DNA from: Candidatus Omnitrophota bacterium
GTDB lineage: Bacteria > Omnitrophota > Gorgyraeia > Gygaellales > Profunditerraquicolaceae
Length of the DNA: 64,000 nucleotides
Direction of reading: 5' to 3'
Assembly (NCBI GenBank): GCA_029571225.1
Contig: JAKPTF010000080.1
Span: 1,230 to 65,229, forward strand
The notes under the pieces: generated by a model
Told to the model about the DNA's origin: nothing
The model's database searches: none
The model's input: the letters and a program-made list of their open reading frames with translations, nothing else
Shown here: piece by piece, positions 1-64,000 of the stretch
Layout: each line of letters opens with the position of its first letter
Numbering within the stretch: position 1 is the stretch's first letter
Translations under genes and position numbers: made by a program

Positions 1-56
1 CGACTGATTTTTTGCCCCGGGTTGAGAACGGCGTAACAATAGCAACCAATGAGCCG

Positions 57-905
57 CTAAACATGCCATACCCCCTTATATACGATGCCGGCCTTTCCTT
101 CAAGCCACACATCAGAAAATTTGTCGCCCTGCACAGTAAAATAGATTTTCAGGACCTCTCCGCCGCGGGTCAACACCTTAAATTTTTGCTGGACGGCATT
201 TGTCACCCGCGAATACTTTAGTTGCTGTAATTTCAGGCCGGTGATAAGAGCGCTGGCAACAGACCCGGTCCCGCATGCAAGCGTTTCATCCTCTACCCCC
301 CGCTCATAGGTCCGTATCGAAATGCTGTTCTGGCCCGTAACCTCGACGAAATCCACATTCGTCCCCCTCGGAGCGAACGATTTATGATACCGTATCGCGC
401 GGCCCAGGTCAACAATTTCCATCGACGCAAGTCCCTTGACAAAAATGATGCCGTGGGGAACGCCTGTATCGATGTAATTCACATGGAGCAGGCGGTCGCT
501 GACCCTGACCGGGACATCGAGCCGCAATCCCTTCGGCGCTGTCAAGTTTACCCTGACCTGATCCTTATTAACGTGCGCCGCGATAATGCCTGCGAGCGTC
601 TCGATCTTAAGAGCAGCGACGGATTTTCCCTGCAGCTTGACGCAATACAGCGCAAAGCACCGCGAGCCGTTGCCGCACATCTCCGCCTCGGAACCGTCAG
701 CGTTAAATATGCGCATCCTGAAATCCGCTTTACGGGATTTTTCGACGACAAGCAGGCCGTCTGCTCCTGCGCCGTATTTTCTGTCGCATATGCGCTTTGC
801 CAATGATGCCAGGCGGCTACCGTTCATGCGCGCAGAACGATTATCCATCAAAACAAAATCATTCCCAGCAGCGACGAGCTTTGTGAAATCCATCTTCTTG
901 TTCAT
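57..905 (-). CDS. dapF: diaminopimelate epimerase
   Basis: 282-aa ORF with 'AAGNDFVLMD' and both catalytic-Cys motifs 'MCGNGSRC' and 'LACGTGS'; lies downstream of lysA. Confidence 0.95.
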   Translation of the reverse strand: MNKKMDFTKLVAAGNDFVLMDNRSARMNGSRLASLAKRICDRKYGAGADGLLVVEKSRKADFRMRIFNADGSEAEMCGNGSRCFALYCVKLQGKSVAALKIETLAGIIAAHVNKDQVRVNLTAPKGLRLDVPVRVSDRLLHVNYIDTGVPHGIIFVKGLASMEIVDLGRAIRYHKSFAPRGTNVDFVEVTGQNSISIRTYERGVEDETLACGTGSVASALITGLKLQQLKYSRVTNAVQQKFKVLTRGGEVLKIYFTVQGDKFSDVWLEGKAGIVYKGVWHV

Positions 906-950
906 AAGGTCGTTTTACCTATTTTTATTTAAGATATTACGCATTATAAC

Positions 951-990
951 ATTATTACTCAATCTTACTCATATTTACTTAAACTTACTC
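951..990. repeat. four direct TTACTY hexamers (RAGTAA on minus strand) at exact 10-bp spacing
   Basis: TTACTC at 955-960, 965-970 and 985-990; TTACTT at 975-980; spans the lysA stop codon (975-977) and the lysA-dapF spacer. Confidence 0.6.
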
Positions 991-2231
991 TTGGCGATTT
1001 CGTTTCTTATCAGGTCTTGCGCTGTTTCCCGCTTGCGGATCAGGGCGATCTTTCTGCCCTTGACCAGGATCTCAGCTGCTCTGCGGCGGGAATTATAGTT
1101 GCTCGACATGCTGAATCCGTAAGCGCCTGCGCACATAACAGCCAGATACTCTCCTTCCCTGACCTTGGGCAGCATCCGCTCTTTTGCAAGGAAATCACCG
1201 CTCTCGCAAATAGGGCCGACCACGTCAACCTTCTCGTTCGAGCGTTGTTCGTCAATGAGCGGAACGATCTCATGATGAGCTTCATACAAAGATGGCCGGA
1301 TAAGATCGTTCATGCCCGCATCCACGATGACGAACTTCTTAAGCGGCGTCTTTTTGACATAGAGAACTTTTGTCACCAGGATCGCAGCAGAGCCGATAAT
1401 GAATCTGCCAGGCTCCATGATGATCTTAAGACCGCTTGCCTTGAGTATAGGCAGAACTTTTGCCGCGAATTCCGCCGCGGTCTGGGGAACCTCATGGGAA
1501 TAGATAATGCCCAGGCCTCCGCCGATATTGAGGTATTCAATATCAACGCCCCTGGCCTTGTTCGATTTAATAAAGGCAACGACTTTTTTGATCGCCTCGA
1601 CAAACGGCTCTCCGATCGTTATCTGCGAGCCGATATGGATATGGATGCCTTTGATGGCCACATTGCTCAACTCGCCTGCAATGCGCAGGATATCGGTCGC
1701 TGTATCGAAATCAATGCCGAATTTGTTGGTCAGCTTGCCCGTTGTGATATATTTATGAGTCTTCGCTTCGACATCAGGATTGATGCGCAGCGCGACGTTC
1801 GTCTTCTTCTTAAGCTTTCGCGCAATGCGGTTAATATTTTCCAATTCCGGCAACGATTCAACGTTAAAGAAAAGGATGCCCTTTCGTATCGCCTCTTCTA
1901 TTTCTTTGTCTGTCTTACCGACCGACGCATAGACGATGCGTGAAGGCGGACAGCCGACCTTGAGTGCGCGGAATAATTCTCCGCCGGAGACGATATCAAG
2001 CCCAGAGCCATGCTCAACCAATGCCTTGAGTATAGCCAGATTCGAATTCGCCTTGACCGAATAACAGATAAGCGGCTTTACCGGAGCAAACGCCCTTTTA
2101 AGTTTCAAAAAATGCCCGATGAACGTGTTGTAGCTGTACACGTATAAGGGCGTGCCATACCTCTCAGCAAGATCCTGAACCTTAACATTCTCACAATACA
2201 ATTGATTACTTTTGAATTTAAATTCGTGCAT
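975..2231 (-). CDS. lysA: diaminopimelate decarboxylase
   Basis: 418-aa ORF; PLP-lysine motif 'YSVKAN', 'MEPGRF' and 'GPICESGD', typical of group IV decarboxylases (LysA). Confidence 0.95.
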   Translation of the reverse strand: MHEFKFKSNQLYCENVKVQDLAERYGTPLYVYSYNTFIGHFLKLKRAFAPVKPLICYSVKANSNLAILKALVEHGSGLDIVSGGELFRALKVGCPPSRIVYASVGKTDKEIEEAIRKGILFFNVESLPELENINRIARKLKKKTNVALRINPDVEAKTHKYITTGKLTNKFGIDFDTATDILRIAGELSNVAIKGIHIHIGSQITIGEPFVEAIKKVVAFIKSNKARGVDIEYLNIGGGLGIIYSHEVPQTAAEFAAKVLPILKASGLKIIMEPGRFIIGSAAILVTKVLYVKKTPLKKFVIVDAGMNDLIRPSLYEAHHEIVPLIDEQRSNEKVDVVGPICESGDFLAKERMLPKVREGEYLAVMCAGAYGFSMSSNYNSRRRAAEILVKGRKIALIRKRETAQDLIRNEIAKSKFK

Positions 2232-2273
2232 GGAACTTTGTTACTCCTTTAGTCATTTGGGAATTTGTTACAC

Positions 2274-2301
2274 AATATACTGTATAACATAAGATTATCA
2301 A
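2274..2301 (-). promoter_or_regulatory. candidate sigma70 promoter for lysA-dapF (TTGATA-16-TATATT)
   Basis: Hexamers read on the minus strand; a GGAG Shine-Dalgarno follows before the lysA ATG; the region is AT-rich, so a chance match is possible. Confidence 0.35.
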
Positions 2302-2318
2302 AAAAGTCTGCGATGTTT

Positions 2319-3419
2319 TTATTTAACCCGCATAATCCAAACTACTGCCATATTCACCGGTCTGACACGCTGAACAGCTTCAGTAAAGGAATCCGCAACC
2401 GAACTATAAATCCCGGTATAAGAAATCACCGTACCGCTACCATCACCATTCTCAAGCATAGTTCCACCAAATGACGCTCGATTCTTCTGGGCAGCAATGG
2501 CTGTAGCTTCCTGAATAGACCCTGAGATAGCGCCGCCGCGCAAGAATAACCCTCCGTTATACCCTGCCCGCGCATTCAAATTAGGGATAGTTGCGCCATT
2601 ATACGGAGAATCCGGATCAGAGAGCACCTGCCCGTTGCATTCAACCCAACCCGCAGGCAAAACCGGTGTCCCTGCCATAGATTTATGCCAGGCGATTATT
2701 GAACCTATTGGCACAACCCCGAAACCGGATAGAGCGCCATTTACATCCAACTTCACAGCTGGAGTCGTTGTTCCAATACCGACATTGCCATCAGCATTGA
2801 TCCGCATCCGTTCATTATTGCTGTTATTCGTGTAAAATGTGATGTTACCCCCGACGCCCGTATAAAGATTCATGGATCCGCTGCCGCCAAACCCTCCCGC
2901 GGCTGCTCCTAAATTATGGTCATTCATGACAAATATATACGCCTGTTTCGTGCCTGATGTCCATCCTACACCACTGTATTGGTTTGCTGTCGTAGAATCA
3001 TTTTGCTGTAACTGCAACATATGGCTGCTGGGCGCAACAACATGCAATCTTGCAAGCGGATTCGTTGTTCCAATACCGACATCCCACGTAGTATTAGCAG
3101 TGGTCAAATGCGCGCCGTTCAAAGCCCACAAACCACCGGCTCCGGGAACAGGATAGTACCCCCATCCCCCTATTGTCGAATTACTGCAAATAAGAAGAAC
3201 CCGGCCGCTCGCATCATAGTACATTTTGCCTTCAGGAGCGCCTGCGGCGGAACAATCGGCGGGGTTATTGCCCGGCGCAACCCACAGGGTCTGATATACC
3301 CCGGTCGGGGAAGGATAATACGTGGTGATGGTGAGTTTTTCTTCCGACTGCTGGGCAAGAACGGACGAATAAACACTCAAAGCACTTATGACACAACAGC
3401 ACACAACGCCTTTATGCAT
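2319..3419 (-). CDS. secreted protein with a C-terminal phage tail-collar-like domain (MdpB-like); function unknown
   Basis: Signal peptide 'VISALSVYSSVLA|QQ'; two 'VGIGTTxPxxxLxV' tail-fibre-type motifs; C-terminal 'PIGSIIAW...PAGWVECNG...IPNLN...LFLRG...RPVNMAVVWIMRV' resembles the tail-collar consensus; GGAGG Shine-Dalgarno upstream. Confidence 0.6.
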   Translation of the reverse strand: MHKGVVCCCVISALSVYSSVLAQQSEEKLTITTYYPSPTGVYQTLWVAPGNNPADCSAAGAPEGKMYYDASGRVLLICSNSTIGGWGYYPVPGAGGLWALNGAHLTTANTTWDVGIGTTNPLARLHVVAPSSHMLQLQQNDSTTANQYSGVGWTSGTKQAYIFVMNDHNLGAAAGGFGGSGSMNLYTGVGGNITFYTNNSNNERMRINADGNVGIGTTTPAVKLDVNGALSGFGVVPIGSIIAWHKSMAGTPVLPAGWVECNGQVLSDPDSPYNGATIPNLNARAGYNGGLFLRGGAISGSIQEATAIAAQKNRASFGGTMLENGDGSGTVISYTGIYSSVADSFTEAVQRVRPVNMAVVWIMRVK

Positions 3420-3432
3420 ACGGCCTCCTGCT

Positions 3433-4782
3433 CTAACGAGGAGAGCGTTTGGTGTTGACTGCGAAATGCGGATTGATGATACGCTTAAGCTCTTTCTGGT
3501 TTAATTGTTGAGAGAAACCTTTTAACACGTGATCGGGTATTTCCGAAAGTTTCAAATCATTCTCTTCCGCATAACGCACGAGCTTTCCGATGATCTCATG
3601 CGCGTTGCGAAACGCGATCTTTTTGCCCACCAAATATTCGGCAAGTTCGGTTGCATACATGCTCTCGTCAGCAAGGACTTTCTCTACCGCATCAGTGTTA
3701 AGGCGTATTCCTTTGACGAATTCGCTCAAAAGCGATAATTCGCTTTTGACGATCTCGACAGAGGAAAACAACGGCTCTTTGTCTAACTGCATGTCACGGT
3801 TATATGTTGACGGCAAGCCTTTCATGGTGGTCAGCAAGGACGTCAAATTGCCGTATACCCTGCCGGTGTAGCCGCGTACGAGTTCAAGAAAATCCGGGTT
3901 CCTCTTATGCGGCATATAGCTTGAGCCGGTGCAGAATTCTTCCGGCAGATCAAGAAAATCGAATTCCGGGGTCGAATAAAGAATAAAATCCTCTGCCATG
4001 CGCGATAAATGCATCTGCATCGTCGCAGCGAAGCTTAAGAACATGATCACTGCGTCGCGATTCGACACATGGTCGAGCGGATTTTTCACAACAGAGATCT
4101 TCACCGGAAGGTCCTTGCAGTATGTTGACATGAAACGCTTGACTGCTTTGTCATAATCAACGGACTTGATGTACGAGCCGGCCATGGCGCCTGCGCCGAT
4201 GAAGATATATGTGTGCTTGGCGAAATCCTCGAATCGGTGCTGGTCGCGGTGAAGCATGGACACAAAGCCCTTGATATATTTCGAGAACTTGATGACCTGC
4301 GCCCTGCGCGTATGCGTGTAGCCGACAAAAAATTCCTTTTTATACTCTCCGGCAAGCCCAAGCAGGCTTTCCTGCAAGGCCACAAGAAGCTTGAATATCT
4401 CCTGCGCCTGATGCACGCAATAGAACGTGACGTCAAAAGCGATCTGGTCATTGCGCGACCGGAAGCTGTGCAGTTTTAACGCGGTATCCCCGACTTTGGC
4501 TTCCAACCGGTTCTGGATCTCGGTATGGATATCCTCTGACGCGCTGTGGAACGTGAACGTCCCTGCTTTTATGTCTTTCAGGATATCGGCAAGCGCGCGT
4601 TCAAGCTTGTAAGCTTCCGATGCGCTCAGAACATTCGAGTGCACAAGAGCCCGAATATGGATCAGCGAATGGAAAACATCATACATCGCCAGCTTATGGT
4701 CATACTGGATGGATTTCTGGAATTCATAAAATGCAGGATTCATCTGTTTGGTGAACCTTCCTCCCCATAATTTCTTTGCCAT
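3433..4782 (-). CDS. argH: argininosuccinate lyase
   Basis: 449 aa; starts 'LWGGRF'; fumarate-lyase signature 'GSSYMPHKRNP'. Confidence 0.95.
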   Translation of the reverse strand: MAKKLWGGRFTKQMNPAFYEFQKSIQYDHKLAMYDVFHSLIHIRALVHSNVLSASEAYKLERALADILKDIKAGTFTFHSASEDIHTEIQNRLEAKVGDTALKLHSFRSRNDQIAFDVTFYCVHQAQEIFKLLVALQESLLGLAGEYKKEFFVGYTHTRRAQVIKFSKYIKGFVSMLHRDQHRFEDFAKHTYIFIGAGAMAGSYIKSVDYDKAVKRFMSTYCKDLPVKISVVKNPLDHVSNRDAVIMFLSFAATMQMHLSRMAEDFILYSTPEFDFLDLPEEFCTGSSYMPHKRNPDFLELVRGYTGRVYGNLTSLLTTMKGLPSTYNRDMQLDKEPLFSSVEIVKSELSLLSEFVKGIRLNTDAVEKVLADESMYATELAEYLVGKKIAFRNAHEIIGKLVRYAEENDLKLSEIPDHVLKGFSQQLNQKELKRIINPHFAVNTKRSPR

Positions 4783-4798
4783 GATCGCTCCTTAGACG

Positions 4799-5968
4799 TT
4801 ACCGCTTATACGGCATTCCCCAGATCTTGATAAAGCCTTCGGCGAGCTTTTGATCGAATTTATCCTCATCGCCGTATGTCGCGAGCTCTTTTTTGTACAT
4901 CGAATACGGCGATTTCCTTCCCACCGCAACGCAGGTGCCTTTGAATAATTTAAGTTTGATGGAACCGGTCACGTGCTGCTGCGTCACGTTGATAAAACCG
5001 TCGAGCGCGTGCTTCAACTGCGAATACCACAATCCGTAATAGATCAGGTCCGCGTATTTAAGCGAGACCATTTCCTTATAATGGCTCACCTCGCGGTCCA
5101 GGGTCAAAGCCTCGATTTCCTTATGCGCGGTGTACAGGATCGTAGCCGCAGGAGCTTCATAGATCTCCCTGGATTTAATGCCCACGAGCCGGTTTTCGAC
5201 CATGTCGTACCTGCCGATGCCGTAGCTTCCGCCGAGTTGGTTGAGCGTCTTGATCATGGATTTGAGCCCCATTGCCTTGCCGTCGAGTTTCTTGGGCACG
5301 CCCTTCTCGAATGCTATTTCGACATATTTAGGATACGTCGAGGTGCCGGTCGGGGACTTGGTCATGATATAGGCGTCCTCCGGCGGCTCCTGGTCGAGAT
5401 TTTCAAGGATACCCGCTTCGATGCTGATGCCCCAGAGGTTGCGGTCAATGCTGTAAACTTTTTTCTTGGTGACGTCGATGGGAATGCGGTGTTTCAACGC
5501 GTACTCGATCTCCTCTTCCCGCGATTTGAACTCCCAGTCCCGCACAGGAGCGATGATCTTCAATTTGGGATCGAGGATCGCGGTTGTGACTTCAAGCCGC
5601 ACCTGGTCGTTGCCTTTTCCCGTGCAGCCGTGGCCGACATACTCCGCTTTTTCCTTATGCGCGACCTCAACAAGATACTTGGCGATGAGAGGCCTGCCGA
5701 GCGCTGTTGCAAGCATATATTTACCCTCGTAAACCGCATTGGCCTTGAGCGCGGGCACGATGAAATCCTTGACAAATTCGTCGGTCAGATCTTTGCAATA
5801 GACTTTTGTTGCGCCACCGGCCAGCGCGCGCTTTTCAATAGCATCGAAATCCTCGCCCTGGCCGAGGTCTGCGATAAAGCATACGACCTCGAATCCCTTG
5901 TCATTGAGCCATTTAATGGCGCAGGACGTGTCAAGGCCGCCGGAATACGCTAAAACGATCTTTTTCAT
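4799..5968 (-). CDS. argG: argininosuccinate synthase
   Basis: 389 aa; 'AYSGGLDTS' and 'GCTGKGNDQVR'. Confidence 0.97.
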   Translation of the reverse strand: MKKIVLAYSGGLDTSCAIKWLNDKGFEVVCFIADLGQGEDFDAIEKRALAGGATKVYCKDLTDEFVKDFIVPALKANAVYEGKYMLATALGRPLIAKYLVEVAHKEKAEYVGHGCTGKGNDQVRLEVTTAILDPKLKIIAPVRDWEFKSREEEIEYALKHRIPIDVTKKKVYSIDRNLWGISIEAGILENLDQEPPEDAYIMTKSPTGTSTYPKYVEIAFEKGVPKKLDGKAMGLKSMIKTLNQLGGSYGIGRYDMVENRLVGIKSREIYEAPAATILYTAHKEIEALTLDREVSHYKEMVSLKYADLIYYGLWYSQLKHALDGFINVTQQHVTGSIKLKLFKGTCVAVGRKSPYSMYKKELATYGDEDKFDQKLAEGFIKIWGMPYKR

Positions 5969-6013
5969 TATACGATTCTCCTTGATAGTGGAATATTGTG
6001 CGCAATCGCTGAA

Positions 6014-6931
6014 TTATCTTCCCATTAATTGCACAAGCACTGCCTTTTGCACGTGCAGGCGGTTCTCCGCCTCATCGAATACAATCGAGCCCTTCCCATC
6101 GATCACTTCATCGGTGATCTCCTCGCCCCGGTGCGCAGGCAAGCAATGCATTATATACGCGCCTTTATTAGCAGCGGCACGCAGCTCTGAATTCAACTGG
6201 AATGCCTTGAAGGCTCTTTTACGCTTTTGCGCTTCTTTTTCCTGGCCCATGGAAGCCCATACGTCCGTATATAACACATCTGCGCCCCGTGCTGCGGCGA
6301 GCGCTTTGTCAAAAAACCTGATGACGGATCCTGACTGCAGGCCGATAGCCCTTGCTGATTTGATAACGCTCGCATCAGGCTCATACCCGCGGGGAGTTGC
6401 GATATTCAGATGAACGCCCAGCTTTGCGCAAGCCGAAATGAGAGAATTGCACACGTTGTTGCCGTCTCCGATATACGCCAGGGTAATATCCTTGCATTTG
6501 CCGAATTTTTCTTTTATGGTGAACAGGTCCGCCAATGCCTGGCACGGATGGGAGAAATCGGACAAGCCGTTGATGACCGGAACATCGGCATATCGCGCCA
6601 TGTCAATGACGGTCTGGTGCGCAAAGGTTCGCAACACAATGCCGTTGACATATCTGCTCAATGTCTTTGCTACGTCATGCACCGTTTCGCGTTCTCCGAG
6701 CTTGATCTGGTCAGGCCCGAGGTAAAGCGCCGTGCCGCCAAGCTGGAACATGCCGACGTAAAATGATACATACGTGCGGTTGGATGGTTTCTGAAAAATG
6801 AGCGCGAGCGATCTTCCGCGAAGCACGTTCCCATACTTGTGCGGCGTTTTTTTTATCTTCGCGGTGAGCGAAAATATATCGTAAATTTCCTGTTTACTCA
6901 ACTGGCCTACGGTCAAGAGATCCTTTTTCAT
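6014..6931 (-). CDS. argF: ornithine carbamoyltransferase
   Basis: 305 aa; 'SNRTYVSF' (STRTR-type carbamoyl-phosphate site), 'HPCQALAD', 'HCLPAHRGEE'. Confidence 0.93.
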   Translation of the reverse strand: MKKDLLTVGQLSKQEIYDIFSLTAKIKKTPHKYGNVLRGRSLALIFQKPSNRTYVSFYVGMFQLGGTALYLGPDQIKLGERETVHDVAKTLSRYVNGIVLRTFAHQTVIDMARYADVPVINGLSDFSHPCQALADLFTIKEKFGKCKDITLAYIGDGNNVCNSLISACAKLGVHLNIATPRGYEPDASVIKSARAIGLQSGSVIRFFDKALAAARGADVLYTDVWASMGQEKEAQKRKRAFKAFQLNSELRAAANKGAYIMHCLPAHRGEEITDEVIDGKGSIVFDEAENRLHVQKAVLVQLMGR

Positions 6932-6954
6932 GGCGTTCCTTTTGTTACAGGTGG

Positions 6955-8133
6955 CTATAACGAGCCTAGCGCAGTATCGAGTATCTCAACTGCCTTATTG
7001 ATCTGGCCCCTGGTTACGTTTAATGCCGGCATAATACGCAGGACCCTGTCATGGGTGCAATTGATCAGCAGCCCCTTGTGAATGCACGCCTCGACGAACG
7101 GCTTGCCCGGTACCGTCAATTCTACGCCGCACATGAGGCCCATTGCCCTGACTTCCTTGATATGAACATGCTTTGCCTTAAGGTTGTTAAGCGCCTCGCA
7201 CAGATATGCCCCGCTGTCTTTTGCGTGTTTGAGCAGTTTTTCCTTCTGAATTGCGCGAAGCACTGCGAGCGCGGCGCGGCATACAACAGGCCCGCCGCCG
7301 AACGTGGATGCGTGCGTGCCGGCTGTCAGCATATCGGAAATGGCTGTTTTGGCCATCATGACCCCGATAGGCAGGCCTCCGCCAAGGGATTTCGCAAGCG
7401 TGAACATATCAGGCTCTATGCCGTACTGCTGCCAGGCGAACATCGTACCGGTGCGGCCGATGCCGGTCTGGACCTCATCCACGATCAAAAGCAGTTTATG
7501 TTTATCGCACAGCTCGCGCAAGCCCTTGACGAATTCAGGAGTGGCGATGTTGATACCGCCTTCTCCCTGGACAAGCTCGAGCATGATAGCTACGGTTTTG
7601 TCTGTAACAGCTGCTTTGACCGCGTTTAGGTCATTAAACGGTACTGACGTGAATCCCTGGACAAGCGGCGCAAACCCTTCCTGGTATTTTTTCTGGCCCG
7701 TGGCTGACAGAGCTGCAAGCGTGCGGCCGTGGAAAGAATCGATGAATGTGATGATCTCGAATCTGCCCTGGCCGAATTTCCGGGAAAGTTTGATGGCCGC
7801 CTCGTTAGCCTCAGCGCCGGAGTTAGCGAAAAAAACCTTGTACGGTTTTTGCGTCCAGAAGTTCAGCTCTTTAGCAAGCTTTGCCTGGGCTATATGATGA
7901 TAATTGTTAGGAACAAAGATAAGCTTGGAGACCTGGTCTCGTATCGCGCACATCACCTTTGAATGGCAATGGCCCAGGTTCCCCACTCCCCAGCCAGGGA
8001 AAAAATCCAGATACTTCTTCCCGTCAATATCCCACAAATAGCTCCCTTTACCCTTAACAAATACCAGCGGAACCTTTGTGTAACTGGGAACTATGCAATC
8101 CTTATATATCTGAAACAACTCTTCTTTTTTCAT
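6955..8133 (-). CDS. argD: acetylornithine aminotransferase
   Basis: 392 aa; class III aminotransferase motifs 'DEVQTGIGRTG' and 'LAKSLGGGLP'; arg-cluster context. Confidence 0.93.
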   Translation of the reverse strand: MKKEELFQIYKDCIVPSYTKVPLVFVKGKGSYLWDIDGKKYLDFFPGWGVGNLGHCHSKVMCAIRDQVSKLIFVPNNYHHIAQAKLAKELNFWTQKPYKVFFANSGAEANEAAIKLSRKFGQGRFEIITFIDSFHGRTLAALSATGQKKYQEGFAPLVQGFTSVPFNDLNAVKAAVTDKTVAIMLELVQGEGGINIATPEFVKGLRELCDKHKLLLIVDEVQTGIGRTGTMFAWQQYGIEPDMFTLAKSLGGGLPIGVMMAKTAISDMLTAGTHASTFGGGPVVCRAALAVLRAIQKEKLLKHAKDSGAYLCEALNNLKAKHVHIKEVRAMGLMCGVELTVPGKPFVEACIHKGLLINCTHDRVLRIMPALNVTRGQINKAVEILDTALGSL

Positions 8134-8134
8134 A

Positions 8135-8254
8135 TGAAGACGCTTTAGCTAACCCTTTTAAAAATAATAAGTTACAAAACAAATACAACTTTCGCACATA
8201 AAAGAATTTATTTGTAAACTCATGCCGCAGTGATAGTTAGCTAAAGCGTCTTCA
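8135..8254. repeat. 19-bp perfect inverted repeat (TGAAGACGCTTTAGCTAAC / GTTAGCTAAAGCGTCTTCA) flanking an AT-rich 82-bp spacer
   Basis: Arms at 8135-8153 and 8236-8254; one arm contains the argB stop codon and the other ends 1 nt from the argD ATG. Confidence 0.85.
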
Positions 8255-9106
8255 ACTGATGATTTCTGTGCCTATGCCCTGGTCAGTGAAGATCTCAAGC
8301 AACAAAGCATGCGGAATGCAGGCGTCAACCATGTGCGTCTTTTTAACGCCCTTGGTGACCGCATGTATACACGCCTGGACTTTCGGGATCATGCCGGTCT
8401 GGATCACCTTTTGATCAATCAATTGCTTGGCATCCTCGCGCGTAAGCGTCGACATGAAAGAGCTGGGATCGTCTGGGCTGCGCATGATACCCTTGACGTT
8501 GGTCAGGATAACCAGCTTCTCAGCCTTCATGCTTTCTGCCACGTTCGCGGCAGCCTCATCGGCATTGACGTTATACGTCTTTCCGTCATTACCAGCTCCC
8601 ATGGGAAGTATGACGACGACCTTATCCTTGTCAAGCTCGTTCAGGATGGCCTGCGTATTTACGCCGACGACATGGCCCACGAGGCCGAGGTCTATATTGG
8701 CCTTCTTTTTCTCCGATGCGAGGAGCCTGTTCTCCTTGCCGTTCAGACCGACCGCGCTGCAGCCGAGCTCTACGATCTCATTGACGATCATCGTGTTCAA
8801 TTTCTGAAGCTCCTCTTCGACGACCTTGAGGGTCTGCTCATCCGTCACGCGCATGCCGTCGACAAAATCAGTCTTTTTACCGCTCTGCCGCATGCGGTCA
8901 GAGATATTCGGGCCTCCGCCGTGCACGAGCACGGTCTTCAAGCCCATGAAATTCATAAACACGATGTCCTCAAGCACGCCTTTGCGGATTTTTTCCTCGC
9001 CCAGGATGCTGCCGCCGTATTTGATTACCACGACCTTATTGTGGAACGCCCGTATGTACGGCAGCGCCTCGATAAGCACGTCGGCTTTTTTAATGGCTTC
9101 TTGCAT
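8252..9106 (-). CDS. argB: acetylglutamate kinase
   Basis: 284 aa; 'VVIKYGGS' and 'VHGGGP'. Confidence 0.95.
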   Translation of the reverse strand: MQEAIKKADVLIEALPYIRAFHNKVVVIKYGGSILGEEKIRKGVLEDIVFMNFMGLKTVLVHGGGPNISDRMRQSGKKTDFVDGMRVTDEQTLKVVEEELQKLNTMIVNEIVELGCSAVGLNGKENRLLASEKKKANIDLGLVGHVVGVNTQAILNELDKDKVVVILPMGAGNDGKTYNVNADEAAANVAESMKAEKLVILTNVKGIMRSPDDPSSFMSTLTREDAKQLIDQKVIQTGMIPKVQACIHAVTKGVKKTHMVDACIPHALLLEIFTDQGIGTEIIS

Positions 9107-9114
9107 AGTCCACC

Positions 9115-10251
9115 TCAGTTATATTCAGCGTTGATCTTGATATATTCAGGGGTCAGGTCGGATGTGTACACCGTACACGCGGCGTCCCCCCGCGATAAGC
9201 TGATATTTATGACGACGTCTTTCCTGTCCAGAGGCCCCATATGCACGCGCAATCCCTTTTCGCTGACGTCTATGCCGCTTGCGCCGACCGCACATGCGAT
9301 CCTGCCGAAGTTCGGGTTCTGGCCGTACACCGCGGTCTTAAATAAAGGCGAATTGGCAACGGCAAGCGCAGCCGTCCTGGCCTCGTCGAATGTGCGGGCC
9401 TTTTTCACGTGAATCGTGATGAACTTCGTCGCTCCCTCCCCGTCCCGAGCGAGCATCTTCGCCAGAGAAAGGCACACTGCCTTAAGCGCTCTTGCGAACA
9501 CTGCCGCATCGCCTCCGGAGCGGATCTTCTTGTTCCCTGCCCGGCCGTTCGCAAGCACGGCGACCGAGTCGTTAGTCGACATGCAGCCGTCAACGGTGAC
9601 GCAATTGAATGTCTCCCTGACCGCTTCTTTCAGGCTCCTGTCAAGACATCCCTGGGTGATATACGCGTCGGTCATGATGAACGCGAGCATCGTTGCCATG
9701 TTCGGCCCGATCATTCCTGAACCCTTTGCGATGCCGCATATGGTCACGCGCCTTCCTCCAATCACGCACTGCGCGCTGGCAGCCTTGGAAAAGGTATCCG
9801 TCGTCATAATGGCCTTCTTCGCCGCATCGATGCCGCGCAAGGACAATCCTGCGCATAGACGCGGAAGGGCCGAGACGATCTTACCAGCGTCAAGCCGTTT
9901 TCCGATGATTCCCGTTGAAAAAACAAGCACTGAGATGGGTTTTACCCCAAGTAGAGATGCGGTTGAAGCCGCAGTCCTGCGGGCGTCAGCAATGCCTGCC
10001 GTGCCGGTGAAGCAATTCGCATTGCCGCTGTTGGCTATGATCGCATGAAAAACCTTGTTCTTCTTGAGGTGTTCCCTGCACAAGGTAACTGGCGCAGCTA
10101 CGATCTTGTTGGTAGTGAACATGCAGCTGGCAAGAGCCGCACTGCTGGAATGGATAAGGGCCAGATCGGGTTTCCCCGATTTTTTCAGGCCGCAGGCGAC
10201 CGCGTTGGCCGTAAATCCCTTCGGCAAGATAGCGTCTGGTATGACGTCCAT
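9115..10251 (-). CDS. argJ: bifunctional glutamate N-acetyltransferase / amino-acid acetyltransferase
   Basis: 378 aa; autoproteolysis site 'MATMLAFIMTDA'; N-terminal 'KGFTANAVACGLKK'. Confidence 0.95.
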   Translation of the reverse strand: MDVIPDAILPKGFTANAVACGLKKSGKPDLALIHSSSAALASCMFTTNKIVAAPVTLCREHLKKNKVFHAIIANSGNANCFTGTAGIADARRTAASTASLLGVKPISVLVFSTGIIGKRLDAGKIVSALPRLCAGLSLRGIDAAKKAIMTTDTFSKAASAQCVIGGRRVTICGIAKGSGMIGPNMATMLAFIMTDAYITQGCLDRSLKEAVRETFNCVTVDGCMSTNDSVAVLANGRAGNKKIRSGGDAAVFARALKAVCLSLAKMLARDGEGATKFITIHVKKARTFDEARTAALAVANSPLFKTAVYGQNPNFGRIACAVGASGIDVSEKGLRVHMGPLDRKDVVINISLSRGDAACTVYTSDLTPEYIKINAEYN

Positions 10252-11277
10252 TTACACAAGCCCCATGGTTTCAGGGAACAGGTACCGTATGTTCATATTC
10301 TGCACTGCCTGGCCCGAAGCTCCTTTGAGCAGGTTGTCGATCGCCGATATGATTATGACAGAACCCCTATCCGCCTGCACGCCGATGTCGCAGAAATTCG
10401 TCCCCGAGACATCCTTGAGCGACGGGAATTCGCCGTTCCGGCGTATGCGAACGAAAGGCTCATGCTTGTAAAACTTCCGGTACAGGTCCAGGATGCGTTC
10501 CGTGTCAAAGGCCACTTTTTTATTCAACCGCACATATATGGTCTCGAGTATCCCGCGTTTTAGCGGCAACAGATGAGGCACAAAACAAACCGGGACCTTT
10601 CTCCCTGCGAGCTTTGAAAGCTCCTGCACGATTTCGGGCATGTGCTGATGTGCATTCACCTTATATGCCTTAAAATCCTCATCGACCTCGCTGAAAAGAG
10701 ATTCAAGCACCGCCTTCTTGCCAGCTCCTGTGGTGCCGGATTTGGCATCGATGATAACCGACGATGTATCGACGGCATCCGTGGCAACAAGCGGGGCGAG
10801 CGCCAGGATCGCCGCAGTGGGGTAACATCCGGGATTCGCGATCAATTGCGCGGTCCCGATCTTCTGACGGTACAATTCAGGAAGGCCGTACACCGCTTTC
10901 TTTATGTTGCCTTTATCCTTATGCGCGGCATGATACGCGGACTTGTAAACGTCAGCGCTGGCCAAACGGTAATCGGCGGAAAGGTCAATGACGGTCTTTT
11001 TTTTCCTGATCAAATAAGGCACTGCATCCATCGCCGTGGTATGCGGCAAAGCCAAGAAAACACAGTCGCAATTATCGGCCAGTTCCTTCAAATCGAGCTT
11101 CCTGAGCATCAGCTCTACCCTGCCAGCGAACCGTGGGAACACGGAACTAAACTGCCGTGGTTCGTCTGCAGTCGAATACAACCCGGCGAGGCGCGCCTGG
11201 GGATGACGCAATAAAATATCGACAAGCTCCTGCCCGGCATACCCGGTCGCACCGACAACGCCTACATTCACGATCAT
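10252..11277 (-). CDS. argC: N-acetyl-gamma-glutamyl-phosphate reductase
   Basis: 341 aa; 'GATGYAG' NAD(P) site and catalytic 'NPGCYPTA'. Confidence 0.95.
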   Translation of the reverse strand: MIVNVGVVGATGYAGQELVDILLRHPQARLAGLYSTADEPRQFSSVFPRFAGRVELMLRKLDLKELADNCDCVFLALPHTTAMDAVPYLIRKKKTVIDLSADYRLASADVYKSAYHAAHKDKGNIKKAVYGLPELYRQKIGTAQLIANPGCYPTAAILALAPLVATDAVDTSSVIIDAKSGTTGAGKKAVLESLFSEVDEDFKAYKVNAHQHMPEIVQELSKLAGRKVPVCFVPHLLPLKRGILETIYVRLNKKVAFDTERILDLYRKFYKHEPFVRIRRNGEFPSLKDVSGTNFCDIGVQADRGSVIIISAIDNLLKGASGQAVQNMNIRYLFPETMGLV

Positions 11278-11307
11278 ATCGTCTCCGTCGTTAAAGTATA
11301 TAAAATT

Positions 11308-11335
11308 ATTATACCCGCAAATCCGGCTATGGCAA
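11308..11335 (-). promoter_or_regulatory. candidate sigma70 promoter of the arg operon (TTGCCA-16-TATAAT)
   Basis: Read on the minus strand; followed by a 30-nt leader with a GGAG Shine-Dalgarno before the argC ATG at 11277. Confidence 0.55.
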
Positions 11336-11381
11336 GTATTTTTCTCGTCGCAGAAAGGCCGCCTTTCCGTCGCCGCAGGGC

Positions 11382-11421
11382 AAAAAAAATCCCGCCTGGT
11401 TGCGTGCGCTCCACAAGCGGG
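11382..11421 (-). terminator. Rho-independent terminator after rpsI
   Basis: Minus strand reads CCCGCTTG-(15 nt)-CAGGCGGG followed by ATTTTTTTTG. Confidence 0.75.
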
Positions 11422-11457
11422 ACCTAGAATACCTGGCTATTTATTTGGATTATTTCA

Positions 11458-11853
11458 TTAACGTTTTGTCCACTGGAAGCGTTTCCTGGCGCCTTTGAGC
11501 CCCGATTTCTTGCGCTCCTTCATCCTCGGGTCGCGGGTCAGAAAATCGTTCTTGCGTAAAAGGTCCTTAAGCTCCGGCTCCGCGGCCAAAAGCGCGCGCG
11601 ATACCGCATGCCTCAACGCCCCGGCCTGCCCGGTTATACCCCCGCCGTTGAGATTGGCAACCACGTCGTATTTCGTAGCAGTATTGGTCAACCGCATAGG
11701 CTGTCTGACCATGATCCGGTCCGTTTCGCGGACAAAATAGGTATCCGCGTCCACGCCGTTAACCGTGATTGCGCCCTGGCCTGGCGTCATGATAACACGC
11801 GCTATCGATTCCTTTCGCCTTCCGACTGCGACAAACCGCGTTACATTATCCAT
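11458..11853 (-). CDS. rpsI: 30S ribosomal protein S9
   Basis: 131 aa; 'GGGITGQAGALRHAVSRAL', C-terminal 'KRFQWTKR'. Confidence 0.97.
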   Translation of the reverse strand: MDNVTRFVAVGRRKESIARVIMTPGQGAITVNGVDADTYFVRETDRIMVRQPMRLTNTATKYDVVANLNGGGITGQAGALRHAVSRALLAAEPELKDLLRKNDFLTRDPRMKERKKSGLKGARKRFQWTKR

Positions 11854-11859
11854 AATAAC

Positions 11860-12291
11860 CTATATCTTTAATGGTACCGGTTTAAGACTTGCGTTTGAAT
11901 GTTTATCGTCCTTATATACCTTCAATCTCATCTTCATCTGATGCGAAAGATCTCCTTTGGCAAGCATGCGTTCCACGGCAAGCTTCATGACGGTCTCGGG
12001 CCGTTTTTCAAGCATCTGCTCCAAAGGCACCTGCTTCAGCCCGCCCGGATAACCGGAATAGCGGCTGTATAATTTCTGTTTGAGCTTTCTGCCCGTGACT
12101 TTGATTTGAGCGGCGTTGATGACGATAACGCCGTCGCCGGTATCGACATGAGGCGTGTAAATAGCCTTATGTTTTCCCCTGAGCACGGAAGCTATCTTTG
12201 AAGCGCAGCGCCCGAGTATCTGGTCTTTCGCATCAACCAGATACCACGTTCGCTTTATCTCAGACGGTTTTGGAAAATAGGTCTTTGGCAT
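11860..12291 (-). CDS. rplM: 50S ribosomal protein L13
   Basis: 143 aa; 'RTWYLVDA...LGR' and 'YSGYPGGLK'. Confidence 0.97.
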   Translation of the reverse strand: MPKTYFPKPSEIKRTWYLVDAKDQILGRCASKIASVLRGKHKAIYTPHVDTGDGVIVINAAQIKVTGRKLKQKLYSRYSGYPGGLKQVPLEQMLEKRPETVMKLAVERMLAKGDLSHQMKMRLKVYKDDKHSNASLKPVPLKI

Positions 12292-12300
12292 AGGAATAAA

Positions 12301-12328
12301 AGTATACCATACAAATAATATCTGTCAA
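12301..12328 (-). promoter_or_regulatory. sigma70 promoter TTGACA-16-TATACT, with the -10 ending 9 nt before the rplM ATG
   Basis: Hexamers read directly on the minus strand; no Shine-Dalgarno in the 9-nt gap. Confidence 0.6.
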
Positions 12329-12369
12329 ATACTTTTTTTGCAGGATAACCCGCGGCTTTCTTCCGTATT

Positions 12370-13119
12370 TTATCGCGCTGCTTCAAGTAACTGGCGGGTA
12401 TATTCCGCTGCGGGCCGTTCGAACAGGTCGTGTGCGGCCGCATGCTCAACCACCCTGCCATGCTTCATGACCAGCACCGTATCCGCGATATGCCTGATGA
12501 CTGAAAGATTATGGCTGATGAAGATGTAGGTCAGCCTGAACTTCTCTTTTAACTCCACGAACAGATCCAGAAGTTTAGCCTGTATGGTCAGGTCCAGCGA
12601 GGATATGGGTTCGTCAAGGACCAGGAGTTTCGGCCCGCACGCCAATGCCCGCGCGATGCATATCCGCTGGCGCTGTCCGCCTGAGAACTGGGATGGGTAT
12701 CTTTCCATCGCGGCATCGTCAAGGCCCACGATCCTGAGCAGTTCTGAAGCTTTCCCTCGCATTTCCCGCCGCGGGCAGACCGAATGTATGATCAGCGGCT
12801 CATACAACGCATCTTTGATGCGCATCTTGGGATCCAGGCTGTTATAGGGGTTCTGGAATATGATCTGCACGTCCTTGCGGAAATCGCTGATGAACGCGTC
12901 ATTGAACCTGATCGTGCCTGAATCGGCAGGGATAAGGCCGAGCAGGACCCTGGCAAGCGTGGTCTTGCCCGAGCCTGATTCTCCGACTATACCCAGGGTC
13001 GTGAACTCCATAAGCCTGAAATTCACCCGGTCCAGAGCAACGGTCCTGGCCGAGGCTGGGCCGAACATCCCTTTTTCAACCGGAAACTTTTTGCTTATAT
13101 CCACCGCTTCCAGGATCAT
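12370..13119 (-). CDS. peptide (Opp/Dpp-type) ABC transporter ATP-binding protein
   Basis: 249 aa; Walker A 'GESGSGKTT', signature 'FSGGQRQR', Walker B 'LLVLDEP'. Confidence 0.9.
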   Translation of the reverse strand: MILEAVDISKKFPVEKGMFGPASARTVALDRVNFRLMEFTTLGIVGESGSGKTTLARVLLGLIPADSGTIRFNDAFISDFRKDVQIIFQNPYNSLDPKMRIKDALYEPLIIHSVCPRREMRGKASELLRIVGLDDAAMERYPSQFSGGQRQRICIARALACGPKLLVLDEPISSLDLTIQAKLLDLFVELKEKFRLTYIFISHNLSVIRHIADTVLVMKHGRVVEHAAAHDLFERPAAEYTRQLLEAAR

Positions 13120-13925
13120 AATTTCCCTATTTTATGATACGCTGCGATCAATTCCCGCGTGTGAAAATGCTTAGGATCTTTAAAAATATCCTCTGTCAGG
13201 CCGTTTTCCACCACCCGGCCCCGGTACATCACGTAGATCCGCTGTGAAATCTTGCGCGCTATCGCCAGGTTATGGGTAATGAACAAAAGAGAAAACCCTA
13301 CCTTTTCTTTCAATTCAGTCAGAAGTTTCAGTATTTCCGCTTCGATGGTCACATCCAGCGAAGTCGTCGGCTCATCGGCAATAAGCAAAGACGGCTTGCA
13401 CGCAAGGGCCATGGCGATGAATGCCCGCTGGTTCATGCCGCCGGAAAGCTGATGAGGAAAGCTGTTGAACACCCGGTCAGCTTCTGCGATCCTGACCTGC
13501 CGCAGCAGTTCGCGGCCCTGATCCTGAGCCTCCTGCCTGCCCAGCCTCTGGTGCCAAATTACCGCCTCGACGATCTGTTCGCCGATGGTTAATACAGGGT
13601 TAAGAAAACTCGCCGGCTCCTGGAATATATACGCTATGACGCCGCCACGTATCGAATAAAGCTTCTTCTCTTCAAGGGCGAGCATATCCCTCCCTTCCAG
13701 AAGCACCTGGCCCGCAACAATGCGCGCAGGCGCTGGAAGAATCCTGGTCAAAGCGAGGGTGGTTATTGTCTTGCCTGAACCTGATTCTCCTGCCAGCACG
13801 ACAGTCTCGTTCCGCCTGACCTGCAGATCCACGCCTTCCACCGCATGGACGATCCTGTTTTCCAGATGAAAATCGACTTTAAGGCCTTTTACTTCAAGCA
13901 ATGGGGACATATGTTCATTATCCAA
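13116..13925 (-). CDS. peptide (Opp/Dpp-type) ABC transporter ATP-binding protein
   Basis: 269 aa; 'GESGSGKT', 'LSGGMNQR', 'LLIADEPT'; 4-nt overlap with the next gene. Confidence 0.9.
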   Translation of the reverse strand: MDNEHMSPLLEVKGLKVDFHLENRIVHAVEGVDLQVRRNETVVLAGESGSGKTITTLALTRILPAPARIVAGQVLLEGRDMLALEEKKLYSIRGGVIAYIFQEPASFLNPVLTIGEQIVEAVIWHQRLGRQEAQDQGRELLRQVRIAEADRVFNSFPHQLSGGMNQRAFIAMALACKPSLLIADEPTTSLDVTIEAEILKLLTELKEKVGFSLLFITHNLAIARKISQRIYVMYRGRVVENGLTEDIFKDPKHFHTRELIAAYHKIGKL

Positions 13926-14712
13926 TGATCTTCTTAAGCCCTTCCGCGATAAAATTGAATCCGAGTATCGTGATCAATATTGCCAATCCCGGGAATACCG
14001 TGATCCACCAGGCTATACCCAGGGTGGATTTTGATTCGATAAGAATATTGCCCCAGCTTGGGACCGGCGGCTGGACCCCAAGCCCAAGGAAACTCAAACT
14101 GGATTCAAGAAGAATCGCACCGGCAATACCCAGCGTCGCATTTACAAGGACCGGTCCGACCGCGTTGGGGACAAGATGCCTGATGATGATCCGCGCGTCC
14201 GACGCGCCGAGCGCGCGCTCCGCCTGAATGAACTCTCGCTCCTTCAAAGACAATATCTCTCCCCGGATAAGTCGCGCAGGCCCCATCCAGCTTGTCAGCC
14301 CTATGACGATCATGATGTTATAGATCGAGGGTTCGACAACGGCTATGACTGCCAGGATCAAAAAGAACGTAGGGAAACACAGCATGATATCGGCAAAACG
14401 CATGATTAGTGCATCTGCAATGCGGCCGTAAAAACCCGCGCAGGAACCGAGGATCAATCCAAGAAGAATCGATATACCCACGGCTATAATCCCCACTGAT
14501 AGCGATATCCGAGCTCCATAAATCATCCTGCTCAACAAATCCCTGCCCAGGCCGTCAGTACCAAGGGGGTGCCTTGCGCAAGGCGCCATGAGCAGCCCCT
14601 GGCTGTCTATGGAAGAAGGGTCAAACGGGCTGATCAACGGAGCAAACAAAGCGGTTGCGCTCAACATCAATATAATCGCCAGCCCCCAGAAAAGATACGG
14701 ATTGTCCTTCAT
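13918..14712 (-). CDS. peptide ABC transporter permease (OppC/DppC-like)
   Basis: 264 aa, multi-pass membrane protein; EAA-loop-like 'ERALGASDARIIIRHLVPN'. Confidence 0.9.
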   Translation of the reverse strand: MKDNPYLFWGLAIILMLSATALFAPLISPFDPSSIDSQGLLMAPCARHPLGTDGLGRDLLSRMIYGARISLSVGIIAVGISILLGLILGSCAGFYGRIADALIMRFADIMLCFPTFFLILAVIAVVEPSIYNIMIVIGLTSWMGPARLIRGEILSLKEREFIQAERALGASDARIIIRHLVPNAVGPVLVNATLGIAGAILLESSLSFLGLGVQPPVPSWGNILIESKSTLGIAWWITVFPGLAILITILGFNFIAEGLKKIIG

Positions 14713-15684
14713 CTATTTATACCTTATACGCGGGTCAACACACGCGTAACTGATGTCAGCTATGAGATTCCCTGCGACAGTCAGGAGAGCGCCCAGGACA
14801 ACTTCAGCCATGATCAAAGGTATATCCCTGGCCATCACTGCCTGAAAAAACAGCTGCCCCAATCCGGGCAACGCGAAGATCGATTCGAATATGACGCTCC
14901 CGCCCAGAAGGCCCGGTATCGATAGGCCTGCCAGTGTCACGATCGGCAAAAGAGCGTTGCGCAGCGCGTGTTTATACAGCACCGTTCTTTGCGGCAGCCC
15001 CTTGGCCAGGGCAGTATAGATGTAGGGCTGCTGCAATGCCTCCAGGATGCTCGAACGCATATATCTGGATATCACCGCCAGCCCAGCGACTGAGGAAACG
15101 AACACCGGCAGTATCAGGTGCCAGGCAACGTCAAGGAACCTGCGTACTGGCGGGAAATAGTCGAAATCGAGCGAATGCAGACCCGAAATCGGCAGCCATC
15201 CGAGATGGATACAGAAAAGTTGCATCAACAAAAGCGCCAGCCAGAACGCGGGCACGGAAAGCATAACAAAAGAAAACACAGCCGTTGCCGTGTCAAACGC
15301 GCCGCCTTCTTTTGTCGCAGCGCGGATCCCAACGGGGATAGCAACAAGGAACACCACAAGCAAGGACAAGGCGTTTATCCCTACGGTAACCGGGACACGC
15401 TCTAATATCTTGGCGGCAACAGGGCGGTTATCCACGAACGAACGGCCCAGGTCCAGGCGCGCCAAATCCTTGAGCCAGAGAAAATAGCGGACATGCACTG
15501 GCTTATCGAGGTTAAAAGCCCTGTTCAGCCGCATCTGGTATTGGGCAGAAACTTTCGGGTTCATCGCCTGGTCAAGGGATGAAAATCTGCCCGGCGCCAG
15601 GCTGATAACCGCAAAGCTGACGATCGACACGCCGAATAGGACAGGGATCATTCCCAGAAACCTTTTTATTATGTAGTTCAGCAT
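14713..15684 (-). CDS. peptide ABC transporter permease (OppB/DppB-like)
   Basis: 323 aa; starts 'MLNYIIKRFLGMIP'; 'ALAKGLPQRTVLYKHALRNA'. Confidence 0.9.
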   Translation of the reverse strand: MLNYIIKRFLGMIPVLFGVSIVSFAVISLAPGRFSSLDQAMNPKVSAQYQMRLNRAFNLDKPVHVRYFLWLKDLARLDLGRSFVDNRPVAAKILERVPVTVGINALSLLVVFLVAIPVGIRAATKEGGAFDTATAVFSFVMLSVPAFWLALLLMQLFCIHLGWLPISGLHSLDFDYFPPVRRFLDVAWHLILPVFVSSVAGLAVISRYMRSSILEALQQPYIYTALAKGLPQRTVLYKHALRNALLPIVTLAGLSIPGLLGGSVIFESIFALPGLGQLFFQAVMARDIPLIMAEVVLGALLTVAGNLIADISYACVDPRIRYK

Positions 15685-15718
15685 ACTCTATGCCCGATTT
15701 CGTTCTCAGGGCCGTTTG

Positions 15719-17329
15719 CTACTGCAGGATCGTGTATTTCTGCTGCTGCCGCGGCACCCACCATTCGATGAAATTGTACCCTATGCCCGCAGCTTCGGGC
15801 TTCACCTCCTGAAAGCGGTTATGCAAAACCGAAAGGCTCTCCGAAGTAAAAAGGAACATATAAGGCTGATCGTCGTAGATGAGCCGGTGTATCCTGCGGT
15901 ATATCCTCTGCCGCTCACCCTGGTCAAAGACGCGCCTGCCTTCAACCAGCAATCTGTCAACTTCATCGTTTTTGTAGCCTATGAAGTTAAACTCTCCCTG
16001 CCTGGTCCTGCCTGAATGCCATATATCGTAGATATCGGGTTCACGCGGAACCGACCAGCCCAGGAGTATGGCCTCGAAGTCCCTCCGGTCTATGTATTCA
16101 GACAGAAAGACGCTCCACTCCACAACCTTGATCTTCATCCTGATACCTATGTCCTTTAGCCTGCGCTGAATGATCTGTGCGGTCTTCTGGCGCTGTTCAT
16201 TGCCCTGGTTTGTGACAAGGGTGAATTCAAAGGCCCGGCCGTCCTTCTCGATCCATCCGTCGTTATTGACGTCCTTCCATCCAGCTTCTGCAAGAAGCGC
16301 GCGCGAACGCCCCGGGTCAAAACCGGCGGCTTCGACATCATGGTTATATGCCCAGGATTGAGATACGAACGGGCCTGTCGAGACCTGGCCGAATCCCAGA
16401 AGCACGACATCGATAATTTCTTTCTTATCCACGGCAAGGTTCAGCGCCTGCCGTACTCTCTTATCGGCAAATCTCGGATCTTTAAGGTTATACCCCATAT
16501 ACGTGTAATTGAATCCCGGAAGCCTGAACTTTCGATAGTATTTCTTGAAGAAGGCCGTGTCTGTCTGGCGGCTGAATTGCAATGGCGTCAGGCCCGCAGA
16601 ATCAAGCCCCTGCGTCTGCAGCTCCAGGAAAATGGTCGATTCGTCAGGAATGACCCGGGTGATGGCGCGGTCTATATACGGCCTGTGCTCGAAATAATCG
16701 CGATTGGAAGCAAGCTCGATCTTTTCCTGGACCTTCCACTTCTTCAGGACATACGGCCCTGTGCCCACAGGCCTGCGCGAAAATTCGGTGGTGTTGAGGT
16801 CTTTTCCGTCCAGCAGGTGTTTGGGCACTATGGACATGCCCCAGCTCGCAAGCCCCGGAGCAAACGGCTCCTTATAGGTGACTCTGACCGTATGGTCATC
16901 AACGGCTTCAAGCGATTTAACGCGCTCAAAATCTCCGGCGTAGGGAGTGCGCACATCAGGATCGATCATTTTCTTATAGGTGAATTCGACGTCCTGCGCG
17001 GTAAACGGCTGGCCGTCCTGCCATCTGACTCCTTTACGCAGATGAAAGACGATTACCAGCCCGCCCTCCCGTATTTCCCAGGATTCAGCAAGGTCACCGC
17101 AAAGGTTTAAATCCTTATCATATTTCACCAGTCCGTTAAATATCATCCCGCTGATCTCCGCCGATGCCGAATCAGAAGCAAGCATGGGTATGAGATTGCG
17201 CGCGTCGGCGACCGAGGCGCTCACGATCGCGTCGCCGTAATCCTTAGCGCCTGCTTGGGCGGCTGTTAAAAACAAAAAGACTACCAGCAAAGCCGGTAGT
17301 CTTTTCAATGATCTTTGGCTTACGTTCAT
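15719..17329 (-). CDS. peptide ABC transporter substrate-binding protein (family 5)
   Basis: 536 aa with a signal peptide; size and operon context match OppA/DppA. Confidence 0.88.
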   Translation of the reverse strand: MNVSQRSLKRLPALLVVFLFLTAAQAGAKDYGDAIVSASVADARNLIPMLASDSASAEISGMIFNGLVKYDKDLNLCGDLAESWEIREGGLVIVFHLRKGVRWQDGQPFTAQDVEFTYKKMIDPDVRTPYAGDFERVKSLEAVDDHTVRVTYKEPFAPGLASWGMSIVPKHLLDGKDLNTTEFSRRPVGTGPYVLKKWKVQEKIELASNRDYFEHRPYIDRAITRVIPDESTIFLELQTQGLDSAGLTPLQFSRQTDTAFFKKYYRKFRLPGFNYTYMGYNLKDPRFADKRVRQALNLAVDKKEIIDVVLLGFGQVSTGPFVSQSWAYNHDVEAAGFDPGRSRALLAEAGWKDVNNDGWIEKDGRAFEFTLVTNQGNEQRQKTAQIIQRRLKDIGIRMKIKVVEWSVFLSEYIDRRDFEAILLGWSVPREPDIYDIWHSGRTRQGEFNFIGYKNDEVDRLLVEGRRVFDQGERQRIYRRIHRLIYDDQPYMFLFTSESLSVLHNRFQEVKPEAAGIGYNFIEWWVPRQQQKYTILQ

Positions 17330-17357
17330 CCGTGGTTTTAAACCCGTTGCCGTTCTC

Positions 17358-17795
17358 TTAGTTGAGATCTCCCTGACGGGGCTGCGGAGCGCCCCTGGTC
17401 TTAAGCGCCGGTTGATCTGCCGGTTGCGCAGGGGCCTGCACTGCAGAGGGCTGCTGCGTCACAACAGGTTTTGGTGTAGCTGCCGGCTGCGATGGCACTG
17501 CCTCAACAGGCGCCGTTGAGCCTGACTGCTGGCCTGATGCGGCAGGCCTGTACCCTTCGAGCAGAGATTTGCTCTTGTGCACTGACATGACCGCAAGCGA
17601 CAGGCAGGTAAGGAAAAACACGACAGCGCTGACTGTGGTCGCCTTGGTCAAAAAAACGCTGGTTTTGGTTCCGAACATGGATTCAAGGCCTGAAAGATTC
17701 TCGACAAACCCTCCGCCGCGGCCGCGCTGGACCAGAACAATCGCAATCAATAAAACACATGCAATGACATGAACCGTAATAACCAAAGCCATCAT
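17358..17795 (-). CDS. secG: preprotein translocase subunit SecG with a long Pro/Ala/Gln-rich C-terminal tail
   Basis: N-terminal ~75 aa has two TM helices and 'LVQRGRGGG'; conserved tpiA-secG synteny. Confidence 0.8.
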   Translation of the reverse strand: MMALVITVHVIACVLLIAIVLVQRGRGGGFVENLSGLESMFGTKTSVFLTKATTVSAVVFFLTCLSLAVMSVHKSKSLLEGYRPAASGQQSGSTAPVEAVPSQPAATPKPVVTQQPSAVQAPAQPADQPALKTRGAPQPRQGDLN

Positions 17796-17805
17796 ATATC
17801 CACCT

Positions 17806-18579
17806 TCATTTCTTTACCTTAGCCGCTGTCATAACGATCCGGGCAAAGGAATCAACCTTGAGGCTAGCTCCTCCGACCAGAGCACCGTCCACATCGGGTT
17901 GACGCATTAACTCCTCTATATTCTCCGGCTTCACCGAGCCGCCATATTGGATCCTGATCCTTGACGCGACATCATCGCTATACAGCTTCGCAAGTATTCC
18001 TCGGATATACTGATGCGCTTCCTGCGCCTGAGCTGGGGTCGCGGTTTTACCCGTACCGATCGCCCACACCGGTTCATAAGCTATCACAATCTTCTCCGCT
18101 TCTTCCGCGCTGAAACCTTTTAAACCGTTTATCACATGGTCATCTAATACCTTGAAGGTTTTGCCTGCCTCGCGCTCCGCGAGCATCTCTCCCACGCACA
18201 TGATCGGCGTCAGGCCATGCGACAAAACGGCCTTGATCTTCTTATTAACGGTTTCGTTGGTTTCGGAAAAAAATTGCCTGCGCTCGGAATGGCCGATAAT
18301 CACGTATGTGCAGCCGGCATCCTTGAGCATCTTGGCGGAAACTTCACCGGTGAACGCGCCTTCGTCCTGCCAGTACGCGTCCTGCGCTCCCAGAGCTATG
18401 TTGGAATTCGCCACGACCTCCGCTACTTCGCTCAATGCGGTAAATACGGGGCAAATAACAATGTCCACATCACCCGCATTGATTTTGAACAGCTCCCGCT
18501 TCAAGCCATTGGCAAGTTCGATGGCTTCGGTGATCGTCTTGTAAAGTTTCCAGTTCCCCGCGATGATGGTCTTACGCAC
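17806..18579 (-). CDS. tpiA: triosephosphate isomerase
   Basis: 257 aa; 'AGNWK', 'IGHSERR', 'AYEPVWAIGTG'. Confidence 0.97.
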   Translation of the reverse strand: MRKTIIAGNWKLYKTITEAIELANGLKRELFKINAGDVDIVICPVFTALSEVAEVVANSNIALGAQDAYWQDEGAFTGEVSAKMLKDAGCTYVIIGHSERRQFFSETNETVNKKIKAVLSHGLTPIMCVGEMLAEREAGKTFKVLDDHVINGLKGFSAEEAEKIVIAYEPVWAIGTGKTATPAQAQEAHQYIRGILAKLYSDDVASRIRIQYGGSVKPENIEELMRQPDVDGALVGGASLKVDSFARIVMTAAKVKK

Positions 18580-18587
18580 GTATTCTC

Positions 18588-19769
18588 CTATTTATCGGAC
18601 AATGCCGCAATGCCCGGGAGGGTTTTCCCCTCGAGAAACTCGAGGCTTGCGCCGCCGCCTGTTGAAATATGCGTCATCTTGTCCTGTAATTTGAATTTGG
18701 CAACCGCTGCTGCCGTGTCACCGCCGCCGATGATGGTCACTGCCTTGACGCCCGCAAGGAATTTGCCCACTGCCTCAGTCCCCTTGCTAAAGGCATCCAT
18801 CTCAAATATGCCAAGAGGCCCGTTCCAAACGACTGTCCTGGCAGTTGCAAGCTTTCTATTGAACAATTCTACGGTCCTGGGGCCGATATCCACCGCAATC
18901 TTTCCCTCGGGAATATCCTGGCCGACGACCTGAGTTGCTGCCTTCGGGTCAACAGTGTCAACAACAACATGATCGATAGGAAGAACTATCTCTTTCTTCA
19001 TCGACGCGGCTTTATCCAGAAGGCTCTTTGCGAGGTCGATCTTGTCTTTTTCCAATTTCGAATTGCCGATAGGTTTCCCCTCTGCTTTCAGGAACGTATA
19101 TGCCATGCCGCCGCCTATGATGATCGCGTCGCATTTCGGCAAGAGGTTCTCGATCACGCCGATCTTATCGGAAACTTTGGCCCCGCCGAGTATGACCATA
19201 AACGGCTTTGCGGGATTAGCCACCGCGTCTCCGAGGTATTTGATCTCTTTTTCAAGCAAAAGGCCGGCGCCGGATTTAAGGAACTTGTTTACGCCTGCTG
19301 TGGAGGCATGCGCACGGTGCGCAGTGCCGAAAGCGTCATTCACGAACACCTCGCCTAAAGAAGCGAGCTGCTTTGCGAATACGGGATCATTGCCCTCTTC
19401 TTCGGCGTGATAACGCAGATTCTCAAGCAATATGATCTTCTCAGAAGATGCGGCAACGCCTGATTTTACCGCATCGCCCACGCAATCATCGTAAAATTTG
19501 ACTTTTTCGCCTGTCAACTGTTCAAGTCTGGCTGCAACCGGCTTTAAGCTGTATTTATCAACGCGCTTGCCGTCAGGCCGTCCCAGATGGGACATCAAAA
19601 CAACTTTTTTCGCGCCTTTTTCAAGAATAAACTTTATCGTTGGCACTGTTTCGCGGATACGCGTATCGTCAGTAATCGCTAATGAAGCATCAAGCGGAAC
19701 GTTGAAATCCGCCCGCATAAGAACGGTCTTATCTTTCAAATCAAGGTCTTTAACCGTCATTTTAGCCAT
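18588..19769 (-). CDS. pgk: phosphoglycerate kinase
   Basis: 393 aa; 'RADFNVP', 'GGGDTAAAV'. Confidence 0.97.
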   Translation of the reverse strand: MAKMTVKDLDLKDKTVLMRADFNVPLDASLAITDDTRIRETVPTIKFILEKGAKKVVLMSHLGRPDGKRVDKYSLKPVAARLEQLTGEKVKFYDDCVGDAVKSGVAASSEKIILLENLRYHAEEEGNDPVFAKQLASLGEVFVNDAFGTAHRAHASTAGVNKFLKSGAGLLLEKEIKYLGDAVANPAKPFMVILGGAKVSDKIGVIENLLPKCDAIIIGGGMAYTFLKAEGKPIGNSKLEKDKIDLAKSLLDKAASMKKEIVLPIDHVVVDTVDPKAATQVVGQDIPEGKIAVDIGPRTVELFNRKLATARTVVWNGPLGIFEMDAFSKGTEAVGKFLAGVKAVTIIGGGDTAAAVAKFKLQDKMTHISTGGGASLEFLEGKTLPGIAALSDK

Positions 19770-19822
19770 AGAATACCTCCCTTTTCATGGAAGTAATAAT
19801 ATATAGCATTTTGGCAGATATG

Positions 19823-21460
19823 TCAAAGGATTTTGATGCCGTCTTTACCCAGCACCATGACCGTATCTGCCAGCTTTTGCACTGATTGCCTGTGCGAAAC
19901 TACTATAATCGACCTGCCTTTGCGCCAGGAGCTTAACTGCCTGAATATGTCCTCTTCTGCCAGCGGATCTACCGCAGCCGTGGCTTCATCCATGATAAGT
20001 AAATCCGGTTGCCTGGCCAGAGCCCGCGCTATAGCCAGCCGCTGTTTCTGGCCGTGCGAAAGCCGGCAGGCATCCTCTCCTATGACGGTATCATATCCCT
20101 GCGGCAAGGCTCTGATTTCGTCATGTATACAGGCGATCCGCGCAGCAGCCTCGATATCGCTCTGGCGGATATCCTCAAGCCCGTATGCAATATTCGCGCG
20201 GATTGTGTCGTCGAACAGGAACGGCTGCTGGGATGCGATACCGATGCGGCTTCGCAACGACGCGATGCTTATAACCTTGAAATCGGTTCTGTCATACAGA
20301 ATAATGCCGTTCCATGGTTCATACAACCGCAATAAGAGGTTGAGGATCGTTGATTTACCGCATCCTGAAGGGCCTGTAATGACCGTCATGGAATGCGCTG
20401 GTATTATAAACGACAAATCCCGCAAAACCGGGCTGCCCTCCAGGTAGCCGAAACTGACATTCTTAAACTCGATTTCTCCGTCCAGGCGGCTGACCGGCTG
20501 AGCAGACACGGTATCGGCAACCGAAGCGTCTGCTTCCATGATATCCGATAATTTAGCCAGAGAAACCCTCTCTTCAAGGCAATACTGCCATGCAGTTCCG
20601 GCCGAATGGAACAGCGCGCCCAACTGGGTCAGATAGATCATAACCGCCGTATAACTGCCAAGCGTGACCTCACCGCGGATGATCAACCATCCGCCGTAAA
20701 GCGTTACAAGCCCATAAATAAACTTGGACAGGAAAGACGACAGGAGAGAATCGGCCTGGAGCAAGCGGAAATTCTTTGACTTCCAGCGTAAATTACTGAC
20801 AAGCTCACGCATGAACATCCGGCGTTGCACATGTTCCAGGCCCATTGCCTTAATAATATACATCCGGGACAGGGATTCGAATATCCTGCGGGAGAGAGCT
20901 GAACTGGATTCCCATACACGGCTGAACACGGGCAACAACCGCTTCTGCACGTAAATACTACGCAGTAATAACAGCGGGCTTAAAATCAGCATGAATATCG
21001 TAAGCCGGGGATTGACCGCCATTGCGACCGCCAGGATAATAGCACTCTGGACAATATCCTTGATCATATCCGGGATATGCCCTGTCAGAAAAGAAGCTGT
21101 TGTTTCGATATCAAAGAAACGGTACATCGTCTCCCCTGACGGGACCGACTGAAAAAACGGCAAATCCAGGCCGTATAGCTTCCTTAAGAATCCGCCTGTA
21201 AGCTTTAATCTGACTTGCACCGCTATCCTGTTCTTAAGAAACTCCCCGAAAAACCCTACGGCCGCGCTGAAGATGAAAACAGCGCCTCCGGCTATCGAAA
21301 GGCGTGTAAACGCCTGCCAATCCCTGTTCAGAAATGCCTCGTCGATGAGGAATCCGGAGAAGAACGGAGCGGCGAGGAAGAACGTTCCGGATAGCAATTC
21401 AATGAATACAAGCGCAAAGATCTGTTTTCCAAAGCGTTTCAAAAGCGCACGGAAAGGCAT
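19823..21460 (-). CDS. ABC exporter, fused permease/ATPase (MsbA-like family)
   Basis: N-terminal 6-TM domain; C-terminal 'GPSGCGKST', 'LSHGQKQR', 'LLIMDEATAAVD'; start taken at ATG 21460 ('MPFRALLKRF'), which avoids overlap with ksgA. Confidence 0.85.
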   Translation of the reverse strand: MPFRALLKRFGKQIFALVFIELLSGTFFLAAPFFSGFLIDEAFLNRDWQAFTRLSIAGGAVFIFSAAVGFFGEFLKNRIAVQVRLKLTGGFLRKLYGLDLPFFQSVPSGETMYRFFDIETTASFLTGHIPDMIKDIVQSAIILAVAMAVNPRLTIFMLILSPLLLLRSIYVQKRLLPVFSRVWESSSALSRRIFESLSRMYIIKAMGLEHVQRRMFMRELVSNLRWKSKNFRLLQADSLLSSFLSKFIYGLVTLYGGWLIIRGEVTLGSYTAVMIYLTQLGALFHSAGTAWQYCLEERVSLAKLSDIMEADASVADTVSAQPVSRLDGEIEFKNVSFGYLEGSPVLRDLSFIIPAHSMTVITGPSGCGKSTILNLLLRLYEPWNGIILYDRTDFKVISIASLRSRIGIASQQPFLFDDTIRANIAYGLEDIRQSDIEAAARIACIHDEIRALPQGYDTVIGEDACRLSHGQKQRLAIARALARQPDLLIMDEATAAVDPLAEEDIFRQLSSWRKGRSIIVVSHRQSVQKLADTVMVLGKDGIKIL

Positions 21461-21482
21461 CACGGATAGCGTATGAACGGAG

Positions 21483-22286
21483 TCAATAACACGCACGGCT
21501 GATCTCATCGGTTATGCGGGAAAAATCCAAAAGGCTTAATTCTTCAGCCCTGGTAGTCGGGGATATGCCGGCCGAATCGAAAATCCTTAAAATTTTATCG
21601 GCGGATATAACCGTCTTGAGGGAATTACGTATTTGCTTGCGCCTCTGCTGAAAGGAACCGCGGATAATCCTGAAGAACAGATCTTCATCGTCAACCCGTA
21701 CTGCGGGCTTTCCGCGCATTTCCAGCTTGAGAAAACATGAATCAACTTTCGGAACTGGGAAAAAGCAGGTCCGTTTGATGATAAACTCTATTCTAGGCAG
21801 GGCATAATATTGGACATAACAGCTGAACGCGCCGTAATGCTCGCTCCCCGGTTTTGCGATGATGCGCTGGCCGAATTCCTTCTGCACGGTAAGGTATATG
21901 GCTGATATCCGGTCTCGGAAAGAAAACAAATGCTCGATAATAGGCGATGTTATGTAATAGGGTATATTGCCTACGACCTTGAGTTTGCGCGACGGCGAGA
22001 TAGACGCGACAGAAAGGTCATATTTCAAGATATCCGCATTAATGACGGTCACCCTGGGATCGCCAGAAAACCGGGCTGACAGGGCTGAGCTTAATGAGCG
22101 ATCGACCTCGACTGCAGTGAGTTTTTTTACCCGATGCGCTATTAACCCTGTCAGAGCTCCCTCACCCGGGCCTATTTCTAAGACAATGTCCTCGTCAGAA
22201 AAATCGCACGCGGCAATGATCTTCCGGCGTATGTTCGGGTCCTTAAGGAAATTCTGGCCTAAACTTTTCTTTGGTTTTGGACGCAT
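21483..22286 (-). CDS. rsmA: 16S rRNA (adenine1518/1519-N6)-dimethyltransferase
   Basis: 267 aa; 'SLGQNFL', 'EIGPGEGALT', 'VVGNIPYYITS'. Confidence 0.95.
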   Translation of the reverse strand: MRPKPKKSLGQNFLKDPNIRRKIIAACDFSDEDIVLEIGPGEGALTGLIAHRVKKLTAVEVDRSLSSALSARFSGDPRVTVINADILKYDLSVASISPSRKLKVVGNIPYYITSPIIEHLFSFRDRISAIYLTVQKEFGQRIIAKPGSEHYGAFSCYVQYYALPRIEFIIKRTCFFPVPKVDSCFLKLEMRGKPAVRVDDEDLFFRIIRGSFQQRRKQIRNSLKTVISADKILRIFDSAGISPTTRAEELSLLDFSRITDEISRACY

Positions 22287-23197
22287 CGCAAGGCAAGATT
22301 GACGGCCGCGCGTAAAGAAGACGGATCCGCCTTATGTTTTCCCGCAATATCAAACGCAGTACCGTGTAAAGGCGAGGTTCTGACAAACGGAAGGCCGAGG
22401 GTCAGATTCACCCCTGTCCTGTCTCCGGTAAGTTTCAACGGAATTAATGCCTGGTCATGGTACATCGCAAGGGCACAGTCGTACATGCCGGCGCGGGCTT
22501 GCGCAATAGCGACATCGGCTCCGATGGGGCCGGTGACGCCGGCCAGCCGGCAGGCCCTTAGTGCCGGACGGATGACGCTGTTCTCTTCATTGCCTATAAT
22601 CCCGTTATCTGAACCGTGCGGATTGAGCCCGAGTACAATGATCCTGGGCTTTCGTATGCCGAACAGCCGCTGCAGCGCATCACGGGTGATACGCAGCGTA
22701 GAGCATATGGCAGCCCTGTTAAGCGTACTGCCCACGCGCGACAGCGGCACATGCCTGGTAACCAGACTGAATCTGAAGAAATCATTGACGAGCATCATGA
22801 CTACGCCAGGGCGGTTCGCCTTGGCCGCAAGATATTCCGTATGCCCGCCGTAGGCATATCCCGCCTTATGTACCGCCTCTTTTGAAATCGGCCCTGTCAC
22901 CAGGCAGTCGATCGAACGTGCTGCAAGAAGGTCCATTGCCGCATCAAGATATTCAACTGATGCTTTGCCGTATTCTGCGCATATTCTCCCGAATGCAAAA
23001 CGGCGGCGATCCACGTTTGCCAGGTCAACGAACTGAAAAGGCAGGCGAGAACTTCTTCTGCCTGCCGCTTTATCGAACACGGACCTGTCGCCGATAACGA
23101 CATACCGGACACTCCGGCTGTTCTTCAGGCCGGAGCTGGCAATTATCTCCGGGCCGATGCCGGCGGGATCTCCCATGGTTATGCCTATCCTGATCAT
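22259..23197 (-). CDS. pdxA: 4-hydroxythreonine-4-phosphate dehydrogenase
   Basis: 312 aa; 'TMGDPAGIGPEI', 'LNPHGSDNG', 'RTSPLHGTAFDIAG'. Confidence 0.93.
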   Translation of the reverse strand: MIRIGITMGDPAGIGPEIIASSGLKNSRSVRYVVIGDRSVFDKAAGRRSSRLPFQFVDLANVDRRRFAFGRICAEYGKASVEYLDAAMDLLAARSIDCLVTGPISKEAVHKAGYAYGGHTEYLAAKANRPGVVMMLVNDFFRFSLVTRHVPLSRVGSTLNRAAICSTLRITRDALQRLFGIRKPRIIVLGLNPHGSDNGIIGNEENSVIRPALRACRLAGVTGPIGADVAIAQARAGMYDCALAMYHDQALIPLKLTGDRTGVNLTLGLPFVRTSPLHGTAFDIAGKHKADPSSLRAAVNLALRCVQNQRKV

Positions 23198-23215
23198 AGA
23201 GGATATCCTTGCCCC

Positions 23216-24124
23216 TCAGGGGATCTTGATGTAGGCCTTTTTCTCAAGCTCGCCAAGCCACTCGACCATCTTCTCCTGCATCTTCTTTTCGAAAAGCATG
23301 CGGTTTATGGCGTTCTGGGCTTCTATAAGCTCCTGCTTATAACCCGGTATGATCTTCAAAAGCTTGAACACATAATAGGCGTTGTCGATCTTCACCGGAT
23401 CGGACACGGCGTCAAGATGAAGGGCGAACACGATATTCTCGATCTCCGCTTTCAGCTCGCCGCCTTTTTTCGCAGTGAAGGTGTTCGGCTTTAGCGAATA
23501 TTCGACGGCAACCGCATCTATGACCTTGCCAGCCTTCAGGTCCGCAGCGACCTTACGTGCGCGGGCCTCATCTTCCGTGACGACGGAAACGAACTGCCGC
23601 TGTTCCGGCACGGTAAATTCGGCCGGATGCGCCTCATAATATTCCGTGATCTCGGACGGTTTAACGACGATCTTGCTTTTGATGCGCCTCTCGATGATCT
23701 CATAGGTCATCATCTGGTCGCGCATTTTCTGCTCGAGATCAGCCTCGGTTACCCCCTGCATCTGCAGGAATTCCCGGAATTCCGCTTCGGAGGAATAAGC
23801 GCGCTTCAGCTCCGCAACCTTTGCCTTTATTCGGGTCTTATCAACTACGATATTGCTTTTGCGCGCCTCCTGAAGGATCAGGCGGTCCTCGATGAGCCGC
23901 TTCAGCAGGTCCTGTTTCATGGCATCTATCTGCTGTTCCGCGCGGTCGCGGGTATGGTCCCTCGCCAGCTGAACGCGCATAAAGCTGACAAAACCGTCAA
24001 GGTCCTTTTGCGTGATGATCTCATTGTTCACCACAGCGACGACTTTGTCCTGCGCCAGAGACGCGGGAATTGCCCCGCCTGCGATAACCGCCGCACACGC
24101 GGCAGCAATAATCCATGTCCTCAT
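23216..24124 (-). CDS. SurA/PrsA-like periplasmic chaperone with a degenerate parvulin domain
   Basis: Start taken at ATG 24124 ('MRTWIIAAACAAV...' signal peptide); surA-pdxA-ksgA order as in E. coli. Confidence 0.75.
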   Translation of the reverse strand: MRTWIIAAACAAVIAGGAIPASLAQDKVVAVVNNEIITQKDLDGFVSFMRVQLARDHTRDRAEQQIDAMKQDLLKRLIEDRLILQEARKSNIVVDKTRIKAKVAELKRAYSSEAEFREFLQMQGVTEADLEQKMRDQMMTYEIIERRIKSKIVVKPSEITEYYEAHPAEFTVPEQRQFVSVVTEDEARARKVAADLKAGKVIDAVAVEYSLKPNTFTAKKGGELKAEIENIVFALHLDAVSDPVKIDNAYYVFKLLKIIPGYKQELIEAQNAINRMLFEKKMQEKMVEWLGELEKKAYIKIP

Positions 24125-24144
24125 AATACGGTCCTTTTTTTTAA

Positions 24145-26049
24145 TCACGCAAAATCTGATTTCTTGAAAGCCGAGACCGCCTCTTTTAAAAGCCTGCAAT
24201 AGAGGTCGAACCCTACGGCGTTGATAAACCCGTGCTGTTCAGGGCCGAGCAGGTTGCCAGCTCCCCGTATCTCCAGGTCTTCCATGGCTATCCTGAAGCC
24301 CGCGCCCAGATGGCTGTATTCCTGGAGAGCCTGGAGCCTTTTGGCAGCGATCGTCGATATGGACATCGCCCTGGGAATCACGAAATACGCGTACGCCGGC
24401 CTGTCGAACCTTCCTACCCTGCCGCGGAGCTGATGGAGATCAGATAATCCGAACGTATGCGCATTGTTGACGATGATCGTGTTGGCATTGGGGATATCGA
24501 TCCCTGATTCAATGATCATCGTACACAGAAGGATATCTATCCTTCCCTGGAGGAAATCGGCCATGGCCTCTTCAAGCACGGATGACTGCATCTGGCCATG
24601 CGCAACCCTGATACGGGTATCGGCCGGCACCAGGCGCTTGACCTTCTCATGCAGCCTGCCGATGTCCTCGATGCGGTTGTGCAGGAAAAAAACCTGCCCC
24701 TTCCTGTTCAATTCCCTATTCAACGCCTGCTTGAGGATATCCTCATCATATTCTACCACGACGGTCGTGATAGGCAACCTATTTTCAGGCGGCGTATTGA
24801 TGACCGAGAGGTCGCGCGCTCCCATGAGCGACATGTACAGGGTCCGCGGGATAGGCGTGGCGGTCAGGGTGATGACGTCTGTCGTGAGGCGAAGGGCCTT
24901 TAACTTCTCCTTTGCCCGCACCCCGAAACGCTGTTCTTCGTCAATGATGACCAGGCCCAGGTTCTTGAAGCGCACGTCCTCGGAGAGCATGCGGTGCGTG
25001 CCGATGACGATATCCACGCCGCCCTGCGCGATACGGGCGATGATGGCCTTCTGCTGGGCCTGCGTCCTGAACCTGGATAGCATCTCTACATTGACGGGAA
25101 AATCCTTAAGCCGCGTTGAGAAGTTCTGGAAATGCTGTTCCGCCAGTATCGTCGTCGGCACCAGATATGCGACCTGCTTGCCGTCAATGACCGCCTTAAA
25201 CGCGGCGCGCATGGCGACCTCTGTCTTGCCGTAACCCACGTCCCCGCATATCAATCGGTCCATGGGCCTTTCGGCCTCCATATCCGCCCTGACCTGGCCG
25301 CACGCCGCGGCCTGGTCAGGCGTCTCTTTATACGGGAACGTTTGCGCGAAATCACGGTGCCAGTCCGTGTCCGGGGAAAACGCCCGGCGCCTGGTATTCA
25401 TGCGCAATGCCTGCAACGATAGCAGATCCCAGGCGAGCTTTTCAATCCCTTTGCGCGCGCGCTGTTTGATCCTCTGCCATTCCTTGCTACCGAGGCGGTT
25501 GAGCTTTGGCCTGCGCACGTGAAAGGCGATGTATTTCTGCACCAGGTGCATGGATTCTACGGGCACGAAAAGCTTTTCTCCCGCCTCATACTCTATGACC
25601 AGGTGATCCCGGGGCTTATCCTGCCTGCGCAGCTTCTCTATCCCTCTGTATCTGCCGACGCCGTGATCGTTATGCACGACATAATCTCCGGGCTGGATAT
25701 CGACGAAGTTATCAAGGGGGAACTGTTCTGAGAACCCGGGCCTGGCCGCGGAGGTCTTCCTGTACGGCAGGATGATGACCATCTGATGATCCCAGAGGCC
25801 GGTCCCCTTTACGGGATCAAAGGTCCTGATGGAAGCGACAGTGTCGTCGGAAAACTCGACGCGGACGGGCAGCTCGAAGGTAAACGCGAAAACGTCAAGG
25901 ATGCTGCCGCGGCGGCAGAAATCGCCTTCGTGCAGAACCGCGTCCTGGCGTTTATACCCAAATTCGGCCAGCGTGGCGTTCAATCGGTCAAAATCAAGGT
26001 TCGCGCCTCTATAAATCTTCAGTGACCTGAACATAGGGGTTAAAGACAA
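24145..26049 (-). CDS. mfd: transcription-repair coupling factor, short form (634 aa)
   Basis: CarD-like RNAP-interaction motif 'GDYVVHNDHGVGRY'; SF2 motifs 'GDVGYGKTEVA', 'IIDEEQRFG', 'TATPIPRT', 'RGRVGR'; the track start 26049 is TTG and the first ATG is at 26034. Confidence 0.85.
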   Translation of the reverse strand: MSLTPMFRSLKIYRGANLDFDRLNATLAEFGYKRQDAVLHEGDFCRRGSILDVFAFTFELPVRVEFSDDTVASIRTFDPVKGTGLWDHQMVIILPYRKTSAARPGFSEQFPLDNFVDIQPGDYVVHNDHGVGRYRGIEKLRRQDKPRDHLVIEYEAGEKLFVPVESMHLVQKYIAFHVRRPKLNRLGSKEWQRIKQRARKGIEKLAWDLLSLQALRMNTRRRAFSPDTDWHRDFAQTFPYKETPDQAAACGQVRADMEAERPMDRLICGDVGYGKTEVAMRAAFKAVIDGKQVAYLVPTTILAEQHFQNFSTRLKDFPVNVEMLSRFRTQAQQKAIIARIAQGGVDIVIGTHRMLSEDVRFKNLGLVIIDEEQRFGVRAKEKLKALRLTTDVITLTATPIPRTLYMSLMGARDLSVINTPPENRLPITTVVVEYDEDILKQALNRELNRKGQVFFLHNRIEDIGRLHEKVKRLVPADTRIRVAHGQMQSSVLEEAMADFLQGRIDILLCTMIIESGIDIPNANTIIVNNAHTFGLSDLHQLRGRVGRFDRPAYAYFVIPRAMSISTIAAKRLQALQEYSHLGAGFRIAMEDLEIRGAGNLLGPEQHGFINAVGFDLYCRLLKEAVSAFKKSDFA

Positions 26050-26093
26050 ACGCCCCCGTCATCTTGCCTTTTGCGCGGCAAAACGCGGGGGCG
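26042..26093 (-). terminator. probable intrinsic terminator after secDF
   Basis: Minus strand reads CGCCCCCG-(27-nt loop with an inner TTTTGC/GCAAAA hairpin)-CGGGGGCG followed by TTTGTCTTT. Confidence 0.55.
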
Positions 26094-26110
26094 GTTGCGG
26101 CAGTGAACGG

Positions 26111-28312
26111 CTATTTTTCTTTCTTCCCGCTCATCGCTATGACAAGCGGCGAAGCGATAAACACGGTCGAATAGATGCCGGAGATAAAGCCCACAAGTAG
26201 GGTGAACGCGAAATTGCTTAAGACCTCTCCGCCCCAGATCATTATCGAGATAACAACGAGCAGGGTTACGCCCGAAGTCAGCAATGTCCTGGCCAGCGTC
26301 TGATTGACGCTTATGTTGATGAGTTCTTTGAGCGTGGCCTTGCGCAAAAGCCTGGCATTCTCGCGAACGCGGTCATAGATAACGATCGTATCGTTGATCG
26401 AATAACCGGCTATGGTCAAAAACGCAGTGACTGACAGAAGGTCTATCTGCCTGCCGGTAAGAGCAAGCGCTCCGACCGCAACGGCGACGTCGTGAAGCAA
26501 CGCGACCACGCCGGCGACCGCGAAATTGAAATGCTTGAACCTGAATCCGACATAGACGAGAATGCCCACCATTGCCCAGATGATGGCGGCGAGCGCCTTG
26601 TCCTTCAGATGCTTTCCAGCCACAGGTCCGACGCGCTCGATGCGCAGTATCTGGATATTCTCCTGCGGGAACACCGCCTTGAGCTTTTCGGTGATCTGGA
26701 CGTTCTTATCCTCGGACGTGCGTATCAGGACGACGTTCGGATTCTCCTTGAACTGCTGGATTGAGGCGTCGGCAAGGCCGAGATCCTTAAGGCCTGCTCG
26801 AATCTTCTCTATCTCAACCGGGTTATTGAAACTGTATTCCTGCAGCTGGCCGCCGGCAAAATCTATCCCGAAGACCTTTTTGCCCTGGCTGAAAAACGAG
26901 AACAACCCGGCGCCTATGACAATTAAGGATATAGCGTAGAAGATGTAGCGTTTGCCGATAAAATCGAATTTTGTTTCGCCGATAAGCTTCATCATCGGCA
27001 AAGACTTGATAAGGTTGAAACTAAGGCATATCTCGAACAGGACCCTCGTCACCACGATAGCCGTAAACATGCTGGTGATCAAACCGATGGTTAAAGTGAC
27101 CGCAAACCCTCTGATGGGGCCTGTGCCGAACTGAAACATGAAAAATGCGGCCAGCAGCGTGGTCAGGTTGGAATCAAAGATGGCGCTGAACGCTTTTTCG
27201 TAGCCGTTAGCGATCGCGGTCCGGAGGTTCCTGCCTGCGGCCAGCTCCTCCCTGATGCGCTCGTTGATAAGGACGTTAGCATCGACAGCCATGCCCAGGG
27301 ACAGCACAAGGCCGGCGATACCCGGCAATGTCATCGTGGCGGAAATGCCGTGGAACAACAGGGGAAGCATGCCGAGAATACCCAGCGTAAGCAACGCGTT
27401 CAACAAAATCGCGGTTACGGAAAATACGCCTGCAACAAAGTAATACGCGATCATAGCGGCAAACACAAGGCCGCAACCGATAAGCGAAGCCTTGACGCCG
27501 CTCTTGATGGAATCTGAGCCCAAAAGCGGCCCGACGGTCCGCTCCTCTTCGATTGTCATGGGAGCCGGGAGCGCGCCGACGCGAAGTATCAACGCCAGGT
27601 CAGCCGCCTGATCAGGATTGAACCTGCCGGTTATGACCGCTTCGCCCGAAGGAATCGCCTCTTTGATGTTCGGCGCGGACTGAACCTTGCCGTCAAGCAC
27701 TATGGCAAGCCGCCTGCCCACGTTCGCCGCGGTGATCTCGGCGAATTTCTTTGCTCCCTCCGCGTTGAACCGTATTGACACCACCGGTTCACCGAACCCG
27801 CTCTGGCTGAAAGTCACCTGTGCGTCGGTCAGGGAATCCCCGGTGAGCGCAGCCGCCTTTTCGAGCAACACAGGCTCATGGTCCTCTTCCGTATACTTCA
27901 ATTCATATCCCTCGGGCACAGTGCCCTCAAGCGCCAGCTTCATCTTATCGCTATCACGCTCGACAAGCCTGAACTCAAGAAGCGCGGTCCTGCCGATAAC
28001 CTCCAGGGCCCGGTTCCGGTCTGTGATGCCGGGCAGCTGCACCACGATCTCATCTGAGCCCTGCTTCTGAATCGAGGTCTCTCTCACCCCGAACTGGTCA
28101 ATGCGATTGCGAATCACCTCTATGGCACGGTCCGCCGCGTCGGCCTTTGCCTTCTCGTTTAATTTGGACGTGTCCACCTTTAAGAGAAGATGCATGCCGC
28201 CCTGCAGATCCAGCCCCAGGTTGATGCGTTTATCAAGCGGGAAGGCGAACCACGCGCAGGCACAGCATATCCCGAGGATAAGCGCTATCCTTAATTGAAG
28301 TTTTTTATCCAT
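26111..28312 (-). CDS. secDF: protein translocase subunit SecDF (fused)
   Basis: 733 aa; SecD-type periplasmic domain plus 6 TM helices, followed by a SecF-type half. Confidence 0.93.
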   Translation of the reverse strand: MDKKLQLRIALILGICCACAWFAFPLDKRINLGLDLQGGMHLLLKVDTSKLNEKAKADAADRAIEVIRNRIDQFGVRETSIQKQGSDEIVVQLPGITDRNRALEVIGRTALLEFRLVERDSDKMKLALEGTVPEGYELKYTEEDHEPVLLEKAAALTGDSLTDAQVTFSQSGFGEPVVSIRFNAEGAKKFAEITAANVGRRLAIVLDGKVQSAPNIKEAIPSGEAVITGRFNPDQAADLALILRVGALPAPMTIEEERTVGPLLGSDSIKSGVKASLIGCGLVFAAMIAYYFVAGVFSVTAILLNALLTLGILGMLPLLFHGISATMTLPGIAGLVLSLGMAVDANVLINERIREELAAGRNLRTAIANGYEKAFSAIFDSNLTTLLAAFFMFQFGTGPIRGFAVTLTIGLITSMFTAIVVTRVLFEICLSFNLIKSLPMMKLIGETKFDFIGKRYIFYAISLIVIGAGLFSFFSQGKKVFGIDFAGGQLQEYSFNNPVEIEKIRAGLKDLGLADASIQQFKENPNVVLIRTSEDKNVQITEKLKAVFPQENIQILRIERVGPVAGKHLKDKALAAIIWAMVGILVYVGFRFKHFNFAVAGVVALLHDVAVAVGALALTGRQIDLLSVTAFLTIAGYSINDTIVIYDRVRENARLLRKATLKELINISVNQTLARTLLTSGVTLLVVISIMIWGGEVLSNFAFTLLVGFISGIYSTVFIASPLVIAMSGKKEK

Positions 28313-28314
28313 GC

Positions 28315-28614
28315 TTACTTTCCTTCACTCGTTGCTGGTTTTGTTTTTACATGCGCCACTGCGGCCTTATCGACCTCTATCTTGGCGTTATCGTCAACCC
28401 TGATGACCACGGTCGTATCTTTGACGTTGACGACGGTCCCGTGTATGCCGGATGACGTCACAACCTCATCGTTCTTGGCCAGGCGCGCCAAAAGCGCCTT
28501 ATGCTCCTTTTCGCGCTGTTTCTGCGGCCTGATAATAAGGAAATAAAATATCCCGAATATGAAGATGAACGGGACAAACTGCATAATCGGGCTGACCTGC
28601 GTCTGCGGAGGCAT
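28315..28614 (-). CDS. yajC: preprotein translocase subunit YajC
   Basis: 99 aa; single TM helix then 'IIRPQKQREKEHKALL...GIHGTVV'. Confidence 0.9.
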   Translation of the reverse strand: MPPQTQVSPIMQFVPFIFIFGIFYFLIIRPQKQREKEHKALLARLAKNDEVVTSSGIHGTVVNVKDTTVVIRVDDNAKIEVDKAAVAHVKTKPATSEGK

Positions 28615-28874
28615 TACGCGCCTCCTTTTGCCGCCTGGGCCCTGACCTTCTTCACGACTGCGGCAACGGCGGCGGTGGGCTTTGCCCCTTTGCCGAGCCA
28701 GTACTCATAGCGGTCGATCTTGACCTTCGACTGTTTTGAAACGGGATTGTGGAAACCGATCTCTTCGATAAACCTGCCATCCCGCGTCGTGCGTTCGTCA
28801 AAAACGGTGATGCGCCAATGAGGTTTCTTGATCGGGTTCTTGCCTATCCTTCTGAATCTTATCCTTACTGCCAT
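28614..28874 (-). CDS. rpsP: 30S ribosomal protein S16
   Basis: 86 aa; 'MAVRIRFRRIG...HWRITVFDERTTRDGRFIEEIGFHNP'. Confidence 0.95.
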   Translation of the reverse strand: MAVRIRFRRIGKNPIKKPHWRITVFDERTTRDGRFIEEIGFHNPVSKQSKVKIDRYEYWLGKGAKPTAAVAAVVKKVRAQAAKGGA

Positions 28875-28901
28875 GTCCGTACTCCTTCCTTGATTTTGCT
28901 G

Positions 28902-30389
28902 TTATTGAAGGGCCTCGATCAGGGCCCTTGCTTTGTTCTGCGTTTCCGCATATTCCTTTGCAGGCACAGAATCCGCTACGATGCCCGCGCCTGCCTGAAT
29001 GTAGGCTGTATCGCCGATGACCGCCATGGTACGCAGGGTGATGCACGTGTCCAGATTGCCGGAGAAACTCACGTATCCGACACAGCCTGCATACGTGCCG
29101 CGGCGGGTATTTTCCAGCTCGTCTATGATCTCCATTGCGCGGACCTTGGGGCTGCCCGATACGGTGCCTGCCGGGAAACACGCGCGCAGGACATCATAAA
29201 CATCGTATTTTTTATCCAGAATCCCGGTTATCTCGCTTACCAGGTGCATGACGTGCGAATAACGTTCGACCGCCATGAAATCTGTCACCTTAACAGACCC
29301 GAGCTTAGCGATCCTGCCGATATCGTTCCTTCCCAGATCGACTAGCATAAGATGCTCGGCCTTTTCTTTAGGGTCGTTCAGCAGCTCTCTCTCAAGTGCC
29401 CTGTCCTCGCACTCCGTACTGCCGCGCCTGCGCGTGCCGGCTATCGGTCTGGCCTGCACAATCCCGTTCTCGCACCTGACCAGGAGTTCAGGTGAAGCGC
29501 CGATAAGCGTGACGCGGTCCATCTGCAGGAAGAACATATACGGCGAAGGGTTCAGGCCGCGCAGCGAACGGTAAATATCAAACGGCTCACGCCTGATCTT
29601 AGCTTTGAACCGCTGGGAAAGCACTACCTGGATTATATCTCCGGCCCTGATATGCTCTTTGGCTTTATTAACTATACCACAAAATTCTGATTTCTCAAAA
29701 TTAGAACTTATAGAACCTTTCGCCTTACGGCCGGGGACCTGGGCATCGAGTTCATCGGCGCGTACGGTCCGCCTGAAATCCCTGTCGATCGCCTCGATCT
29801 GTTTCAAAGCATCGCGATACCTCGTTGCCCTGGCGGACAAAGACAGAGGCCTGTTATGCGAAGGCAGGATGACGTTTACGATGATCTTCAGGGTATGGTT
29901 TATATGATCAAACAGCAGGATCTTATCGGTCAGGATAAAGAAGGTATCCGGCACGTTGAGCTCGTCTGGATTTTTATCCGGGATATTCTCTATGAACCTC
30001 ACATAATCATAGCCGATATATCCGACGAACCCGCCGTAAAAACGCGGCAGCCCCTTGATCCGCGCGGGCCGGAAGCCATCCATGATACGCTTGATCTCTT
30101 CCAGGGGGTCCTGTTGCGCGATATACCTTCGCACAACTCCCCGGTCCCTTGTCTCTATATGCCGGCCTTTGCTGGAAAGGACAAAGCTCGGCCTGCTTCC
30201 AAGAAAGGAATACCGCGCTATCTTCTCCTGGCCTTCAACCGATTCGAGCAGGAACGAATATCTGTCCTTGGACAGCTTCAGGAAGCATGAAACCGGAGTA
30301 TCGAGATCGGCATTGATCTCTTTATACACCGGGATCACGTTCGAGCGCCTGCTCAACTTCAAAAATTCCTGCTGCGTGATATTATACAT
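28902..30389 (-). CDS. trpE: anthranilate synthase component I (chorismate-utilising enzyme family)
   Basis: 495 aa; 'DLDTPVSCFLKL', 'KEKAEHLMLVDLGRND', 'PAGTVSGSPKVRAMEII'; no trpG adjacent. Confidence 0.88.
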   Translation of the reverse strand: MYNITQQEFLKLSRRSNVIPVYKEINADLDTPVSCFLKLSKDRYSFLLESVEGQEKIARYSFLGSRPSFVLSSKGRHIETRDRGVVRRYIAQQDPLEEIKRIMDGFRPARIKGLPRFYGGFVGYIGYDYVRFIENIPDKNPDELNVPDTFFILTDKILLFDHINHTLKIIVNVILPSHNRPLSLSARATRYRDALKQIEAIDRDFRRTVRADELDAQVPGRKAKGSISSNFEKSEFCGIVNKAKEHIRAGDIIQVVLSQRFKAKIRREPFDIYRSLRGLNPSPYMFFLQMDRVTLIGASPELLVRCENGIVQARPIAGTRRRGSTECEDRALERELLNDPKEKAEHLMLVDLGRNDIGRIAKLGSVKVTDFMAVERYSHVMHLVSEITGILDKKYDVYDVLRACFPAGTVSGSPKVRAMEIIDELENTRRGTYAGCVGYVSFSGNLDTCITLRTMAVIGDTAYIQAGAGIVADSVPAKEYAETQNKARALIEALQ

Positions 30390-30395
30390 GCGCCT

Positions 30396-30731
30396 CTAAA
30401 TGATCCTGCGGTAAAAACAGCTTCGATTGCCCGTATGGCACGCGACGCCGACCTGGCGGACCTTGATCAACAGAGCGTCCTGGTCGCAGTCATACGATAT
30501 GGATTTGACGAACTGGAAATGGCCCGACGTCATGCCCTTGACCCAGTATTCCTTGCGCGAACGCGACCAGAAACATGTCTTCTTGAGTTTCAAAGTCCTG
30601 CGCACCGATTCGAGGTTCATGTACGCAATCATCAGCACTTCGTGAGTGCGGTAATCCTGGATGATCGCAGGGATCAACCCTCTGTCGTCGAACTTAAGGG
30701 TTTTCACGTCAAAAACAGGTTTCTTTTTCAC
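30396..30731 (-). CDS. hisI: phosphoribosyl-AMP cyclohydrolase
   Basis: 111 aa; 'GLIPAIIQD', '[17 protein letters not shown]', 'CHTGNRSCF'. Confidence 0.93.
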
Positions 30732-31519
30732 GTATGGCTCCTATGTGCGTTTTCGATGCGTACCGGTATTCGGTTCTTCTTAAGGTACTGTTTAAGCCTG
30801 CGGATATCAAGTTCCCGGTAATGAAAAAGCGATGCTGCCAGACAGGCGTCGCACCGGCTTTTCAGGAAACAATCCCGGAAATGTTCCTTCGTCCCGGCTC
30901 CGCCTGAAGCGATAACGGGCACGGTCACAGCCTCGCAGACCGCTCTGGTCAACGCGATGTCATATCCGCCGCGGGTTCCGTCGCGGTCCATGCTTGTCAG
31001 AAGGATTTCGCCCGCACCCAGGCGCGCCGCCCTCCGGGCCCATGAAACAGCTTCAAGGCCCGTACGCGTCCTGCCTCCGTGAGTATAGACGCTCCATCCC
31101 CGCGCACCAGGCGATGTACGTTTCCGCGCGTCGATCGCGACGACAATACACTGGCTCCCGAACTTCCGCGACGCACGGGCGATAAGTTCCGGATTACCCA
31201 CAGCGGATGTATTGACGGAAACCTTGTCCGCGCCGGCGTTCAGAAGGTCCCTGATATCGCTGACGCCCGAAATCCCGCCGCCGACCGTAAACGGCATAAA
31301 TATGTTCTTCGCGATCTTCTCTACCAGCCTGACGAGCGTCTTGCGCCGCTCGTAGCTGGCGGTGATATCAAGAAAAACCAGTTCGTCCGCAGCCTGGCGG
31401 TCGTACTCCATGGCCGCAGCGACCGGGTCGCCGGCATCGCGAAGGCCCAGAAATTTCACCCCCTTGACCACCCTGCCGTTCTTTATGTCAAGGCAGGGAA
31501 TGATCCTCTTTGTGAGCAT
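30728..31519 (-). CDS. hisF: imidazole glycerol phosphate synthase cyclase subunit
   Basis: 263 aa; '[17 protein letters not shown]'. Confidence 0.96.
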
Positions 31520-31531
31520 ACAAAACCCTTA

Positions 31532-31966
31532 TTACTTGTTCAAATAGGGCTCAAGCTGCGCCCATGTTTTCCTGCCGACCTTGCCGTCAACCGTCAGGCC
31601 GTTGGCTTTCTGGAAATCCTTGATGGCGGCGCGGGTCTGCCTGCCAAGCTTACCGTCCACCTCAATGGTATAACCGGCGTTGCACAACGCGGTCTGTATT
31701 TGCGTCACCGACGGGACTGAGGAACCTGATTCGATCGCGCGTTCCGCTTTCGAGACAGCGTATTTTTCTTCGGTCGTCCTGCTCAATGCCTTGCGAAGAC
31801 TGTCGATCTCAGCGTCCTTCTGCTGCACCTGCTTCTGCAGGTCCGACACCTGATCCTTCAATGCCAGAGTCTCGGGATTTTCTTTCTTACGCATCGTTGC
31901 GCAGCCCGCAAGAACCATAACCGCGCAACCGATGATCAAAAACTGACCCACGCGTTCCGATCTCAT
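31532..31966 (-). CDS. lipoprotein with a coiled-coil segment and a C-terminal peptidoglycan-binding domain
   Basis: Lipobox 'VLAGC'; '[10 protein letters not shown]...[36 protein letters not shown]' matches the PG_binding_1 pattern; 4-nt overlap with hisA. Confidence 0.7.
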
Positions 31967-32712
31967 ATGCCCTCCTTCCGCTTTGTTTTTAAAAGGTTCA
32001 ATGCCTCTTTGAGCGTGAACCGTTCCTCATACAGGGCCTTGCCTATGATGGCCCCGATCAGACCTTGCGCCTCCAGTCGCGACAGCGCGACTACGTCGTC
32101 TAGGCTCGAGACCCCGCCCGAGGCGATGACCGCAATGCCGGCGCCGGACAGCAGCCCTTCAACCGCAGTTATATTCGGCCCGCGCAGCGTGCCGTCCTTT
32201 GAGGTATCGGTATAAATGGCTTCCCCAAAGCCCATCGCCTTGAGCTCCAGCGCAAACTCCACCGCCGCTTTTTTCCTGCTCGATGACTCCTGCCAGCCCT
32301 GCGTCATGACAATGCCGTTCTTCGCATCAATGCTAACGATAACCTTGTCCCCGAACTCCTGCCGGCATTCACGCAGAAATTCCCTGTCTTCGACTGCCCT
32401 GGTCCCCAGCACCACGCGGGCAACGCCCAGCCCCAGGACTGTCCGGATCATTTCCATGGTGCGCAGGCCTCCGCCGAACTCGACGGGGATGTCCGCTGCC
32501 TTTACGATCTTCTTAAGGCAGGGGAGATTCTTCGGTTCGCCCGTGAACGCGCCGTCGAGATCCACCACGTGTATCATGGACGCGCCCTGTTTTTTCCAGT
32601 GGCGCGCCACGACCTGCGGATTGCGGGAATACACCTTCTCGTCGCCTTTGCCCTGGTATAACCGAACGACATTGCCGTCCTTAAGGTCTATGGCAGGAAT
32701 GAGCCGTATCAT
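31963..32712 (-). CDS. hisA: 1-(5-phosphoribosyl)-5-[(5-phosphoribosylamino)methylideneamino]imidazole-4-carboxamide isomerase
   Basis: 249 aa; 'LIPAIDLKDGNVVRL'. Confidence 0.95.
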   Translation of the reverse strand: MIRLIPAIDLKDGNVVRLYQGKGDEKVYSRNPQVVARHWKKQGASMIHVVDLDGAFTGEPKNLPCLKKIVKAADIPVEFGGGLRTMEMIRTVLGLGVARVVLGTRAVEDREFLRECRQEFGDKVIVSIDAKNGIVMTQGWQESSSRKKAAVEFALELKAMGFGEAIYTDTSKDGTLRGPNITAVEGLLSGAGIAVIASGGVSSLDDVVALSRLEAQGLIGAIIGKALYEERFTLKEALNLLKTKRKEGI

Positions 32713-33317
32713 AATCTCACAAAGTTATCCATTATCGCCAGCCCGACCGCCTGGCTTTTTTCCGGATGGAACTGCATCGCGTACACGTTGCCCTGCCAGA
32801 TGACCGAGGCAAATAAGCGTCCGTAATCGGTCTGCGCGGCGATGCATCCGGCATCAGCCGGCACCGGGAAATACGAATGGCAGAAATATACGGATGAGCC
32901 GCTTGCGATATTCCTGAACAGGGCGCATTCCTGCCTGCGGAAATGGATCTGGTTCCAGCCCATATGCGGGACTTTCAGGCCGCGCTCAGCCCTGAAGGCG
33001 TTGACCGCGCCTTTGAGTATGCCAAGGCCCGTGGCAGACGCACTTTCCCTGCTCGATTCAAAAAGAAGATGCATGCCGAGGCATATGCCCAGGAATATCC
33101 TGCCTCTGGCAACGTGCTGCCTGATCGCATCGTCAAGTCTCCGGCGATGAAGCTCTTTCATGGCATCGCCGAACGCGCCGACGCCCGGAAGGACAAGTTT
33201 ATCCGCCCGCTCGATATCAGACGGACTGTTCGTAACCCTGACGCGTCCGCCTTTGGATTCAAGGGCCTTCCTGACGCTGTGTATGTTGCCCATTCCGTAA
33301 TCTATGACCGCGATCAT
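32709..33317 (-). CDS. hisH: imidazole glycerol phosphate synthase glutaminase subunit
   Basis: 202 aa; 'DYGMGNIHSV', catalytic 'GICLGMHLL', 'QFHPEKS'. Confidence 0.95.
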   Translation of the reverse strand: MIAVIDYGMGNIHSVRKALESKGGRVRVTNSPSDIERADKLVLPGVGAFGDAMKELHRRRLDDAIRQHVARGRIFLGICLGMHLLFESSRESASATGLGILKGAVNAFRAERGLKVPHMGWNQIHFRRQECALFRNIASGSSVYFCHSYFPVPADAGCIAAQTDYGRLFASVIWQGNVYAMQFHPEKSQAVGLAIMDNFVRL

Positions 33318-33322
33318 CGCTA

Positions 33323-33931
33323 TTAATCTATGACGCCCTTGGTTGAAGGAACGCCTTTTCTCCGCGGATCGATCTGCGTTGCCAGGTCGAGAGCAAGGCC
33401 AAGCGCCTTGAACGCGGGCTCAAGCGCTGCATGCAAGTCCTTGCCAGCGTCCTCAATCCTGATGTTCAGATTCATTCCCAGATGCTTCGCCAGTCCGTCG
33501 AAAAAATGCTGTGCGTATTCAAAGCGGTATCCTTCAGACGGCATAATCCTGCCCGCGGGGACGCCTGAAACCTTGAGGCCGAAAAACCCTCGGCCGTTGA
33601 TATCCAGGATAGCCTTGGCAACCACCTCTTCCATGGGCGCGCCGGCATACCCTATCCGCCTGATCCCTTTCTTGTCCCCGAGCGCTTTTTTGAAAGCCTG
33701 GCCCAGGACGATCCCGATATCCTCGTTGGTATGGTGGATATCGACCTTGAAATCGCCCCTGGCCCGGATCTCAAGGTCAAAGAATCCCCAGAAGGCAAAC
33801 AATTCCAGCATATGATCGAGAAAACCGATGCCGGTCCGGATCATGCTTTTGCCGCTGCCGTCTATGTTCAGCTTTACTGAAATATCGGTTTCCCTGGTCC
33901 TGCGCGTAACAGCCGCTGTCCTCTTTTTCAT
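33323..33931 (-). CDS. hisB: imidazoleglycerol-phosphate dehydratase
   Basis: 202 aa; 'FLDHMLELF', 'DIHHTNEDIG'. Confidence 0.95.
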   Translation of the reverse strand: MKKRTAAVTRRTRETDISVKLNIDGSGKSMIRTGIGFLDHMLELFAFWGFFDLEIRARGDFKVDIHHTNEDIGIVLGQAFKKALGDKKGIRRIGYAGAPMEEVVAKAILDINGRGFFGLKVSGVPAGRIMPSEGYRFEYAQHFFDGLAKHLGMNLNIRIEDAGKDLHAALEPAFKALGLALDLATQIDPRRKGVPSTKGVID

Positions 33932-33943
33932 CTTCGTCTCCGG

Positions 33944-35173
33944 TTATTCAAACCGCACCTTTACCGACTGCAAATGCTCGCTCAAACCTTCTATGCCTGC
34001 GACTTTTTCCAGCGGCCCACGGATGTTCTCGAGAGCCTTTTTGGAATAACTGATTACGTGGTTGGTTTTTATGAAATCGCAAACAGAGAGCCCGGAGAAG
34101 AACCTGGCGCTGCCGTTCGTCGGCAGGACGTGGCTCGGGCCGGCGACGTAATCGCCCACCGCGGTCGGGCTGTAAGGGCCAAGGAATATAGCGCCCGCAT
34201 TCCTGATGAGTTTGACGATGCGCCGCGGGTTCTGGACGAGGATCTCCAGATGTTCGGGCGCCACGCGGTTGCTGATCTCCGCCGCCTGTTCGAGATTTTT
34301 AGTCAGGATAATATACCCTTCTACCGACGGAAGCTGAGCCCTGACATATTTTGCCAGCTCACGGGAATTCGTTATAAGTATGGCCAGGCCGTGGGAATGC
34401 TCTGCCTGCGCCTTCAGGTCCGCTAGAATGAACTTCGGATCAGAAAAACGGTTCGCGATGATCACCAGTTCCGTGGGTCCGGCTATCATGTCGATGTCCA
34501 CGTAACCGAACACCTGGCGTTTTGCCTCTGAAACATAGATATTTCCGGGACCCACGATCTTATCGACCCTGGGGATCGTCTTTGTGCCGAAGGCGAGCGC
34601 GGCAATGCCCTGCGCGCCTCCGACGCGGTAGATCTCGTTGACCTTGAGCAGGTCCGCCACTACCAGGATATGCGGATTGATAAAACCGTTGCGGTCAGGC
34701 GGGCTAATCAGGACTATCTTTTTTACGCCGGCGATCTGCGCGGGCAGGACGGACATATACACCGTGGATACGAGCGGTGCGGTCCCTGCCGGTATGTATA
34801 TGCCTACGCGCTCCAGCGGCGTGTATAATTCTCCCAGGGCCATGCCATCGGCCCCGCGCATCTTCCAGGACTTCTTAAGAGTTTTGCGGTAAAACCGGTT
34901 GATGTTCTCGATGATTATCTTCAGGCTCTGGACGAAATTCGGCGCGATGTTCTGGTATGCGCCGCTGATCTCACGTTCGGACACGCGAAGTTGCCGCGCG
35001 GTCATCCTGATATGATCGAACCTGCGCGTGTATTTCAACACCGCGTCGTCTCCGAGACTACGGACATCCTCTACGATCTGCCTGACCCGTTCTTCGGCCC
35101 TGCGTGATTTAGAAAAACCGCGGTTATATATTTTCTCAAGCTGTTTTACGGAATTAGACCTGATGATTTTCAT
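33944..35173 (-). CDS. hisD: histidinol dehydrogenase
   Basis: 409 aa; 'IVGPGNIYV', 'AQAEHS'. Confidence 0.95.
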   Translation of the reverse strand: MKIIRSNSVKQLEKIYNRGFSKSRRAEERVRQIVEDVRSLGDDAVLKYTRRFDHIRMTARQLRVSEREISGAYQNIAPNFVQSLKIIIENINRFYRKTLKKSWKMRGADGMALGELYTPLERVGIYIPAGTAPLVSTVYMSVLPAQIAGVKKIVLISPPDRNGFINPHILVVADLLKVNEIYRVGGAQGIAALAFGTKTIPRVDKIVGPGNIYVSEAKRQVFGYVDIDMIAGPTELVIIANRFSDPKFILADLKAQAEHSHGLAILITNSRELAKYVRAQLPSVEGYIILTKNLEQAAEISNRVAPEHLEILVQNPRRIVKLIRNAGAIFLGPYSPTAVGDYVAGPSHVLPTNGSARFFSGLSVCDFIKTNHVISYSKKALENIRGPLEKVAGIEGLSEHLQSVKVRFE

Positions 35174-35186
35174 GCAAACCCCTTGA

Positions 35187-37802
35187 CTAAGCGATTGCCT
35201 CTTTAAGGAGCGACTTCATTTTTTCAAACGCCGCCTCGATCTTTTCGGGCCTGGTGCCGCCCGCCTGCGCGAAATCCTTCCTTCCGCCGCCGGAACCGCC
35301 GATCTCGGCTGAAACCTGTTTGATGATCGCGCCTGCGTCAATCGAAGCCACATCGGTCGCCGCGATAAGGCATGCTTTTCCTTCTTCTCCTGATCCGAGC
35401 GCGATAAAGACCTTCTGCTCTTTCTGCCTGATGAGATCCGCCGCCCTGCGCAATATATCCATATCTGCTCCCTGCAGGCGCTCCATAATGACCTTAACGC
35501 CCTTGATAACGGCGGCCTTTGCGATAATCTGATCGATGCCGGCGCTTACAGCCTGCAGGCGCTGGTTTGAAAGCTGTTTTTCCAGATCCTTGATGATTTT
35601 GAGCCGCTTCTCTATCTCGACGGCGATCTTGTCGGCTGGAGCCCGAAGCGCCCGCGATACGCTCCGCACCGCCTCCTGTTCCTCCTTCATGAGCCTGTAT
35701 GCGGCAGAGCCGGTAGCGGCCTCTATCCTTCGAACACCGCTGGCAACCGAGCTTTCGTTGAGTATCTTGAAAAGCCCGATGGAACCTGTCCGGTCAAGGT
35801 GGGTGCCGCCGCAGAATTCCTTCGATACACCCTCGACTGACACGACGCGGACTTTGTCTTCGTATTTCTCAGCGAAGAACGCAAGCGCGCCCTGCTCGCG
35901 CGCCTCCTGCAGGGTCATCTCGCGCTTTGACACGGGCAGATCGGCGATGACATAACCGTTCACAAGCTCCTCGACGCGGTCAAGCTCCCGGTCCTTGATC
36001 CCGCTGAAATGCGTGAAATCAAAACGCAGCCGGTCAGCCCCGACCCACGAACCCTGTTGCTGCACATGGTTACCGAGGACTTTACGGAGCGCCGCCTGAA
36101 GAAGATGCGTTGCCGTATGATTGCGCGCGATCGAGAGCCTCCGCTCACGGTCCACCGAGACTTCAGCGCTGTCCCCGGTCCTGATAGTCCCTTCCCTTAC
36201 CCTGCCGATGTGCAAAAAGACCTTTTCAAATTTCTGGGTGTCAACAACCTCAAAAACCGCTTCCGGAGTCTTGATCACGCCGGTATCTCCGACCTGTCCT
36301 CCTGATTCGGCATAGAACGGTGTGGCATCCAGGACGATCTTTGCCTCATCGCCGGGAAGAATTTGCGAAACGTCCCTGCCGCCACTGATGATTTTGACGA
36401 TCGTCGCCTTTCCCGTAAAACTGTCATAGCCGATGAACCCGGTCGCGGCAACATCCTTCAGATGCGTTTCCTTCATGCTGAACACGTCTCCCTGCATTGT
36501 GCTCTGGGATTTGGAACGTTCTTTCTGTTTCTCAAGCTCGCGATCGAACGATTCCTGAGAGAACGGTATCCCTCTGTCAGCAAGCCAGTCCCTTGTCAGA
36601 TCGAGCGGAATGCCGTGGGTATCGTAAAGCCGGAACGCCACCCTGCCGCTTTCCTCAGGATCGGACGCTTTTGAGAAGCCGGCGTATTTCTCTTTGAGCA
36701 CGGCATCGCTGGAATCGAGCGTCGCGATAAAATTTTTTTCTTCCGAAAGGATAATCTCGGCGATGTTTTCCCGGCGAGCCGTCAGTTCCGGATAAGGTTT
36801 TTCCATAATCCGGGCCAGCACCGGGACCAGCCTGTACAGAAAGGGCTTTTTGTTGCCGAGGCTGCGCAAATGCAGAATGGCCTTGCGAATGATCTTGCGG
36901 ACCACGTACCCCCTTGCTTCATTGGACGGAAGGATCCCGTCAAAGATCGAGAATACGGCAGCCCGGACATGATCGGCGACCGCATTCAGGTCAGCCTGAT
37001 TGTGCGATTGTTTGATGTCGGCGGAGGAAACGATCTCCCTGATCAGCGGCTGGAACAGGTCGGTCTCGAAATTATTCGTGACGCCCTGCATGACTGCGGT
37101 GATCCGTTCCAGGCCCATGCCCGTATCGATGTTCTTCTGCGGCAGGGGCTCAAGTATCCCGCCTTCCTTGCGGTTGAACTGCGTGAACACCAGGTTCCAT
37201 ATCTCTATGAACCTGCCGCATGAGCACGCGGGAGAGCAATCCGGTTTCTTGCATCCGGCCGAAGGGCCGAGGTCTATGAATATCTCCGAGCACGGGCCGC
37301 AGGGGCCGTTGGGGCCTTTTTCCTTGGCGTCCGCTGGCCAGAAATTTTCATGATCGCCTAACCTGACGATCTTTTGCTCAGGGAATTTGATATCGTTCTT
37401 CCAGATGTCATACGCCTCGTCGTCATCCTTATACACGGACACCCATAATTTGTCGGGCGAGATCCGCAATTCCATAGTCAGGAACTCCCACGCCCAGGCG
37501 ATCGCCTCTTTCTTGAAATAGTCCCCGAAAGAGAAATTGCCGAGCATCTCGAAAAACGTGTGGTGGCAGTCGGTTTTGCCGACCTTATCGAGGTCGTCGG
37601 TGCGCAGGCAGCGCTGTGAGCTGGTGGCGCGTGTAAAATCCGTGATGATGCCCAGGAACTGCTTCTTGAACTGGTTCATGCCAGCCGGCGTAAAGAGGAC
37701 AGTCGGATCGTCCTTGGGCACCAGCGAATCGCTTTCCGCGACCTTATGGCCCTTGGACTTGAAGAATTGCAGATACTTATCCCGCAGTACGTCAGCTTTC
37801 AT
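35187..37802 (-). CDS. alaS: alanine--tRNA ligase
   Basis: Start taken at ATG 37802 ('MKADVLRDKYLQFF'); 'FTPAGMNQFK', 'GPCGPCSEIF', editing-site 'HTATHLL' and 'CGGTHL'. Confidence 0.96.
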   Translation of the reverse strand: MKADVLRDKYLQFFKSKGHKVAESDSLVPKDDPTVLFTPAGMNQFKKQFLGIITDFTRATSSQRCLRTDDLDKVGKTDCHHTFFEMLGNFSFGDYFKKEAIAWAWEFLTMELRISPDKLWVSVYKDDDEAYDIWKNDIKFPEQKIVRLGDHENFWPADAKEKGPNGPCGPCSEIFIDLGPSAGCKKPDCSPACSCGRFIEIWNLVFTQFNRKEGGILEPLPQKNIDTGMGLERITAVMQGVTNNFETDLFQPLIREIVSSADIKQSHNQADLNAVADHVRAAVFSIFDGILPSNEARGYVVRKIIRKAILHLRSLGNKKPFLYRLVPVLARIMEKPYPELTARRENIAEIILSEEKNFIATLDSSDAVLKEKYAGFSKASDPEESGRVAFRLYDTHGIPLDLTRDWLADRGIPFSQESFDRELEKQKERSKSQSTMQGDVFSMKETHLKDVAATGFIGYDSFTGKATIVKIISGGRDVSQILPGDEAKIVLDATPFYAESGGQVGDTGVIKTPEAVFEVVDTQKFEKVFLHIGRVREGTIRTGDSAEVSVDRERRLSIARNHTATHLLQAALRKVLGNHVQQQGSWVGADRLRFDFTHFSGIKDRELDRVEELVNGYVIADLPVSKREMTLQEAREQGALAFFAEKYEDKVRVVSVEGVSKEFCGGTHLDRTGSIGLFKILNESSVASGVRRIEAATGSAAYRLMKEEQEAVRSVSRALRAPADKIAVEIEKRLKIIKDLEKQLSNQRLQAVSAGIDQIIAKAAVIKGVKVIMERLQGADMDILRRAADLIRQKEQKVFIALGSGEEGKACLIAATDVASIDAGAIIKQVSAEIGGSGGGRKDFAQAGGTRPEKIEAAFEKMKSLLKEAIA

Positions 37803-38301
37803 CTCTGAATGTCTTGTTAAGATTATCCATGATCGCATCCGCAGAGAACCCTCTGCGGACAAGGAACGCATAGATCCTTTGTTTCATTTTCTGCCGGTCA
37901 ATGCCTTTCATAGTGGCGGTCTTGCGGCTGATCAGGCCTTGCACAATTTCGTTTTCGTCGTACCCCTCGGTAACTGCTGCTGCCGACGCCTCGGCCAGAG
38001 CGGAGGGTATGCCTTTCAGCCGCAGTTCGTTCTTTACCCTGCGCAGTCCGATAGAACGCTTGAGCCTGCTGTCGATCCAGGCCCGGCTGAAACGGCCGTC
38101 ATCGAGAAATTGCTTTTCCTTGAGGAACCGCACGGTAGCATCGATGACCCCGGCAGGGAATTTTTTCCGTTTCATGCGGCTGCGAAGCTCCTGCTCGGAC
38201 CTTAACCTGAATTTAAGAAGCAGAAAGGCGTATTCCCGAGCCTTTTCCTCGAGCCCGCCAGGGCTACTTCGCTTTATCGGTCTTCTCTTTGAGGATAACA
38301 T
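37792..38301 (-). CDS. recX: recombination regulator RecX
   Basis: 169 aa; repeated helical RecX pattern ('AREYAFLLLKFRLRSEQELR'); lies upstream of alaS in the recA neighbourhood. Confidence 0.85.
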   Translation of the reverse strand: MLSSKRRPIKRSSPGGLEEKAREYAFLLLKFRLRSEQELRSRMKRKKFPAGVIDATVRFLKEKQFLDDGRFSRAWIDSRLKRSIGLRRVKNELRLKGIPSALAEASAAAVTEGYDENEIVQGLISRKTATMKGIDRQKMKQRIYAFLVRRGFSADAIMDNLNKTFRDES

Positions 38302-39700
38302 AACCCCGTGACACGCCGACCAGCACGTCTCCGTGCAGATTCCGCGTTGCCTTCTCGTATTCGGCGATCGTGGAAACGGGAACGCGGTTGATCTGCCGTA
38401 TCACATCGCCGGGCGTGATCCCGGCAGCGTCAGCAGGGCTATTCGGTTCGACTGAAACGATGACAAGCCCTTCCCTATCTTCCCTGACCCTCATGCCCCG
38501 CCAGGCGCCAGTCACGTCCGCAGATTGCTTCACCGCAGGCGTTTCTTCGGAAGACTCGACTGACCGCATGCCGATCTCAACCGTCAGTGCCAGGGATCTT
38601 TTATCGCGGAAAACAACGATCGGGACTTTCTTGCCTACCTCGCTGCGGCCGACCATCTGCAATAAGGATTTAACGTCCTTGACCGGCTGATTGCCGAAGG
38701 TCAGAATGATGTCGCCGTCCTTCATGCCGCCTTTGTCAGCCGGACCGCCGGCAAGGACCTCTGCGACCAGAACGCCTTTCTGATCCGCCCCGAGGCCGAA
38801 ATACCTGGCCAGGTCTCCGGTCAGTTCCTGAATGCTGACGCCAAGCCAGCCGTATTCTATCTTCTTGCCCTGGATCAGCCTCGATATGATGCGCTTGGCG
38901 CTGTTGACGGGAATGGCAAACCCTATCCCCTGATTGCCTCCGGTAGTGGAAAAAATAGCAACATTGATGCCGACCACGTTGCCTTGCAGGTCAACGAGCG
39001 GCCCGCCTGAATTCCCGGGGTTGATCGCCGCGTCGGTCTGGATCAGGTCGTTATAATCCCGGTCCACTGCCAGAGCATTGCCGAGAGTGCGGTGAAGGGC
39101 GCTCACCACTCCGACAGTAACCGTCGGTTCAGGATTCTGCATCGCGAACCCGAACGGATTTCCTATGGCCATGACCCACTGCCCGATCTTCAATGTATCT
39201 GAATCCCCGAGCCGGGCAACAGGCAAATTCGAAGCGTCAATCTTGATGACCGCAAGGTCTGCGCGCGTATCAGCGCCTTTGACCTCGCCTGAGAACTGCC
39301 TGCCGTCAGGCAGGATAACAGTCAGCTTGTCGGCTCCCTCGACCACATGCTGGTTGGTAAGGATGTATCCCTGCGCGTCGATGATGACGCCGGAACCAAG
39401 GCCGCTGCGGCGGAACTCCCTCTGCGGAACGGATCCGAAGTAATCATCGAAGAACCTGCGCAACATGTCGTCGTCTGCGCCAGGGCCGTAGAAATAATAT
39501 CTTCGAGCCGCCGGTATCCTGGTCACGTGCTCGGCCGATATGGAGACGACGGCATGGCCGGTTTTTTGAGCGACCGATACCGTGGCCTGGTCAAGCGCCG
39601 CCAGAGAGTCCTGGCCGGCCTGAGCCCTGCAAGCCGCAGGGAATAACGGACATACAACCGAAGATAGAACGAACCAGAATATTATCCTTGTTGTCTTCAT
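38264..39700 (-). CDS. htrA: periplasmic serine endoprotease, DegP/HtrA family (two PDZ domains)
   Basis: 478 aa with a signal peptide; catalytic 'TNQHVV' and 'GNSGGPL'. Confidence 0.92.
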   Translation of the reverse strand: MKTTRIIFWFVLSSVVCPLFPAACRAQAGQDSLAALDQATVSVAQKTGHAVVSISAEHVTRIPAARRYYFYGPGADDDMLRRFFDDYFGSVPQREFRRSGLGSGVIIDAQGYILTNQHVVEGADKLTVILPDGRQFSGEVKGADTRADLAVIKIDASNLPVARLGDSDTLKIGQWVMAIGNPFGFAMQNPEPTVTVGVVSALHRTLGNALAVDRDYNDLIQTDAAINPGNSGGPLVDLQGNVVGINVAIFSTTGGNQGIGFAIPVNSAKRIISRLIQGKKIEYGWLGVSIQELTGDLARYFGLGADQKGVLVAEVLAGGPADKGGMKDGDIILTFGNQPVKDVKSLLQMVGRSEVGKKVPIVVFRDKRSLALTVEIGMRSVESSEETPAVKQSADVTGAWRGMRVREDREGLVIVSVEPNSPADAAGITPGDVIRQINRVPVSTIAEYEKATRNLHGDVLVGVSRGYVILKEKTDKAK

Positions 39701-39714
39701 GGCATCACCCCGTA

Positions 39715-40788
39715 TTAAATTCCGGCAACGATCTTTTTTCTGATCTCTTTCTCTATTTCGTCGGCCAGCTTGGGATTCTCGCGCAGCGCGGTAATCGCTG
39801 CCTCCCTGCCCTGACCTATTTTTTCATTGTTGAACGACAGCCATGTCCCCGACTTCTGGACGACTTCCAGGTTCAATCCGGCGTCTATAATGCTTCCTGC
39901 CTTGTTGATGCCCTGGTCATGAAGGATATCGAATTCCGCCTCGCGGAACGGAGGGGCGACTTTGTTCTTGACCACCCTGACGCGGACGTGACCCCCGATC
40001 ACAGCATCCCCCGATTTAAGTGATGCGATCCTGCGCACGTCAAGCCGCACCGAGGAATAAAATTTGAGCGCCCTGCCTCCGGGGGTCGTCTCAGGGTTGC
40101 CGAACATTACGCCGATCTTCTCGCGCAGCTGGTTTATAAAAATTACGCATGCACGCGATTTGGATATTGCCGCAGTCAGCTTGCGCAAAGCCTGCGACAT
40201 TAGCCGCGCCTGCAGGCCCACATGCGAATCGCCCATCTCCCCTTCGATCTCTGCTCGCGGGGTTAACGCGGCAACCGAATCCACCACGATCAGATCGACT
40301 GCATTCGACCTAACCAGGGTTTCGGCGATCTCGAGCGCCTGTTCGCCTGTATCCGGCTGTGAAATAAGCAGTTCATCGAGGTTCAAACCGATCTTTTTGG
40401 CATAGGTGGCGTCAAAGGCGTGCTCCGCGTCAATGAACGCGGCGACCCCGCCTCTCTTCTGCATTTCCCTGATCGCGGTAAGGGTCAACGTGGTCTTTCC
40501 AGATGCCTCGGGCCCAAAGATCTCAACGACCCTGCCGCGGGGCAGTCCTCCGGTGCCAAGGGCGTAATCAAGGGTAAGGGACCCGGTCGGAATAACCTCC
40601 ACATCGACCTTCACCTTTTGCCCCAGCTTCATGATCGAGCCTTTGCCAAACTGTTTTTCGATGTGCGACAGGGCAAGATCAAGCGCTTTCTGCCGTTCAG
40701 AGCTGTCTTTGGCAGTGTCCTTTAACATATCCCTGGCCGGAGCCTCTTTCTGAGATTCCTTATGGGATTCCTTCTTTTCGAGTGCCAT
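39715..40788 (-). CDS. recA: recombinase RecA
   Basis: 357 aa; '[10 protein letters not shown]', 'FIDAEHA', 'VVDSVAAL'. Confidence 0.98.
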
Positions 40789-40833
40789 ATGCGCCTCCGT
40801 AAAGGGTTAAAAAGCATTGGAAATTAGAGAATT

Positions 40834-40862
40834 ATTATATGATACCCGCATGGAAGTGTCAA
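40834..40862 (-). promoter_or_regulatory. consensus sigma70 promoter of recA (TTGACA-17-TATAAT)
   Basis: Both hexamers read perfectly on the minus strand; ~40-nt leader with a GGAGG Shine-Dalgarno. Confidence 0.7.
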
Positions 40863-40968
40863 CCGAATTATACCCCCTTTCCAAGGCCCATGCGGCCTCG
40901 TAACAATAGACTCTTCGATTACGTAAATCTCACACATATCGCAGCCGGCACCTGTCGTTCACTATGGG

Positions 40969-40997
40969 TTGACACGGTAGCGCAAATATGCTATAAA
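40969..40997 (+). promoter_or_regulatory. sigma70 promoter TTGACA-17-TATAAA, with the -10 ending 9 nt before ATG 41007
   Basis: Hexamers at 40969-40974 and 40992-40997. Confidence 0.65.
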
Positions 40998-41006
40998 GTA
41001 ATATCT

Positions 41007-42170
41007 ATGGAAGAACTCTCCTCAATCAAGCAGGAGCTCGAACGCACCAAATCCGAGCTGGCAATCCTCTACGAAATCTCCAATGCAATGCGCACCACCC
41101 TGAAGCTGGATGAGATCCTTTATATCATCCTCACCGGGGTCACAGCGCATATCGGACTTGGGTTCAACCGGGCTATGCTTTTTTTGGTGAACGAAAGGGA
41201 AGGCATTGTTGAGGGGAAAATGGCCATCGGGCCGGAAACAGGCGAAGACGCCAACCGTGTCTGGAAATACGTCGAGCAGGAAAAAATGGACATGGATGAC
41301 CTGATAAACGCCTATAAGGTCTCTAGCCACATCCAGCAATCCCCCTTTAACCGCCAGGTCCAGCGGTTCAAGATACCCCTGCAGGATCATAAGGACAACC
41401 TTTTCTCCATTGTAGTGCTTGAAGGCATGCCGCTCCACCTGACCAAGGAGACAATCGGCCACTACAGCAATGACGCGGTCATCAAGATGCTCAAATCCGA
41501 GGAACTTGTCATCGTGCCGTTAAAAGCGAAGGACAAAGTCAACGGGATAATCCTTGCCGACAACTTCATCACGAAAAAACCGATCACCAAAGACGACCTG
41601 CGCATGCTCATCATGTTATCGAACCAGGCGGGGCTGGCGATCGAAAACTCCCAATTGTACGAAAAAACCGTCATCAGCACCCATCAGGATTCACTGACCG
41701 AACTGTGGAACCATGGGTATTTTCAGCATCTGCTGGCCATGGAGCTCGAAAAAGCACGGGCGACGTCGAACCCTTTGAGCCTGATCATGCTCGACATAGA
41801 CGATTTCAAGGTTTACAACGATACGCTCGGCCACCAGAACGGAGACAGGATCCTCAAGGACATGGCTACGCTCCTTAAGAATCATTCCCGGAAAATGGAT
41901 TATGTGTGCAGATACGGGGGCGAGGAATTCGCGGTCATACTCCCCTACACCGATAAAAATGAAGCTGTTATGATCGCCGAGCGCATGCGGGAGAACATAG
42001 CCAGAACTCCGTTTCTCAACCAGGAAGTCCTGCCCAATAAAATCCTCACGGTCAGCATCGGTGTTGCGACCTTCCCTGAGAACGCAAACTCGACAGCGGA
42101 ATTGATCTCCTACTCGGACAAAGCCCTGTACGAAGCGAAGAAAAAAGGCAAGAATACCACCTGCGCTTAA
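41007..42170 (+). CDS. GAF domain-containing diguanylate cyclase (GGDEF)
   Basis: Active site 'RYGGEEF' with I-site 'RKMD' five residues upstream; N-terminal coiled coil plus a GAF-like region; start moved from 40839 to ATG 41007 on promoter evidence. Confidence 0.88.
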   Translation: MEELSSIKQELERTKSELAILYEISNAMRTTLKLDEILYIILTGVTAHIGLGFNRAMLFLVNEREGIVEGKMAIGPETGEDANRVWKYVEQEKMDMDDLINAYKVSSHIQQSPFNRQVQRFKIPLQDHKDNLFSIVVLEGMPLHLTKETIGHYSNDAVIKMLKSEELVIVPLKAKDKVNGIILADNFITKKPITKDDLRMLIMLSNQAGLAIENSQLYEKTVISTHQDSLTELWNHGYFQHLLAMELEKARATSNPLSLIMLDIDDFKVYNDTLGHQNGDRILKDMATLLKNHSRKMDYVCRYGGEEFAVILPYTDKNEAVMIAERMRENIARTPFLNQEVLPNKILTVSIGVATFPENANSTAELISYSDKALYEAKKKGKNTTCA

Positions 42171-42238
42171 AATGGGGTCAGGCACGAATTAAACAACATA
42201 CTTATGTAGTCGATTTAATTCGTGCCTGACCCCATTTT
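42169..42238. terminator. bidirectional terminator: 25-bp perfect inverted repeat between convergent genes
   Basis: AAAATGGGGTCAGGCACGAATTAAA (42169-42193) pairs with 42214-42238; A-run and T-run flanks; sits between the GGDEF stop and the smc stop. Confidence 0.75.
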
Positions 42239-45200
42239 TTACGCAGGGACTGCTTCGGGCTCGGGGCTCGCAGGCGCAGCCGGTTCCTGGCCAACCTTTT
42301 TCTCCCCGAACTTCACGGAAACTATCTTCGAGACGCCTGATTCCTGCATGGTAATGCCGTACATGACGTCGGCATTGGCGATCGTCTTCTTATTATGGGT
42401 GATGACGATGAACTGCGATGTCTGGCTGAATTCCTGCAGTATCCTGCCGAAACGGTCCACATTCGCTTCGTCAAGAGCGGCGTCGATTTCATCAAGGATG
42501 CAGAACGGCGAGGGTTTCACCTTGAAGATCGCGAAGATAAGCGCGATCGCGGCCATGGATTTTTCCCCGCCTGAAAGCAGCAATACGTTCTGCAGCTTTT
42601 TTCCCGGAGGCCGGCAGATGATCTCGATGCCTGATTCGAGCGGGTCCTGTTCGTCGATGAGATATACCTGGGCGTCACCGCCGTTGAACAGGGCCCGGAA
42701 ATAGTTCCTGAACTCCTCGCGAACGCGCTCGAACGTCTCCAGGAACATCTTTTTCGTCGTACGGTTGATCTTCTGTATCGCATCCTGCAAGGACTCCTTG
42801 GCAGTGACCAGGTCCGCCTGCTGCTGGGTCAGGAAATCATACCGTTTCTTGAGCTCGTCATATTCTTCGATGGCAACGAGGTTCACCGTGCCGTACGAGC
42901 TTAATTTATCCTTGAGCCTGGCAACCTCTTCGTTCAACGCGTTCTCGTCCAATCCTTCAATGCTGAACGCAGGCTTGATCTCTGGCGCTGGAGCGGGAAC
43001 CTCGGATTTTTCAGCCGCGGGCTCTGCAGGCTGCCCGGCATCCGGAGCCTGCTGGCTGCCCGTGATCAACACGGCAAGGTCCTCGGTGTCCAGGTCGATC
43101 TTATACGACTGCAGAAGCTTCTGCCTGATGCTCTGGTACTTGAACTCGAGGTCCTTGGCATCCATCTGCACTTCATAGAGCTTATCCTTCAGCGCATCGG
43201 ATTCCTTGCGTTTCTCGCCGATCTCCGCCTCGATCTCTGAAATGCCGGCCACAACCGCCTGGGACTGGGCCTGCGCATCGATAAGCGACGCCTTGAGAAC
43301 CTGCATATCGGCTTCGGTCTGCGCGATCTTCTTATGCAATTCGCCGATCTCAACGGTAAAGGTTTCCTGCTTGACCGACATCTCCTGCAGGCGCGCCGCC
43401 ATCTGGGCGATCTCCGCCTCGTCCTGGATGCATATTTCTTCAAGCGCTTTAAGCTCGGCCTCGTCAGCGGCACGGCGCTTCACCAGATTCTCCAGTTCGG
43501 TCTTTACCTGCGCGATGACAACCAGCACCTCTTCCTTGATCCGGTTGTTCAGGTTGATATGCTCCTGGGCGTCATGAATCGATGCCTCCCACGCCTTATG
43601 CTCTTTTTCAAGATTGGCGATATCCGTATGCAGTCCGCTCAATGACTGGGCAAGCACCGCCATCTCCTGGCCGGCATCGCCGAGTTCCATGACGATGATC
43701 TGGGCCTCCTCGCTGATCTTGTCGAATTGTTCTTGCACGCTCTGCTGAACGGTCTTTTTGCTGGAAAGCGCGACTTCCTTGTCCTGGACCTGTTTGATCA
43801 GGTCCGCGACCCGGTTGTTCAGATCCTGGATCCTGCCTTCCTTCGCAAGCTTGTCGTTCTTGAGCACCGCGATCCGCTCTTCTGCGGCCCGTATTTTCTC
43901 CATCACCTTCTGCGCGTCAAGATCGATCGGTTTTGCTTCCCCGGCTATGCGGTACCCCTGCGCCGCATCCGCGGGCAGTTCCTGCGCCGGAGCATCGTCC
44001 CTGATCTTGACCACCAGGCCCGTGATCCGCTCGCTCGGCGCCTTATCGAGGTAGATGGTCGCGTTCATCGACTCGCTGATGCCGTCATACTGGTTCTGCA
44101 GCCGCTGGAGAAACTCCTTCTGGGATTCAAGCGCGTGGCGCTGTCGCTCCATATTCTCCAGTTCCTGATTGATCGAGAGAAGCGACGCGTTCTCGGCGTC
44201 AAGCTCGCCCTTCAGCGCAGAAAGGCTGCTGCTCAAGGCGGCGTATTCGGATTCGAGCTGGGATACCTCGCCGAATATCTGGGCGAGGGACGATTCGAAC
44301 TGGTTCTTTTCTTCCGAGATCTTCGCCTTTTCAAGTTCGAGCCGCCTCGTCCGCGCGATCAGAACCTGCTCCTTCGACGTCAGGCTCGAGAGCTCGTTCT
44401 TTGCCTGGGACACCCGCACCGCCAGGTCCATGATGTTCTTTTTTGCCATGGCGATGTTATCCGTCGCCGCCTTGATGGCAGCGACGACCGCGTTCAACTG
44501 CTCTTCGTTGCCCCGGAGGCTCACCGTTTTGTCTTCAATGCTCCTGGTGATGATCGAGAATTCCTGGCGCAGCCTGCTTAATTTTTCAGTGTCCTGGATC
44601 AACCGTTCCCTGGTCTGGGTTATCTGGGATTCGAGATACTGCTTTGACGAATCGAGCTCTTTGATACGCTCCCCGTTGAACTCTATATGCTGTCTGTCGT
44701 GAGAAATCGTGTTCTCCAGATTCACCAGGTCGTTCTTGACCGTGGAGATCTTCTCTTCATACCCCTTCAGCTCCTCGTTGCGCAAAGACAGCTTCATCTC
44801 CGCTTCGCTGATCGTCAGGGCAATCGCGTCTTCCCGCTGTTTCAACCCCTCTATCTGATCGAGGAACGCGGCCTTCTCCTTTGCCAGGTTATTCTTCTGC
44901 ACTGCGGCAAGGGACAGTTCTTTCTTCTTGAGCTCCTCGAACGCGGCCTGGTACCTGCGCGCCTTGTTCGCCTGGCGCTCGAGATACCCGATAGACCGCT
45001 TGACCTCGGCGATGATGTCGTTGACGCGAAGCAGGTTCTGTTCGGTTTCCTCAAGCCGGCGGAGCGCCTCGCGCTTCTGCGCCTTGTATTTGGTAATGCC
45101 GCTGGCTTCATCGAAGACCTGGCGCCGTTCTTCCGGTTTGGAACTCAAGACAAGGTCGATCTTGCCCTGCGCGATGATCGAATAGCTTTCCGCGCCGATG

Positions 45201-47254
45201 CCCGTGCCCATCAACAGGTCGAGTATGTCCTTGAGCCTGACCTGCGAACGGTTAAGCAGATATTCGCTGTCGCCGGACCTGAAGATCCTGCGGGTGATCA
45301 TGACCTCGTCATGGTCATATGAGAAGAACCGCGCTTTGTTATCGAAGGTAAGGCTCACCTCCGCCATGCCCAGCGCCTGCTTGGTATCGGTGCCGTTGAA
45401 GATCACGTCCTCCATCTGCATGCCGCGCAGGGACTTCACCGACTGCTCACCGAGCACCCACCGGATCGAGTCGAAGATATTGCTGTTATGAACGATGATA
45501 TCCTGCGCGACAAAATTATGGTTCACCGGTATGGAAAGGTCATACACCCATTCGGGCCGCGCGACTTTCCGGATAGAAACAACCTCGTCCCAATAGATCT
45601 GAGAAACGGTCAGTTGCTTAAGATAATCATGAATGCAGCGCGCAAGGCCGGTCAACTCCGCGTATTCGGTAATAATATGCAGCGCCTCGGACAGGCCCTG
45701 CCGCGATGGCAGGCAGCGGTTTTCATAATACGAGGCAAGTTTCGGGGAATACATTCTCAGCTTTTTAACGGACACGCCGGACAACTGCACCAGTTCCTTA
45801 AATAACCCGTTAACGCCCGGAATAAGATCAAAGTTAGGGTTCGCTTTGGCATCCATGTTTTTGATCCGGCCCAGATCGCCCGCTTTCACCCCGACAAAAC
45901 GCAGACAACGGGCCAGATTCTTTACATTATCCATTCCGTAAATATATACGGAATAATACGGCCGCCTGGTTTTATTCGCCGTATTGGAAGCATATTTGAT
46001 CTTCTTGCGTATGACCGACTGGACGCCGAGCTTCAACAATAAACTTCTGACACCGGTTGCAAGGTCATGCGATGCCGATGCATACTCGATATATGCCGTT
46101 TTGTTCCCCCGTGCAGGTCCCACGTCAGTCCTGATATACGCATCTCCCTCGAACAACGCTGAGAGGAATTCACCTGTAGCCTCGAGACCGGCATGCTGTA
46201 TCAACTCCGGAATTTTCTTTTCGCTTGAACGACTGTCGATCCCAATGCCGAACGCCTTCTCAAGATACTGGCACAATGCGTGAGAAAAAATGATAACATC
46301 GGAAGCGGATTCTTTGTAATGGAACTCTTTTGCTTCGGCTGCGAACGCTTCTTGCGCGCATTCAATATAGTCCTTGATTATTGCCCGGTCTTCATTGACA
46401 AACCACACCTGGTTTTCTTTTGTCGTCCTGCCTTCAGCAAGAAGATACCCCAGAAAACGCGCAACAGGCCGGTTCACACGTCCCGGAAGGCGGATCCGTC
46501 CGGAACTGCGCGATTTCAAGCTATCGACAAATTCAGGGATCTGTCCGCAGCCGATATCCTCCAGCATTGAGCAAAAATCCACCGTATTGACTGCCTGTTC
46601 CGCCGTCGTTGACTTGACGCATGATGCATACGCAGTATGCTTTGCCTGGGTGTTGTTCCGCTCGAGGAACCGCTCAAGATTCGCCGAGAACGGGATATAC
46701 ATCAGGTCTTTTCTCTGAAAGCGCTTGAGTATCCGGAAATTATCGATCGTGTCACATGGGTTCACCGGGCTGATAACCCGCGGGCATGCGATAGAAATAC
46801 CCGCTCTCAAGTCTTCTGCCTTCAATGCAAATACCTGCCCGTCTTTAATACTGAAGAACGGGTGGTAATGCGTGGTCACTACGTTTCTGCCTGATCGCGT
46901 GGTCACTGACAAAAGATAATCAGGGGCTCTGCGCTTGATGAACGAATACACCGGTTGCGGCTCGAGAGCCATGGTGTGAGGATTCATCGAAAGCACACGA
47001 ATGCCTGCCGGATTATCCCCTGTCATGACGCCGTCATCGAGTTCTCTGACGTCAGAGGACTGCGCCAGGGCCTGATCGACCAGCGTACCGATCTTAACCC
47101 GGATACCGTTATCGAGCGTGACGAGTGAATCGTAATGCAGGCATTTCCCGCAGCCGTTGGGGCCCACGACCGCGGTGATGCCGGGCTCAAAATCAAGCAC
47201 CGTCTTGTCCATGAACGACTTGAATCCGACGATCTCCAGCTTTTTAAAATACAT
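42239..47254 (-). CDS. smc: chromosome segregation protein SMC (intein-containing precursor, 1671 aa)
   Basis: N-terminal 'LEIVGFKSF...GPNGCGK'; after the insert 'SNIFDSIRWVLGEQS'; long coiled coils; C-terminal 'LSGGEKSMAAIAL' signature and 'FCILDEIDAALD' Walker B; GGAGG Shine-Dalgarno upstream. Confidence 0.93.
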   Translation of the reverse strand: MYFKKLEIVGFKSFMDKTVLDFEPGITAVVGPNGCGKCLHYDSLVTLDNGIRVKIGTLVDQALAQSSDVRELDDGVMTGDNPAGIRVLSMNPHTMALEPQPVYSFIKRRAPDYLLSVTTRSGRNVVTTHYHPFFSIKDGQVFALKAEDLRAGISIACPRVISPVNPCDTIDNFRILKRFQRKDLMYIPFSANLERFLERNNTQAKHTAYASCVKSTTAEQAVNTVDFCSMLEDIGCGQIPEFVDSLKSRSSGRIRLPGRVNRPVARFLGYLLAEGRTTKENQVWFVNEDRAIIKDYIECAQEAFAAEAKEFHYKESASDVIIFSHALCQYLEKAFGIGIDSRSSEKKIPELIQHAGLEATGEFLSALFEGDAYIRTDVGPARGNKTAYIEYASASHDLATGVRSLLLKLGVQSVIRKKIKYASNTANKTRRPYYSVYIYGMDNVKNLARCLRFVGVKAGDLGRIKNMDAKANPNFDLIPGVNGLFKELVQLSGVSVKKLRMYSPKLASYYENRCLPSRQGLSEALHIITEYAELTGLARCIHDYLKQLTVSQIYWDEVVSIRKVARPEWVYDLSIPVNHNFVAQDIIVHNSNIFDSIRWVLGEQSVKSLRGMQMEDVIFNGTDTKQALGMAEVSLTFDNKARFFSYDHDEVMITRRIFRSGDSEYLLNRSQVRLKDILDLLMGTGIGAESYSIIAQGKIDLVLSSKPEERRQVFDEASGITKYKAQKREALRRLEETEQNLLRVNDIIAEVKRSIGYLERQANKARRYQAAFEELKKKELSLAAVQKNNLAKEKAAFLDQIEGLKQREDAIALTISEAEMKLSLRNEELKGYEEKISTVKNDLVNLENTISHDRQHIEFNGERIKELDSSKQYLESQITQTRERLIQDTEKLSRLRQEFSIITRSIEDKTVSLRGNEEQLNAVVAAIKAATDNIAMAKKNIMDLAVRVSQAKNELSSLTSKEQVLIARTRRLELEKAKISEEKNQFESSLAQIFGEVSQLESEYAALSSSLSALKGELDAENASLLSINQELENMERQRHALESQKEFLQRLQNQYDGISESMNATIYLDKAPSERITGLVVKIRDDAPAQELPADAAQGYRIAGEAKPIDLDAQKVMEKIRAAEERIAVLKNDKLAKEGRIQDLNNRVADLIKQVQDKEVALSSKKTVQQSVQEQFDKISEEAQIIVMELGDAGQEMAVLAQSLSGLHTDIANLEKEHKAWEASIHDAQEHINLNNRIKEEVLVVIAQVKTELENLVKRRAADEAELKALEEICIQDEAEIAQMAARLQEMSVKQETFTVEIGELHKKIAQTEADMQVLKASLIDAQAQSQAVVAGISEIEAEIGEKRKESDALKDKLYEVQMDAKDLEFKYQSIRQKLLQSYKIDLDTEDLAVLITGSQQAPDAGQPAEPAAEKSEVPAPAPEIKPAFSIEGLDENALNEEVARLKDKLSSYGTVNLVAIEEYDELKKRYDFLTQQQADLVTAKESLQDAIQKINRTTKKMFLETFERVREEFRNYFRALFNGGDAQVYLIDEQDPLESGIEIICRPPGKKLQNVLLLSGGEKSMAAIALIFAIFKVKPSPFCILDEIDAALDEANVDRFGRILQEFSQTSQFIVITHNKKTIANADVMYGITMQESGVSKIVSVKFGEKKVGQEPAAPASPEPEAVPA
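45485..47143 (-). mobile_element. class-1 intein with a LAGLIDADG homing-endonuclease domain (residues 38-590 of the smc ORF)
   Basis: Cys1 'CLHYDSLVTL', block B 'TTHYH', LAGLIDADG motifs 'FLGYLLAEGRT' and 'FLSALFEGDAY', terminal 'IIVHN' followed by +1 Ser. Confidence 0.9.
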
Positions 47255-47275
47255 TATTCCTCCGCCGTAGAATGA

Positions 47276-47449
47276 TCATGACGCGTGTGATTGCTGTTCG
47301 ATCCACAAATCAATCTTCTCTTTGCGAAAACGCCATTGCCCGACGAGCTTGAGCGCCGGGATCTTGTTGTGTTTCAACCAGTCGTAAATGGTCCTGCGGC
47401 TTACGCGCAGATACCCTGCAAGGTCATCGATTGTCATGAGGTCATTCAT
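47276..47449 (-). CDS. small helix-turn-helix DNA-binding protein (excisionase / MerR-like HTH_17 type), 57 aa
   Basis: Own translation: MNDLMTIDDLAGYLRVSRRTIYDWLKHNKIPALKLVGQWRFRKEKIDLWIEQQSHAS; below the ORF-track length cutoff; lies 21 nt upstream of smc. Confidence 0.7.
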   Translation of the reverse strand: MNDLMTIDDLAGYLRVSRRTIYDWLKHNKIPALKLVGQWRFRKEKIDLWIEQQSHAS

Positions 47450-47458
47450 ATGGATTTA

Positions 47459-47486
47459 ATTATATATAAAACCAAAAAATTGTCAA
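47459..47486 (-). promoter_or_regulatory. consensus sigma70 promoter TTGACA-16-TATAAT, with the -10 ending 9 nt before the HTH ATG
   Basis: Hexamers at 47486-47481 and 47464-47459 on the minus strand; AT-rich tract further upstream (47505-47620). Confidence 0.7.
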
Positions 47487-47668
47487 GCATATTTTTGCTA
47501 TAATTAACATAAAATTCATAAAAATTTCATAAAAAGGCAATTAAATAACTTTTAATTCTAAAAATGTCTTATTTTTACATTATTATGCAGATTTTAACAT
47601 ATTTTACAGGATGGGTCGTGTGGTAGGAATATTACGAGGGAATCATCTACTACGCGGTTACTGTCCGG

Positions 47669-48043
47669 TCATCCAAGCGCATCTTTGACTTTTTGCAGAA
47701 GTTCTTCAAAGGTGCAGGGCTTGTTGATGCAATCGCATCTGCCCAGCTCCCTGGCCTGCTTGATCATGCCGGAGAATTCAAGCTCTTTGCCGGTCATGAA
47801 TATGATCGGGGTGTTTTTTGTCGCCTGGTCCCGGCGCAGCAGGATGCCCACGGCATAGCCGTCCATATCCGGCATGACAATATCAAGGATAAGCAGGTCT
47901 GGCTTGAATTCTTTAACCCTGGCGTTGATGTCTTTGCCTTCAGAAAGCGCCAGGACCTCGAACCCGCTGGCGGTCAGTTTCTTCGCGAGGACCGAAAGCA
48001 CATCCGGCTCGTCATCAGCGAGCAATATCTTTTTCGCAGCCAT
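47669..48043 (-). CDS. stand-alone response-regulator receiver domain (CheY-like)
   Basis: 'ILLADDEPD', phospho-acceptor 'LLILDIVMPDMDG', 'IIFMTGK', 'INKP'; start at ATG 48043, preceded by AAGGAAGG. Confidence 0.88.
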   Translation of the reverse strand: MAAKKILLADDEPDVLSVLAKKLTASGFEVLALSEGKDINARVKEFKPDLLILDIVMPDMDGYAVGILLRRDQATKNTPIIFMTGKELEFSGMIKQARELGRCDCINKPCTFEELLQKVKDALG

Positions 48044-48068
48044 CCGCGCACCTTCCTTGTTCATGCGT

Positions 48069-49271
48069 CTATTTATGCAGGACTTCCTTGAACTTTTTGG
48101 TAAGAGCGGGAACGATCTCGAATATGTCTCCGACGATGCCGTAGGTGGCTACCTTGAAGATCGGCGCGTCGGGATCCTTGTTGATTGCGACGATGACCTT
48201 TGACGACTGCATGCCCACCAGGTGCTGGATCTGGCCCGAGATGCCGCATGCGATGTAGAGCTTCGGGGCAACAGTCCTGCCGGTCTGCCCCACCTGGTGC
48301 GAATACGGCATCCATCCCGAATCCACTGCGGCGCGCGATGCGCCGACCGCGGCGCCGAGAACCTGCGCGAGCTCTTCGAGCATCTTGAAATTCTCGTGAT
48401 TGCCGAGCGCGCGGCCGCCTGAAACGATGATATCGGCTTCTGCGAGATTGACCAGGTTCTCCACCTCTTCCACCACGTCAAGCAAAGTGGTGCGGTTAGA
48501 AAGATCTGAGGCGGTGAACGTCTCTTTGACGATCTTTCCCTTGCGGTGCTTGTCCAGCGCAGGCTGGTTGAATACCTTATGCCTGACCGTTGCCATCTGC
48601 GGACGGTGGTTCGGCGAGATGATCGTCGCCATGATATTGCCGCCGAAGGCGGGCCTCGTCTGCAAAAGGATCTTGCGGTCAGGGTCTATATCGAGCCCGG
48701 TGCAGTCCGCGGTCAGGCCGCAATCGACCGTGATCGCAACGCGCGACATCAACGACCTGCCGATGATCGTCGCGCCTGAGAGCATGATATCGGGCTTATA
48801 TTTGCGGATCAGCTTGATGACCACTTTTGAATACGCCTCATCCAGGAAATTCGCCAGCTGCGGCTCGTCAACGACATACACGGTATCTGCTCCGGCGCTG
48901 ACCAGTTCCTGCGCTCCCAGATCGACATTATGGCCGATGAGCACGGCGCCGACGTAGGTCCCGAGTTTATCCGCGAGTTCCCGAGCCTTGCCGACGAGCT
49001 CGAACGACACGGACTGGACCTTGCCTTTTTTCTGCTCGGCAAACACCCACACGCCTTTGTGGTCGCTGAAATCCTTTTTTTCCGCCGCTGCAGCAGGTTT
49101 TTCCAGCAGTATCGCCTTGAATTTACACGCCGGCACGCAAGCGCCGCATAGATTGCATTTATGAAGGTCGATGATTGCCTTCTTGTTCACGACCGTGATC
49201 GCGCCGAAGGGGCATGTCTTCACGCACAACGTACAGCCGGTGCACTTCTCGGTAATGATCTTTATTGACAT
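48069..49271 (-). CDS. etfA: electron transfer flavoprotein alpha subunit with an N-terminal 2x[4Fe-4S] ferredoxin domain
   Basis: 400 aa; '[12 protein letters not shown]' and '[11 protein letters not shown]'; C-terminal FAD-binding '[14 protein letters not shown]'. Confidence 0.92.
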
Positions 49272-49283
49272 ATATATATTCCT

Positions 49284-50081
49284 CTAACCAGTAATGACTT
49301 CTTTTAAAAGCCCTGCCACCTTAGCGACGATCTCTCCCGTCTCTCCGGTTATCATCTGCCCTCCGGTGCGGTGCGCAGGAGTGAATATCCTGACCACATT
49401 GGTGGGAGACCCCGAAAGGCCAAGGTCCTTGGGATCCGCGTCGATATCCTTTGCCGTCCACACGGCGATCTTGGCAGATTTCGCGCGCATCATGCCCTTT
49501 AATGACGGGATGCGCGGTTCGTTGATCTCTTTGACCACGGTGAAGAGCACCGGCAGGGGCGCTGAGATAACGTCATACCCCTCTTCGGTCATGCGCTCGA
49601 CTTTGACCGTATTATCCTTGACCTCTTCGATCTTTTTGACATACGTAACCTGCGGGATATCCAGGTGCGTGGAGATTCCGGGCCCGACCTGCGCCGTATC
49701 CCCGTCCGATGCCTGTTTGCCGCAAATGACCACGTCATACCCGCCGAATTCCTTTGCCGCTTTCCTGATGGCGCAGGACAACGTATAACTGGTCGCCCAG
49801 GTATCGCTTCCGGCGAACGCCCGGTCCGAAACGAGTACCGCTTCGTCGCAGCCCATGGATATGGCTTCGCGCAACGCAGCCTCAGCCTGGGGAGGCCCCA
49901 TGGTAATAACGATAACCTTACCTCCCATCTTTTCCTTGAGCCGCACGCCCGCTTCGATGGCATACATGTCAAAAGGATTGATGATGGATTTTACGCCGTC
50001 GCGGATGAGCGTATTCGTTTCGGGGTTGATACGGACATCCGTCGTTTCCGGGACCTGTTTGATACAAACGATTATGTTCAT
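49284..50081 (-). CDS. etfB: electron transfer flavoprotein beta subunit
   Basis: 265 aa; starts 'MNIIVCIKQVPE'; 'VICGKQASDGDTAQVG'. Confidence 0.93.
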   Translation of the reverse strand: MNIIVCIKQVPETTDVRINPETNTLIRDGVKSIINPFDMYAIEAGVRLKEKMGGKVIVITMGPPQAEAALREAISMGCDEAVLVSDRAFAGSDTWATSYTLSCAIRKAAKEFGGYDVVICGKQASDGDTAQVGPGISTHLDIPQVTYVKKIEEVKDNTVKVERMTEEGYDVISAPLPVLFTVVKEINEPRIPSLKGMMRAKSAKIAVWTAKDIDADPKDLGLSGSPTNVVRIFTPAHRTGGQMITGETGEIVAKVAGLLKEVITG

Positions 50082-50083
50082 TG

Positions 50084-51235
50084 TTATTTCCCTAAGTCTT
50101 TGATCATCTGCAATCCGATGATATTGCGCTGGATCTGATTGGTGCCTTCGTAGATCTGGGTGATCTTTGCATCGCGCAGGTATTTTTCAACCGGATAATC
50201 CTTCATATACCCGTATCCGCCATGGATCTGGATGGCGTTATCGCATACCCTGAACGCGACGTCCGAGGCGAACAATTTGGCCATGGCAGAAGCCGCGCCT
50301 ACGTCCTTGTCACCTGCGTCGATCGCGCGCGCGCATGAATACACAAGCGCCCTGGCTGCCTCCAGTTCAGTCGCCATATCGGCGATCATCCACTGGATGC
50401 CCTGGAGGCTCGAGATCGGCTTGTCGAACTGCTTGCGCTGGCGCGTATATTTCGCCGCGAGTTCGAGAGCGCCCTGCGCGATGCCCAGCGCCTGCGCAGC
50501 AACGCCGGGCCTGGACATATCGAACGTGCGCATGGTCACGATAAAGCCCATGCCTTCTTTTGCCAGAAGGTTCTCTGCAGGGACCTTGCAATCGTTGAAT
50601 ATCAATTCCATGGTGGAAGACGCACGAATACCCATTTTGTCTTCCTTCTTGCCGAAGGTAAATCCCTTGGTGCCTTTTTCCACGATGAAGGCCGACGCGC
50701 CGCGCGCGCCTTTGCTTTTATCCGTGATGGCGACGACCGAATACGTTTCGGCATCCCCGCCGTTGGTGATAAAATGCTTTGTGCCGTTCAGAATATAGTA
50801 ATTGCCTTCCTTGCGCGCGGTCGTTTTGATTGAACCGGCGTCAGACCCTGCCTCAGGCTCGGTCAGGCCGAACGCCGCGAGCTTCTTGCCCTTTGCCAGG
50901 TCAGGAAGGTATTTTTTCTTCTGCGCGTCGTTTCCGTAGAGGACGATCGGGAACGTGCCGAGCGCGCTTGCCGCGTAGCAGACGGCAATGCCGCCGCAGG
51001 CGCGGGACAACTCTTCAGTCGCAAGGCACAGGTTCATGACGCTGACTCCCATGCCGCCGTACTCTTCAGGGATGAACAGGCCGAACAGGTCTGATTCAGC
51101 GATGACCTTGATGACCTCCCAGGGAAATTTCTCGGTCTTGTCATATTCGGCTGCCACAGGCCTGATCTTTTCCTCGGCGATCTTATGCGCCAGGTCCTTG
51201 ATCATCTTCTGTTCATCGGTCAAAAGGTAATTCAT
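50084..51235 (-). CDS. acyl-CoA dehydrogenase (butyryl-CoA dehydrogenase-like)
   Basis: 383 aa; 'GLTEPEAGSD', C-terminal 'QIHGGYGYMKDYPVEKYLRDAKITQIYEGTNQIQ'. Confidence 0.93.
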   Translation of the reverse strand: MNYLLTDEQKMIKDLAHKIAEEKIRPVAAEYDKTEKFPWEVIKVIAESDLFGLFIPEEYGGMGVSVMNLCLATEELSRACGGIAVCYAASALGTFPIVLYGNDAQKKKYLPDLAKGKKLAAFGLTEPEAGSDAGSIKTTARKEGNYYILNGTKHFITNGGDAETYSVVAITDKSKGARGASAFIVEKGTKGFTFGKKEDKMGIRASSTMELIFNDCKVPAENLLAKEGMGFIVTMRTFDMSRPGVAAQALGIAQGALELAAKYTRQRKQFDKPISSLQGIQWMIADMATELEAARALVYSCARAIDAGDKDVGAASAMAKLFASDVAFRVCDNAIQIHGGYGYMKDYPVEKYLRDAKITQIYEGTNQIQRNIIGLQMIKDLGK

Positions 51236-51317
51236 GCTTTTCTCCTCCGGTTAAGATACGCACGCGGCTATGCCGGCCGCGCCGTTGTTGCCGATCGAAC
51301 GGCAATGACGAAAATTT

Positions 51318-51345
51318 ATTATACTATAATTATCTTTCTTTACAA
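51318..51345 (-). promoter_or_regulatory. candidate sigma70 promoter for the bcd-etfBA-receiver operon (TTGTAA-16-TATAAT)
   Basis: Overlaps the GNAT stop codon; ~80-nt leader with a small hairpin and a GGAGGAG Shine-Dalgarno; the AT-rich context lowers confidence. Confidence 0.35.
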
Positions 51346-51789
51346 CACCTTTAATAAAGAAATTTCCTGGCAGTTGGGGAATTTCGGGCAATTGATGCAT
51401 TCGGCCCAGACCTTGTGCGGCAGGGCATCGTGGCGGACCCGCTTGAAGCCGAACTGCGTGAAGAAGGACGGCTGGTATGTCAGCACAAAGACCCGTTTCG
51501 AACCAAGGTCCTTTGCCTCTGCGAGGCAGGCGGACACCAGTTTGGAGCCGATACCCCCTGACTGGCGGTCCTTGCGCACCGCCAGGGACTTGATCTCTGC
51601 GAGGTCGTCCCAGGAGATATGCAGGGCGCAGCAGCCCAGGATCCTGCCGTTCTTCTCATAGACCCAGAAATCCCTGATACCCTCATACAGCTCGTTCAGC
51701 GAACGCGCCAGCATCAGATCTTTCCTGGCAAAGGAATTGATAAGGGCCTGGATCTGCTTGATGTCCTGGACTCTGGCTTTTCTCAACAT
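51340..51789 (-). CDS. GNAT-family N-acetyltransferase (ArgA C-terminal-domain-like)
   Basis: 149 aa; acetyl-CoA motif 'RKDRQSGGIGSKLV'. Confidence 0.85.
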   Translation of the reverse strand: MLRKARVQDIKQIQALINSFARKDLMLARSLNELYEGIRDFWVYEKNGRILGCCALHISWDDLAEIKSLAVRKDRQSGGIGSKLVSACLAEAKDLGSKRVFVLTYQPSFFTQFGFKRVRHDALPHKVWAECINCPKFPNCQEISLLKVL

Positions 51790-51798
51790 GGCTCCCTC

Positions 51799-53028
51799 TT
51801 ATTTTATCTCCGTGCGCTTGGCGACGACCACGATCCCCGACTCGGTCACCACAAAACGCTTGCGGTCCTCGTCAAGATCATAGCCGATCACCATGCCTTC
51901 GGGTATGGAAACATCCTTATCGATAATGGCCCTGCGTATCCTCGCGTGGCGGGCCACGTTGACGCCTTCCATGAGGATCGAATCCGTGACCTGCGCGTAG
52001 CTGTTGATGCGGACATTGGGGGACAGGATCGATCGCTTGACCTGGCCGCCCGATATGATGCAACCGCCGGCGACCAGCGAATCCAGCGCCAACCCCACCC
52101 TGCCGGTTATTTCTTCCCCGGCGAACACGCTTTTTGCCGGAGGCGACTGCTCCTGATATGTCCTGATCGGCCACTGGCTGTCATACAGGTTGAAAACGGG
52201 ATCAACCTGCACCAGGTCCATGTTCGCCTCGTAATACGCATCGAGCGTGCCGATATCCCTCCAGTACTGGGCGTTTTTCTTGTTCTCGTCGATGAAATTA
52301 TACGCGATGACCTTGAACCCGCCCTGCGCCATACGCGGGATGATGTCCTTGCCGAAATCATGGGTCGACCGCTCGTCGCGGGCGTCATTGCGCAATTCCC
52401 GGGCGAGTACACCGTGCTTGAACACGTAGATACCCATGGACGCATAGATCTTATCCGGCTTGTGCGGGATGGTCTTTGGCTTGAGCGGCTTTTCCTCGAA
52501 CCCGACGATGCGGCCGTCAGGGTCCACCTCGACGACGCCGAAATGTATCGACTCGTGTTTGTCCATCTCGACGACGCCGATCGTCAGGTCCGCACTTTCC
52601 GCCCGGTGATAATCGACCAGCGTCGCGTAATTCATCTTATACACGTGATCGCCCGCCAGGACAAGGACCTCATCGGGATTCTCGATCTCGAGCGAATTGA
52701 GGTTCTGGTAAATGGCGTCCGCGGTGCCCAGATACCAGGACTCCCCGGTGCGCTGCTGAGCGGGCAGGACTTCGATGTATTCGTTCAATTCCGAAGACAG
52801 GATGTTCCAGCCAAGGCGGATATGGCGCTGCAATGAGGCTGATTTATACTGTGTGAGCACGTTCACCCGCCGCATGCCGGAATTGATGCAGTTGCTCAAG
52901 GTAAAATCTACGATACGGTATATGCCGCCGAACGGCACCGCGGGCTTGGTGCGGTCCTTGGTCAGGGGCCACAAACGCTCTCCCTTGCCGCCGGCCATGA
53001 TGAACGTAACGACGTTTCTCTTGATCAT
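51799..53028 (-). CDS. glgC: glucose-1-phosphate adenylyltransferase
   Basis: 409 aa; 'AGGKGERLWPLTKDRTKPAVPFGG', 'WYLGTADA'. Confidence 0.95.
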   Translation of the reverse strand: MIKRNVVTFIMAGGKGERLWPLTKDRTKPAVPFGGIYRIVDFTLSNCINSGMRRVNVLTQYKSASLQRHIRLGWNILSSELNEYIEVLPAQQRTGESWYLGTADAIYQNLNSLEIENPDEVLVLAGDHVYKMNYATLVDYHRAESADLTIGVVEMDKHESIHFGVVEVDPDGRIVGFEEKPLKPKTIPHKPDKIYASMGIYVFKHGVLARELRNDARDERSTHDFGKDIIPRMAQGGFKVIAYNFIDENKKNAQYWRDIGTLDAYYEANMDLVQVDPVFNLYDSQWPIRTYQEQSPPAKSVFAGEEITGRVGLALDSLVAGGCIISGGQVKRSILSPNVRINSYAQVTDSILMEGVNVARHARIRRAIIDKDVSIPEGMVIGYDLDEDRKRFVVTESGIVVVAKRTEIK

Positions 53029-53034
53029 TGAAGA

Positions 53035-53649
53035 TTATTGCGCAAGAAAATTGACCGCTATGGTGGATAAAATGCCTTTACGCACCATCATGACGCCGAT
53101 GGCCGCGAGCAGGATATACATGATCTTGGCCAATGCGCGCAGGCCGTTCTGGCCGAACAGCCTTAACAGAAGGTCCGCCTTGACAAGCGTCACCCAGACA
53201 ATGAGCATATTGACCAGGACCGCGACGAACGTCGGCACAAGACCGTAACCGTCGATCATAATGACCGTGGTCGTCAGCACTGCCGGGCCGGTAATGAGCG
53301 GTGTGCCGAGAGGAAACACGCCCAGGTCTTTGCCGTGGCCGTCGGTCAGGAAACCCTTGCTGCTGCCGGGCAGGAGCAGTTTCGCGGATATGATGAACAA
53401 AAGCGCGCCGCCCGCGACCTGGAAATCAGGGATCGTGATGCCGATAAAGCGCAGCACTGCCTTGCCCAGGAACATGAAGACCAGTGCGACAACGGTAGCC
53501 GTCGTGACCGAATCCCTGACCACCGTGCGCCGGTCCTTTTTGCTCATGCCCTCGACCAGCGATATGAAAATCGGGATATTGCCGAGCGAGTCAACGGCCA
53601 CGAACAACGCGACGAACGTCAGCAGATAGGGTTCAAGCATGTTCAACAT
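53035..53649 (-). CDS. MarC-family (UPF0056) integral membrane protein
   Basis: 204 aa, ~6 TM helices; 'FVAVDSLGNIPIF' is typical of MarC. Confidence 0.85.
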   Translation of the reverse strand: MLNMLEPYLLTFVALFVAVDSLGNIPIFISLVEGMSKKDRRTVVRDSVTTATVVALVFMFLGKAVLRFIGITIPDFQVAGGALLFIISAKLLLPGSSKGFLTDGHGKDLGVFPLGTPLITGPAVLTTTVIMIDGYGLVPTFVAVLVNMLIVWVTLVKADLLLRLFGQNGLRALAKIMYILLAAIGVMMVRKGILSTIAVNFLAQ

Positions 53650-53655
53650 GGCATC

Positions 53656-53684
53656 ATTATAGCATAAAACACCAGCCGCAGCAA
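53656..53684 (-). promoter_or_regulatory. sigma70 promoter TTGCTG-17-TATAAT, with the -10 ending 6 nt before the marC ATG
   Basis: Read on the minus strand; no Shine-Dalgarno in the gap. Confidence 0.5.
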
Positions 53685-53708
53685 ATTATGGGGACGGTTC
53701 CCCTTATT

Positions 53709-54452
53709 CTAATACCTCACCCGCAGAAGGCACAGGCCTGATGCCGGCGCCGTCGGCCCGGCGCTCGTGCGTTTCCGGGCATCCAGTATTCTGCAGATAC
53801 TCGACACCGGAAACCTTCCCCTTCCGATCTCGATAAGAGTCCCGACAATGCCGCGGACCATTTTATACAAAAAACCTTCGCCCGTCACCTGGATTATGAT
53901 AAGGTCTCCCTTTTGTGCAATACCGATCCGTTTGATCATGCGCACGTTCGATCTGCTGCGGGTCGCGCCGGTTGCCCTGAAAGACGTGAAATCGTGCCTG
54001 CCGACCAAGAGGCGGGCTGCGGCGCGCATGCGGGACAGATCGAGCTTCGCGATGCCATAATGATATACATGTTTCCTGATAAACACGTCGGGATACGGCC
54101 GGTTCAGGATTGTATATTGGTATGTCTTCTCCCGCGCGTGGTAACGGCTGTGGAAATCAGGAGCCGCGTTCTTCGCCGAAACAACCTTGATATCATCCGG
54201 TAAAAGGGAATTCAGCCCGTATTGAAGCTTTGCCAGCGATATCGGATTATTCGTTTTGAAATTTGCCACTTGCGCGGCGGCATGCACGCCTGAATCGGTC
54301 CTGCCGGCTGCGGTAAGCCTGACCGGTTCCTGCAGGATCTGCTTCAGCGCCTTTTCGGTGATGGTCTGGATTGTACGGTCGGTGCCGGCCTGCTTCTGCC
54401 AGCCGAGGTAATCCGTGCCGTCATACTGGATGGTGAGGCGGATATTGCGCAT
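53709..54452 (-). CDS. truA: tRNA pseudouridine(38-40) synthase
   Basis: 247 aa; 'YDGTDYLGWQKQ' and catalytic 'GRTDSGVHA'. Confidence 0.95.
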   Translation of the reverse strand: MRNIRLTIQYDGTDYLGWQKQAGTDRTIQTITEKALKQILQEPVRLTAAGRTDSGVHAAAQVANFKTNNPISLAKLQYGLNSLLPDDIKVVSAKNAAPDFHSRYHAREKTYQYTILNRPYPDVFIRKHVYHYGIAKLDLSRMRAAARLLVGRHDFTSFRATGATRSRSNVRMIKRIGIAQKGDLIIIQVTGEGFLYKMVRGIVGTLIEIGRGRFPVSSICRILDARKRTSAGPTAPASGLCLLRVRY

Positions 54453-54463
54453 GGTGGAAACGG

Positions 54464-54491
54464 ATAAAGAAAAAGGGGTCAGACCCCTTTT
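54464..54491 (-). terminator. Rho-independent terminator immediately after the asd stop codon
   Basis: Minus strand reads TAA-AAAAGGGG-TCTGA-CCCCTTTT-CTTTAT. Confidence 0.75.
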
Positions 54492-55517
54492 TTACTTTAT
54501 CAATTCCTGTGCGATCTGGACCGCGTTGGAGGCAGCGCCCTTAAGCAGGTTATCCGACACGACCCACAGCCACATGCCGTTCTTGACGAAGGGGTCTTTG
54601 CGGATGCGGCCGACGTAGGTCTCGGTCTTGCCTTCCACATCCTTGGGCATGGGATACAGGTTGTTCTTCGGGTCGTCGATCACGATGATCCCGGGGGACC
54701 TGGTAAGAAGCTTTTTGACCGCATCGGCAGAGACGGGTTTCTTTGTTTCGATATATATCGCTTCAGAATGGCCGGTCCTCACCGGAACGCGCACCGTCGT
54801 CGCAGTAACCTTGATCTTTTTGTCGCCCATGATCTTGTGGGTTTCCCTGACAAGTTTCCACTCTTCAGACGTATAATCATCCTCAACGAAACCGCCGATA
54901 TGCGGGAACACGTTATACGCCAGCTGCTGCGGCATTGCCTTATTCGGCAGGTTCACATGCACGTTCTGATAATCATTGGCGGCAATCTGCTTCAATTCTT
55001 CCTTGAGCTGGTCCACCGCGGCCTTGCCCGCGCCCGATGATGCCTGCAGGGTAGTGACAATGACACGCTTGATGCCGGCTTTTTTATGTATCGGGTTGAG
55101 CGCAACAACCATCTGCACGGTCGAACAGTTCGGATTCGCGATAATGCCTTTATGTTTCTTGATCTCTTTTGCGTTCACTTCAGGGACGATCAGCGGGACA
55201 TCCGGGTCCATGCGGAAGTCAGCGCCGTTATCGATGACGACCGCGCCTCTCTTCACCGCTTCGGCCGCATAGGTTACTGCCGCGCCTTTTTCTCCTTCGG
55301 TGCCGGCGAACAACGCGATATCCATGCCCTTGAACGAATCAGGAGAGATCGCCTCGACGTTATATTTGTCGCCGTCGACGTCGATCTGCCGCGCGGACCG
55401 CGCCAGGACCCTGAGCGTCCCGACAGGGAAATTAAACCGCTTGAGGCATCGGAGCATCTCGATCCCGACGGCGCCGGCGCCTACCACCGCCACATTATAT
55501 TTCACTTTCTTGATCAT
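54492..55517 (-). CDS. asd: aspartate-semialdehyde dehydrogenase
   Basis: 341 aa; 'VVGAGAVG', catalytic 'NPNCSTVQM'. Confidence 0.95.
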   Translation of the reverse strand: MIKKVKYNVAVVGAGAVGIEMLRCLKRFNFPVGTLRVLARSARQIDVDGDKYNVEAISPDSFKGMDIALFAGTEGEKGAAVTYAAEAVKRGAVVIDNGADFRMDPDVPLIVPEVNAKEIKKHKGIIANPNCSTVQMVVALNPIHKKAGIKRVIVTTLQASSGAGKAAVDQLKEELKQIAANDYQNVHVNLPNKAMPQQLAYNVFPHIGGFVEDDYTSEEWKLVRETHKIMGDKKIKVTATTVRVPVRTGHSEAIYIETKKPVSADAVKKLLTRSPGIIVIDDPKNNLYPMPKDVEGKTETYVGRIRKDPFVKNGMWLWVVSDNLLKGAASNAVQIAQELIK

Positions 55518-55544
55518 TGAATACTCTCCTCCTGATGGATCAAA

Positions 55545-55639
55545 AACAGCGCTCGTGAGACGTGTGTCAGTCGCTCAAACAGGCGAAGCCCTCCGGGCTT
55601 CGCAACTCGCTTTGTGACACACCTCTCACAAGCGCTGTT
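55545..55639 (-). other. 95-nt extended imperfect hairpin (25-nt arms with 2 mismatches, plus an inner 9-bp GC hairpin) in the leuB-asd spacer
   Basis: Arms at 55545-55569 and 55615-55639; inner GCGAAGCCC-TCC-GGGCTTCGC at 55583-55603; on the minus strand followed by TTTG, then the Shine-Dalgarno and asd ATG 28 nt downstream. Confidence 0.6.
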
Positions 55640-55668
55640 CCCGCGAAATCACAAGCCGCATTGTTGCC

Positions 55669-56718
55669 CTATAGATTCTTAACCACTAAATCCCCGACCT
55701 CGGCCGTCGAAAAGCCCATTTTGCCTGCGGCAAGAGACTTGAGTTTCTTCGTCGCAACCGTTATGACCGCTTTTTCAACCGCCTGCGCTGCCTTGACCTC
55801 GCCTAAATGTTCAAGCATCATTCCCGCAGCGCAGACCGCAGCCAGAGGATTGATGACATTCTTGCCGGTATACTTCGGCGCCGATCCGCCGATCGGCTCG
55901 AACATGGAAAGCCCGTGCGGGTTGATATTGCCGCCCGCTGCAATACCCATGCCGCCCTGGATCATGGCGCCAAGGTCGGTGATGATATCGCCGAAGAGGT
56001 TATCCGTGACGATCACGTCGAACCATTCGGGATTTTTCACGAACCACATGGTGGTTGCATCGACATGCACGTAGTTGGTGGTGATCATCGGATACTCTTT
56101 GGCGACCTCGTTGAAAGTCCGTTCCCACAGGTCCCAGGCGAAGGTCAGGACATTGGTCTTGCCGCAGAGCGTCAGCTGTTTTTTCTTGTTGCGTTTCTTG
56201 CACAATTCGAACGCATACCGGATGCAGCGTTCCACGCCTTTGCGGGTGTTATACGAGATCTGGATCGCCAGTTCGTCCTTCGTGCCTTTATCTTTGAATT
56301 CGCCCATGCCCTTATACAGGCCTTCGGAATTCTCGCGCACGACGACAAAATCGATATCAGCCGGCTTCTTGTCCTTTAACGGGCAGAACCGCTCGTCATA
56401 CAGTTTGACCGGGCGCAGATTGATATACTGGTCGAGGGCAAAGCGCAATTTCAGAAGGATCCCCGTTTCAAGGATGCCCGGTTTGACATCAGGATGGCCG
56501 ATGGCGCCGAGCAATATGGCCGAATATTGCTTTAAGCCGATGATATCGTCATCGTCTATGGTCTTGCCGGTCTTCAAATAGCGCTCGCCGCCGTAATCGA
56601 AGGTCCTGGCATCGTACTGGAACCTGAATTTTTTGCTTGCCGCATCGAGCACCTTCATCGCCTCAGCCACGACTTCAGGCCCGGTGCCGTCTCCGGGAAT
56701 GACCGCTATCTTATGCAT
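55669..56718 (-). CDS. leuB: 3-isopropylmalate dehydrogenase family enzyme (LeuB / tartrate-D-malate dehydrogenase-like)
   Basis: 349 aa; 'IAVIPGDGTGPEV', 'NLRPVK', 'NLFGDIITD'; downstream of leuCD. Confidence 0.85.
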   Translation of the reverse strand: MHKIAVIPGDGTGPEVVAEAMKVLDAASKKFRFQYDARTFDYGGERYLKTGKTIDDDDIIGLKQYSAILLGAIGHPDVKPGILETGILLKLRFALDQYINLRPVKLYDERFCPLKDKKPADIDFVVVRENSEGLYKGMGEFKDKGTKDELAIQISYNTRKGVERCIRYAFELCKKRNKKKQLTLCGKTNVLTFAWDLWERTFNEVAKEYPMITTNYVHVDATTMWFVKNPEWFDVIVTDNLFGDIITDLGAMIQGGMGIAAGGNINPHGLSMFEPIGGSAPKYTGKNVINPLAAVCAAGMMLEHLGEVKAAQAVEKAVITVATKKLKSLAAGKMGFSTAEVGDLVVKNL

Positions 56719-57214
56719 GTTTTACTCCCCTGGATTTTTTCTGGATATATTTCATCAGCCCTCCCTGCGCGACGAGCTCCTGCAAAAACGGAGGGAACGC
56801 CTGTGTCTTGTATGTCTGCTTTTTGGTGATATTGCGCACGGTCCCCGAACCGAGGTCTATCTCGAGTTCATCGCCTTCGGATATCTTATCCACCTCCGCG
56901 GATTCAAGGAACGGCAGGCCGATATTGATGGCATTGCGGAAGAATATGGCGGCGAAGCTCGGAGCCAGGACCGCGCGGATGCCGCAACCCTTGATCGCGA
57001 CAGGCGCGTGCTCCCTTGACGAGCCGCACCCGAAATTCTTGCCTGCGACAATGATATCCCCTTCATGCACGGATTTGACGAAATCGGGCTTGATCGATTC
57101 CATGCAATGGCTGCCGAGCTCTTTCGGATCCGTGGATACCAGATATTTGGCCGCAATGATATCGTCCGTGTTGATATCGTCTCCCAATTTGTGCGCTTTG
57201 CCTTTGATGATCAT
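56711..57214 (-). CDS. leuD: 3-isopropylmalate dehydratase small subunit (archaeal-type short LeuD)
   Basis: 167 aa; '[14 protein letters not shown]'. Confidence 0.88.
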
Positions 57215-58509
57215 ACGACCTCGTGCGGATGCGTGATCCTGCCCGTGACCGCAGACGCTGCGGCAACGGCAGGGTTTGACAGGTAAACGAAGGATTTGGG
57301 CGAGCCCATGCGGCCGATAAAATTACGGTTCGTGGTAGCAAGACACGTTTCGCCTTCTGTCAGGATACCGGCATGGCCGCCGAGACACGGGCCGCAGGTC
57401 GGGGTCGAGACGATCCCTCCTGCTTTGATGAACGTTTCAACGAGCCCTTCTTCGATCGCCTCGCGATAGATCTTCTGCGTCGCGGGGATCACGATCAGGC
57501 GCATTCCCGCCTTGACCTTCCTGCCCTTTAATATTTTCGCTGCTGCGCGCAAATCCGATATCCTGCCGTTGGTACAGGAACCTATGACGACCTGGTCGAT
57601 AACAATGCTCTTGAGCGCGCTGACCGGTTTGACATTACTCGGTAAATGCGGACAGGCGACCTGCGGCTCAAGCCCGCTCACGTCCCACTCATAAATTTTC
57701 GCATAGTGCGCGCCTCTGTCGGACGCCATCTTTCCGGCACGCGCTTTTAACGAGGATAGTTTGATTTTTGATCTCTCATTTTTCAAGGCGGCGGCGACAT
57801 ATTCCCAGGTGATCTCATCCGGTTCGATGATGCCTGCGCGCGCGCCTGCCTCGATCGCCATGTTGGACATGGAGAACCTGCCGTCCATATCGAGCTTTTC
57901 GATAACCGGGCCGGTGAACTCCATTGCGCAATATAATGCGCCGTCAACGCCGATCTGTCCGATGGTATAAAGGATCAGGTCTTTGCCCGAAAGCCATTTC
58001 CCGAGCTTTCCTTTATATATGAATTTGATAGATTCCGGGACCTTGAACCAGCATTTGCCGTCAACATACGCCCTGGCAAGATCAGTGGACCCCAGGCCGG
58101 TCGAATAGCAACCCAAAGCCCCGTACGTGCACGTGTGGGAATCGGCGCCGATGACAAGATCTCCGGGCAGGACAACCGCCTTTTCAGGCAGTAGCGCGTG
58201 TTCAATGCCCATGCAGCCGATCTCGTAATAATGGGTGATCTTCTGCTCTGCGGCAAAATTCTGCAGGACTTTTGCCTGGTTTGCGCTGCGCTGATCCTTG
58301 GCAGGGGTGAAATGGTCAGGAACCAGGACAATCTTGTTCCGGTCAAAGACTTTCGTAAAACCGGCCTTTTTGAATTCTTCAATGGCCAGAGGCGCGGTGA
58401 TATCGTTACCCAAGGCGATATCGACATGGGCTTCGATGAAATCTCCGGGCCGGGCATGTTTCAATCCGGCATGGGCCATGAGGATCTTTTCAGCTATTGT
58501 GTACGGCAT
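57211..58509 (-). CDS. leuC: 3-isopropylmalate dehydratase large subunit (aconitase family)
   Basis: 432 aa; 'GADSHT', Fe-S ligands 'GSCTNGR' and 'CGPCLG'. Confidence 0.9.
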
Positions 58510-58517
58510 AGGTCCGA

Positions 58518-59765
58518 TTATTTTCCGGTAAACTTCTTTACTGCCAGCGTCGCGTTATGGCCGCCGAAACCGAGCGAATTCGACAGGGCCACGTTGATCG
58601 GGGTGCGGCGTGCGGTATTGGGGACATAATCGAGGTCGCATTCAGGGTCGGGGAATTCGTAATTTATCGTCGGCGGAGCGATATCGTCTTTTACCGCAAG
58701 ACACGAGACAACAAACTCGTATCCGCCCGCTGCGCCGAGCATGTGGCCGGTCATGGACTTGGTGGAGCTGACCATTACCTTGCCGGCATGTCCGCCGAGC
58801 GCTTTTTTGACCGCGAGCGTCTCGCCCTTATCGTTCAGTTTGGTCGATGTTCCGTGGGCATTGATATAATCGACCTGCTCAGGATTTATTTTGGCGTCTT
58901 TCAAAGCCCATTTCATCGCCAGAGACGCCCCGAGCCCTTCGGGGTCGGGCGCGGTCGAATGGTACGCGTCGCACGATGCGCCGTATCCGGCGAATTCCGC
59001 GTAGATCTTCGCGCCCCTCTTCTGCGCATGCTCCAGCGATTCCAGCACGACGATCCCGCATCCTTCAGCCATGACAAAACCGTCGCGCTGGAGGTCAAAA
59101 GGACGGGACGCTTTCTGCGGCTCGTCATTCCTGGTTGAGAGCGCCTTCAGGGCGCAAAAACCGCTGACGCCGAGCTTGGTGATACAGCTCTCGGTGCCGC
59201 CGGCGATCATAACATCCGCATCGCCGCGCTGGATCACCCGCAGCGCGTCGCCTAACGCATGCGACCCGGACGCGCACGCCGTTGTCACGCAGGCATTCGG
59301 CCCCATGAAACCGTACGTTATCGCGATATGGCCCGCCGCCTCGTTCACAATAAGGCTGGGGATCAGAAACGGAGATACCCGGGACGGCCCTTTCTTCAGG
59401 ACAACCTCGTATTCTTCCTCTATGATCCGCAGGCTCCCGATGCCCGAACCGACGATGACTCCGACGCGCTCCCTGTCCTCTTTCTCCGCATTCAGGCCGG
59501 AATCTTCGATCGCCTGCTTCGTGGCAGCCAGCGCGTACTGGACGAATTTCTCAAGCCGTTTCGCGTCCTTGGCTGACATGCCGAAGGCAAGCGGATCGAA
59601 TCCCTTGACCTCGGAGGCGATCCGGGCGTCGTATGCCGAGACATCGAAGGTCTGAAGCGGCCCTATGCCGGAAACACCCTCGCACAAAGCCTTCCAGTTG
59701 GCCGCAACGCTATTCCCCAGCGACGATATCAGCCCTAATCCTGTGACGACAACCCGTTTTTCCAT
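58518..59765 (-). CDS. fabF: beta-ketoacyl-ACP synthase II
   Basis: 415 aa; catalytic 'TACASGSHA', 'NAHGTST', 'GHMLGAAG'. Confidence 0.96.
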
Positions 59766-59783
59766 ATAAAACCATTAACATTT

Positions 59784-59820
59784 TGCCCCCCTTATCGCGT
59801 TTAACCGGTCAAGGGGGGCA
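59784..59820 (-). other. 10-bp GC-rich stem-loop between acpP and fabF (TGCCCCCCTT / AAGGGGGGCA)
   Basis: Perfect 10-bp arms with a 17-nt loop; no U-run on the minus strand, so not a canonical terminator. Confidence 0.45.
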
Positions 59821-59849
59821 TATGTTTATATTAAACGATGCATGAATTG

Positions 59850-60089
59850 TTATTTATTCGCGGTCTTCTCGTCAATATACTTCACCGCATCGGCGACTTT
59901 TGTGATCTTCTCGGCATCCTCATCCGGGATCTCGATGCCGAACTCCTCTTCGAATGCCATGACCAGTTCGACGGTATCAAGAGAATCGGCGCCCAGGTCG
60001 TCCACAAATGACGCGTCAGGCACCACTTCTTCAGGTTTCACGCCAAGCTGCTCGGCAATGATCGCTTTCACTTTCTCTTCAACAGCCAT
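59850..60089 (-). CDS. acpP: acyl carrier protein
   Basis: 79 aa; phosphopantetheine site '[13 protein letters not shown]'. Confidence 0.97.
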
Positions 60090-60103
60090 TCTTCCTCCTT
60101 GAT

Positions 60104-60853
60104 TTATACCATCACCATGCCACCGTCCACGACGATCGTCTGTCCGGTTATATAATCAGCCTCGTTCGAGGCCAGGAACAAACAGGCATTTGCCACATCC
60201 TTCGGCGCGCCCAGCTTTGCCATCGGGATGGCTTTCATCATTTGGGCCTTGACGTCTTCCGGGAGCTTCGCAGTCATCTCTGTCTGGATGAATCCCGGCG
60301 CGATCGCGTTTACCGTGACATTGCGCGCCGCCAGTTCCCTCGCGGACGTCTTGGTAAGAGCAATAATGCCCGCTTTTGACGCGGCATAGTTCGCCTGCCC
60401 GTAATTACCGATGATGCCAATGATCGAAGCGATGTTAATGATCCTGCCGGAACGCTGCTTGCTCATGGCGCGAAAAACCGCCTTCGTGCAGTTGAAGGTG
60501 CCTTTCAGATTCACGCTCAACACCGCGTCCCACTCCTGCTGGGACATCCGGAGCAACAGATTGTCCTTGGTTATCCCTGCATTGTTAACTAATATATCAA
60601 GCTTCCCGTATTTGTCAAGAATTTTGTTGACCGCGGCGTCGACGGCGTCGAAATTCGTCACATCTACCTGCTCGGCAAGGGTTTTCCTGCCTAAGGATCC
60701 TATCTCCGCGCAGGTATTCTGGGCATCGGCAGGATTAACGTCCCAGATAACGATATCCGCTCCCTCTTTTGCCAGGGTCATGGCGATCTCGCGGCCGATG
60801 CCCCTGCCGCCACCGGTAACCAGGGCGACTTTTCCCTCTAATCTCATCATCAT
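60104..60853 (-). CDS. fabG: 3-oxoacyl-ACP reductase
   Basis: 249 aa; 'VTGGGRGIG', 'YAASKAG'. Confidence 0.95.
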
Positions 60854-61767
60854 CCTCCTATGTCTTTCGTTTTCTCAATATTCTCGACTGACACAGCCGG
60901 GTCTATCCTGCGCATGAGGCCTTTGAGCACTTTGCCGGGCCCGAACTCGATGAACCGGGTTACGCCTTGAGCCAGCGCATACCTCATGGATTCTTCCCAG
61001 CGGACAGACGAGTATATCTGTTTTACGAGGTTCTCTTTGATCCGGACGCCTTGCTGCTCTGGCTGCGCCGTAAAATTGCCGATGACCGGGACCTGCGCGT
61101 CGCGTATGGTAATTCCGTCCAGGGCTTCTTGCAGCTTGATAGACGCCTCTCGCATAAGAGAGGAATGAAAACCGCCGGAAACCTCAAGAGGGATCACCCG
61201 TTTTGCCCCTGCCAGCTGGCAGGCATCCTGGGCCTTTTTCACGCCTTCAGCCCTGCCGGTGATAACAACCTGGCCCGGGCAATTCAGATTCGCGATCTCT
61301 GCTCCGGTCGATCTGCAAATATCCGCTATGGTATCCGCTGCGAGGTCCAGAACCGCGGCCATGGCTCCCGGGTGTTCGCGAGCCGCTTCTTCCATGATCT
61401 CGCCGCGCTTCTTGATAAGCGCAATACCCTGTTTAAAATCTATGCTGCCTGCCGCGATCAAGGCGCTGTATTCCCCGAGGCTCAAGCCCGCGCAGAATGA
61501 CGGTGTGGCCGGCTGGCGTTTCTTGAACGCCTCGTATGCCGCTATCGTCATGGTGACGATGGCCGGCTGGGAGATGTTCGTCGGCTTCAACGCGCTGTCA
61601 GGGCCTTCGAACATGATCTTCTTCAGATCAAAACCCAGCACGTCGCAAGCCTCATCAATGACCGCCCTGCTTTCGGGAAAGGATTCGTACAGGTCCTTGC
61701 CCATGCCGCTGTACTGGCTTCCCTGCCCGGCGAATAAAAAAGCGGTCTTTTCCATGACGGTTACCAC
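60850..61767 (-). CDS. fabD: malonyl-CoA-ACP transacylase
   Basis: 305 aa; 'FAGQGSQ', active-site 'GLSLGEYSA'. Confidence 0.95.
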   Translation of the reverse strand: MVTVMEKTAFLFAGQGSQYSGMGKDLYESFPESRAVIDEACDVLGFDLKKIMFEGPDSALKPTNISQPAIVTMTIAAYEAFKKRQPATPSFCAGLSLGEYSALIAAGSIDFKQGIALIKKRGEIMEEAAREHPGAMAAVLDLAADTIADICRSTGAEIANLNCPGQVVITGRAEGVKKAQDACQLAGAKRVIPLEVSGGFHSSLMREASIKLQEALDGITIRDAQVPVIGNFTAQPEQQGVRIKENLVKQIYSSVRWEESMRYALAQGVTRFIEFGPGKVLKGLMRRIDPAVSVENIEKTKDIGG

Positions 61768-62738
61768 TGGATGATGGTCGCCCCGCGCACAAGGCCGGCG
61801 CCGAACGCGACCAAAAGAACGATGTCGCCTTTTTTTATCCCGCCTTCCTGTGCCGCTTCGACCATGGCGGTCGCGGTGGACGCGGACGACATATTACCGT
61901 ATTTCTCTATATTAAGGTAGATCTTCGCGTTGACAAATCCGAGCCGTTTGGCCACCGCGTCAATGATGCGCAGGTTGGCCTGATGCGGGATGATCCAGTT
62001 GATGTCCGCGCATTTCAATCCCGCCTGCTTTAATGCCGTCTGCGCCGCCTCGACCATGGACATAACCGCTATCTTGAAGACCTCGTTGCCGGCCATCTTG
62101 ATGAAATGCTGGCGCTCATCGATCGTCTTCTGGGACGCAGGCATCCGGGAGCCTCCGGCGGGCATGTACAAAAGATTGGTATACTGCCCCTCGCAGCCGA
62201 GATACGAAGACAGTATCCCCCCTTTTTCCACTTCCCCGAGGACGGCAGCTCCGGCGCCGTCGCCGAACAATACGCACGTGGACCGGTCCTTCCAGTCAGT
62301 GATGCTCGAGAGGACCTCCGCGCCTACGACAAGCGCGTTCCTGCACGTGCCGCTCGCGATGAACTGTTTTGCGATGCCGAGCGCATAGATGAATCCCGCG
62401 CACGCCGCCGAGATATCGAAGCAAATGGCGTTCTTCGCGCCGAGCTTGTTCTGCACAAAACAGGCGGTCGCGGGGAACGGCACGTCCGGCGTGATCGTCG
62501 CGATGATGATGAGGTCCAGGTCTTCGGGCTTTAACTGTGCGTGTTCAAGCGCCTGCCGGGCCGCCTTGACCGCCAGATCGCTCGTTGCCTCATCAGGCGC
62601 GACAAGATGGCGCTCTTTGATGCCCGTGCGCGTCGTGATCCATTCGTCCGAAGTATCAACCATCTTCTCCAGGTCCGCGTTGGTCAGGATTTTTTTAGGG
62701 AGATACTTGCCGACGCCCAGAATGCCTACTTTTTTCAT
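61761..62738 (-). CDS. fabH: beta-ketoacyl-ACP synthase III
   Basis: 325 aa; 'SAACAGF', 'PHQANLRI'. Confidence 0.95.
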   Translation of the reverse strand: MKKVGILGVGKYLPKKILTNADLEKMVDTSDEWITTRTGIKERHLVAPDEATSDLAVKAARQALEHAQLKPEDLDLIIIATITPDVPFPATACFVQNKLGAKNAICFDISAACAGFIYALGIAKQFIASGTCRNALVVGAEVLSSITDWKDRSTCVLFGDGAGAAVLGEVEKGGILSSYLGCEGQYTNLLYMPAGGSRMPASQKTIDERQHFIKMAGNEVFKIAVMSMVEAAQTALKQAGLKCADINWIIPHQANLRIIDAVAKRLGFVNAKIYLNIEKYGNMSSASTATAMVEAAQEGGIKKGDIVLLVAFGAGLVRGATIIQW

Positions 62739-63793
62739 GATCGTGCCCCGCCCTGATCAGCCGCCTGGCCGACATCCGGCGCCTCTGTATGGGATAATAC
62801 GACGTTTTCCGATTCGATCGCCGCGACGAGTTTTTCGGTAAAACCGTGCTCCACCTCGGCCTTGGCAACGCGGATGGCGTTCTTGATCGCCTTGGCGTTG
62901 GACCTGCCGTGGCCGATGATGACAACGCCGTTCACGCCCAGTAACGGCGCGCCGCCGTATTCGGAATAATCTATGTCCTTTTTGAATTTGCGGAAGCTCG
63001 ACGTCAACAGCAGCGCGCCGATGATACCCAGCGGATTGCTCAAGATATGCTTCTTCAAGAATTTCTGCATCGCCTCACCGAGGGACTCGGACACCTTGAG
63101 CGTCACGTTGCCGACGAATCCGTCGCAGATGACGATGTCGCATTCGCCGCTGAACAGATGCTTGCCCTCGACGTTCCCGATATAGTTGAGATGAGTCTTT
63201 GACAGGAGTTCGAATGAGTCCTTGAGGAATTCGGTGCCTTTGGATTCTTCCTCTCCCACGTTCAACAAACCGACGGACGGATTTTTCATTCCCAGTATCT
63301 CCCTGCCGTAGAGCTCGGCCATAATGCCGTATTGCATCAGATGCAGAGGCTTGGGGTCGATATTGGCGCCGACGTCCATGATCAGGAATATGCCTTTGAG
63401 GCTCGGCATTACCGTGGCTATGCCAGGCCGCTCAACGCCCGGAAGCAAGCCCAAAGTCAAGGTGCCTGCGCATACCGCCGCTCCGGTGTTGCCGGCTGAC
63501 ACAAAGGCGTCGGCCTTGCCGTCCCTGACCAGTTTCAGGCCAACGACGATCGACGAATTGCGCTTGCGCCTGACGCTCGTTGCCGCAGGATCGTGCATCT
63601 CGATGACTTCGGTCGAAGGGCAAACGGTCAGCTTCTCGGACCTAAAACCTGATTTTGCCAGCAGCGCGTCGATCCGGGCCTGGTCCCCGACAAGGACGAC
63701 CTCCACCCCGTATTCTTTGACTGCGGCAATGGCCCCTTCGATCACGACATCGGGCGCGTGATCACCGCCCATGGCATCAACGACGATCTTCAT
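62735..63793 (-). CDS. plsX: phosphate acyltransferase PlsX
   Basis: Start taken at ATG 63793 ('MKIVVDAMGGDHAP'); the longer track ORF would run through rpmF. Confidence 0.93.
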   Translation of the reverse strand: MKIVVDAMGGDHAPDVVIEGAIAAVKEYGVEVVLVGDQARIDALLAKSGFRSEKLTVCPSTEVIEMHDPAATSVRRKRNSSIVVGLKLVRDGKADAFVSAGNTGAAVCAGTLTLGLLPGVERPGIATVMPSLKGIFLIMDVGANIDPKPLHLMQYGIMAELYGREILGMKNPSVGLLNVGEEESKGTEFLKDSFELLSKTHLNYIGNVEGKHLFSGECDIVICDGFVGNVTLKVSESLGEAMQKFLKKHILSNPLGIIGALLLTSSFRKFKKDIDYSEYGGAPLLGVNGVVIIGHGRSNAKAIKNAIRVAKAEVEHGFTEKLVAAIESENVVLSHTEAPDVGQAADQGGARS

Positions 63794-63804
63794 AGTATGG
63801 GTGA

Positions 63805-63999
63805 TTATTTCTCTTTCTTTTTTTCTGCCTTGATCTTGATCTCCACTGCCTGCTTGCCGGCATACGTGCCGCAGACAGGGCATATGCGGTGGGTCAGCTT
63901 TGGGGTCTTGCATTGCGGGCAGACCGTCAGTCCCGGATTGGCGATTTTCCAATGGGTCCTACGCTTCTTGCCCCGCGTGCTTGAATGTCTTCGTTTCGG
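63805..63999 (-). CDS. rpmF: 50S ribosomal protein L32 (5' end outside the window)
   Basis: Own translation: PKRRHSSTRGKKRRTHWKIANPGLTVCPQCKTPKLTHRICPVCGTYAGKQAVEIKIKAEKKKEK*; zinc-ribbon CxxC...CxxC; classic rpmF-plsX linkage. Confidence 0.9.
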   Translation of the reverse strand, partial: PKRRHSSTRGKKRRTHWKIANPGLTVCPQCKTPKLTHRICPVCGTYAGKQAVEIKIKAEKKKEK

Positions 64000-64000
64000 T

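Follow-up and report, generated by a model that had tools for sequence, protein, structure and literature searches.

Among inteins, those that interrupt P-loops are the most common class, and for a few of them a role as environmental switch of an essential ATPase has been shown. In the RadA intein of Pho (PMC4513877) and the DnaBi1 intein of M. smegmatis (PMC6195587) the P-loop is interrupted and ATPase activity depends on splicing, as is predicted for the SMC intein described below, and DnaBi1 shares with it the use of the P-loop serine as the +1 splicing nucleophile (PMC6195587). Archaeal SMC proteins are among the intein hosts in the survey of Novikova et al. (2016, Mol Biol Evol, PMC4760082); in its main text SMC appears for archaea alone, and the top-15 table for bacteria is without SMC. 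A paper describing a bacterial SMC intein was not found, the nearest being that main text with its archaeal SMC. The preliminary description of the present locus had regarded SMC as not commonly catalogued among bacterial intein hosts; SMC is not an unknown host, given the archaeal entries in that main text (PMC4760082) and the presence of the bacterial allele in many public MAGs. A practical consequence concerns annotation: in the public MAG records the intein-bearing smc genes are mis-labelled, appearing only as 'LAGLIDADG family homing endonuclease' or 'AAA family ATPase'. Here, we describe an insert in an Omnitrophota smc gene, between the Walker A Lys (-1) and Ser (+1), that on sequence and model evidence is very probably a genuine intein of class 1, equipped with a two-motif LAGLIDADG homing endonuclease. 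The insert is an ordinary member of a well-known intein class and changes no concept: how it works, where it inserts and, from archaea, even its host family were known before.

The interrupted Walker A motif of smc

The smc open reading frame of the window (the whole stretch of 64,000 nucleotides analysed) lies on the minus strand, as do all features given below, at 42239..47254. It encodes 1671 aa, namely a 37-aa N-extein, a 553-aa intein and a 1081-aa C-extein followed by the stop codon, and reads ...AVVGPNGCGK|CLHYDSLVTLDNG...NHNFVAQDIIVHN|SNIFDSIRWVLGEQS across the two junctions. With 852 bits against TIGR02168 (SMC_prok_B), for which the curated cut-off is 567, the host is a bacterial-type SMC. 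By direct reading, the N-extein (47144..47254) ends with the first seven Walker A residues, GPNGCGK (47144-47164), in which Lys37 is the -1 and Cys35 the -3 residue. The C-extein (42242..45484), delineated by TIGR02168 and the positions of motifs, holds the rest of the SMC head, the coiled coil, a reduced hinge and the C-terminal head. Its Q-loop IIAQGK (45161-45178), SMC signature LSGGEK (42560-42577), Walker B ILDEID (42482-42499) and H-loop ITHN (42392-42403) are all kept in the protein without the intein, and Walker A is whole only once the intein is removed. The SMC thus shortened aligned to the intein-free SMC of a syntenic relative (locus L086, protein P0041) with 75% identity over 1020 aa and without gaps at the N-terminus, in agreement with the earlier suggestion that removal of the insert restores the canonical start of the protein.

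The intein corresponds to residues 38-590 of the reading frame and to 45485..47143 in the window, 553 in-frame codons free of stops that are inserted between Lys37 and the Ser of Walker A. These coordinates and this length had been given exactly in the preliminary description, and the motifs it quoted (Cys1, THYH, both LAGLIDADG motifs, block F, His-Asn and the +1 Ser) were all found in place. The N-terminal splicing (Hint) lobe, intein aa 1-125 (46769..47143; phmmer, AF2 and conservation), contains Cys1 of block A, which is Cys38 of the reading frame (47141-47143), and T91-H-Y-H94 of block B (46862-46873). The C-terminal splicing lobe, aa 517-553 (45485..45595), was placed by motifs and by sequence matches to solved inteins and contains block F, WVYDLSIPVNHNF (45512-45550), and block G, DIIVHN (45485-45502), with the terminal His552-Asn553. 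The next codon, AGC (45482..45484), encodes the +1 Ser, which from sequence reading and alignment to empty sites is the serine of Walker A and at the same time the predicted transesterification nucleophile. Cys1, a block B TxxH, the Asp and His of block F, a His-Asn end and a +1 Ser are the features of class 1, and the splicing residues C1, T91, H94, D535, H542, H552 and N553 did not vary across 78 SMC-intein alleles. Between the two lobes lie LAGLIDADG motif 1, FLGYLLAEGRT (46424..46456; core LGYLLAEG), and motif 2, FLSALFEGDAY (46136..46168; core LSALFEGD), so that the endonuclease is of the two-motif kind. Their predicted catalytic residues Glu237 and Glu332 are present in 78/78 and 77/78 alleles, respectively. 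Searches with Hint and LAGLIDADG profiles, put forward in the preliminary description as a check, returned Pfam PF14890 (Intein_splicing, E=3e-22), PF14528 (LAGLIDADG_3, E=3e-14, aa 325-411) and the NCBIfam models TIGR01445 (E=3e-13) and TIGR01443 (E=6e-5), the latter two above their curated cut-offs. Matches this strong lie well outside what chance would give, and the lack of Hint similarity that would have spoken against the initial proposal was not observed. An intein profile search of the six-frame translation of the window found no second intein.

The predicted structure points in the same direction. The AF2 model of the intein (pLDDT 90.5, pTM 0.90) has an N-terminal lobe whose beta strands span aa 7-121, and the model can be superposed on mini-inteins of CDC21-1, TFIIB, RadA and DnaB to within 1.6-2.8 Å over about 125 columns. 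The predicted secondary structure of aa 225-413 fits the alpha-beta-beta-alpha-beta-beta-alpha core of LAGLIDADG enzymes. The best Foldseek matches were TliVMA (7qss, E=2e-27, target-normalised TM-score 0.84), PI-PkoII (2cw7, E=1e-25), PI-PfuI (1dq3) and PI-SceI (1vde), and besides these intein endonucleases I-DmoI, I-Tsp061I and I-OnuI were retrieved. At the sequence level the solved relatives comprise the CDC21-1, V-ATPase, DnaB, KlbA and RadA inteins and PI-PkoII, and phmmer aligned aa 2-126 to the PhoCDC21-1 (6rpq) and PabCDC21-1 (6rpp) inteins. All available tests of sequence and structure thus back the initial proposal of a class-1 LAGLIDADG intein in Walker A with a P-loop that would be whole only after splicing.

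A separate observation concerns the hinge, in which the window SMC departs from canonical bacterial SMC. The PF06470 SMC hinge profile had no match in the whole protein (E<=0.1) or in its mid-region (E<=10), and in an alignment a segment of about 55 aa takes the place of the hinge of about 150 aa in the window SMC and three Omnitrophota relatives. In an AF2 monomer of this region the coiled-coil arms were confidently predicted and the apex, formed by the 55-aa segment, reached a pLDDT of only 42-60, too low for a fold to be assigned.

Predicted splicing and homing, and distribution of the allele

By the canonical class-1 pathway, splicing would begin at Lys37-Cys38 with an N-S acyl shift, in which Thr91 and His94 of block B would assist. 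The thioester would be attacked by Ser+1 to give a branched ester, cyclisation of Asn553, with His552 and with Asp535 and His542 of block F, would release the intein, and an O-N shift would re-form the Lys-Ser bond and with it the GPNGCGKS P-loop. Because the P-loop exists only after splicing, the SMC should be unable to bind or hydrolyse ATP before that event. The released 62-kDa intein, probably still an active endonuclease, would cut the smc P-loop sequence of intein-less alleles (consensus ...GGCTGCGGNAAR|AGYAATATC...), whereupon double-strand-break repair would copy the intein into the empty smc allele.

The scan of GTDB gave 287 intein loci in total, and among the best 80, which were studied, at least 75 species-representative loci carried a homologous intein at the identical smc site; counted as species-level genomes these are 75 or more, and the allele is common in uncultivated lineages. 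The insertion point GxxGxGK|C...HN|SN recurred in 33 protein-database matches. The intein-bearing loci belong mostly to Omnitrophota and also to Acidobacteriota, Rokubacteriota and Chloroflexota; in four loci (L037, L050, L054 and L082) contig ends or an internal 'GK' kept the pattern from assigning the N-junction. That nearly all alleles have an intact endonuclease may be an overestimate, since one of the two patterns used in the scan was the LAGLIDADG-2 motif and the ranking favoured full-length matches. At least one allele has decayed, P0033, with 302 aa and repeats in place of the endonuclease region. The intein-free smc genes that the preliminary description had proposed to look for in relatives do exist: L086, which is syntenic, has one, as do 80 metagenomic relatives with a head identity of 77-89%. 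Because these 80 close relatives are without the insert, it is not a conserved non-splicing insertion, the outcome that would have spoken against the initial proposal.

Beyond bacteria, in the archaeal-type SMCs P0147, P0152 and P0158 (TIGR02169 above cut-off), Walker A is likewise split between K and S by a full-length homologue, with 34-42% identity to the intein of the window. The host of the latter differs from theirs in being a bacterial-type SMC (TIGR02168) of Omnitrophota.

An endonuclease target with the empty smc site would read ...GGCTGCGGGAAA|AGCAATATCTTC..., and serine variants with TCC, TCA or TCG occur in empty alleles (L086, L094-L173). The codon of the +1 Ser is AGY in 72/78 intein-bearing alleles and TCN in 62/80 empty alleles. 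When only close intein-bearing alleles are considered, AGY is found in 19/19 against 18/80 empty ones (Fisher p = 1.6e-10, a nominal value that ignores phylogeny, for sets obtained by different searches, the intein-bearing from GTDB genomes and the empty from metagenome contigs). Transfer is apparent between L024 and L027, whose inteins are 91.5% identical at the nucleotide level (dS 0.30) and whose exteins are only 60.5% identical with saturated dS. Replacement is apparent in L012 versus L029 and L031, where divergent inteins reside in near-identical hosts. As to a viral vector, scanning viral contigs with the intein profile gave relatives of only 21-29% identity and no close copy. The empty smc genes in relatives, the split between AGY and TCN and the transfer between L024 and L027 together indicate, from sequence comparison, that the intein family is mobile at the DNA level.

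Age of the intein and alternative readings

The nearest relative, L006, has an orthologous intein with a dS of 0.76, close to the extein dS of 0.92, which implies that the intein is older than the split from L006. These divergence values indicate that it is old in this lineage and has been inherited vertically at least since that split. Over 70 loci the identities of intein and extein co-vary (Spearman 0.83-0.85), and the GC content of the intein follows that of the host (r=0.95, hosts with 29-75% GC). The similar dS, the co-variation and the amelioration to host GC would all suit an intein that splices but homes no longer here, a fixed vertical passenger whose endonuclease domain is kept for folding, for splicing or for some benefit to the host, and selective retention of P-loop inteins is argued for in the main text of Novikova et al. 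(PMC4760082). We consider this unlikely, however, as neither catalytic Glu residue has been lost and the dN/dS of 0.14 for the whole intein against L006 denotes purifying selection. Within the family, moreover, the L024/L027 transfer is clear and recent, the replacement in the near-identical hosts and the codon signature at the target are at odds with a passenger, and the many empty alleles among close relatives speak against fixation.

A second alternative is redox control of SMC maturation. The motif C-G-K-C spans the splice junction by direct sequence reading, and a disulfide between Cys35 (-3) and Cys38 (Cys1) might, under oxidation, block the first splicing step and so gate the maturation of SMC in this anaerobe. 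Precedents are the Cys-3/Cys1 redox trap engineered in the Ssp DnaE intein and native in the Pab MoaA intein (PMC3922620), and the M. smegmatis DnaBi1 P-loop intein, in which oxidative stress causes a reversible block (PMC6195587). Cys-3 is present in 62/77 intein-bearing alleles, but 12/77 have Ser instead, and Cys occupies the same Walker A position in 72/80 intein-free relatives. An enrichment of Cys-3 in intein-bearing alleles was accordingly rejected, and since the residue is equally common without the intein it is a feature of the host and not a co-adaptation, leaving redox gating a distinctly doubtful proposition. The wider scenario, in which Cys35-Gly-Lys-Cys38 would be a natural redox trap through which oxidative stress switches off active SMC, and in which the intein would also have moved between archaeal- and bacterial-type SMCs by way of a shared P-loop homing site, is highly speculative and improbable. 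Were the trap real, oxidative stress could stop chromosome organisation and segregation post-translationally in an anaerobic Omnitrophota lineage.

Recent horizontal acquisition of the intein by this genome appears very improbable. The preliminary description had judged the insert by eye to be more AT-rich than its flanks and had suggested that this would suit horizontal acquisition. The first part is correct, with 50.6% GC and 58.2% GC3 in the intein against 56.3% and 76.7% in the extein, and the mobility of the family elsewhere (L024/L027) would agree with the second. The second part nevertheless fails: intein GC is below extein GC in 63/64 homologous loci, whatever the GC of the host, and a deficit shared by the family is not evidence of a recent arrival. 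Furthermore, the intein GC3 is within the range of the genes in the window (46.7-78.0%, mean 66 +/- 6), and its dS against the orthologous intein of L006 matches that of the extein. Finally, a non-splicing insertion, an inactivated smc pseudogene or an assembly artefact is effectively refuted on sequence grounds, given a frame unbroken over 5 kb, an identical precursor protein called on two metagenome assemblies, invariant catalytic residues under purifying selection, intact SMC ATPase motifs throughout and the same architecture in dozens of independent genomes.

The SMC intein among described inteins

The SMC allele extends the hosts of P-loop inteins to the bacterial chromosome-condensation machinery. 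Occupied and empty alleles occur in close relatives and differ at a synonymous target codon, which makes them a convenient natural system for the study of homing sites, their specificity and their immunity, of the persistence of inteins and of a possible redox control of splicing. Regulation has been demonstrated by experiment for the Pho RadA intein (temperature and an extein lock) and for DnaBi1 (an oxidative disulfide), whereas the SMC intein is known from sequence and model. Unlike it, both are mini-inteins without an endonuclease, and DnaBi1 belongs to class 3.

Other P-loop relatives are found in a LonB-like protein (P0034), in HerA-like (P0035 and P0037) and SpoIIIAA-like (P0036) proteins and in ATPases of the GGTGSGK type (P0176, P0231 and P0232). 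These hosts, named by flanking motifs and one source name, are unrelated to SMC. Including the endonuclease, their inteins share 27-30% identity with the SMC intein, and they too follow the Walker A Lys immediately (GK|C...HN|S/T).

Among solved structures, the CDC21-1 inteins 6rpq and 6rpp match both splicing lobes best in sequence (E=5e-21, WVYDLQVPEHHNFIANGIFVHN versus WVYDLSIPVNHNFVAQDIIVHN), and the next-best relatives of the SMC-intein profile include MCM alleles that end in ...HN|SQLLxYV. We take these alleles and the two structures to represent MCM site a, partly on the strength of the extein sequence. Site a is placed in the P-loop in the main text of Novikova et al. (2016, PMC4760082). 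The MCM/CDC21-1 inteins differ from the present one in having an AAA+ host instead of the ABC-type SMC, in that the solved forms are mini-inteins without an endonuclease, and in an identity of about 30%. TliVMA, PI-PkoII, PI-PfuI and PI-SceI have other DNA targets and a sequence identity to the SMC intein of only 12-19%. They also differ in host: TliVMA and PI-SceI reside in V-ATPase subunit A, PI-PkoII in a DNA polymerase and PI-PfuI in a ribonucleotide reductase. In these four inteins, as in the predicted fold of the SMC intein, the Hint domain is split by a two-motif LAGLIDADG core with accessory domains, a likeness for which the Foldseek E-values range from 2e-27 to 3e-12.

An intein in the P-loop of SMC

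The smc ORF (42239..47254, minus strand, 1671 aa) is interrupted at residues 38-590 (45485..47143, minus strand) by 553 codons without a stop, and this insert is a real intein with a homing endonuclease. The coordinates and all motifs quoted in the preliminary description were exact when re-mapped in the ORF, and its proposal of a LAGLIDADG endonuclease intein was borne out in Pfam, NCBIfam, solved structures and AlphaFold2/Foldseek. In Pfam the insert matched Intein_splicing (E=3e-22, aa 11-553) and LAGLIDADG_3 (E=3e-14); in NCBIfam intein_Nterm and intein_Cterm scored over their cut-offs, with partial matches to the intein portions in models of many intein-containing proteins. The best solved-structure matches of the splicing lobes were the PhoCDC21-1 and PabCDC21-1 mini-inteins (E=5e-21), and the central part matched V-ATPase intein endonucleases. 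An AlphaFold2 model built with 13 homologues (pLDDT 90.5, pTM 0.90) retrieved the TliVMA intein (E=2e-27), PI-PkoII, PhoVMA, PI-PfuI and PI-SceI from the PDB by Foldseek, followed further down by mini-inteins and free-standing LAGLIDADG enzymes. Across an alignment of 78 alleles C1, T91, H94 (block B), D535, H542 (block F), H552 and N553 (intein numbering) are invariant, and the LAGLIDADG acidic residues are nearly so (E237 in 78/78, E332 in 77/78). Going by established chemistry, reviewed in PMC10663303, the intein would splice via the canonical class-1 pathway.

Residues 1-37 of the ORF end in GPNGCGK, and from residue 591 on the SMC sequence continues as SNIFDSIRWVLGEQS. That removal of the insert restores SMC was confirmed by an end-to-end alignment with the intein-free SMC P0041 at 75% identity. 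The whole ORF scored 852 bits against the bacterial SMC equivalog TIGR02168 (cut-off 567), the Q-loop, signature motif, Walker B and H-loop are all intact, and the exact protein was found on two metagenome assemblies.

A separate observation concerns the hinge: the canonical domain is absent from this SMC and from three aligned Omnitrophota relatives (P0046, P0054 and P0059). PF06470 was not matched in the window SMC even at E<=10, and for the intein-free Omnitrophota-like SMCs P0038-P0064 the precomputed Pfam annotations do not include it either. In place of the usual hinge of about 150 aa with GRATFLPL there is a conserved segment of about 55 aa (...GESMNAxIYLDK.P....GLVVKI...GEAKPIDLD) at extein aa ~505-565 (window ~43900-44090, minus strand). 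In an AlphaFold2 monomer the coiled-coil arms are confident, and three short apex strands reach a pLDDT of only 42-60.

Gene neighbourhood and empty sites

Intein-free smc genes in relatives, which the preliminary description had suggested looking for, were found at L086 and at 80 metagenome loci. L086 is syntenic with window 39715-51235: in both, acyl-CoA dehydrogenase, EtfB and EtfA (which has a ferredoxin domain at its N-terminus) are followed by smc, a divergent GGDEF/GAF gene and recA. Several of the L086 genes look split, probably by assembly frameshifts. Upstream of smc, the window and the loci L004/L005 have a response-regulator gene and an HTH ORF that are uncalled in L086. The HTH_17 (excisionase/MerR-like) ORF of 57 aa (47276-47449, minus strand) stands 21 nt upstream of smc, preceded by an intergenic region (47450-47650) of 32-38% GC with TTGACA-N17-TATATA; in P0031, another Omnitrophota record, an HTH is fused in frame onto the SMC N-terminus. 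The metagenome scan, queried with the spliced head domain, gave loci of 77-89% identity with the intein in 0/80, in a contiguous-match ranking that favours empty alleles, so that the frequency of occupancy is not inferable from them.

The codon of the +1 Ser (45482-45484, minus strand) differs between intein-bearing (L006-L085) and empty alleles (L086 and L094-L173). It is AGC or AGT in 72/78 intein-bearing alleles (92%), including all 19 closest to the window, and TCN in 62/80 (78%) empty alleles of close relatives. The Fisher p values of 2e-20 (all intein-bearing) and 1.6e-10 (closest 19) are nominal, the tests being without phylogenetic correction and the two sets drawn from different collections. 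Since a synonymous codon cannot affect splicing, the split points to a process at the DNA level, which may be a target preference of the endonuclease that leaves TCN alleles immune, or co-conversion of the flanking extein during homing.

Mobility and descent

Intein and extein are discordant in several Omnitrophota pairs. L024 and L027 have inteins of 91.5% nucleotide identity (dS 0.30) in exteins that match at 60.5%, where dS is saturated; L022/L027 and L010/L012 show the same more weakly, and the reverse is seen for L012 against L029/L031 (intein 53%, head 82% identical). Such discordance is a sign that inteins were recently transferred and replaced inside the phylum. The Blastocatellia SMC P0033 carries at the same site an intein of 302 aa (aa ~40-341) that has lost the endonuclease and has tandemly repeated PSHFRTSGGIAAGNMRPFLEE-like sequence where that region would be; it represents the same allele in a decayed or mini state. 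Together, the empty sites, codon split, discordant pairs and decay in P0033 are the traces expected from a homing cycle.

In the window lineage the element is old. L006, an Omnitrophota MAG recovered from a sludge digester, is the nearest of the GTDB matches (intein 82%, C-extein 86% identical), and comparison with it gave a dN/dS of 0.14 (dS 0.76) for the intein and 0.09 (dS 0.92) for the extein; accordingly, their common ancestor already carried the intein, which, together with its endonuclease, has stayed under purifying selection ever since. Identities of intein and extein to the window co-vary over 70 loci (Spearman 0.83-0.85). The preliminary description had judged the insert by eye to be more AT-rich than the extein, and its GC is truly lower (50.6% against 56.3%; GC3 58.2% against 76.7%), but the horizontal acquisition that this was said to fit is unsupported in this lineage because 63 of 64 homologous loci (SMC-intein loci with at least 300 aa of C-extein, from L006-L085) share the deficit (mean -6.5 points, GC3 -13.5). 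Intein GC tracks host GC across 29% to 75% (r=0.95). The deficit is thus a property of the family and no sign of recent arrival; weaker codon selection, or donor bias over repeated homing, are possible causes.

Distribution and relation to known inteins

In a protein search, a homologous intein at GPNGxGK|C...HN|SN turned up in 33 SMC fragments (39-57% identity). Scanning GTDB, one genome per species, with the intein alignment gave 287 relatives. The best 80 align over all 553 aa at 38-81% identity, and about 75 of them can be shown to occupy the same site in smc. By record title, most of the best loci belong to Omnitrophota, with further hosts in Acidobacteriota (Pyrinomonadaceae, Blastocatellia), Rokubacteriota/Methylomirabilota, Chloroflexota and Armatimonadota, in a small number of CPR-labelled bins and in a single Aenigmatarchaeota bin. 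When 1.84 billion representatives were searched with a profile, 1081 clusters reached E<=1e-30. SMC alleles fill the first ~45, archaeal-type SMCs (TIGR02169 over cut-off) among them; MCM P-loop alleles, MCM GL|T alleles and other GK|S/T ATPases come next. As the four closest non-SMC relatives of the first search are likewise inserted directly after a Walker A lysine, the SMC intein belongs to a large, mostly P-loop-targeting clade.

With GPNGCGK as the host's form of Walker A, position -3 is a Cys, and the catalytic Cys1 completes a C-G-K-C motif. The Ssp DnaE intein can be trapped by an engineered disulfide between Cys-3 and Cys1, and the Pab MoaA intein has a native disulfide of this kind (PMC3922620); the P-loop intein DnaBi1 is an oxidative-stress switch (PMC6195587). 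Cys-3 is present in 72/80 empty alleles, equally frequent as in intein-bearing ones, and is therefore no adaptation to the intein; a redox trap of this kind in SMC has a low probability.

No description of a bacterial SMC intein was found in the literature searched; SMC inteins of archaea are mentioned by Novikova et al. 2016 (PMC4760082). The P-loop is a known hot-spot for inteins (PMC4513877, PMC4760082), and the SMC intein is apparently an undescribed yet widespread example of a kind that is itself very well known.
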